Source: a virus (Duplodnaviria; Caudoviricetes). From it: 35,449 nucleotides of DNA. The position numbers and the translations under genes were made by a program. The stretch lies in IMG/VR virus record IMGVR_UViG_3300029171_000165, positions 1 through 35,449 of that record, one strand, 5' to 3'. Positions 1 through 35,449 of the stretch are shown piece after piece; position 1 is the stretch's first letter, and every line of letters begins with the position of its first letter. The notes under the pieces are model-generated. The model was given only the letters and a program-made list of their open reading frames with translations, was not told where the DNA came from and did no database searches.

Positions 1-887
1 GGGCCAATCTCGGGGCCAATCTCGGGGCCAATCTCAGGGCCAATCTCTGGGCCAATCTCAGGGACAATCTCTGGGCCAATCTCGGGGCCAATCTCAGGGC
101 CAATCTCAGGGACAATCTCTGGGCCAATCTCGGGGCCAATCTCAGGGACAATCTCGGGGACAATCTCTGGGCCAATCTCGGGGACAATCTCTGGGCCAAT
201 CTCTGGGCCAATCTCGCAAAAGAAAAGATATGGAATCCTAATTTCCTATGGGGGTCGCAAGACCTTTACTCGATAGCCTACTATCGGTTTGCCCAAAAAA
301 TAGGATGCGTGTTTGCAGAAAACGATGCCAAGAGATTGGACGTAATGGAGGATATTTCGACGCAGTGCGAATGGTGGTGGCCGTTTGAAGGAATTGTTTT
401 TGCATCGCAGCGTCCGCTTGTTGTCCACAAGGATGACGCTGGACGATTGCACGGTGAATACAAGCCAGCCCTTGAATATGCGGATGGTTACAAGCTTTAC
501 GCATGGCATGGAACAAACTTACCGGATGATTGGGTTGAGAGCCGCTTGACAATGGACCCGTCCATTATACTGAAAACGGAGAATGTCGAATTGCGCGCCG
601 CTGGCCTGCAATGCTATGGTTTGGGGCGCATGAAAGACAAAATCGGCAGGCTAATCAGCGATAGCGGTGAACCTACAATGGGCGCGGTTTGGGATATTGA
701 AATTCCCGGCCTGCCAGAAACGGGGCGCTTTTTGTCGGCACGTTGCCCGCGCAATGAAGAGATATTCGAAGGCATACCCAAGGTTAGCCCTATCGACGGA
801 TTGCCGATAGATACGGCTTTGGCGGCGCAGGCTTGGCGGCAGGGTTTTTCGCAAGCAGAATATCAACATCCACCTACACGGACGTAA
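1..887 (+). CDS. DUF6745-like protein with N-terminal (A/D)NL(G/R/W) tetrapeptide repeats; 5' end truncated by window
   Basis: Frame 3 is open from position 3 through the repeat into ORF 309..887. Motifs WWWPFEGIV, GRLHGEYKPALEYADGYKLYAWHG and NVELR match the DUF6745 pattern as I recall it. Confidence 0.75.
   Translation, partial: ANLGANLGANLRANLWANLRDNLWANLGANLRANLRDNLWANLGANLRDNLGDNLWANLGDNLWANLWANLAKEKIWNPNFLWGSQDLYSIAYYRFAQKIGCVFAENDAKRLDVMEDISTQCEWWWPFEGIVFASQRPLVVHKDDAGRLHGEYKPALEYADGYKLYAWHGTNLPDDWVESRLTMDPSIILKTENVELRAAGLQCYGLGRMKDKIGRLISDSGEPTMGAVWDIEIPGLPETGRFLSARCPRNEEIFEGIPKVSPIDGLPIDTALAAQAWRQGFSQAEYQHPPTRT
3..215 (+). repeat. 12-bp coding tandem repeat G(C/A)CAATCTC(G/A/T)GG, 17 full units plus a partial unit
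   Basis: Read directly; units start every 12 nt from position 3; the array continues off the left edge. Confidence 0.97.
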
Positions 888-899
888 AGGAGAATTATC

Positions 900-1250
900 A
901 TGGAACGGAAAGTATTAGGCGCACAAGGCGAGATTACATTTTACAGCGTATCGGAAATGCCCGCTGGTCTGGTTGCTCACAAGGAACTGGACAAGTCTGG
1001 TCGCCCGATTATCAGTCACTCGGAAAGCGGCAATCATCACATTCTGGACGCTGCTGTATGCGTTATGGAACGCCCTGACGCGCCCGAGGGTATGCGGATA
1101 CTCTACGCGCTATTGGAAAGCCCTACGCAGCTTATTCAGGACGCACCGGACGCCCATGGCGCGCATATGCTGGCACCGGGCATTATCGAGTTTCGCATAT
1201 CGCGGGAAGTTGACCACTTTACGCGACAGATTCGCCAAGTAGCGGATTGA
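900..1250 (+). CDS. Conserved phage protein, typical DUF6745 partner (QGE...SESGNHH...H...RE motifs)
   Basis: Strong SD AAGGAG before ATG 900; His-rich motifs; directly follows the DUF6745-like gene. Confidence 0.75.
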   Translation: MERKVLGAQGEITFYSVSEMPAGLVAHKELDKSGRPIISHSESGNHHILDAAVCVMERPDAPEGMRILYALLESPTQLIQDAPDAHGAHMLAPGIIEFRISREVDHFTRQIRQVAD

Positions 1251-1618
1251 TGGACGGCGACAAATTCAAAGCGGCGCGCAAGGCAATGGGGCTAAGCGTG
1301 TCGCAGCTTGCGGACCTGCTGGACGTAAACCGCTCCACGATATTCCGCATGGAGGAACGCGGCACTACGCGGATAACTGAACTTGCCATGCAACGGCTTG
1401 CTGACAGATGGCAGGGGATGGCTACGGCACCGCGAAATGGTGAATGGATATTGGGTGCATGCTCCAGCGGCGCTGCTGACATTTTTCGGTGGAACGCAAA
1501 AAATGGCTATTATAGCTGGACGGATGGCAATGTAGACAGGTGCGAGACGCCTACGCAATATGCTGATGATTGGTTTCTTGGCTGGAAACCCCTACCAGCA
1601 TGGGAGCAAGAGCCATGA
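1247..1618 (+). CDS. XRE-type HTH domain fused to DUF551-like domain
   Basis: N-term FKAARKAMGLSVSQLADLLDVNRSTIFRME; C-term WQGMATAPRNG...WKPLP. Start may be ATG 1250 (TGATG overlap). Confidence 0.7.
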   Translation: MMDGDKFKAARKAMGLSVSQLADLLDVNRSTIFRMEERGTTRITELAMQRLADRWQGMATAPRNGEWILGACSSGAADIFRWNAKNGYYSWTDGNVDRCETPTQYADDWFLGWKPLPAWEQEP

Positions 1619-1863
1619 CCGACCTAGCAGCCAAGCTTTCCGAAATCGCCGAGCGCGCTTTCAATATGTCCATCACACCGGACGAAAAAAATGCCTTTTA
1701 CGATATTCGCGTTTTACGCCACGGCATCGCGATTGAGGCCAAGTGGGACCGCGCCATGAACTATCGCCACGTAACAGGTTGGGCGGAATTGGACGCTAAC
1801 CACAATGTCCTCGATTACGCGTTTGAGTTGGTCAAAAACATCGTGGAGCATCATAAGCCATGA
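1615..1863 (+). CDS. Hypothetical protein
   Basis: ATG 1615 in ATGA overlap with upstream stop; SD GGAG. Confidence 0.65.
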   Translation: MTDLAAKLSEIAERAFNMSITPDEKNAFYDIRVLRHGIAIEAKWDRAMNYRHVTGWAELDANHNVLDYAFELVKNIVEHHKP

Positions 1864-1910
1864 CCCAAACACCCGTAACCATAGAAGCACTTGAGCAATA
1901 GACGATAGGC

Positions 1911-1939
1911 TTGCAACGCTTGCTTAACTAGGTTACATT
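1911..1939 (+). promoter_or_regulatory. Sigma70-type promoter TTGCAA-N17-TACATT
   Basis: Intergenic, near-consensus hexamers with 17-bp spacer, upstream of the packaging genes. Confidence 0.6.
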
Positions 1940-1959
1940 GCCCCGCAAAGGAGATTGTC

Positions 1960-2097
1960 ATGAACGGAAAGATTAACTGCCTACCCGGCTCAAACGTATC
2001 CCGCGCTGCTATGTCGAAGCAATCGAAGGGCGTTCACCTGCAAAAGGCAATTGCCATGTCCCCCAACAAGCCCGCGACTGTTAAGGTCGGCAAGTGA
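1960..2097 (+). CDS. Small basic hypothetical protein, 45 aa (MNGKINCLPGS...KVGK)
   Basis: Below ORF-track cutoff; SD AAGGAG before ATG 1960; TGA 2095-2097; follows the promoter. Confidence 0.65.
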   Translation: MNGKINCLPGSNVSRAAMSKQSKGVHLQKAIAMSPNKPATVKVGK

Positions 2098-2104
2098 GTT
2101 TTTA

Positions 2105-2287
2105 ATGGGTGATGACTATCACAAAACGAACAGCGCTACGATGCCCCCGCTGGTAATCAAGAAAACCACAGATGGCGACTTCAACTGCCATTGGTCAAGC
2201 GACCCGCTTGATTTTGTGATATTGACCCGCGAACAGATTGAACATCTAATTAGCGTTGCTCAGGCTGCGCTTGAGAACAAAACATAA
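2105..2287 (+). CDS. Hypothetical protein, 60 aa
   Basis: ATG 2105 within track ORF 2051..2287; fills the gap before terS. Confidence 0.5.
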   Translation: MGDDYHKTNSATMPPLVIKKTTDGDFNCHWSSDPLDFVILTREQIEHLISVAQAALENKT

Positions 2288-2297
2288 GGGGCTTTAT

Positions 2298-2687
2298 GTG
2301 TCCTGCCTGACAAACACCAAGCATGAATTATTCGCACAAGAGATAGCTAAGGGCGCATCAAACCGCGCTGCCTATGCCGAAGCTGGCTACAAAATAACGA
2401 ATGACGAAGCAACGGACGCTTCTGCCTCCCGCCTGCTAAGCGATGCTAGGGTTCAAGCGCGTGTTGAAGAACTGAAACGCGCCGCCGCTGAAACCACCAC
2501 AACAACGATTGAAAGCCTCATTAAAGAGGGTTGGGACATCATCAAGGCATCAAAGGAAGATAAGCAACACGCAGCCGCGTCACAGACGTTAGAGCGCCTC
2601 GCTAAGATAGCAGGGCTTTGGGTTGACCGTAGCGATGTTAAGACCGATGTGACGCTTGGGGGTTTGCTTGACGCAATTGACCGCTGA
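2298..2687 (+). CDS. terS: Terminase small subunit
   Basis: KHELFAQEIAKG..AAYAEAGY..ASRLLSDARVQARVEEL..LAKIAGLW pattern; immediately upstream of terL; GTG 2298 with SD AAGGGG. Confidence 0.85.
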   Translation: MSCLTNTKHELFAQEIAKGASNRAAYAEAGYKITNDEATDASASRLLSDARVQARVEELKRAAAETTTTTIESLIKEGWDIIKASKEDKQHAAASQTLERLAKIAGLWVDRSDVKTDVTLGGLLDAIDR

Positions 2688-4242
2688 CCACATTGCCAAG
2701 CTGGCGCGCATGAAAAGCGACTTCCCGTTCTTTGCCCGTCATTGCCTGAAGGTCCGCACTAAATCAGGTGGGCTTGAACCTTTCCAGTTAAACCGGGCGC
2801 AGATGTTTTTGCATGATAAGCTGGAAGCCCAAAGAAAGCAGACGGGCCGCGTTCGCGCTGTTGTCCTAAAGGGCAGACAGATGGGCGCATCAACATATAT
2901 CGAGGGCCGATATTACTGGAGGCTATGGGGTGGCAAGGGACTTAGGGCTTTCATCCTGACACACGAACAGGCGGCTACTGATAACCTATTTAAGATGGCT
3001 AAGCGTTATCACACGAATATGCCGGGGCCTTTGCAGCATCCTACCGAAAGTGCGAACGCCAAGGAACTTGCTTTTGCAGGCCGTGAATGCTCCTACGTGG
3101 TCGCTACGGCAGGCACAAAGGAAGCCGGGCGTTCTGATACCGTGCAACTGTTTCATGGCTCTGAGGTGGCTTTCTGGCCTAATGCGGAGGGGCATACGGC
3201 AGGGCTAGAGCAGACGGTTGCTGATGAGGATGGCACAGAAAGCATATTGGAAAGCACTGCGAACGGTATAGGCAACGTATTTCAACGCAGATATGTCGCG
3301 GCGCAGCGTTCGGATAGCGATGAACAAGCTATATTCATGCCGTGGTTTTGGGATGACGGCTATCAGCGCGAATGTCCCGCTGACTTTATATTTTCAAGCA
3401 AGTGGCGCGAGTATCAGGAATTATACCGCCTGCATGATGATCAGTTATATTGGGCATGGCAGCGCAATCAGAAAATGGCAGCGGCGACAGGGCAATCGAC
3501 CGATGAACCTTGCTGGAAATTCAAACAGGAATATCCTTCCAATGCGGAGGAAGCCTTCCAGACGGCGGGCAATAGCTTTGTGCCATCGGACAAGGTAGCG
3601 AAGGCCCGTAAGGCTAAGGTTGTGCCGCAAGGCGGGTTGATACTAGGCGTTGACCCGGCGAGGGGCGGTGGCGACAAGACAGCCATCGTTGACCGCTGCG
3701 GACGTAGTGCGGGTTCGATTGTCTGCGAGACGTTGGATTATGACGACACGATGATGACTGTTGGCCGTGTGGTGCAGCTTATCAAATTACATCGGCCTGT
3801 TGCTGTGAATATCGATGTAGGCGGGTTAGGTGCTGGCATTGTCGATAGGCTTAGGGAAATGGGCTACGGCGTCAATGCGGTGAACTTTGGTTCAAGTCCT
3901 GTAGGCTTAGGACCGACAGGTGACGAACTATACGAAAACCGCCGCGCTGAAATGTGGGACGTAATGCGGGATTGGTTTGATGACCCTGCTGGCGTCCAGA
4001 TACCTGACAATGACCAGATGCACGGCGACATCTGCGCGCCAGCTTGGGGGGCGGGGCAGACGCGGCACAAGTCGAACAACGAACTGGTTATTGAGCCAAA
4101 GGACAAGATACGCGAACGGCTAGGGGCAAGCCCTGATTTAGCTGACGCCCTTGCTCTTACTTTTGCTGTGCCTATTATGGATTTTATAGAGGATGATTTT
4201 GACGATAATTTGCGTGGGCGTAATGCTCACACCGGCTATTGA
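2668..4242 (+). CDS. terL: Terminase large subunit
   Basis: Walker A-like LKGRQMGAST, Walker B-like HGSEVAFW, ESTANG, nuclease GVDPARGGGDKT and SPDLADALALTF. Start uncertain (2656/2668/2677). Confidence 0.95.
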   Translation: MTQLTADHIAKLARMKSDFPFFARHCLKVRTKSGGLEPFQLNRAQMFLHDKLEAQRKQTGRVRAVVLKGRQMGASTYIEGRYYWRLWGGKGLRAFILTHEQAATDNLFKMAKRYHTNMPGPLQHPTESANAKELAFAGRECSYVVATAGTKEAGRSDTVQLFHGSEVAFWPNAEGHTAGLEQTVADEDGTESILESTANGIGNVFQRRYVAAQRSDSDEQAIFMPWFWDDGYQRECPADFIFSSKWREYQELYRLHDDQLYWAWQRNQKMAAATGQSTDEPCWKFKQEYPSNAEEAFQTAGNSFVPSDKVAKARKAKVVPQGGLILGVDPARGGGDKTAIVDRCGRSAGSIVCETLDYDDTMMTVGRVVQLIKLHRPVAVNIDVGGLGAGIVDRLREMGYGVNAVNFGSSPVGLGPTGDELYENRRAEMWDVMRDWFDDPAGVQIPDNDQMHGDICAPAWGAGQTRHKSNNELVIEPKDKIRERLGASPDLADALALTFAVPIMDFIEDDFDDNLRGRNAHTGY

Positions 4243-4266
4243 TAACCGCCGTTAATCATGTATAAG
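4239..4266 (+). promoter_or_regulatory. Possible promoter TTGATA-N16-TATAAG
   Basis: Hexamer-like pair at the terL stop, upstream of the portal unit. Confidence 0.35.
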
Positions 4267-4300
4267 CAAGCAAACCGGGAGAACCCCATGAAAGACCTGC

Positions 4301-4480
4301 ATGCCTTTTACGCCTGAATTAAATTCTCGCATTGAAGACGTGCGGGCTAGACTGAGGGGAGGTGATACGTCAACCGAGTTGGGAGCGTTGAAAGCTAGGC
4401 TTGCCAAACGCGAAGGTCAAGGCGGCTTTACAGCCAATGTAGCTGAGTTGAAGGCCAGGATTGCGGAGATGGAAGCATAA
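4301..4480 (+). CDS. Small helical hypothetical protein, 59 aa (MPFTPELNSR...AEMEA)
   Basis: Below track cutoff; TAA overlaps portal ATG (TAATG); repeated LKARL/LKARI helices. Confidence 0.65.
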   Translation: MPFTPELNSRIEDVRARLRGGDTSTELGALKARLAKREGQGGFTANVAELKARIAEMEA

Positions 4481-6528
4481 TGGCCACTGCATTCATAGAA
4501 GAACCCGTTGAGGAAATGACAGGGCTTGCGTTGCTTGACCAGATCGCTCGCACCGATGGCAATTTGACCGACTTCATGGAAGTCCAAAAACTGACCGAAC
4601 TGGGCAGCGATGTAGTGCAGGACTATGAACGCGACTGCACATCACGCAATGACTGGAAAATGATCGTTGAGGAAGCGTTGAAGAATGCGGCGCAGGAAAG
4701 CCCGAACAAGGCTAAAAACTATCCGTTCCAGAATGCCAGCGATGTAAAATATCCCATCCTTACGATTGCGGCGACCGAGTTTAACGCACGGTCATATCCT
4801 GCCATTGTGAAGGGTGACGAAACTGTTCAGGTCAAGGTTGTCGGCAGCGACAAGGGCAGGCCGCAGATGGAACAAACGGACTTCGGGCCGGTGCCGATTC
4901 CGCAGATGCAGCTTAATCCGGAAACGAACGAAGAAGAGCCTGTCATGGATGCCGATGGCAAGCCATTGCCTGTGTGGGCTATCCCACCGGGTTCAAAGGC
5001 GGCGAGGGCGCAGCGGGTCAAGGATTACCTGAATGTCGTGCTAAATTACCGCATGACGAACTGGGAAGGAGACACCGACGCGATGCTGTATCAGCTATCG
5101 ATTGTCGGCTGTGGCTTCCGCAAGCAATGGTGGGGCAGCGACAAGGGCCAACCTGCCACCGCTTATGTTCCAGCCCTTCGGTTGGTCGCCCCTATGGATG
5201 CATCGGACATGGAAACCTTGCCGCGCATCACCGAAATCATCCCCGAACAATATCCGTATATCATCAAGCGCAAGATGCAGTCTGGCGAATATCGGACGGT
5301 TGACCTTCCGCCATTGGGTGAAGACGATCAAGCGCCGCGTGAATTGATTGAGCAGCACCGCTTTATCGATATGGACGGCGACGGCTTTGAAGAACCCTAT
5401 ATCGTGACGGTCGATATTGAGACACAGGAAGTTCTGTGCATCATCGCGGCATTCGATATACGTGGCATCAAGTTCGACGGTGAGCGCGTGGTGGATATTG
5501 AAAAGACCGCCTTCTATACGAAATACGACTTTCTGCCTCATCCTGAAGGCAAGTTTTACGGGATAGGCTTAGGCCACCTGCTGAAGCAATTGGGCGGGGT
5601 GATTGACACCACGATTAACCTTATGATTGACGCTGGCCATGCACAGGTCGCAGGCGGCGGTTTTATTTCGTCTGGCTTGCGCCTTCAGGGCAATGGCCAA
5701 ACCAACACGCTGCGCTGGCGACCGGGGGAGTTCAAGGTCGTTTCAGCGGGCGCTGGTAATCTGCGGGATGCTATTTGGGAGCGGACTGTTCCCCAACCTT
5801 CCCCGATCATGATGAGCCTGCTGGAGCTTATTTTAGGCGCTGCAAAGGACGTTGCGGCTATCAAGGACGTCACAAGCGGGGATGCTTCCAATAACGGGCA
5901 GGTGGGCACTACGCTTGCCCTTATCGAGCAAGGCTTGCAGGTGTTCACGGCGATATACAAGCGCATCTATCGGGGCCTGAAGGCAGAGTTTAAAATCCTG
6001 TTCGACAACATTGCCAAATATGGCGATGAACGCACGGCTGAAGATTATGCCAACGTGCTTGATGATATGCGGGCGCAGTTTGCTGAAGACTTCAACGAAT
6101 CCGACATGGATATACGTCCGGTAAGCGACCCGAACAGCGTAACGCGCTTGCAGAAAATGGCTAAGGCGCAATTCCTTTTGCAGACCGGCCAAGGTAACCC
6201 GATGGTTGACCAACGCGAATTGATGGTGCGGGTTTACGAAGCGGCAGACGTTGAGGACATGGACAAACTAGTCCCGCCTGCCAAGCCACAAGGGCCTGAC
6301 CCTGTGATGATGGCAGAGGTCAACAAGATTGGCAGTGAAATAGACAAGAACGCCGCGCAAACCGAGTTGTATGCGGCTCAAACCGAAGAGATTATGGCGA
6401 TGCTGCCAGAGAAAATTGCACGGCAGAAGGCCGATGTAGCAAAGATTGGCACTGATATTGGTGCGGCGCTAGGAGAAGGTATTGCCGATGGCGATGATGA
6501 CGAAAGACGACTTCCAGACATGGCATGA
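4480..6528 (+). CDS. Portal protein (podovirus type)
   Basis: 682 aa after terL; YPFQNAS..YPILTIAATEF, FYGIGLG, TTLALIEQG..FTAIYKRIY motifs; C-terminal helical barrel-like region. Confidence 0.9.
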   Translation: MATAFIEEPVEEMTGLALLDQIARTDGNLTDFMEVQKLTELGSDVVQDYERDCTSRNDWKMIVEEALKNAAQESPNKAKNYPFQNASDVKYPILTIAATEFNARSYPAIVKGDETVQVKVVGSDKGRPQMEQTDFGPVPIPQMQLNPETNEEEPVMDADGKPLPVWAIPPGSKAARAQRVKDYLNVVLNYRMTNWEGDTDAMLYQLSIVGCGFRKQWWGSDKGQPATAYVPALRLVAPMDASDMETLPRITEIIPEQYPYIIKRKMQSGEYRTVDLPPLGEDDQAPRELIEQHRFIDMDGDGFEEPYIVTVDIETQEVLCIIAAFDIRGIKFDGERVVDIEKTAFYTKYDFLPHPEGKFYGIGLGHLLKQLGGVIDTTINLMIDAGHAQVAGGGFISSGLRLQGNGQTNTLRWRPGEFKVVSAGAGNLRDAIWERTVPQPSPIMMSLLELILGAAKDVAAIKDVTSGDASNNGQVGTTLALIEQGLQVFTAIYKRIYRGLKAEFKILFDNIAKYGDERTAEDYANVLDDMRAQFAEDFNESDMDIRPVSDPNSVTRLQKMAKAQFLLQTGQGNPMVDQRELMVRVYEAADVEDMDKLVPPAKPQGPDPVMMAEVNKIGSEIDKNAAQTELYAAQTEEIMAMLPEKIARQKADVAKIGTDIGAALGEGIADGDDDERRLPDMA

Positions 6529-6736
6529 CAACCCTGTCAGCCAATGGGTATTTGCTGCGGCTGAAAAAGCTGCACTAGCACAAAGTGAAGCATGGTTAGC
6601 AGATAGTTGGGGGCGCGGTGACTGCGACCCTGCAAAGCTTACCGAACTACGCACCCGTGCCGATGCCTACCGCGCATTATTTGAAACGCCTTACGAACAG
6701 TGGGCAGAAATGCACGGAGACAATGATGCTAACTAA
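6488..6736 (+). CDS. Small hypothetical protein downstream of portal
   Basis: ORF overlaps portal end and groES start; start among ATG 6488/6494/6497. Confidence 0.65.
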   Translation: MAMMTKDDFQTWHDNPVSQWVFAAAEKAALAQSEAWLADSWGRGDCDPAKLTELRTRADAYRALFETPYEQWAEMHGDNDAN

Positions 6737-7085
6737 ACCCAAAATTCCCCCGCTCGATGCGTTCAAGCCCGGTATCAAACCCACCGGCTTCAATATCCTT
6801 GTCGGCCTTCCGTTCAAGGAAGTAACCACGGCGGGCGGTATCATCATCCCCGACAATGTAAGCGACCGCGACCGGTTGAGCGAAGTGCGGGGCCGCATCC
6901 TTGCGATGTCGCCAGCCTGCTTTGATTTTGCCGACTTCCCCGAAAGCGACAAGCCCAAGGTGGGCGATGCAGTGGTGTTTGCGAAATATGCCGGTGTCGT
7001 GACCGAAGGCGAAGACGGCAGCGAATGCAGATTAATTTTAGACAAAGATGTGTGCGCCGTCATACAGGAGGACGACAATGACTGA
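6726..7085 (+). CDS. groES: GroES/Cpn10-like co-chaperonin
   Basis: IKPTGFNILV..EVTTAGGIIIPD..KVGDAVVFAKYAG..RLILDKDVCAVI; SD GGAG before ATG 6723/6726. Confidence 0.9.
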   Translation: MLTKPKIPPLDAFKPGIKPTGFNILVGLPFKEVTTAGGIIIPDNVSDRDRLSEVRGRILAMSPACFDFADFPESDKPKVGDAVVFAKYAGVVTEGEDGSECRLILDKDVCAVIQEDDND

Positions 7086-7599
7086 CTGGTGGACCGTAGA
7101 GGAAGCGCCCGGTTATGAAATATCGGACAACGGCGACATTCGGAGATACGGCAAAATTTTAAAGCCCGCGCCGAATACGCAGGGATATTTGCACGTCACG
7201 CTTTGCCATAAGGGAAGCAGAAAGACGCGGACTATTCATTCAATAGTTTGCAAGGCTTTCCACGGCCCAAGGCCCACTCCTTCACACGATGCTGCGCATT
7301 GGGACGGCGATAAGACAAATAACCGCGCGAACAATCTCCGATGGGCCACAAAAGCCGAAAATCAAGCGGACCGCATAAGACACGGGACCGTCCTGACGGG
7401 TGATAAGCATCCTTCTCGCTTAAAGCCTGAGTGCTTGCGGAGAGGCGAAAGACATCCCATGCGTAAGCTAAGTGCTGCGGATGTTATTGCTATACGGACG
7501 CTGCCCATAAAGCAGGTTGAAGCTGCAAAGATGTTCAAAATAGCACAATCCAATGTCAGCGACATCAGGCGCGGCATTATATGGAGGGAAGTAGCATGA
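7078..7599 (+). CDS. NUMOD4-like + HNH homing endonuclease with C-terminal HTH
   Basis: PGYEISDNGDIR, IHSIVCKAFHG, AAHWDGDKTNNRANNLRWATKAEN, KLSAADVIAIR. Confidence 0.9.
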   Translation: MTDWWTVEEAPGYEISDNGDIRRYGKILKPAPNTQGYLHVTLCHKGSRKTRTIHSIVCKAFHGPRPTPSHDAAHWDGDKTNNRANNLRWATKAENQADRIRHGTVLTGDKHPSRLKPECLRRGERHPMRKLSAADVIAIRTLPIKQVEAAKMFKIAQSNVSDIRRGIIWREVA

Positions 7600-8396
7600 A
7601 CCCTGAAGTAAACACAGCCGAAGATGCGGCAGTAGATGTCGCAATCATCGACGCGCAACAGCATGATGCCGATGTCAAAGCCTATGTGCCAACCCCGTTC
7701 GACGATCTGGCCAAGGAAATGGGCTGGTTCCCCCCCGATGAATATAACGGCGATGCTGACAAGTGGCGCAGCGCAGAAGATTATATCAAGCACGGGGTGC
7801 AATCCACAAAGTCGCTAAAACGCGATTTGAAGGCTGTCAAGGACACTGCCGACCGTCTGGCGCGCACAAGTGCCACACTGACAGCCAAAGCGCTTGAAGA
7901 CCAACGGGCTGAACTTGAAGCCCGTCATGACCAAGCTGTTGAGGATGGCGACAAGGAAGCCGCCCGCGCAGCTGCAAAAGACTTGGCGCGGCTGGACGAT
8001 GCACCTGACTTGGGCGATGTCAAAACGATGGTGAAGGAATTTACCGAACGCAACGACTGGTATACCACACACGAAAAGGCGACGGACCTTGCTGCTATGG
8101 TATCAAAGAAACTTGCCAACCAAGGCAAGGACGTATCGGAACAGCTTGAAGCCGCAGAAGAAGCCGTGCGCGAACGATTCCCCGAACTGTTCGAAAAGCC
8201 CAAGAAAGCCCCCGCCGTGCATGGCAACCAGTCGCGTGTTGCGGTCCCTGCCAGCAGGGAAAAAGGCGTCGCCGATCTGCCAGCAGAAGCCCGCCGCGCG
8301 GGGGAAGATTACGTCAAGATGATTAATGCTAGGATGCCAAATGCGAAATATACGCTAAAGGATTTTTCCAAAACTTATTGGGAAGAAAATTCATGA
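7596..8396 (+). CDS. Probable scaffolding protein
   Basis: Acidic coiled-coil-rich 266 aa between portal/groES and capsid genes; ATGA overlap; SD GGAGG. Confidence 0.65.
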   Translation: MNPEVNTAEDAAVDVAIIDAQQHDADVKAYVPTPFDDLAKEMGWFPPDEYNGDADKWRSAEDYIKHGVQSTKSLKRDLKAVKDTADRLARTSATLTAKALEDQRAELEARHDQAVEDGDKEAARAAAKDLARLDDAPDLGDVKTMVKEFTERNDWYTTHEKATDLAAMVSKKLANQGKDVSEQLEAAEEAVRERFPELFEKPKKAPAVHGNQSRVAVPASREKGVADLPAEARRAGEDYVKMINARMPNAKYTLKDFSKTYWEENS

Positions 8397-9043
8397 GGGC
8401 CGGCATAGGAACACGCATTGGTCGCCTAAAGGTCATCGCTATGGCCCCCGCGCGCGGCAAAAACCATTATCGCGTCTGTGAGTGCGCTTGTGGGACCGTG
8501 AAGGAATATGCGGTGTCTAACCTGTTCCAGCGGACAGTAAGTTGCGGTTGCCACAACAAGGAAAACCAATCCAAGCGTTGTACGACGCACGGCATGACAG
8601 GCAGGCCGGAATATGTTGCATGGCAAAACGCCAAGAACAGATGTTACAAGTCGAACCACCCCGAATACAAAAACTACGGCGCTCGCGGAATCGGCATGTG
8701 CGTTGAGTGGCGCAATGATTTTAGCAAGTTTTATGAAGATATGGGGCCGCGCCCAAAGGGCCTGAGTTTGGAGCGCGAAGATGTAAACGGGGATTATTGC
8801 CCCGAAAATTGTGTTTGGGCAGATTGGAAAACTCAAGCCAACAATACACGTCTCTCTCCAAAAAACAGGATGGTTTCTATAAATGGAACAGTTGTTAGCT
8901 TTTCGGACGCCATGAACGCAAACAACATAGCTTGGTCGCAGGTCCAGCAGAGAATCCAGAATGGTTGGTCGCCAGAAGACGCGCTGACCAAGCCCATTCG
9001 GCACATTAAAAAACGATCCACCCACCGTGCCGAGAACGGCTAA
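8393..9043 (+). CDS. HNH-type (His-Me finger) endonuclease
   Basis: GTRIGRLKV, CECACG, SCGC, YGARGIGMC, LEREDVNGDYCPENCVWA..QANNTR; ATGA overlap with scaffold stop. Confidence 0.85.
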   Translation: MRAGIGTRIGRLKVIAMAPARGKNHYRVCECACGTVKEYAVSNLFQRTVSCGCHNKENQSKRCTTHGMTGRPEYVAWQNAKNRCYKSNHPEYKNYGARGIGMCVEWRNDFSKFYEDMGPRPKGLSLEREDVNGDYCPENCVWADWKTQANNTRLSPKNRMVSINGTVVSFSDAMNANNIAWSQVQQRIQNGWSPEDALTKPIRHIKKRSTHRAENG

Positions 9044-9051
9044 ATTTAACC

Positions 9052-9078
9052 GCTTGCAATCTGCCTAATTATTAGGCA
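9052..9078 (+). promoter_or_regulatory. 27-bp motif copy 1: GCTTGCAATC + palindrome TGCCTAAT-T-ATTAGGCA
   Basis: 26/27 identical to 17331-17357; intergenic; upstream of the capsid gene cluster. Confidence 0.75.
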
Positions 9079-9093
9079 CAAAGGAGAAATACA

Positions 9094-9561
9094 ATGCCGA
9101 AAGGTGTATATCAGAGGGCGGAAGCCCCCACACAAGATTCCGCCGCAGATGTGGCAAGCCCAAGGGCAGAAGAAACGCGCCGTGAGCGCCGTCGCCGTGA
9201 TGATGGTGACCTTGACAGAACAGCACGTATGAAGCTGGCAATTCCTCAAAGCATCCAAGAGCAGGCCAAGCGTGATGGCAAAACCCTTCGGTGGGTTCGC
9301 AATGACGTAGGTCGTATGCAACAGTTGCAAGCTGAGGATTGGGACATTGTGAAGGAAGTGCAACCTGTTGCAGCATCCCGCACAGACGAGGGCCAGATGG
9401 TTCTTATGTCCAAATACGCCGACTGGTATGCCGCCGACCGCGAACATTTGACGAAGACCAACAACGATTTGCAAAAATCTGCGGTCACGCCAAACGCACA
9501 GGAAAGCGTCAGTTCGGATGGGTTTTATACACCCGCTGGAGCAGTCAACCGCATTTCTTGA
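9094..9561 (+). CDS. Hypothetical head-region protein
   Basis: Strong SD AAGGAG; GKTLRWVRND motif; lies ahead of capsid genes. Confidence 0.8.
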   Translation: MPKGVYQRAEAPTQDSAADVASPRAEETRRERRRRDDGDLDRTARMKLAIPQSIQEQAKRDGKTLRWVRNDVGRMQQLQAEDWDIVKEVQPVAASRTDEGQMVLMSKYADWYAADREHLTKTNNDLQKSAVTPNAQESVSSDGFYTPAGAVNRIS

Positions 9562-9585
9562 CGGGACATTTTAGTTCCCGTTTTT
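9561..9585 (+). terminator. Possible intrinsic terminator/attenuator hairpin ACGGGA..TCCCGT followed by T4
   Basis: Stem begins at the stop codon; overlaps an alternative SD-sequestering stem. Confidence 0.35.
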
Positions 9586-9598
9586 AAGGGAACTTATC

Positions 9599-10183
9599 AT
9601 GGCTAATTCCAACACTGCACAGGGTCTTATCCCCAAGCGTTACCGCAACGGTGCGCCCTTCAAGGGGCCGCTGCGTCGTTATTATCACCCTGCCGCTGAC
9701 AGCGTTGCGCTGTTTGTAGGCGACCCCGTTATCATCGCCGGTTCTGCCGATGTTGATGGCACCCCTACCGCCACTCGTGCGACCGCTGCTTCTGCTGGCC
9801 GCATTACTGGCGTCGTTGTTGGCTTTGAACCCAACTCGACACTTAACGCAGTAGGTTACGGCGCGGCTTCGACCGCGTTTTACGTGCTTGTCTGCGATGA
9901 CCCCAACGTCTTGTATGAAATTCAAGAAGACAGCGTGGGCGGTGCCTTGGCTGCAACGAGTGTTGGCTTGAACGCTGACCTTATCGCTGCTGCTGGCAAC
10001 ACTTCAACCCGTCAGTCCAGCTTCATGCTGGACAGTTCGACGGCTGCTGTAACTGCAACCCTCCAGCTTCGTGTTATCGGGCTTGAACAGCGCGGTGACA
10101 ATGAAATCGGCACTAACGCCAAATGGCTAGTAGCCATCAACCTGCCAACAGAAACCGGCGCTGCTGGTTCCACTGGCGTTTAA
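9599..10183 (+). CDS. Probable capsid decoration/cement protein
   Basis: 194 aa Ala/Gly/Thr-rich, LFVGDPV and VCDDPNVLYEIQ motifs; directly upstream of MCP. Confidence 0.65.
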   Translation: MANSNTAQGLIPKRYRNGAPFKGPLRRYYHPAADSVALFVGDPVIIAGSADVDGTPTATRATAASAGRITGVVVGFEPNSTLNAVGYGAASTAFYVLVCDDPNVLYEIQEDSVGGALAATSVGLNADLIAAAGNTSTRQSSFMLDSSTAAVTATLQLRVIGLEQRGDNEIGTNAKWLVAINLPTETGAAGSTGV

Positions 10184-10195
10184 GGAGTATAGAAG

Positions 10196-11104
10196 ATGGT
10201 TGCAGGTGTTATCACTCGCTCAGCCCACCCCGATGCCTTGTGGCCCGGTGTTAAGGACTGGTTCGGTTTGTCCTATTCGGAAGAACCGGCAACATGGTCG
10301 AAGATTTTCCAGCGCGAAGATTCGGACAAGTATCAGGAGATTGTTGTTGAAGCCACCGGCTTTGGCCTCGCTCCGGTAAAGACCGAAGGTTCGCCGATTG
10401 AATATGACAGCGACCAGCAGGGCTATAAATCGACGTTCACACACGTTGTTTATGCTCTCGGCTACATCGTCACGATGGAAGAACTGGCAGACGGACAATA
10501 CAAAATCATTTCAACGCGCCGCGCTGGCAACCTTGCCCGCTCGATGCGCTGGACTGCTGAAGTTGTCCATGCCAACGTTCTCAACCGTGGTTTTGATACC
10601 AACTACGCAATCGGCGACGGCGCTGCATTGTTTTCGGCTTCTCACCCTACTTTGTCGGGTAACCAGTCGAACTTGCTAACCGCTGCCGACTTGTCGGAAA
10701 CTTCGCTTGAAGATGCTGCGAAAGCAACATGGCGCTTGAAGTCAAACCGTGGGGCCGCAATCAACAGCGGCATCAAGCGTTTGATTATCACGCCTGAAGA
10801 TGCTTTCAACGCAACGCGCATCCTTAACTCGGTGCTGCGTCCTTCAACGCCAAACAACGACATCAACGCACTTAACGCTATGGGTATCGTGCCTGACGTG
10901 GTGGTCAACAAATTCCTGACTGACACCGATGCATGGTTTATCCAGACTGACGTTATGGACGGCCTCATGTCGATGTGGCGCAACGATGCTACGCTGGAGC
11001 AGGACAACGACTTCGATACGAAGAACGCTCGCGCTTCCAGCTACATTCGCTTTGCCACTGGCGTGGGTGACTGGCGTGGAGCGTTCGGAAATCAGGGGGC
11101 ATAG
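10196..11104 (+). CDS. Major capsid protein (HK97 fold, Mu gpT-like family)
   Basis: 302 aa; GFGLAPVKTEG, YALGYIVTME, GDGAALFSASHP, FLTDTDAWFI, DWRGAFG; SD AAGGAG. Confidence 0.9.
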   Translation: MVAGVITRSAHPDALWPGVKDWFGLSYSEEPATWSKIFQREDSDKYQEIVVEATGFGLAPVKTEGSPIEYDSDQQGYKSTFTHVVYALGYIVTMEELADGQYKIISTRRAGNLARSMRWTAEVVHANVLNRGFDTNYAIGDGAALFSASHPTLSGNQSNLLTAADLSETSLEDAAKATWRLKSNRGAAINSGIKRLIITPEDAFNATRILNSVLRPSTPNNDINALNAMGIVPDVVVNKFLTDTDAWFIQTDVMDGLMSMWRNDATLEQDNDFDTKNARASSYIRFATGVGDWRGAFGNQGA

Positions 11105-11121
11105 CACTCCAATAACCAACA

Positions 11122-11151
11122 CCCCCGCTGGCTAATGTCGGCGGGGGATTT
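11122..11151 (+). terminator. GC-rich hairpin after MCP (CCCCCGCTGGC-TAAT-GTCGGCGGGGG), weak U tail
   Basis: 11-bp stem with G-U pairs, followed by ATTT; usual position after a capsid gene. Confidence 0.55.
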
Positions 11152-11161
11152 GGAGAACAAG

Positions 11162-11428
11162 ATGAACCCGCAAACAAGGCCAATTGGATATTTCTCCGGG
11201 AAAAGTCTCGGAAGCTGTCAACGGTGCGGGCAGACTAAATTCACGTCGCAAATCAGCAAGGAATGGTCTGGCTTAAGCGTGTGCACGAATTGCTTTGACC
11301 CAAGGCCACCACAATTATCGCCGCCGAATATATATCCTGAAGGCCTAAATGTTCCCAATCCGGCCCCTTATTTAGGGGAAATATTTATAGACCCAATTTT
11401 AGCACCAGTGCTGCCCGAGGATTTGTGA
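11162..11428 (+). CDS. Small CxxC-CxxC protein
   Basis: CQRCG...EWSGLSVCTNCFDPRPPQ; SD GGAG before ATG 11162. Confidence 0.75.
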   Translation: MNPQTRPIGYFSGKSLGSCQRCGQTKFTSQISKEWSGLSVCTNCFDPRPPQLSPPNIYPEGLNVPNPAPYLGEIFIDPILAPVLPEDL

Positions 11429-11436
11429 TGACCGCA

Positions 11437-11973
11437 TTATTCCAGCCAACCCCATTTCAGCCGCCGATGCAAGGCGCTGACATACTTTGGGTGGATGCTA
11501 AAAATTGCACCAATCTCTTTGTGCGTCTGCGCGCCATCAGCGCAGGCCTTGCGTATAGCACGAACATCATCCTCACTAAGTTTCGCAGTTGGTCTTTCCG
11601 CCCCTCTTGGGAACCTAGTCCGCGAAACTCCATCTCGCATATTCTGTTTGTGCGTCCCAATCGAAAGATGTTCGATGTTAATGCAGGGTGGATTGTCGCA
11701 GGAATGCATGACAACCAACCCGCTCGGTATATCACCTTTAAGACACTCCCACATAGCCCTGTGGGCGATGGCGCTGCCCTCAGTGGTGCTAATCATGCCA
11801 TAGCCCTTTCGGTTTTTAGCGCCGACCCATTCCAAGCAGCCGTTATCGCGTTCAACCGCTTTTTCAAGAAGCTTACAAAGCTTGGAACAGAATCGGGCAT
11901 TGGCAATCCCAAAGAACTTGCAGCCGCAGTTTTTACATCTCTTTTCGGTCGGGGATTGGTTAAGATATGGCAT
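11437..11973 (-). CDS. HNH endonuclease (Zn-finger + HNH + HTH), opposite to operon direction
   Basis: CKNCG..FCSKLC, CLEWVGAK..GYG, AHRAMW, VMHSCDNPPCINIEHLSIGTHKQNMRD, AKLSEDDVRAIR; ATG 11973 is the plausible start. Confidence 0.85.
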   Translation of the reverse strand: MPYLNQSPTEKRCKNCGCKFFGIANARFCSKLCKLLEKAVERDNGCLEWVGAKNRKGYGMISTTEGSAIAHRAMWECLKGDIPSGLVVMHSCDNPPCINIEHLSIGTHKQNMRDGVSRTRFPRGAERPTAKLSEDDVRAIRKACADGAQTHKEIGAIFSIHPKYVSALHRRLKWGWLE

Positions 11974-12020
11974 AACCAAACGTATAGCGGGCAAGGTATC
12001 CCGCGTCAAGGAGATGTCAC

Positions 12021-12710
12021 TTGACGACTTCCGGCGTAATCTCATCGACAATGACGGCAGGCGAGATGATGACCTATGCCATGCAGGAATTGGGCGTATT
12101 AGGCGCAGGCGAGACACCGACCGGCGAAGAATATGAAGCGATGATACCGCGCCTGAACTTCATGCTGAAAACATGGCAGGCCAAGGGCTGCAACCTATGG
12201 CGCGCAACGACCGGAACGGTTGTTATCCCTGCCGATGATGCGTCCGGTGCGCTTGACCCAAGGATTATCGATATACAGGCGGCGCGTGTCGTGACCGGCA
12301 CTAATGAAATTCAGATGCAGCAATTGGGCAATGGCGAATATCGGCAATATCCCAACAAGGCGCAAAGCGGGCGGCCTATCGTTTATTATCTCGATAAGCA
12401 GCGCGATGTGGTGAACCTTTATGTCTGGCCTGTGCCGACTGTGGATACCACTATCAAGATTGATTATGCGCGGGTTATTGAGGATGTGACGACCACAACC
12501 GAAACGCTCGATATACCGCAGCAATGGATTGAAACCACATATGTCTGCTTGGCGGCTCGGTGCATCAATCTGTTTGGCGCGACACGGCTTGACCCTAATA
12601 CAGCGGCGGAAGTCAAACAGCGTGCGGCTGAAATGGAAGCGGAATTACTAGATATGGACCGGCCATTGTCGGTCATGTTCGGGAGCGCGGTTAGCGCACA
12701 GTATTTTTAG
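12021..12710 (+). CDS. Head-tail adaptor protein (P22 gp4-like position)
   Basis: MTTSG..ELGVLGAGETPT..LNFMLKTW, YPNKAQSGRP, YVWPVP; TTG start with SD AAGGAG. Confidence 0.7.
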   Translation: MTTSGVISSTMTAGEMMTYAMQELGVLGAGETPTGEEYEAMIPRLNFMLKTWQAKGCNLWRATTGTVVIPADDASGALDPRIIDIQAARVVTGTNEIQMQQLGNGEYRQYPNKAQSGRPIVYYLDKQRDVVNLYVWPVPTVDTTIKIDYARVIEDVTTTTETLDIPQQWIETTYVCLAARCINLFGATRLDPNTAAEVKQRAAEMEAELLDMDRPLSVMFGSAVSAQYF

Positions 12711-12718
12711 GAGGCTTT

Positions 12719-13177
12719 ATGACTGACTCACGTTATTACAAGTTTGACAGCGGCGGCGACCCTATATCGATTTCACGGCCACTTCCCGTTGCATCATCGC
12801 CCCTGCCGACAAACAGCGTTGGCACACAGGCCACGTCTATCAAAGCATCATCGGGTAACGTGGCTAATACTTCGGGTGTTGCTACACTCGCGGGCGTGGC
12901 GGCACAGACAACCTATATCACCGGCTTTGATGTTACGGGTTCGGGAGCAACGGCGGCATCTGTTGTCAGCGTGACCGTTGCCGGTCTTTTGGGCGGCACG
13001 GCCACTTATACGCTTTCTGTTGTTGCTGGTGCTACCGTGGGCAATGCGCCGCTGATAGCACGGTTTGACCCGCCCCTTCCTGCATCGGCTGTGAATACCG
13101 CGATTGTCGTGACCTGCCCTGCATTGGGGGCGGGCAATACCAATAACACCGTCAACGCTTATGGATATTATATCTAG
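12719..13177 (+). CDS. Putative virion structural protein (beta-rich)
   Basis: SD AGGAGG; Ala/Thr/Val/Gly-rich 152 aa in the structural operon. Confidence 0.6.
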   Translation: MTDSRYYKFDSGGDPISISRPLPVASSPLPTNSVGTQATSIKASSGNVANTSGVATLAGVAAQTTYITGFDVTGSGATAASVVSVTVAGLLGGTATYTLSVVAGATVGNAPLIARFDPPLPASAVNTAIVVTCPALGAGNTNNTVNAYGYYI

Positions 13178-13187
13178 GGGATAACTT

Positions 13188-13628
13188 ATGGGCATGACGA
13201 CAGCGGGTGGTAACGGGCTACTCCAACTCATTTTCAACAATGTGGATTGGGCGAATGTTGGTGACGCGGCGGGCTTGCAAAATAGCGCAGCGGCTGGCAG
13301 TTTCTACGTTTCGCTACATACGGCAACGCCGGGGGTCGGGGGAAGCCAGACCACAAACGAGGTCGCTTATACCGGATATGCGCGGGTGGCCGTTGCCCGC
13401 ACGGCAGGGGGTTGGACGGTCGCTGGATTGAACGTATCGAACGCTGCTCTGGTTACGTTCCCTGTTGTCACGGCTAGCCCCGGCGCGCCCGTCCTGTTTT
13501 TCGGATTAGGCTCTGCGGCAAGTGGTGCAGGTAACTTGCAATTCATCGGTTCGACAGCCAGCTATCAGCCCGCAATATCCAATGCGCCTGAGTTTGCAAT
13601 TGGGGCCTTGGATGTGGACCTGACCTGA
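13188..13628 (+). CDS. Putative tail-fibre-associated structural protein
   Basis: FYVSLHTATPG..NEVAYTGYARVAVAR..GWTV..NAALVTFP pattern, common in phage fibre modules. Confidence 0.65.
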   Translation: MGMTTAGGNGLLQLIFNNVDWANVGDAAGLQNSAAAGSFYVSLHTATPGVGGSQTTNEVAYTGYARVAVARTAGGWTVAGLNVSNAALVTFPVVTASPGAPVLFFGLGSAASGAGNLQFIGSTASYQPAISNAPEFAIGALDVDLT

Positions 13629-14530
13629 TGCTGTTACTAACTACCACATCTGACATTGTGCGGCTGATAACGGGCAGCGCGGCGGACGTTGACGTTTATG
13701 TGTCCTATGTCGATTTGAACGGAACAACGGTAACTCCGGGCAAGCAGGCAACACCAGCTATTACGACCGCGACGACGACAACGATTTGCGCGGCTCCGGG
13801 GGCATCGACAACGCGCAATATCAAATATATCAACATCACGAACAACAGTTCCAGCGTATCAACCATTGTAGATGTCGAGTTTTTCGACGGCACAAACCCG
13901 ACTGAACTACGCGCTGTTACCTTGCTGCCGGGTGAAAATCTGGCGATGACAGACGATAGCGAATGGCACCACCGCGACGCGCAAAATGCGGAATATGGCT
14001 ATACTGTCCCGTCTAATGGCAATCTCGGCATAACCAACACAATCGCCGAGACTATCCCTCGCCATATTTGCCCTGAAGTCAACACGACTGCGCCAGCAAG
14101 TGGCACCTTGGCCATGATGGCGATTTATCTGACAGCGGGACAATTGGTAAGCAATATCACGATGTCGAGTGCGACAACGGCGGCAGGCACCCCGACAAAC
14201 TATTTCTTTGCGCTGTATGACGCCAACCGAAACTTGCTGGCACAATCAGCAAACCAGACGACAACCGCATGGGCGGCAAATACGGTCAAAACGCTGGCAA
14301 TGACCACGGCTTACCGCGTCCCTACGTCCGGGCTTTATTACATCGGTTATTTCATGACGGCGACCACGGTTGCGACGTTAAAGGGCGGCACGGCGCGCAC
14401 TGGCGGGCAGTTGGCTAACGCGGCTCCGATCATCTACGGAACGTCAACAACCGGCCTGACAACAGCGCTTCCTAATCCGGCTGCGGCAATCACAGGGACA
14501 ACTGCGAGCCTTTACGCAGCGGTAAGCTAA
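13628..14530 (+). CDS. Putative virion structural protein (Thr/Ala-rich)
   Basis: 300 aa; TGATG and TAATG coupling at both ends. Confidence 0.65.
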   Translation: MLLLTTTSDIVRLITGSAADVDVYVSYVDLNGTTVTPGKQATPAITTATTTTICAAPGASTTRNIKYINITNNSSSVSTIVDVEFFDGTNPTELRAVTLLPGENLAMTDDSEWHHRDAQNAEYGYTVPSNGNLGITNTIAETIPRHICPEVNTTAPASGTLAMMAIYLTAGQLVSNITMSSATTAAGTPTNYFFALYDANRNLLAQSANQTTTAWAANTVKTLAMTTAYRVPTSGLYYIGYFMTATTVATLKGGTARTGGQLANAAPIIYGTSTTGLTTALPNPAAAITGTTASLYAAVS

Positions 14531-15363
14531 TGCTGGGCTGGTTCGATCCGCAGTTAGTAGCGGTTGCATGGTTTGACCATCAGCTACAGCCATTAGCGTG
14601 GTTTGACAAAGACTATACAAATACCGCGTCGGCGGCAACGCTTACCGGGACGTGCACGGTTTCATTTGCGGGCGCTGGCACCTTAGCAGGGCGCGGGCAG
14701 CTAACGGCGACAGCAACGGCCATATTCGCGCCCACAGCCACGCTAAGCGGCAAAGGGCAAGTAACAGGGGCGGCAACGGTCACATTTACCCCAAGCGCCG
14801 CTATAGGCGGCAAAGGGGCTTTGTCAGGTTCCGCACCTGTTGCGTTTACGCCTACGGGGACTTTATCCGGCAGGGGTCAATTAACCGGCACAGCGCCGGT
14901 ATCATTTACGCCTACAGGGACAATCACTGGACGCGGCGCATTAACCGGCACGTCAAACGCTGATTTTGCGCTTTCGGCAACACTCGGTGGCAAAGGCCAG
15001 ATTAGCGGTGCCATAGGTGTTAGTTTCTCCCTGACGGGCGTTTTGTCATCGCCCGCCACGCTTGAGGGTGCCGCTACAGTCACGACAACCGTAAGCGGGA
15101 CACTATCTGGCGTGGGGTTGATGCAAGGCGCAGGCGTTGTTCAATTCAGCATTAGCGGCGTACTGACTCTGCCTGCCAGCACATGGATAATAACGCCAGA
15201 CGCTCAGCCGGTGTCGATCACATTAACCCAGTCTTTAGTTTCCGATAGCTTTGTGCTAACACCAGCAAGTGCACCGGCAAGCTTATCGGTTGCTCCAGAC
15301 GCGGCGGCATCGCCTGTTACGCTAACCCCTGAAACCGTAGCCGATGTCTGGGCAATAACATGA
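14530..15363 (+). CDS. Repeat-containing structural protein (nine 20-aa Gly/Thr/Ala repeats)
   Basis: Units such as LTGTAPVSFTPTGTITGRGA recur every 20 aa over 14641-15180. Confidence 0.7.
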   Translation: MLGWFDPQLVAVAWFDHQLQPLAWFDKDYTNTASAATLTGTCTVSFAGAGTLAGRGQLTATATAIFAPTATLSGKGQVTGAATVTFTPSAAIGGKGALSGSAPVAFTPTGTLSGRGQLTGTAPVSFTPTGTITGRGALTGTSNADFALSATLGGKGQISGAIGVSFSLTGVLSSPATLEGAATVTTTVSGTLSGVGLMQGAGVVQFSISGVLTLPASTWIITPDAQPVSITLTQSLVSDSFVLTPASAPASLSVAPDAAASPVTLTPETVADVWAIT

Positions 15364-16724
15364 GTGTGGCACCATTTGGAACGCAGCAATATCGCAGATA
15401 TGACCTGCCGGTTATCAATCTGGTTAATATGTATGCGGAGCGGTCCCCTGCATCACGGGCGGGTGATGTGCTATTGCCGCGCCCTGCATTGTCCAGTTAT
15501 ACAACGGTCGGCAATGGCCCTATTCGCGGCATATATCAGCAAGACGGCGCTTTAGACGGCGTTCTGTTTGTTGTTTCAGGTTCCGGATTATATGCAGGCT
15601 CTACGTTGCTAGGTTTGATACCTGGCAGCGGTAAAGTGTCCATGACAGCAAGCGCCACTCAATTGCTTATAGCAAGCGGGACCGGCTTATATCTAACCGA
15701 TGGCGCAACGCTTACAACCGTGACATTTCCAGACAGCGCGGGCGTCACCACGGTTGCTTATATCAACGGCTACTTCCTCGCTACGCGCACGGACACCCAA
15801 CGCTTTTACTGGTCTGCAATTCTTGACGGTTCGTCATGGGATGCACTTGATTTTGCCAGCGCGGAACGAACGCCGGATGACCTAGTTGCGGTTTGGATTG
15901 TGTCTGACCAGCTATGGCTATTTGGCAAGGTATCGACCGAAATATGGGTGACAACGGGCGATCTGGATATTCCGTTCCAGCGCGTTGACGGGCGTTTGTT
16001 CGATGTGGGATGCATCAACAAGGACACGATTGCCAAGCTGGACAACACTATCCTTTGGGAAGGTAACGACTTCAAGGTATATCGCGGTGACAGTGTGCCA
16101 ATGCGCGTTTCCAACTTTTCTGTTGAGGAATCAACGCAGGCCAGCTCTACAACGAGCGCGTGGACATATCCTTGGCAGGGCAACCTGTTTTATGCGCTGG
16201 CAACATCACGCGGGACGCAAGTTCTAAATATAGCAAGCGGTGAATGGCACGAACAAGCAAGCTATGACCGCACAAACTGGCGCGCGAATGTTGGCGTGTT
16301 TACCAACGGCATTGTGTTGGCTGGAGATGATGAGGACGGTCAGATATGGGAACTAGTCGATGATGAGTATTCGGACAACGGCGTAACAATCGAGCGCCGC
16401 TGGACCATGATGATTGACGAAGCCACCTTTGTCGATAATGTTATGCTTGATGCCAGCACAGGCCGTGAACCTGCTTTAGGCGTCGAGCCTTTGGTTGAAT
16501 GCCGCATGTCGCGTGACGGCGGGGAAACATACGGGGGATATAGGCAGGCGAGTATCGGTCAGCGCGGTGACTTTCGCAAGCGTATTGTCTGGAAACGGTG
16601 GGGTATGGTTGACGATGAAGGGGCTGTTTTTGACTTCCGCATAACCGATGCAACGCCTTGGCGTGTGTCATCTATTCGCGTCAATGAACCACTTGGCGGA
16701 CGTGGGCGCAGGTCTAACGGCTAA
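15360..16724 (+). CDS. Tail hub / packaged-DNA stabilization protein (P22 gp10-like)
   Basis: 454 aa; GNGPIRG, VAYINGYF, FASAERTPDDLV, LWLFGKVSTEIW, SRDGGETYG, WKRWG. Confidence 0.85.
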   Translation: MSVAPFGTQQYRRYDLPVINLVNMYAERSPASRAGDVLLPRPALSSYTTVGNGPIRGIYQQDGALDGVLFVVSGSGLYAGSTLLGLIPGSGKVSMTASATQLLIASGTGLYLTDGATLTTVTFPDSAGVTTVAYINGYFLATRTDTQRFYWSAILDGSSWDALDFASAERTPDDLVAVWIVSDQLWLFGKVSTEIWVTTGDLDIPFQRVDGRLFDVGCINKDTIAKLDNTILWEGNDFKVYRGDSVPMRVSNFSVEESTQASSTTSAWTYPWQGNLFYALATSRGTQVLNIASGEWHEQASYDRTNWRANVGVFTNGIVLAGDDEDGQIWELVDDEYSDNGVTIERRWTMMIDEATFVDNVMLDASTGREPALGVEPLVECRMSRDGGETYGGYRQASIGQRGDFRKRIVWKRWGMVDDEGAVFDFRITDATPWRVSSIRVNEPLGGRGRRSNG

Positions 16725-17329
16725 TGGCTATTAAACTTCCACGGCTTCCCAACAACCAGCAGTTAGTTGATGGGAACGGTTATCCTACAACGGTTTTTCA
16801 ACTTTGGTGGGACCAAGTAGCAACGCAAGTTGAAACATCAATCAACGGCATCATCCTTGCACTGGAAGCCGCTGATATAGCACTGGCCGCTGCGGACGCT
16901 GCACAGACTGCTGCTGATAATGCAGATGCAGCGGCGGTGTCGGCACAAACGGCGGCGGATGATGTTACGTCCGCATCATCATTGGCTAATAGCTATGTAA
17001 CCGGATTAACCGTTACGGCAACAGATGCGGGCGCTGATGTAACGATAGCCATATCAGCGCACACTCGTGTTTATGGCGACGGAACAAGCGTTGCCGTCAC
17101 GGGTGGAAACTTGACCGCACAGCCTTATTCTACAACTATCTATATTTACTATGACCAAGCCTCGCGGGCAGGCGGTGCCGTTACTTATGTGGCCACCACT
17201 AACATTGACAACGTAGCCCAATTGAACGACCGGCATAGCGTTGCCAATGTCATAACCCCTGCTGCTGCTGCGCCTCCCAATAACGGCGGTGGCGTCCGCC
17301 CGCCCGGTGGAAGCTTTATTGAACCATAA
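16724..17329 (+). CDS. Putative tail needle/plug-like protein
   Basis: Follows gp10-like gene; LVDGNGYPT..WW N-terminus, Ala-rich coiled coil, then a beta-rich tip. Confidence 0.55.
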   Translation: MAIKLPRLPNNQQLVDGNGYPTTVFQLWWDQVATQVETSINGIILALEAADIALAAADAAQTAADNADAAAVSAQTAADDVTSASSLANSYVTGLTVTATDAGADVTIAISAHTRVYGDGTSVAVTGGNLTAQPYSTTIYIYYDQASRAGGAVTYVATTNIDNVAQLNDRHSVANVITPAAAAPPNNGGGVRPPGGSFIEP

Positions 17330-17330
17330 G

Positions 17331-17357
17331 GCTTGCAATCTGCCTAATAATTAGGCA
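17331..17357 (+). promoter_or_regulatory. 27-bp motif copy 2: GCTTGCAATC + palindrome TGCCTAAT-A-ATTAGGCA
   Basis: 26/27 identical to 9052-9078; intergenic; upstream of the ejection-protein cluster. Confidence 0.75.
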
Positions 17358-17407
17358 ATAAGGGTTTAGCAGAACGTCCGGTATCGGATTATCCAGAGAG
17401 ACGTTCA

Positions 17408-18025
17408 TTGCGCCACGATGCTAATCTAAAATCATGTAGGGCTTGCAACGAAGCTAAGCCAGTCATTGCATTCGCATTCAGCCCGCGTCATAGGGACCGC
17501 TTGAGTTCAATGTGCAGGCCTTGCACCAATGGCAAGCAACGAGAATTTAGGTCGCGCAACCCCGAGGATACCGCGCTCAAGAGCAGAGAATATCGCTCTA
17601 AAAATATTGAAAAAGCCCGCGCCTATTCTAAAAAATGGGGCGAGAACAATAAGGAATCTCGACGCGGCACATTGGTCCGTCGCCGTGCCGCTGACCCAAA
17701 GGGCGAATGGTCAAAAACAACATTGGCTAATTGTAAGGCTCGTGCATTAAAAGCAAAAATTCCATTTTCGATAACATCTGCTGATATTTTGCCTCTTTGC
17801 GTTGATTTTTGCCCAGCCTTAGGATTTAAACTAAACTATCCAGTTGAATGCATTTCTGGGGCAGGACCAATGGCAGACAGCCCTAGCTTGGATAGGATTA
17901 TCCCGTCATTAGGATATACCGTCGGTAATATTGTCGTTATCTCAAAAATGGCAAATTGCATAAAACAAGACGCTAATGCTTATCAAATTGCAGCCGTAGC
18001 TAAGTGGCTGGAGGGCTTGGAGTGA
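17408..18025 (+). CDS. His-Me finger/HNH-like endonuclease with N-terminal CxxC-CxxC
   Basis: CRAC..CRPC, CPALG, SPSLDRIIPSLGYTVGNIVVISKMANCIK; visibly more AT-rich than its neighbours. Confidence 0.75.
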   Translation: MRHDANLKSCRACNEAKPVIAFAFSPRHRDRLSSMCRPCTNGKQREFRSRNPEDTALKSREYRSKNIEKARAYSKKWGENNKESRRGTLVRRRAADPKGEWSKTTLANCKARALKAKIPFSITSADILPLCVDFCPALGFKLNYPVECISGAGPMADSPSLDRIIPSLGYTVGNIVVISKMANCIKQDANAYQIAAVAKWLEGLE

Positions 18026-18561
18026 GGAACTTTTTACGCATCGCCGAGGGAATAGAAACAATGCCTGTTTTGGCATCCCTTGCTGCGCGTCCAGACTTGT
18101 GGAACGCAAACCCTTTACGCACGGAATATCCTGACACCCCGCACTGCGAAGCCGACGACATCTGGCTACGCTTCAACGAAATGCCGGATGACCCTGCGGA
18201 CGTAATCAACGACATTCAAACGCACCCTTATCCCGCATGGCATGAATTGCCCGTCAAAGATATGGTGCTAAACCTTATGCGCGCAGTCGGTGGAACGCAA
18301 CTAGGCCGCGTCCTGATTACACGCCTTGCACCCGGAGCGCAGATTTACCCGCATAAGGACGAAGGTGCTCCTGCAACATTCTTTACCCGCTATCAGATAA
18401 TGCTGCAATGCAATCCCGGCGTCCAATTCAACTGCGGTGATGAAAGCGTATCGATGAAAAGCGGCGACGTGTGGTGGTTTGAAAATGGCGAAACGCATTC
18501 GGTCATCAACAACAGCAATGACGATAGGCTGGTTATAATCGCGGATATACGGACGTGCTGA
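18022..18561 (+). CDS. Aspartyl/asparaginyl beta-hydroxylase family 2OG-Fe(II) oxygenase
   Basis: LGRVLITRLAPGAQIYPHKD...GDVWWFEN..THSVINNS..DRLVIIADI (HxD...H...R); GTG 18022 in GTGA overlap with SD GGAGG. Confidence 0.85.
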   Translation: MRNFLRIAEGIETMPVLASLAARPDLWNANPLRTEYPDTPHCEADDIWLRFNEMPDDPADVINDIQTHPYPAWHELPVKDMVLNLMRAVGGTQLGRVLITRLAPGAQIYPHKDEGAPATFFTRYQIMLQCNPGVQFNCGDESVSMKSGDVWWFENGETHSVINNSNDDRLVIIADIRTC

Positions 18562-19013
18562 CGGCCCATATCGAAAGCCTCACCGAACGGTTAGAGGAAA
18601 TGAAGCCGTTCTTTCCCCTTCATTGGGAAGAACTTGCGCTTAACCAAAAACAAGTCCCGCTAGACCCGCAATACGACATCTACCTTGACCGTGACGCAGC
18701 GGGGCAGGTGTTGCTTGTGACGCTTCGCAATGCTGGCGAGATGGTGGGTTATTTTGTTGGATTCGTCGCGCCGGGTCTGCACTATCAAACATGCCTCACC
18801 CTAACGATGGATATTTTCTACGTATTGCCCGAACATCGCGGTTCGGGTGGTGGATTTGTATTATTCGCAGCGGTTGAAAAGGAAGCCAAAAGGCGGGGAG
18901 TTGAACGTATGTTTGTCGGTAGCAAATGCCATAAGGATGCGTCATTCCTTTTTGAGAAATTGGGGTACGAAGAAGTGGAGCGATATTACAGCGCATATTG
19001 GGGTAAAAACTGA
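18555..19013 (+). CDS. GNAT-family acetyltransferase-fold protein
   Basis: DIFYVLPEHRGSGGG acetyl-CoA motif and LFEKLGY. Confidence 0.85.
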   Translation: MLTAHIESLTERLEEMKPFFPLHWEELALNQKQVPLDPQYDIYLDRDAAGQVLLVTLRNAGEMVGYFVGFVAPGLHYQTCLTLTMDIFYVLPEHRGSGGGFVLFAAVEKEAKRRGVERMFVGSKCHKDASFLFEKLGYEEVERYYSAYWGKN

Positions 19014-19651
19014 TGGCGTTTCTCAACCTTACTGGCCATCGCTTTGGACGACTGACTGTGACTGGCTTGTCGGAGCGTTCCAGTAGCAAGCGCACATATT
19101 GGAATTGCGTCTGTGATTGCGGCGGAAAGACCGAACCCCGCGCAGATGCCCTTCGCAATAAGGACGGCCCAGGTTCTGTTCGGTCTTGCGGTTGCCTTCA
19201 AAAAGAAAAAGCCGCCGCGTCTGGCAGGGCGTCACGCAGGCACGATTATTGTGGAACGCGAATTTATGATTCGTGGTGCCACATGATCGGCAGGTGCTAC
19301 AATCCCAAAAACGGGCGCTATGCGGATTATGGCGGGCGCGGTGTTACCGTCTGCGATAGGTGGCGTGAAAACTTTCTGAATTTCTTGGAAGATATGGGGG
19401 AAATGCCAGAAGGCATGACCATCGAACGCCAAGACAATGACTTGCCGTATAGCAAGGAAAATTGCGTGTGGGCGGACTACACGCAGCAAAATCGTAATCG
19501 GCGCAATTCGATTTACGTAGCAACCGAGATTGGGGCTTTCCCTTTACAGGAGTATGCAGAAATGAGGGGCTTAACTTACTATAAAGCCTTGCGTTTGGTT
19601 AATAACGGAGTTGTGCCATCGTGCCGTCCGTTTGCGGAGTCAAGACCATAG
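19013..19651 (+). CDS. HNH-type (His-Me finger) endonuclease, paralogue of 8393-9043
   Basis: NLTGHRFGRLTV, WNCVCDCG, SCGC, YGGRGVTVC, IERQDNDLPYSKENCVWA..QNRNRR. Confidence 0.85.
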   Translation: MAFLNLTGHRFGRLTVTGLSERSSSKRTYWNCVCDCGGKTEPRADALRNKDGPGSVRSCGCLQKEKAAASGRASRRHDYCGTRIYDSWCHMIGRCYNPKNGRYADYGGRGVTVCDRWRENFLNFLEDMGEMPEGMTIERQDNDLPYSKENCVWADYTQQNRNRRNSIYVATEIGAFPLQEYAEMRGLTYYKALRLVNNGVVPSCRPFAESRP

Positions 19652-20352
19652 TCGCGGTCGCCATCGTCGGTTCCGCCGTTGTCGGCGGGGCTGTGTCCAT
19701 GAACGCTTCCAAAAAGGCGCGCAAGGCTGCGAAGAACGCGCAGACGACAAACAACGCGCTAGAAGAACGCATCCGCGCCGACAACCAGGCTGCGTTGCAG
19801 CCCTACATCAACGCTGGCCTTGGGCCGACTGAGGCCATTGCCGCGCTGAACGGATTTGGCGGCGCAGACGCACAGGCAAAACAGCGCGCCGCGTTTGAGC
19901 AATTTCGCAGCAATACAGGCTACGCAGACCAGTTTGCAGAAGGCTCGCGGGCGGTCGATACGGCTTATGCCAGCAAAGGGCTACTGGATAGTGGCGCGGC
20001 GCGGAAGGCACAAATCCGCTACGGCACGATGCAGGCGGATAAATCATTCGGTGATTATTATTCGCGGCTGGTTGGACAGCAGCAGATCGGGAGCGGGGCA
20101 GCGGGTGCATTGACCGGAGTAAACAACACATTCGTCAACGGCGTGACTGGCAACAACAATGCCTATGCAGGCGCGGCAGGCAATGCGGCGCTTTCAAACG
20201 CGGCAAACATCAACGGCATCATCGGTGCTGGCTTGTCGGCATATTCCTACAACAAGGGCATGAGTTCGTCTTATGGCACGGCTAATGTGGGTGGCGGTTC
20301 AGCAAGCTATGCGCCAGCGCCTAATTTCAACAACTGGAATGGACGCTACTAA
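19621..20352 (+). CDS. DNA ejection/transfer protein (P22 gp7-like)
   Basis: Hydrophobic Gly/Ala N-terminus, then KKARKAAK, LQPYINAG, AYASKGLLDSGA. Start ambiguous (GTG 19621 or ATA 19648). Confidence 0.7.
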   Translation: MPSVCGVKTIVAVAIVGSAVVGGAVSMNASKKARKAAKNAQTTNNALEERIRADNQAALQPYINAGLGPTEAIAALNGFGGADAQAKQRAAFEQFRSNTGYADQFAEGSRAVDTAYASKGLLDSGAARKAQIRYGTMQADKSFGDYYSRLVGQQQIGSGAAGALTGVNNTFVNGVTGNNNAYAGAAGNAALSNAANINGIIGAGLSAYSYNKGMSSSYGTANVGGGSASYAPAPNFNNWNGRY

Positions 20353-21206
20353 TGGTAAATTGGGCGTTAAATCAAATCCCCGACTTCACGCAAGCCGCGT
20401 TAGCTGCGGAGGATGCAGGCCGTCGCCGTGGCCGTCAAAAGCGCACGGAAGGCGTGTTGGCAACATTCGGCCAAGACCCTGATGCTGCTATCGAACAGGC
20501 TTACGCTTTCGATCCCGAACTAGGCGATAAGCTATCATCGCGCCGCCGTGACAGGCAGGTGCAGGAACTTATCCCGCAAGTGATGGGCGGGGGGATGCCG
20601 CAGGGTATGCCACAAGATGGTGGTTTTCAGATGCCTGCACAGAACGGCGTCCAGTTGAACAGCGAAGCGTTGCAAAAACTATTCCTGATAGACCCCGAAA
20701 AGGCAAACCAGATTAGCGCGTTTGCATCGAAGGCGCGCAAGGAAGAACTTGACCGCGTGGGCGAGCATGGGAAACTGAAGGCTAAGGCAGCGTTTTATCT
20801 TTCCCGCTTTCCGGCAGGGGAAGAACGCCAGCGGGCATTCCAGCAAATGAAGCCGCAGCTTATGCAAAGCGGTTTTAGTGAGCAGGACTTGGCGGGTGCA
20901 CGGCTTGATGACCAATCGCTAAAGATGGACCAAGCTTTTGGAATGTCGGTTGCGGAACTGGCAGACGAAGCCCGGGTTAAGTGGGTGCCAGTCGGTGAGC
21001 GTGGCTTGGCTGCATTTGACGCGCAAGGCAATCCGGTCGGCGCTGACAATCCTTTCAATGCAGGCACACAAAACGCAGCAGGTGGCGACCTAGAAGCACA
21101 AGCGGCTGCGGCTATCGCGGCGGGTGCTGACCCTGTTGCTGTCCGCGCACGTATGCAGGAGTTAGGAGGTCAGGGCGCAAGCCCTGCCACCTTTCCGGGG
21201 CAGTAA
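20352..21206 (+). CDS. Putative internal virion/ejection protein (gp20-like position)
   Basis: 284 aa Gln/Ala-rich helical protein; TAATG coupling; synteny. Confidence 0.65.
   Translation: MVNWALNQIPDFTQAALAAEDAGRRRGRQKRTEGVLATFGQDPDAAIEQAYAFDPELGDKLSSRRRDRQVQELIPQVMGGGMPQGMPQDGGFQMPAQNGVQLNSEALQKLFLIDPEKANQISAFASKARKEELDRVGEHGKLKAKAAFYLSRFPAGEERQRAFQQMKPQLMQSGFSEQDLAGARLDDQSLKMDQAFGMSVAELADEARVKWVPVGERGLAAFDAQGNPVGADNPFNAGTQNAAGGDLEAQAAAAIAAGADPVAVRARMQELGGQGASPATFPGQ
21164..21197 (+). other. Candidate programmed +1 frameshift signal: AGGAGGT - CAGGGC GCAA GCCCTG - CCACC - TTT CCG
   Basis: Perfect SD with no canonical start at usual spacing; GNRA hairpin; in-frame TTT whose +1 codon TTC is in the transglycosylase frame. 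Confidence 0.55.
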
Positions 21207-21207
21207 G

Positions 21208-21573
21208 TTGGACGCGCTTACAGCAAGCGTTGAAAGCGGCAATCGTGATTATGCCAATGGCCGTGCTGTGACTTCGCCAAAGGGCGCAAAGTTTGCAATG
21301 CAGGTGATGCCTGAAACAGCGCGTGACCCCGGTTTTGGGCTACGCCCTGCTAACCCTAATAATGCAGCGGATATGAACCGCCTTGGCCGTGAATATCGCG
21401 CAGAAATGCAATCACGCTATGGTGGCGATTTACGCAAGATGTGGGCGGCATACAACGCGGGACCGGGCGCGGTTGACAAGGCCATAAAAGAGCATGGCTC
21501 AAACTGGCTTGCTAATATGCCTGCCGAAACGCGCAACTATGTCCGCAAACTTATATCAAAGGCACAACGATAA
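21208..21573 (+). CDS. Lytic transglycosylase (SLT) domain, possibly made as a frameshift fusion to the upstream protein
   Basis: VESGN, SPKGAKFAMQVMPETA, AAYNAGPG, ETRNYV. Only a TTG start with weak SD; frame is open back to 21166. Confidence 0.9.
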   Translation: MDALTASVESGNRDYANGRAVTSPKGAKFAMQVMPETARDPGFGLRPANPNNAADMNRLGREYRAEMQSRYGGDLRKMWAAYNAGPGAVDKAIKEHGSNWLANMPAETRNYVRKLISKAQR

Positions 21574-24482
21574 TGGGACCGTTTGACGACCTTATTCCCA
21601 CAGGAAAAGCCCCTGCACAGCGCGGATATATTCCGGGCATTGCGGACCCGTATAAAGCAAGCGAAGAAGCGCGCAAAATCGAGGAGGAGCGCAGGAAGGC
21701 CGCAAAGGAAGCCCGTGACGCTATTAAAGACGCTGCGTCTGATGAAAAAGATGCAATCATTATCGCTAAGGGAAAGAAGGAACTTGAAGATGGTGATGTT
21801 GCGACTGCTGTTGGTGAAGAACGGAAAGCTTCATCATTCTTACTGCGCGCTCTAGGCTCTAATGACAGTTACGAAGCGCAAGACATAGGGCCACGCTCAC
21901 TTGCCGGGCAGGCATTTTCAGACATTGCTCCTAATGCTCTTAATAGCCTTCCTTCATGGGCCGGAAATAGCCCCGAAAGACAAGTTGCGGATACGAACCA
22001 AGATGAATTTATAGCAGCATCGCTTCGGCAGGATTCGGGTGCGGCTATCCCGCCTGAAGAAATGACACGCCAGCGACGGATTTACTTCCCTATGCCCGGT
22101 GATGGTCCTGAAGTTATAGCGGCCAAAAAGCAAGCCCGATTGCGCGCCATTGAGGGTTTGAAGCAATCTTCTGGTAAACTTCTTGATGAAACCGAGAAGC
22201 GTTATCAGGCGATGAAAACAGACACGCAGCTTATGGCGCTTGGTATCACCATTGACCCCGCCCAAATGCAGGACGGCGTGATTATCAATCCTGCACCTAA
22301 CACCCCGAACATGACGGGTGGCGTTCCTACAGGCACAGACGTCCGGCTAGGTATTGAAGGTGATGCAGGCGGGTTTGACCGCACGGCGTATCTTGCCAAC
22401 ATCGGACTGGACCCGAACAAGGAAGCTACATTGATGGCTGGCCTTAACGCGATAACGGGCAACCCTGAATTAACCGCCGATGATATGATAAAGGTCTATG
22501 CGGACCTTGGCGCGCCTTTGCCTAATGCAGCAGATTTTCAGCAGCAACTTGAATATGCCCGCAAGGGCTATCGCTTTGGTCCGGTCGATAGTTCAGTTGC
22601 GGAAGCCGACTATAATAAACAGGTGGCAGATGAAGCCGCTGCGATGGATGCTGGACTAGGTGAGGCTGGTTTAAGCGAATTGTCACAGCAAGGCATGATG
22701 ATTGGTCTTGGCGATGAGGCGGCGGGCGTCGGTCGCGGGCTTTCAAGGCTCCTACAGGGCGAAAACCCTATCGAGGGTTACAGACTAGGCCGCGATGCCC
22801 AAAGGCTGCGTCTGGACCAAGCGCGGGAGCGTGAAGGCGTATTGGGAACGGCTGCTGAAATAGCGGGCGGGGGTGCATCGTTTGGCACGGCTGCCTTAAC
22901 ATCGACCGTCCCACAAACAACGCGCCAGTTAGTCAATTCCGGTGCGCTGCAAGGTGCTTTGTCTGGCTTTGGCTATGGCGAAGGCGCAGGCGGTAGTGCT
23001 GTTGGAACGGTGGCCGGTGCCGCATTAGGCGCGGGCGCTACGTTTGGCCTGACCAAAGGCGCGCAGCTTGTCGGCTCGCGTATCGGTCGCAAGGCAACTG
23101 CTGAGGCGGTTGATACTGCGCGGGCGGCTAATGAGGAAGGTTTAGTCCTGCCCCGTGCGATACTTGACCCCAAGGCCGGTGTAAGGGCTACTGCGCTCGA
23201 TAGCACTATGGCAGGCCGTCCGGTTATCGACAGGACCATGAAGGGCGTTGCTGACGCTGTGGCAGGCCGTGCGGGCAATCTATCGGCGGGTAATGTTATT
23301 CCTGATGGCGAAAACGTGGGCAATCTTGTTCGCACCGCTGCGGAACGGTCAATCAAAGACAGCGGAAAAGCCGCTACCCGTGCTTACGACAAGGCTGAAA
23401 ACCTAGCAGGTAACGCCAAGGTCGCACCTACCAATGCGCTTGCTTCTATCAAGGGTGCTATTGGAGATTTGACGGAAACGGCAGGATTAAACAGCCCTGA
23501 AATAAACTTTCTGAAAACGCTGGAAACGGACTTTTCAAAAGACTTGTCGGTAGGTGCATTGCGCCGCGCTCGCACAAAGATGCGTAAGCTTATCAGTAAA
23601 GGCGAGTTGACCTTTGGCGAAAGCGAAGCGCGGGTTTTGGGCATCATGGACGCTGCGGCAGATGATATTCGTGCAGGGCTTTCATCGCAGGGTAAAGCAG
23701 ATGCAGCCCGTGCGTTTGACGTTGCTGACAAGGGCTACCGTGAGCGGATGGACTTTATCAACGGCACTTTGCAGAAACTTATCGGGCGCAGGCAGGATAA
23801 TCTTGCAGGCGAAACTATTGCCAGAAAACTAACCGCCATGCGCGGCAAGGGTGGCGACGCGGAAGGGCTTCGCAAATTCTTTAATACGCTTGCACCGAAT
23901 GAAAAGGCGGACATTGCTGCGACCGTAGCCGATAGTTTGGGCAAGAATACGAAGGGCGAATTTTCGCTGGCCTATCTTGCAAAGAATATCGAAAACATAC
24001 CTGCCAGCACAAGGGCAACGATATTCGGCGCGGATGGTGCAAAATCACTGGCCAACCTGAAAACCATTGCAACGGCATTTGACAAGGTAAAGCGCAATAC
24101 CAGCAACACGGGCTTGGGCAATGACTGGCGTTCTATTCTAACAAGTGTTGGCGTCGGTGGTGGCGGCACGGCTGTCCTTGGCGGTGGGGTTAGTGGGACT
24201 GCCCTTGCGGCTGGCGTGGCTGCTGGTGGCGCAAAGCTTGGTCGTGACTATATTTCTGCCCGGATGGCAATGTCGCCCAAGTTTCAACGCTGGCTTTCAA
24301 AGGCAGTAATTGCACGGACACCTCAACAGATTGCAGACAGTATGCGTGGGCTAAACCGTATCGCGGCGACTGAGCCTGCTATCGGCGGCGAAGTAAACGC
24401 GTTGAGCAATTATCTATTGCAGGCGGCGAACGACACTGGACCTATGGCGGCGGCGGCAAATAGTGACCGGAAAGAACCTTGA
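21573..24482 (+). CDS. Large internal virion/DNA ejection protein (gp16-like)
   Basis: 969 aa Ala/Gly-rich; FDDLIP N-terminus, LRQDSGAAIP..YFPMPGD; Gly-rich hydrophobic segments. Confidence 0.7.
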   Translation: MGPFDDLIPTGKAPAQRGYIPGIADPYKASEEARKIEEERRKAAKEARDAIKDAASDEKDAIIIAKGKKELEDGDVATAVGEERKASSFLLRALGSNDSYEAQDIGPRSLAGQAFSDIAPNALNSLPSWAGNSPERQVADTNQDEFIAASLRQDSGAAIPPEEMTRQRRIYFPMPGDGPEVIAAKKQARLRAIEGLKQSSGKLLDETEKRYQAMKTDTQLMALGITIDPAQMQDGVIINPAPNTPNMTGGVPTGTDVRLGIEGDAGGFDRTAYLANIGLDPNKEATLMAGLNAITGNPELTADDMIKVYADLGAPLPNAADFQQQLEYARKGYRFGPVDSSVAEADYNKQVADEAAAMDAGLGEAGLSELSQQGMMIGLGDEAAGVGRGLSRLLQGENPIEGYRLGRDAQRLRLDQAREREGVLGTAAEIAGGGASFGTAALTSTVPQTTRQLVNSGALQGALSGFGYGEGAGGSAVGTVAGAALGAGATFGLTKGAQLVGSRIGRKATAEAVDTARAANEEGLVLPRAILDPKAGVRATALDSTMAGRPVIDRTMKGVADAVAGRAGNLSAGNVIPDGENVGNLVRTAAERSIKDSGKAATRAYDKAENLAGNAKVAPTNALASIKGAIGDLTETAGLNSPEINFLKTLETDFSKDLSVGALRRARTKMRKLISKGELTFGESEARVLGIMDAAADDIRAGLSSQGKADAARAFDVADKGYRERMDFINGTLQKLIGRRQDNLAGETIARKLTAMRGKGGDAEGLRKFFNTLAPNEKADIAATVADSLGKNTKGEFSLAYLAKNIENIPASTRATIFGADGAKSLANLKTIATAFDKVKRNTSNTGLGNDWRSILTSVGVGGGGTAVLGGGVSGTALAAGVAAGGAKLGRDYISARMAMSPKFQRWLSKAVIARTPQQIADSMRGLNRIAATEPAIGGEVNALSNYLLQAANDTGPMAAAANSDRKEP

Positions 24483-24543
24483 TGACCCAATCGAACTGCC
24501 AAAACAACAAGGGAACGCCGACAATCCAGCGCAGTTTTTTCAT
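24442..24543 (-). CDS. Possible small antisense membrane peptide, 33 aa (MKKLRWIVGVPLLFWQFDWVIKVLSGHYLPPPP)
   Basis: Basic N-terminus plus hydrophobic stretch; occupies the gap after the large ejection gene; no clear SD. Confidence 0.35.
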   Translation of the reverse strand: MKKLRWIVGVPLLFWQFDWVIKVLSGHYLPPPP

Positions 24544-24576
24544 GCGTTTATTTACCAACGGAAAGCACAATAAGCA

Positions 24577-26241
24577 ATGACCTACCTACCAATGCCTTTC
24601 GTTCCTGCGTTCAATACGCTTGGGGTTATTGCACCAGATGCAAACTTGAAGTTTTACCTGACAGAAACGACAACCCCTGCAAACGTATATTCCGACCCTG
24701 ACCTAAGCGTATCACTTGGCGCAGTTGTCAACGCCGATGCCTTTGGACGATTCGTCGCAATATATCTTGACCCGGCTGTGGTTTATCGTGTCCGGCTAGA
24801 AACTTCTTTGGGGGGACTTATTCAAGAGGCCGATGGCATAGGGGGCAATAATTTCGCAACCGACATATTCTTTTTGCAAGCCGGGCCCGGTGCAGACCTA
24901 AGAACAGTGCAATCAAGGCTGCGTGATTTTGTTAGCGTTATGGATTTCATCCCGCCTGCCCAAGAAGCGGCTATTCGCGCCGGAACCAGCACCTATGATT
25001 GCACCGCCGATATTCAGGCGGCAATTGATAGCATATCCGAAACTCTAGGCGGTTCGGGCGGCATCGTTTATTTCCCGATAGGGCTTTACAATATCACAGC
25101 GCCTATCGTTCAGGGTAATTGGGTTTCATTGCGCGGCGCTGGACGTGGCAGTCAGGTATGGGCAAAAACTGGCTTTAGCGGGACTGAAATGGTGACGGTT
25201 GTTGATGGCACATCAGCTATGTTCAGTATTTCAATTGAAGATATGTTTTTTGACGGAAAGAGTCGCGTCGATAATATCATAAATGCGTATGCTTGGCAGG
25301 AAAACGGCGGGATGCGTAGGTGCATCATGCAGGGCTTCAATGTCAACGGCGTTCTTATCCAGCGCGGCGACGGGGGCGCGGCATGGACGAAAATCGAAGA
25401 CTGCGAGATATTTGGCACAAGCACGACCGCTCAATATGGCATCCGGGTTGACCAAGTTTCCGCGGTCGGAAGCTTCATGCTTCACATTTCCGGCGCTACT
25501 ATTACCGGAGAAAGTGGGAATGTTCTTCCTGCTGCGATTTACTGCCGCAAGGACAGTTTGACCGTAGAGACGTTGCATGTTGAATATACCGATTATGCAA
25601 TGTTGATTGAGGGTGTGGGCAGCCACATTATTGATGGCGTAACAGGCGGCCCCGGCGTCGTAAGATTGTTGGCCGTTGATAGCGGTTTCACAGGCACAAT
25701 CGCAGCGCGTGGGCTTAACCCTAATACTGCAACCAGCTTTGTAGTGGAAAATCTTGTGACCGGCGAGAATGTCGCGGTGGCAGAAGGCGTAATCACTGAA
25801 TACACCTATCCGAATTACAACTTTGAAGCCGCATTGACCGCGCAGATTGCCAACGTCACCGGTAACGGCACAAGCTATACCGTTCTATTTCCGCAAACCC
25901 GCGACATCGGGGGGTGGTATAATCCGGCGACGGGCATTGCTACTGCACCGAAGTCAGGTAAATATGAGTTCAGCGCGTTTCTTGGGTTGAATGTAACAGC
26001 GGGCGTTACGTCCATGAACATTGCCTTAGTCACGACTGGCAAGACATTCATTCTGTTTCGTGGAACAACCGATGGCATACGAACAAGTGGTGGACTTGTC
26101 ACAATCGGAGGTTCAGTCACGGCTAATCTGGCGTTTGGCGAAACGGCGCGTATTGTCATAACTGCTACTGGCCTTGGTGCCGACACCATCGACATTGAAG
26201 CCAATGAAAGCATTTTCACTGGTGCGTATCTCTACCGATGA
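24577..26241 (+). CDS. Tailspike/receptor-binding protein with pectate-lyase-like beta-helix
   Basis: N-terminal particle-binding-like domain (FYLTETTTPANVYSD..ADAFGRF), RTVQSRLRDFVSVMDF, DCTADIQAAID, GGIVYFPIGLY; C1q-like C-terminus (YNPATG..TAPKSGKYEF..FTG). Confidence 0.85.
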   Translation: MTYLPMPFVPAFNTLGVIAPDANLKFYLTETTTPANVYSDPDLSVSLGAVVNADAFGRFVAIYLDPAVVYRVRLETSLGGLIQEADGIGGNNFATDIFFLQAGPGADLRTVQSRLRDFVSVMDFIPPAQEAAIRAGTSTYDCTADIQAAIDSISETLGGSGGIVYFPIGLYNITAPIVQGNWVSLRGAGRGSQVWAKTGFSGTEMVTVVDGTSAMFSISIEDMFFDGKSRVDNIINAYAWQENGGMRRCIMQGFNVNGVLIQRGDGGAAWTKIEDCEIFGTSTTAQYGIRVDQVSAVGSFMLHISGATITGESGNVLPAAIYCRKDSLTVETLHVEYTDYAMLIEGVGSHIIDGVTGGPGVVRLLAVDSGFTGTIAARGLNPNTATSFVVENLVTGENVAVAEGVITEYTYPNYNFEAALTAQIANVTGNGTSYTVLFPQTRDIGGWYNPATGIATAPKSGKYEFSAFLGLNVTAGVTSMNIALVTTGKTFILFRGTTDGIRTSGGLVTIGGSVTANLAFGETARIVITATGLGADTIDIEANESIFTGAYLYR

Positions 26242-26283
26242 CCGTTCAAGACATACTCGACCAGCAGAGAAAGGAGAAGTAAC

Positions 26284-26391
26284 ATGAAACCAGTATATAA
26301 AATCCCGGTAAGTCTTGAAATGAGCGGTGGCCAAAGCCCGCCACCCCCGGCTGAGCCTAGAAAGCCCAAACCGGCAAGGCCGACGAAATAA
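26284..26391 (+). CDS. Small Pro/Lys-rich peptide, 35 aa (MKPVYKIPVSLEMSGGQSPPPPAEPRKPKPARPTK)
   Basis: SD AAGGAG; TAA overlaps next ATG (TAATG); below track cutoff. Confidence 0.65.
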   Translation: MKPVYKIPVSLEMSGGQSPPPPAEPRKPKPARPTK

Positions 26392-26834
26392 TGTTCACGC
26401 CTTTGATGCTTCTATACATCGCGGCCATGTATTGCCTGAGAAAAGGCAGTCATGGCCGCGTGATCGACGCACTGGCGGCAAATTGGGCAGTCAATCAAAT
26501 CATCGTGATGAGCAACGCGGGTTATCCGGACTTGCCGTTGTTCATCGCGGTGGACTTTATCACAGGGCTTTATCTGGCCACTTGGGAAGGGGGCAAAGCC
26601 GCAAGGCGGGCGTCTTCTGTATTTATCGCCATGATAGCCATGAACGCGGCTGCATACGTCAACGGGAGTCCTGTTCCGGCGTGGCACCATAGCGCGTTGT
26701 TTGCGCTAGCATGGCTGCAATTAGGGGTGGTCGGGGCAATGGACGATGGAATTAGAAAAGCTTTGGATACTGCCCTTCGCGGCATTCGCCATCCAATATC
26801 TAGCGCGGTATATATTTTCAGGGGTCACAAATGA
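26391..26834 (+). CDS. Multi-pass membrane protein (about 4-5 TM)
   Basis: Several hydrophobic segments; coupled at both ends. Confidence 0.75.
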   Translation: MFTPLMLLYIAAMYCLRKGSHGRVIDALAANWAVNQIIVMSNAGYPDLPLFIAVDFITGLYLATWEGGKAARRASSVFIAMIAMNAAAYVNGSPVPAWHHSALFALAWLQLGVVGAMDDGIRKALDTALRGIRHPISSAVYIFRGHK

Positions 26835-27016
26835 GCGAGCGAAATCTAAGCGACGGGGACGTGGCAGCGATTGTTGACGCGCTCGAGGTCAGGCTGACTG
26901 ACAAGTTCTATCGGGATTTAGGCAAGGGGCTGTGGGGCCTTGTGTGGAAAGTGCTGATCGGCGCGCTGCTGTTCGTCGCGTCCTATGGCGCGCTTAAATA
27001 TGGGGGCAAATCATAA
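26831..27016 (+). CDS. Single-TM holin/antiholin-like protein
   Basis: 61 aa with C-terminal TM, immediately before the endolysin. Confidence 0.6.
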   Translation: MSERNLSDGDVAAIVDALEVRLTDKFYRDLGKGLWGLVWKVLIGALLFVASYGALKYGGKS

Positions 27017-27570
27017 TGAACTCCAAACCTATTTTTGATGCCGTCCGCACGATTGCGGGGCCGCTCGCACAAGCCGATGTCGATTTGCTGAATACGGCAA
27101 TTGTCGCGGCACAGCATGGCGATGCGCTGGTAAAATCCGGCGTTCGAGAAATCGGCGCTGCGGGCCTTGCTCTTATCAAGCAATTCGAGGGCTTGCGGCT
27201 GACCGCCTATCTCTGCCCCGCAAGGGTCTGGACCATCGGTTACGGTTCTACCGGGCCGCACGTCAAGTCGGGAATGACTATCAGCGAGGCGGATGCTGAA
27301 AAGCTGTTGCGCGACGATCTGGACCGCTTTGAAGCCAGTGTTGCGAAGTCGGCCCCCAATGCCACACAAAACCAGTTTGACGCGATGGTGAGCCTTGCGT
27401 TCAATATCGGCACAGCGGGCTTTGAACGATCATCGGTTTTGAAGCGATTGCTTGAGGGCAATTTGCGCGGCGCGGCGGATGCTTTCCTTATGTGGAACAA
27501 GGCTGGTGGGCAAGTGCTGGCCGGGTTGACCCGCCGCCGCGAGGCCGAGCGGAAGTTGTTTCTGTCATGA
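27016..27570 (+). CDS. Endolysin, GH24 phage lysozyme
   Basis: LIKQFEGLRLTAYLCPARVWTIGYGST, QNQFDAMVSLAFNIG, GLTRRREAE. Confidence 0.95.
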   Translation: MNSKPIFDAVRTIAGPLAQADVDLLNTAIVAAQHGDALVKSGVREIGAAGLALIKQFEGLRLTAYLCPARVWTIGYGSTGPHVKSGMTISEADAEKLLRDDLDRFEASVAKSAPNATQNQFDAMVSLAFNIGTAGFERSSVLKRLLEGNLRGAADAFLMWNKAGGQVLAGLTRRREAERKLFLS

Positions 27571-27842
27571 CGGACTTTGTAAATCCCGACGCGAGCGACA
27601 AGCGCCGGACATGGGGGCTGATATTGCTGGCCGGGGGCGGCATGGCCATGACGGGCTTTGCCTCGGTTGTCCTGTGGCTTGTTCGCGAAAATGCTGACTA
27701 TGCGTTTTATCTCGGCCTGTGCGCAATGGCGCTGATCGGCGTAGTGCTTACCGGCTTTGCAGGGCTGCTTATGAAACGCACCATTCGCGCCACCATATTG
27801 GGCAATGAAATCGAAGTATCGGACCAAGGGATAGAGCAATGA
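27567..27842 (+). CDS. Two-TM holin-like protein
   Basis: ATGA overlap; two hydrophobic helices and a charged C-terminus; inside the lysis cassette. Confidence 0.6.
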   Translation: MTDFVNPDASDKRRTWGLILLAGGGMAMTGFASVVLWLVRENADYAFYLGLCAMALIGVVLTGFAGLLMKRTIRATILGNEIEVSDQGIEQ

Positions 27843-28180
27843 CATTCCTGATAGCCTTTTTTGCCCGCTCAAAGCTTCTACAGCCATTCGCGCGGCAACT
27901 GGCATGGGCAACCATCATCGTTGCTGTAATCGCGCTGTTCGCGCTCGTGGGGACGTGTTGGCTGGGCAAGCATGACAAGGCAGTGATTGAAGCGGATCGC
28001 AATGAATCGAACGTGAAGGTTCTCACCGACGCAATAGGCGACAATGAACGCGCCAACGATGTTTTGACCAAAGAGGAAAAGGAAAATGATGACCGTATTG
28101 AACAAGCGCGGGTTGATGCTGCTGGCAGCGACGATCCTCTTGCCGCTGGCCTCGACAGCTTGCGCGCCAAAAAGAATTGA
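27839..28180 (+). CDS. Rz-like inner-membrane spanin
   Basis: N-terminal TM followed by charged coiled coil; overlaps a lipoprotein gene. Confidence 0.7.
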   Translation: MTFLIAFFARSKLLQPFARQLAWATIIVAVIALFALVGTCWLGKHDKAVIEADRNESNVKVLTDAIGDNERANDVLTKEEKENDDRIEQARVDAAGSDDPLAAGLDSLRAKKN

Positions 28181-28388
28181 TCGCGTCCCTATACCGGCCA
28201 ATCTGAAAACGTGTGAGGCCGAGACGGAGGCTCCTGCCTTGCCTGCGGTGGATTGGTCGAGTGTCGATACTGCCAAGCCGATTCAGTTCGTGCGCGACCA
28301 GATGACGCTTGCCTACGTGCTGGCGTTGGTCGCATCTGGCGGTGATTGCCGTGCTAAGGTGTCAGCTATTGCGGAATGGGATCGCTAA
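28086..28388 (+). CDS. Rz1-like outer-membrane lipoprotein spanin
   Basis: Signal peptide with lipobox ASTA-C; Pro-rich mature region with further Cys; overlaps the Rz-like gene. Confidence 0.75.
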   Translation: MMTVLNKRGLMLLAATILLPLASTACAPKRIDRVPIPANLKTCEAETEAPALPAVDWSSVDTAKPIQFVRDQMTLAYVLALVASGGDCRAKVSAIAEWDR

Positions 28389-28395
28389 TACTGAC

Positions 28396-28423
28396 TTGCA
28401 TCCCGCGCCGGATTCTGTATTGT
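28396..28423 (+). promoter_or_regulatory. Putative promoter TTGCAT-N16-TATTGT
   Basis: Lies just after the lysis cassette and just before the first helix of the structured region. Confidence 0.5.
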
Positions 28424-28428
28424 TGCGA

Positions 28429-28728
28429 GTGACGCGGCGGCGCTTCATTGCGGCAATGTCGGCTTGAGAGTTTGGCTCGTAAACCCGGCCCGCGTCATCC
28501 GCTCTGAACGCGGCTAAACCGTGTAGTAGGAGCGACCCGGCCAGTCGTTTCGTCTGGCCCTTGTGTTCGGGTGCGGCAGTGACCGGTCAATGTCCGCATA
28601 GGCCAGAGGCGAAACGTAACAGACGTCCACGCCGCACCCGTCACTCCTGCCAAGCCAATAACGCCAGCCACATAAGCCCGAGCGCGCATATCCCGCCTAT
28701 CGCATAGTGGTAGTGGCGGGGGATGTTC
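28429..28728 (+). ncRNA. Candidate structured non-coding RNA (~300 nt)
   Basis: Nested helices: 28429-37/28490-98, 28508-13/28519-24, 28526-36/28640-50, 28539-44/28554-59, 28568-77/28631-40, 28692-703/28707-20. No credible ORF. Confidence 0.55.
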
Positions 28729-29041
28729 AAACGGTGCGCCCACGTGCAAGCGCAATATCGACCGCCTCGCCATAAGGCATCCTGTCCAGTTCGTTGAGTC
28801 TGGCAAGGGCGCTTTCGGCGGATAATTTCACGTTTACCCGAAACGTCATATGGTCAATGTTCTGATTTTCAAATTCGCGCGCCATTTCCTCCAGCGCCTC
28901 CCGCGCCACAGCAAGCGCCTCTGCTTGGGCTTCGGCATGGGAAGGGATGGCGTTGATTGCTGCGATAACCTCTTCGCTCCCACCCATGCGCCGCAACATG
29001 TATGCCGCAACGGCATCGGCGCGCTTTATTACATCTGTCAT
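28727..29041 (-). CDS. Hypothetical protein (MTDVIKRAD...)
   Basis: ATG 29041 with SD GGAGG; last gene of the leftward operon. Confidence 0.7.
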   Translation of the reverse strand: MTDVIKRADAVAAYMLRRMGGSEEVIAAINAIPSHAEAQAEALAVAREALEEMAREFENQNIDHMTFRVNVKLSAESALARLNELDRMPYGEAVDIALARGRTV

Positions 29042-29042
29042 G

Positions 29043-29312
29043 CTATCCTCCTCCAGAGAGTGCTGCGGTGAATATTTCCATTGCCTTGTCTGCATAGTGT
29101 TTCGAATATGGTTCGGGCATGACATGTTCGATTGAACGTCGGACATTTTCACTCGTCGCATGGGCGATAACGGATGCGATGGCTGCTTGGGCGTCACTGC
29201 GAAAAAGCCTCTGAATGTGCATGGGGGCGTGATAAAAGTAGGTATTTTCCCACTTGCCATCATTGGCAAATAGCGCCAGCGCCACAGCCTCAATCAGTTT
29301 CGTGTCGGTCAT
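29043..29312 (-). CDS. Hypothetical protein (MTDTKLIEAVA...)
   Basis: ATG 29312 with SD AAGGAG; tightly packed. Confidence 0.7.
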   Translation of the reverse strand: MTDTKLIEAVALALFANDGKWENTYFYHAPMHIQRLFRSDAQAAIASVIAHATSENVRRSIEHVMPEPYSKHYADKAMEIFTAALSGGG

Positions 29313-29313
29313 G

Positions 29314-29649
29314 CTATTGCTCCTTTGCTGCGCGGATGGCTTGGGCGATGCACGCCGGATGGTTACCGAGTTCTGGCCTACCTTCGCCCCACGCTTCCGC
29401 AATCACAGCCGCCTGTTCGCGCTGTTCTCGGCGGGCTTGTTCTGCATGGTCGGCGAAGGCGGTGGCAAGAACCGACCGGACGCCTTGGCAGTTGGGGTAT
29501 AGATACCGTGTTGCGAAATCCGTGGCCGCATCTCTGTCGGCCTGTGTAGGCGTTACCTTATCGGTCATGGATGTTCCGCCTTCGCTGCTAATACCTTCAG
29601 GTTGCTTACCATTTTCGTCGGCCCAAGAGCCTCCCCATCCTTCGGTCAT
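29314..29649 (-). CDS. Hypothetical protein (contains VTPTQADRDAA motif)
   Basis: ATG 29649 in ATGA overlap; alternative start 29568. Confidence 0.65.
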   Translation of the reverse strand: MTEGWGGSWADENGKQPEGISSEGGTSMTDKVTPTQADRDAATDFATRYLYPNCQGVRSVLATAFADHAEQARREQREQAAVIAEAWGEGRPELGNHPACIAQAIRAAKEQ

Positions 29650-30350
29650 GTCGGTTCCTTGTGTTTGAACGGTTGCCATGTATTGTTGGCATCGGGCTTC
29701 CCCTGTGTGAGTGCTGCGGCGATTGCATCAAACAATTCGTCAAACTCCAGAGGCTTATACATTGTCGGTCCGCCCCATGACCTCGCTTCCCGCAATCGGT
29801 CTGCTTCAATTTTCTTTCCCTGTTCGCGCACTTCGGCAATCACCGCATTGCGCATTGCATCGCTTGGGGGCTGTCGGAGGGCTGCGGCCAGTTTGTCAAT
29901 CGTCCCAATCAATCGGTAAAGCGTGTTTTTGTTGACGCTTGCCATGTCATGCCCGCTGCCTTCTCTGGCATGGTCGCGCCACCTGTCCAGCGCTTCGGGG
30001 TCCATCACAAGATATTGGCTGTTGGTTGCCCAAATGTATGAAACAGGGTCAGCCAGTTCGCTATGCTGGCTCGGTGCGTTACGTCCACCAGCTAACGTGC
30101 GTATTGCGTCCATCTGTTCGCCGCTGATTTCGTCCGAATAATCGGGCTGGCTCGGTGCGGGGGTGGTGCGGGTGAGTGCAGCAAAAGTTTCAAGCATAGC
30201 GCGCTCACAATCAGAGCAACCGGCTTCCCAACCATCCGCCAAAACGGCCTCGGCCATTGATGTGTTCGCAATTAGCGGGTGTCGATAATAGGACGCCATA
30301 GCTTCCCTTGCCGCCTGCGTCACAGGCTCAATCGGTGTGGTGGCCATCAT
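29646..30350 (-). CDS. Hypothetical mosaic early protein
   Basis: 234 aa; overlaps both neighbours by 4 nt. Confidence 0.7.
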   Translation of the reverse strand: MMATTPIEPVTQAAREAMASYYRHPLIANTSMAEAVLADGWEAGCSDCERAMLETFAALTRTTPAPSQPDYSDEISGEQMDAIRTLAGGRNAPSQHSELADPVSYIWATNSQYLVMDPEALDRWRDHAREGSGHDMASVNKNTLYRLIGTIDKLAAALRQPPSDAMRNAVIAEVREQGKKIEADRLREARSWGGPTMYKPLEFDELFDAIAAALTQGKPDANNTWQPFKHKEPT

Positions 30351-30556
30351 GCTTGCTCCAATACTGTTCCAGAGTTAGCGAAGCGAGGCTCGCGCCCAAA
30401 CCATTGCTCCCTGCGAGTGACGTATTGGTCCCACGTATTAAGTTGTTGAACGAGATGCTCGGCCAGCAAAAAATCAGGCGTGTTGCTCCCGTTCTCTACG
30501 CTATGCCGATTGATTAGAGATTGTAATTCTGTGCGAAATGCAGATTCGTTTTTCAT
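30347..30556 (-). CDS. Conserved phage hypothetical (LINRHSVENGSNTPDFLLA motif)
   Basis: Recognisable small phage-protein motif; SD AAGGAG; ATGA overlap. Confidence 0.75.
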   Translation of the reverse strand: MKNESAFRTELQSLINRHSVENGSNTPDFLLAEHLVQQLNTWDQYVTRREQWFGREPRFANSGTVLEQA

Positions 30557-30753
30557 GTTGATTGCTCCTTATAGTGGTCGCCGCGTTCGATTGCGTCTGC
30601 GAGATCGAGCGAAATTTGACTATGGTCGAACGTCAGTTTCCCCGATGTGATAATTTCCCATGCTGCCGACAACCGGTTTCCAAAAACGGTTACAGTGAAA
30701 ATGTGTTGTTTCCGCAGCCACGCAACAATCGCCTGTCTTTCTGTATTACCCAT
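30553..30753 (-). CDS. Hypothetical protein (ERQAIVAWLR..ADAIERGDH)
   Basis: ATG 30753 within track ORF; common phage motif. Confidence 0.65.
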   Translation of the reverse strand: MGNTERQAIVAWLRKQHIFTVTVFGNRLSAAWEIITSGKLTFDHSQISLDLADAIERGDHYKEQST

Positions 30754-30925
30754 TATAGGGGGTCCCGCGAAGTCTGCGCTTCCGGCGCTTCGACATTGGC
30801 TTTCCGCTGTCGGTGTATTTCGCGTTCGGGTTCGGCGAATGAAGATCAAAGCCGTAATTGCTGGCGGAACCAAAGCCTATGCCCATCGACAATGCTGCGA
30901 TTGCCGCGACGTTCTTAATGTTCAT
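30746..30925 (-). CDS. Small hypothetical protein, 59 aa (MNIKNVAAIAALS...KRRKRR)
   Basis: Below track cutoff; SD GAGGAG; fills the gap exactly with overlaps. Confidence 0.6.
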   Translation of the reverse strand: MNIKNVAAIAALSMGIGFGSASNYGFDLHSPNPNAKYTDSGKPMSKRRKRRLRGTPYNG

Positions 30926-31286
30926 TGCTTGTCTCCTCTTGATGGCTGGATGCCTTTAGTGCGGCGATGCAGAGAGCGATTGCGAAGGTTCCAGGCGCGG
31001 CTTTTGAACACCCCTTGGCGTAGCGCCAATTCCCATTTATCAGCGCGCCTAATGTAGCAGCCCACTCCCATTGATACGCGCAAGGGCGGCGCTGTATGAC
31101 ATCAGTTATTACCCACCCTTCCGGCACAAGCGTCATTGCAGAGTCTATGCTGGTGGTGTAAGCGGGACCATAAAGCTGGCGAAACTCGGTGTCGAAAGGG
31201 TAGCCACGCACAATTTCAGATATGGCGGAATCTAACTCCCGCGAGCCCTCACTCGATTCCTGCAATCGTTGGATTAAATCATTCAT
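30915..31286 (-). CDS. Hypothetical protein (GSRELD..PAYTTSIDSAMTLVPEGW..AIALCIAALKA; phage ABA-sandwich-like)
   Basis: ATG 31286; widespread phage motif. Confidence 0.7.
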   Translation of the reverse strand: MNDLIQRLQESSEGSRELDSAISEIVRGYPFDTEFRQLYGPAYTTSIDSAMTLVPEGWVITDVIQRRPCAYQWEWAATLGALINGNWRYAKGCSKAAPGTFAIALCIAALKASSHQEETSNEH

Positions 31287-31584
31287 GGCTGGTGTCCTGA
31301 CTGTCTTTGGGCAAAGCCTGACGGTAAGCATCGGCCATCGCCTGCAATTCGCGGTCGGCATTTTCTCGCCAGTCCACCTTGTCGGCAAACCAATGCTTCC
31401 ACGTGAATAGCAGAACCGCTGCTTGCTCGTCCTCGGCACGGCTTTTGATTGCCCACCCGCCAAGGCGAAGCACATTAGCTATATTGATGCACATATGGCA
31501 TGGGCGTCCAAGGATTTCCACAAGGTCCGCGTCGGGCCGTTCTGGAAGCACGGAAGCGCCCATATCTTCGTTTCCATCAACCAT
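31279..31584 (-). CDS. Hypothetical protein (EILGRP..IANVLRLGG..RAEDEQA)
   Basis: ATG 31584 with SD AAGGA; overlaps neighbours. Confidence 0.65.
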   Translation of the reverse strand: MVDGNEDMGASVLPERPDADLVEILGRPCHMCINIANVLRLGGWAIKSRAEDEQAAVLLFTWKHWFADKVDWRENADRELQAMADAYRQALPKDSQDTSHE

Positions 31585-31789
31585 TACTAGTTCCTTCGGT
31601 GCGGGTGTTCCAAGCGGTGATTGCGTGCGGCTTTGACAACAAGGTTCCGGTTGTCGGATAAATGTTGCAAAACCGCCTGCCGCTGTTGCCGTCGCACTTG
31701 GCGATGTAGAGGTTGTAGTCCCGGCCTTCGCCACAGTGCATATAGGCAGGCGAGCCGCAAAACGGACACGGCTTAAGTTCCTCACTCAT
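31577..31789 (-). CDS. Lar-family restriction alleviation-like protein
   Basis: MSEELKPCPFCG...AITAWNTR signature. Confidence 0.8.
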   Translation of the reverse strand: MSEELKPCPFCGSPAYMHCGEGRDYNLYIAKCDGNSGRRFCNIYPTTGTLLSKPHAITAWNTRTEGTSNG

Positions 31790-31982
31790 GTTCTATCTCC
31801 TCTGGGGGTGGCGCGGGCAAGTCTTTTTCGTCCTCGGCAACCAATTCCTCTTGGAGGGCCAGATATTTACCAAGCCGCAAAAACGAGTCCGTTGTCATCG
31901 GCTTATTCGAAACGATATTCACCCATTGTTCTTTGCCTAGGGGCACTCGCATCGCGTAGGAGTTTTCATCTCTCACCATCAT
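31782..31982 (-). CDS. Hypothetical protein
   Basis: SD GGAG; overlaps neighbours. Confidence 0.6.
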   Translation of the reverse strand: MMVRDENSYAMRVPLGKEQWVNIVSNKPMTTDSFLRLGKYLALQEELVAEDEKDLPAPPPEEIEHE

Positions 31983-32131
31983 CCTTCTCCATTCTCTGCG
32001 TTAGGGATTGTGGGGGTGGTCATTTGCGATACGCACGGCGCGGTAAACCCCGCCACCCCATCACGCATTTCCGCTGGTATTTCAGGCGATGCACTGCGGC
32101 ATATCTGCGGGATTGCGTGGTTATTGGTCAT
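31979..32131 (-). CDS. Small hypothetical, 50 aa (MTNNHAIP...AEMRDG...)
   Basis: ATGA overlaps at both ends; contains repeat copy 1. Confidence 0.45.
   Translation of the reverse strand: MTNNHAIPQICRSASPEIPAEMRDGVAGFTAPCVSQMTTPTIPNAENGEG
32057..32119. repeat. 63-bp imperfect direct repeat, copy 1
   Basis: 42/63 identical without gaps to 32510-32572; first 15 and last 12 nt identical. Confidence 0.8.
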
Positions 32132-32469
32132 CCGACGCTGCCCGGCTTACATTTGAACGGGTCAGCGCGACCTGCCTTGAACACGGTGAAAGCCGGATAG
32201 GTCGCCGCCGTGTAGCCATCTTCCCCCATAAAACAGCACCGCGTGGCAAGGCCGAAATCAATCAGATCGTCCCGCGCAGATTTGCTTAAAACATTCCCGT
32301 CCCAAATCGGGCCTTGGTGCAAAAGCTGATTAAGCTGCTCCCGCTGTGCGCTGCTTAGGCCATCCCATACGATAGGAGCTGCACCGAAATAGCCATCATC
32401 TGTTTTCATGCGCTCACGAGCCGCAAGAACCTGCTTGCGGTCGCCTTTATTGTGAATGCCGTCACTCAT
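32128..32469 (-). CDS. Hypothetical protein (QLLHQGPIWDGNVLSKSARDDL)
   Basis: ATG 32469; flanked by the 63-bp repeats. Confidence 0.7.
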   Translation of the reverse strand: MSDGIHNKGDRKQVLAARERMKTDDGYFGAAPIVWDGLSSAQREQLNQLLHQGPIWDGNVLSKSARDDLIDFGLATRCCFMGEDGYTAATYPAFTVFKAGRADPFKCKPGSVG

Positions 32470-32707
32470 CAAATTTCCCCTGCGGTAAAATGGGCGCAAC
32501 CCGCGATGACCCATCACGCATTTCTGCGGATATTTCCGCCCCTCGTTCAATCGATACTGACGGGATTGCGTGCGTTTCAGGTGTGGCGCAACGCTTCACA
32601 CGGGTGCGCTCCGTATGCCTATGAATGGCTGATGAAGCGCACAAATCCGTAGGAAATGCAAACGGCGATATTGCAAGGCTGCGGTAAAAGTGCGGTAAGG
32701 TGGTCAT
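32462..32707 (-). CDS. Hypothetical protein containing HAIP..AEMRDG repeat
   Basis: ATG 32707 in ATGA overlap with SD GGAGG. Confidence 0.5.
   Translation of the reverse strand: MTTLPHFYRSLAISPFAFPTDLCASSAIHRHTERTRVKRCATPETHAIPSVSIERGAEISAEMRDGSSRVAPILPQGKFDE
32510..32572. repeat. 63-bp imperfect direct repeat, copy 2
   Basis: See copy 1. Confidence 0.8.
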
Positions 32708-32877
32708 TTTGCCTCCGGCTTCGGCATGTCGAACGGGAAAAACATCGTGCATTCTCGATAGCCAAAAGTGCGCGTTAACTGGACCGTCGCTGGCAGAGGG
32801 TTTCTGCCGTCTATTTTCGCCTTGAAATAGAATAGCGCATTGCCGCCCTTATATTTCTCTATCGGTTGCCAAGTCAT
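32704..32877 (-). CDS. Small DUF551-like protein (MTWQPIE...MPKP)
   Basis: WQPIE N-terminus; ATGA overlap. Confidence 0.6.
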   Translation of the reverse strand: MTWQPIEKYKGGNALFYFKAKIDGRNPLPATVQLTRTFGYRECTMFFPFDMPKPEAK

Positions 32878-32999
32878 CGAAACCACCTTCTCCACCCTTT
32901 CGGCTCTGACACGATAGGAGCGGGAACGCGCTGTGTCCGCTTATAGCCGAGGCGATAGTTCCAGTTGTCCTGGCCGCGTGTTGCGATGCGGGCGGTCAT
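32874..32999 (-). CDS. Small basic hypothetical, 41 aa (MTARIATRG...WRRWFR)
   Basis: ATGA overlaps at both ends; below track cutoff. Confidence 0.55.
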   Translation of the reverse strand: MTARIATRGQDNWNYRLGYKRTQRVPAPIVSEPKGWRRWFR

Positions 33000-33235
33000 T
33001 GCATTATTCCTGCGTCGATCAATTGTTCTTGGTAGCTTTTGGGATGCTTTTCGGGTAAGCCAAAGTCAGCGGCAACAGCGGCCCGACGCGATGGCAGGTG
33101 GCTATTCGCTGTCTTCAGCGCCCACAGAACGGCATTGAGTTCATGCTGCGTTTTTATAGTCGCAAATACCGTCACTTCGCCATTTCCGCATGAACGCAAA
33201 GCAAAGTCTTTTGGTAGCTTTTTTCGTTCCATCAT
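32996..33235 (-). CDS. Hypothetical protein
   Basis: SD AGGAG; 79 aa. Confidence 0.65.
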   Translation of the reverse strand: MMERKKLPKDFALRSCGNGEVTVFATIKTQHELNAVLWALKTANSHLPSRRAAVAADFGLPEKHPKSYQEQLIDAGIMQ

Positions 33236-33300
33236 CTATCTCCTGACTTGCCTTGTAACCCCTGCTGGCAAGCCTTTTTCGGGCAGGGCCGGGCTGAACT

Positions 33301-33726
33301 CTATGCCGCGAGGCTCATTGCCTCATCGACAATTGCTTTAGGTGCCGTGCCAGCCATGAAGCGGCCAACAAGCGGCGGTATTGCTGTCTGGACGAACGCC
33401 TCAAAAGCGGGCTGGTCCATTTTGGCAAACGATATGCTGCCGGGGATGAAATGCTTTTCACCCTTGCTATCGGTTACGACTTCACCCGTTCCGGTGGCCA
33501 GTTTGGCAAAGTGCATCGCGGCCTTTGTCGATATCGGCGGTTTGCTGTTTTCGCTGATCAGCTTGAGCATGACGAAAAACAGGCGATGATATTTGCCGTT
33601 GCGAACCTTTGTCGGCTTCAACTCGCATACCTCGCCAAGCTTGACGCCTGCAAAGTAATCGTTGGCTTCTTCGTTGAAAGGGACAAAGCCATCGAGTGCG
33701 CGGCGGTATAGTTGGCGGTCGCTCAT
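33301..33726 (-). CDS. DUF1367-like (NinB/YbcN-related) protein
   Basis: RNGKYHRLFF..PGSISFAKMDQPAFEAF; in the recombination module. Confidence 0.75.
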   Translation of the reverse strand: MSDRQLYRRALDGFVPFNEEANDYFAGVKLGEVCELKPTKVRNGKYHRLFFVMLKLISENSKPPISTKAAMHFAKLATGTGEVVTDSKGEKHFIPGSISFAKMDQPAFEAFVQTAIPPLVGRFMAGTAPKAIVDEAMSLAA

Positions 33727-34040
33727 ATCCCCAGCCCCTCATTAACGCTAATCGTCCATTGCCAATCCGCTTCCCGAACAAGGTCGATGCCGTGCACCTT
33801 ATGGAAAAGGTCCGCGCTGCCGAGTTGGTGAAAACTGTCTGCGTTATGCCTATGATGCCCCGCGCATAGCGGTACGACACGGCGATCATCCTTGGCCTGC
33901 AATCCCGTGCGGACGTGATGGATTTCCGCTGGTCCGTTGCATACCAGACACCCGACAGCAGCAACGCGGTTTAGGTGCGCTTTCTGCTTTGCTAAGCGGG
34001 GCTTGATGCGGCCAAATGGGCGAAGCTTTTCGAGCATCAT
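33723..34040 (-). CDS. Ref/DUF968-like HNH nuclease
   Basis: HLNRVAAVGCLVC..AEIHHVR..KDDRRVVPLCAGHH. Confidence 0.8.
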   Translation of the reverse strand: MMLEKLRPFGRIKPRLAKQKAHLNRVAAVGCLVCNGPAEIHHVRTGLQAKDDRRVVPLCAGHHRHNADSFHQLGSADLFHKVHGIDLVREADWQWTISVNEGLGI

Positions 34041-34345
34041 GCGGCCTCCGCCAGCAGTTCATGCCTTGCCAATGTCCGCAACCGGCTGCGAACAGACGTG
34101 CGCGGCTTGCCGATAATGCGGGCGATATTGCAAATGTTCTCACCTTCCATACGAAGCCGCAAAATCACCGCGTCAATTTCAGGCGGGTATTTCTTCGATG
34201 TGCGGCAAAAATCGTTCGGGCCGACAATCCCATGTTCATAGCACCAATACTGGATAGTGTTGATGTTGACGCCGATTGCGTTGCTTATCTGCCCGTAAGA
34301 CAGTCCGCGCAGGCGCATGGACTCAATGTCGGTCATGTCGATCAT
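34037..34345 (-). CDS. Double HTH DNA-binding protein
   Basis: GLSYGQISNAIG and GENICNIARIIGKPRTSVRSRL. Confidence 0.75.
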   Translation of the reverse strand: MIDMTDIESMRLRGLSYGQISNAIGVNINTIQYWCYEHGIVGPNDFCRTSKKYPPEIDAVILRLRMEGENICNIARIIGKPRTSVRSRLRTLARHELLAEAA

Positions 34346-34980
34346 CCGGCGGCCAAAATCGGCATGGGCAGATATTTGGTTTCCAGTTCCCGCACCGCGT
34401 CATCGACCTCGGTAAGAAACGCGGCAACCTCGGTTTCCATTTCGCTTATCATCGCCCCATCGCGGGCGACGCGCTGGACGTGCAATTGCATCGGCTCGGG
34501 CAAGCGGGGATCGAAGCTGGCGAAGTCGCACCATAGCCGTCCAGTGCAAGCCATCTGCCATTGCATCTGCTTCACATATTTGCCGTCGATAGGGTCACCC
34601 CGCAGCGTAGCGATATGAGTTGCTGAGTTAGGGCACTTGATTTCAAGCAAACCCTCTGCACCGACAAGGCCATCTGGAGAAGCTCCTGACATGGCGATGC
34701 GGGGATGGTCAAAGAATCCACACTCGGCAACGTCGCTGTCAGTAAGCCACGCATAAGCTGCGCGGGCTTGCGGCTCAGTCTCGGTTCCCCATGCCATCGC
34801 GGCGTTGCTATAGCCCTCTGTAGGCTTGCCAGTGAGGCGCTCCGTGATAAGCTGCGCGGCATAGTTGGCGCGGCTTGCCGAATATCCGCTTTTCGTGCGC
34901 GCCATGACGTCTGCAATCTTGCTGGCTGTGGCTTTACCGATACGAGCAGCAAACCATTCATCTGTTTTCTGGTCCATCAC
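34342..34980 (-). CDS. YqaJ/lambda-exonuclease family protein
   Basis: EWFAARIGKATAS, WGTETEPQAR, GASPDGLV, LEIKCP, QMQWQM. Confidence 0.95.
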   Translation of the reverse strand: MMDQKTDEWFAARIGKATASKIADVMARTKSGYSASRANYAAQLITERLTGKPTEGYSNAAMAWGTETEPQARAAYAWLTDSDVAECGFFDHPRIAMSGASPDGLVGAEGLLEIKCPNSATHIATLRGDPIDGKYVKQMQWQMACTGRLWCDFASFDPRLPEPMQLHVQRVARDGAMISEMETEVAAFLTEVDDAVRELETKYLPMPILAAG

Positions 34981-35449
34981 TTTTTCACCTTTGCATTCAA
35001 GCCATTCATGGCAAAATCAAAGTGTTGCGCGGGCAGATCGCCAAGGTCATCGGTAGCAAGCCGCTTTTGGCTTTTCAGATACGCGATGAAAGCGTCTTTA
35101 TCCGCAGCCACTTCGCTTATTTTCCGGAGCAACTCGTCATATTGCTTGACGCTGATAGGGTATGAAGTTCCGGCCTTGACGCCGTCATCATCCTCACCCC
35201 GAGTTGTGATGTTCAGCAAATCGAACGCGGCATATCGCTTGCCGTATGACTTTGAAGAACCGACCGCTTGCACGGCGTTTTTGCTTCCGCTATTATCGAG
35301 GGGCAAAGGAACCTCAGTTGTTTCCTTGTGACCGTCGCGGTGCGCCAAAATGCCAATGGTGATTTGCTGGTCAGCCTCGCGCCGCCCCTTGAACGATAAG
35401 GAGAAACCATACTTAGCCAGGATAGGCCGAATTTCCTCGTTTATGTCTT
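34977..35449 (-). CDS. ERF-family ssDNA annealing protein, 5' end truncated by window
   Basis: Frame open to the edge: DINEEIRPILAKYGFSLSF..LAHRDGH..QAVGSSKSYGKRY..GEDDDG; adjacent to the exonuclease. Confidence 0.9.
   Translation of the reverse strand, partial: DINEEIRPILAKYGFSLSFKGRREADQQITIGILAHRDGHKETTEVPLPLDNSGSKNAVQAVGSSKSYGKRYAAFDLLNITTRGEDDDGVKAGTSYPISVKQYDELLRKISEVAADKDAFIAYLKSQKRLATDDLGDLPAQHFDFAMNGLNAKVKK

Follow-up and report, generated by a model that had tools for sequence, protein, structure and literature searches.

The question raised by this locus is how a predicted peptidoglycan-cutting domain comes to be translated when its reading frame, open from position 21166, overlaps the end of the preceding gene and holds TTG 21208 as its sole start codon. 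The locus lies in the window, by which we mean the whole 35,449-nt stretch analysed (virus record IMGVR_UViG_3300029171_000165, linear, estimated completeness 81%). Gene order is P22-like, running from terminase, portal, capsid and head closure through an acetyltransferase, a gp7-like ejection gene and the gene for a 284-aa protein to the transglycosylase (SLT) frame, a 969-aa gene, a pectate-lyase-like tailspike candidate and an endolysin. On the plus strand, the first ejection-protein gene occupies the P22 gp7 position (19621–20352; assigned from phrog_598, DNA ejection, E 3.4e-15, and context) and the second ejection-like gene follows at 20352–21206. A third, large ejection-like gene (21573–24482) is recognised from context and from 42.9% identity over 54% to Pam1 gp16, which the supplement of PMC9382816 marks as detected by mass spectrometry. 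Its start overlaps the SLT stop as TAATG, and this type of overlap is found in 62 of 96 distinct junctions. The structural module also contains four HNH or endonuclease VII-like genes (7048–7599, 8378–9043, 17408–18025 and 19013–19651), one of which is inserted directly 5′ of the first ejection gene. Between the tail-hub and ejection genes, an Asp/Asn β-hydroxylase (cupin) gene (18004–19013) lies beside the GNAT acetyltransferase gene, the two being possible modifiers of virion proteins.

The 284-aa product of the second gene, predicted to be mostly helical, is likely a DNA-ejection protein. It has no Pfam or PHROG match, and a fold search with its low-confidence helical structure model returned nothing in the PDB and one viral protein at E 8e-4. 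The ejection role is hence inferred from synteny and from homology to Pam1 gp14 (HHalign 97.9%, E 5e-13). The gene takes the position of P22 gp20, after the head-closure gene and between the gp7-like and the large third ejection gene, and the Pam1 homologue is virion-associated: the supplement of PMC9382816 lists gp14 as a virion protein by mass spectrometry and labels it P22 DNA/protein translocase (HHpred 0.88). Within a search range of 156–497 aa, 17 relatives of the 284-aa protein were found, all of 246–305 aa and all sharing a C-terminal pattern of Gly-Gly, 7–8 residues, Phe and then 0–4 residues. A small two-helix module (DLEAQA...ADP...RARMQEL; window 21087–21162, also in P0012–P0017 and L013) precedes this C-terminus directly and is common to otherwise divergent upstream proteins, other short modules standing in its place elsewhere. 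A pattern derived from the protein motif ARMQELGG gave 11 loci in viral contigs, of which ten were unrelated and one was already in our set.

Near the end of the 284-aa gene, an internal Shine-Dalgarno-like (SD) AGGAGGT (21164–21170; core GGAGG at 21165–21169, read in frame 0 as GGA GGT) is followed by the 6-bp hairpin CAGGGC-GCAA-GCCCTG with a GCAA loop (21171–21186), recognised by sequence and folding, whose homologous stems of 7–8 bp covary. A 5-nt spacer of conserved length, CCACC (21187–21191), contributes the would-be E-site codon with its last three bases and leads to the likely +1 shift site UUU_C (21192–21195), where Phe to Phe re-pairing could occur. TTT 21192–21194 is in the frame of ORF 20352–21206, which ends at TAA 21204–21206, the fourth codon after TTT, while TTC 21193–21195 is in the frame of the SLT domain (21193–21573; 126 codons from Phe; PF01464, E 1.9e-10; putative catalytic Glu 21232–21234). 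The original prediction took this arrangement for a candidate +1 recoding element appending the SLT domain to an ejection protein. Its positions for SD, hairpin, spacer, both Phe codons and the stop were all right on re-reading the sequence, as was the ES motif at SLT residues 9–10, and a +1 reading is computed to give a 406-aa fusion in which ...GASPATF is joined to R. We propose that these elements, which closely precede the stop codon of the second ejection-like gene, likely form a cassette for programmed +1 ribosomal frameshifting.

Within the window the individual signals are of unequal weight. The hairpin is modest when compared with shuffles (z -1.2 to -2.2 in three stretches containing it), and the stem reaches z -2.05 (p 0.05) against a synonymous-codon null. 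The full architecture (GGAGG, a stem of at least 6 pairs, 4–6 nt, TTTY) has one match in the window against 0.02 expected per simulated window, and 754 kb of chromosomal SLT loci contained no match. No Rfam covariance model matched window 20800–21800 at E<=10. A search of the window's own genome with a model of the cassette gave nothing at E<=0.001, the window scoring 26 bits (E 0.016).

Homologues of the appended domain allow the frame relation to be examined independently of the cassette. The domain is a predicted lytic transglycosylase (PF01464, 40.7 bits against a cut-off of 21.3). It matches phrog_342, "internal virion protein with endolysin domain", has 537 homologues at E<=1e-20, and shows no variation at E9 and S10 across 75 sequences. 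The protein-selected set comprised 240 loci, of which 162 were examined together with the window and L003; 78 distant chromosomal SLTs (78 of the 80 genome-contig loci L107–L184) were kept outside the junction count and served as background. There were 111 distinct loci scoring at least 85 bits with the catalytic Glu aligned. In 59 of these, termed short-SLT loci, the domain ends its ORF within 135 residues. Of the 59, 55 contain GGAGG, a hairpin and a short spacer before TTTY; a long upstream ORF reads their TTT in frame, and the SLT domain follows in +1. The other four are three loci of inverted frame arrangement, discussed below, and L053, a 1-kb contig with hairpin and TTTC and lacking the SD. 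TTTY thus occupies the cassette position in 59/59 short-SLT loci. By contrast, in the remaining 52 loci the SLT domain forms an internal or N-terminal part of a longer in-frame protein, and none of them has the cassette at the domain. Six loci (L031, L056, L077, L080, L189 and L211) encode the same SLT family with its own ATG and no cassette, the domain standing alone or at the N-terminus of a longer protein.

The SD core in the 55 loci is exact GGAGG in 53, with one GGAGA and one GGGGG, and the distance from its start to TTT is 30 nt in 44 loci, 27 nt in seven and 33 nt in four. Across the 53 distinct cores the spacer is 5 nt in 46 and 4–6 nt in all, the base 5′ of TTT is never A or T (0/53), and the fourth base of TTTY is C in 44. 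GGA and TTT hardly vary at all, contrary to what codon usage would predict. The stem, of 6–9 bp, is better than a synonymous-codon null in 47/53 cores, and two forms dominate: GGAGG with 8 bp and a tetraloop (25), and GGAGG-T with 7 bp and a 5-nt loop (16). Two-sided base changes occur at 8/8 pairs in one stem alignment and 5/7 in the other. Slid registers are only 20–68% paired, although the alignments were split by predicted fold and contain related sequences, so that percent paired leans towards structure. GGAGG, gap and stem add up to 13 in 43/53 cores. A frame-0 stop follows within five codons in 83/89 standard junctions, compared with 10/89 in the unused frame. Bypass or -2 slippage was considered and set aside, there being no conserved matching codon or base 5′ of TTT. 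The comparison proposed at the outset, which looked for GGAGG, a covarying hairpin, TTTY and a hydrolase-like ORF downstream, thus found all of them conserved and supports the recoding element. The +1 frameshift reading, with a P-site re-pairing site in the upstream frame and nucleotide conservation beyond that of the protein, is strongly supported by these comparisons.

Two DNA patterns built from cores of the SLT set identified 63 viral loci (52 distinct), in partial overlap with that set. Because the patterns contain GGAGG and TTTY, these loci test only the frames and the neighbouring genes. All 52 have TTT in the reading frame of an ORF spanning 150 aa or more, and a +1 ORF of at least 75 aa was present in 49, the others being two inverted loci and one cut by a contig end. 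The downstream domains of 52 loci (51 of these and L013) were assigned to SLT (23), peptidase M15 (15) and no credible Pfam family (14), two of the SLT and three of the M15 matches lying below the curated cut-off. Three of the Pfam-less domains match phrog_873, and two of these also match phrog_7182, "tail injection transglycosylase". Taking all 96 distinct junctions together, the upstream proteins fall into 75 clusters at 50% identity and the appended domains into five, with 62, 19, 6, 6 and 3 members, so that the cassette precedes four other hydrolase-like domain clusters besides SLT. One of these, the Pam1-type cluster, has no family match; judging from its motif, it may be M15-like. Related phage sequences, about a hundred in all, carry the cassette where a virion gene ends. 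As the cassette is shared by 75 upstream clusters and five domain clusters, the RNA signal is more constant than either protein it joins.

The expectation that the domain always occupies the +1 frame is contradicted by five inverted loci (L222, L251, L049, L286 and L288), where it lies in frame 0. In these the +1 frame stops after 2, 2, 2, 4 and 1 codons respectively, i.e. within four codons in all five, against a background of 10/89. The cassette persists in all four loci whose sequence covers it; in L049 the SD lies beyond the contig. L222, L251 and L049 may represent one event; L286 and L288 carry other domain families. By simple arithmetic, an indel would have put the old stop in the -1 frame, not in +1. 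Two forms, long and short, would thus be made from the cassette with the enzyme in either frame, and the occurrence of both polarities suggests that shift efficiency is not tiny. The stems of L222 (one mismatch) and L251 (5 bp) are weaker than in standard loci, which perhaps tunes the share of short product.

Two cultured phages are informative. In Pam1 (L329) an intact cassette ends gene 14, and the +1 ORF extends for 103 aa from the shift site (ON014753 11204–11515), where the annotation has gp15, 49 aa from an internal ATG. The virion mass spectrometry table in the supplement of PMC9382816 marks ORF14 and leaves the ORF15 stub unmarked; as the junction and the first half of the domain are unannotated, the missing mark is weak but real counter-evidence. 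Gene 41 of Sphingopyxis phage VSN-002 is a 390-aa in-frame fusion with a Pam1-type domain, in which a relic hairpin (7/8 bp) and the spacer remain while GGAGG and TTTY are lost. The recorded host of Pam1 is cyanobacterial, but its ejection module resembles those of the window, the Sphingopyxis phage and Sphingomonadaceae prophage loci, which makes host range or module exchange a point of interest.

Further searches defined the distribution. True matches were obtained in 2/151 Sphingomonadaceae genomes, with few candidates scored per genome. Among the seven model matches, L337–L339 and L342 were false and L340 lacked the GGAGG/TTTY arrangement. L337–L339 (G101, G012, G121), from three Sphingomonadaceae chromosomes, share a long and nearly identical hairpin with TTTCGCTGTT after it, and appear terminator-like. 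No cassette was found in the stretches examined of nine other P22-like phages (Pan3, ctnlZ23, RHph_N2, EBPR1/2, P26218, ctkAd229, phiAX1, PBR31 and DSL-LC05), nor in Caulobacter phage Jess A, whose SLT domain lies within a long protein. A short-DNA BLAST of the cassette against cultured phages gave chance-level mycobacteriophage matches only. Among sequencing runs, none of RNA was listed as containing the locus, and the two DNA runs that contain it in full were left out of the count, since the window may derive from them.

We consider it very probable that the +1 shift is real, and probable, if a degree less so, that SD and hairpin together stimulate it. In the proposed mechanism, the tRNA-Phe carrying the nascent peptide would leave UUU and pair with UUY. 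When UUU reaches the P site, refolding of the hairpin two bases behind the E-site codon would restore contact between GGAGG and the anti-SD of 16S rRNA. The stem and the helix formed by the SD may then stack, as the near-constant sum of 13 suggests, and the resulting bulky duplex would pull the mRNA by one base and favour forward re-pairing of tRNA-Phe. One gene would thereby yield two proteins, of which only the longer has the domain predicted to cut peptidoglycan, and the two isoforms might co-assemble in the ejected conduit such that only some subunits bear the enzyme when the conduit crosses the wall. A more specific version, to which we give slightly less than an even chance, is that SD:anti-SD helix and refolded hairpin form a composite 5′ stimulator, a duplex of fixed 13-bp length that lies five bases 5′ of the P site, which drives high-level +1 slippage in the absence of a stop or hungry codon and is efficient enough for either polarity; it would serve as a portable stoichiometry switch setting how many conduit subunits carry an interchangeable wall hydrolase.

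Individual parts of this mechanism have precedent. UUU_Y is described as +1 shift-prone in bacteria in PMC5009743, whose passages on YopN-TyeA and on ICE msi172-msi171 (FseA) report the same slippery tetranucleotide or a UUU site, in other genes and with no SD-hairpin stimulator mentioned there. At the prfB (RF2) site, with its SD and CUU_UGA, an internal SD likewise precedes the place of the +1 shift and the P-site tRNA re-pairs, and 10/55 cassette loci share a stop directly after UUU. In geometry, however, the cassette differs from prfB, as the looped-out spacing of 5 nt plus the helix width exceeds the 3 nt given for prfB and for +1 stimulation by an SD in PMC5009743; linearly, the cassette SD lies 22–28 nt from the P codon with the hairpin between. 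Furthermore, the shift codon of the cassette specifies Phe where prfB has Leu, the A site is occupied by a sense codon at most loci (CCG in the window), and the role would be structural, not autoregulatory. Stable hairpins placed just 5′ of the E site also raise +1 shifting, as described for the SARS-derived 6BPGC in yeast (PMC3639245) and for H1 on E. coli 70S ribosomes, where an engineered upstream hairpin provided about 60% of the SD's +1 stimulation (PMC6321510). These were engineered placements at CUU sites used as alternatives to an SD, and according to PMC6321510 the 70S effect required a stop codon with RF2 absent, whereas the cassette is a natural, conserved SD-plus-hairpin at UUU_Y whose A-site stop is confined to the 10/55 loci above.

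The best-placed alternative, though still improbable, accepts the +1 shift and has GGAGG act without the anti-SD, as a strand of a longer stem over UUUY, a protein site or the code for a Gly-Gly nascent peptide, the hairpin alone exerting the pull. The original prediction had noted that GGAGGT could pair with ACCTTT to extend the stem over SD and shift site, and such extension is indeed predicted, with at least three GGAGG bases paired within the mRNA in 39/53 folds. In the GGAGG-T form (alignment A5, columns 11–12 with 32–33), G-C and U-G pairs are possible between the final two bases of the SD and the opening two of the spacer in 19/19 and 18/19 sequences; such pairing would rival the anti-SD and leave just the E-site codon single-stranded. 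These lower pairs are G-U rich and never change on both sides, unlike the upper stem, and there is therefore no support for selection of the extended stem, which may nonetheless hide the SD on idle mRNA. In addition, UUU presumably cannot pair intramolecularly while in the P site. A peptide effect finds a parallel in the Trp-Gly effect suggested for the msi172-msi171 UUU shift in PMC5009743, but the codon kept is specifically GGA (52/53 distinct cores, although GGA makes up only 11.6% of the Gly codons of these genes), and the GGAGA core of L242 encodes Gly-Asp. Hence, a shift stimulated by SD and hairpin together remains the preferred reading.

That the hydrolase is instead a separate small protein, initiated through a split ribosome-binding site or by re-initiation, is very unlikely. 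The model for a split site is T4 gene 38/25: in gene 38, a looped-out hairpin shortens the SD-AUG distance from 22 to 5 nt (PMC3014915), nearly the cassette geometry of SD, hairpin and 5 nt. Those genes initiate at AUG, however, whereas the cassette has an ORF-internal UUU in the corresponding position, and just 2/55 loci have a +1 start codon at the spacing reached by looping out, the other 53 having none there. The cassette thus works like both prfB and the T4 split sites, and departs from each in a defining feature. Gene callers have given many homologues their own starts, and SD-like pairing is found at some start upstream of the catalytic Glu in 24/55 loci, ten of these starts lying inside the stem; the SD-supported starts are scattered, though, over 17 different offsets. 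No start leaving the domain intact exists in 5/55 loci, and 26 more have SD-less starts only. For the window, TTG 21208 has SD-like pairing of -5.0 kcal/mol, which is weak support, and the matching residue is a non-start codon in 43/55. A separate start also leaves the invariant TTTY unexplained, and because the inverted loci hold the enzyme in frame 0 and stop just after the cassette in +1, initiation cannot explain the cassette. A minor stand-alone enzyme product in some phages is possible alongside the predicted fusion.

We regard as more improbable still a frame change by RNA polymerase slippage at the T run, or a hairpin with U's acting as intrinsic terminator or attenuator. A GC-rich hairpin followed by T's is present, and the covariance model also caught the terminator-like hairpin of three chromosomes. 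Polymerase slippage generally needs longer runs, and intrinsic terminators have a U-tract of about 7 nt directly after the stem. In contrast, the cassette has only 3–4 T's, set 4–6 nt from the stem behind a G/C-rich spacer, with neither T nor A ever before TTT and with C predominant after it. This explanation also leaves GGAGG and the frame coupling unexplained, and a needed gene lies downstream. Finally, sequencing error or a decayed fusion gene, for which in-frame fusions such as VSN-002 might speak, is refuted by conservation: 89 distinct junctions share the break, it spans 75 clusters of upstream proteins (50% identity), and a cultured phage has it too. The window junction recurs in the independent contig L001 and is therefore no assembly slip.

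A share of a virion protein gaining a mobile C-terminal domain recalls the Ig-like domains added by frameshift to phage capsid and tail proteins (T3, A2, PSA, A118), and in both cases in-frame and frameshifted forms occur. The cassette differs in that its host is an internal ejection-like protein, its domains are predicted peptidoglycan hydrolases, and one fixed signal is used in both polarities. Among ejection proteins, T7 gp16 carries a muralytic-type wall hydrolase domain. A literature search, with subscription journals mostly outside its scope, returned no description of an SD-hairpin-UUUY frameshift arrangement.

If the proposed reading is true, the cassette would be a natural bacterial +1 signal that unites two stimulators so far studied apart, the internal SD and the refolding 5′ hairpin. 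With about a hundred variants found in nature, some of inverted polarity, and one decayed relic, the way in which duplexes at the mRNA exit shift the reading frame would become open to direct test, and the cultured phages Pam1 and VSN-002 are suited to such tests. For annotation, it would mean that Pam1 gp15 and other small genes labelled "SLT" or "hypothetical" are C-terminal domains. For the phages themselves, the arrangement points to a dosing of the hydrolase during genome ejection.
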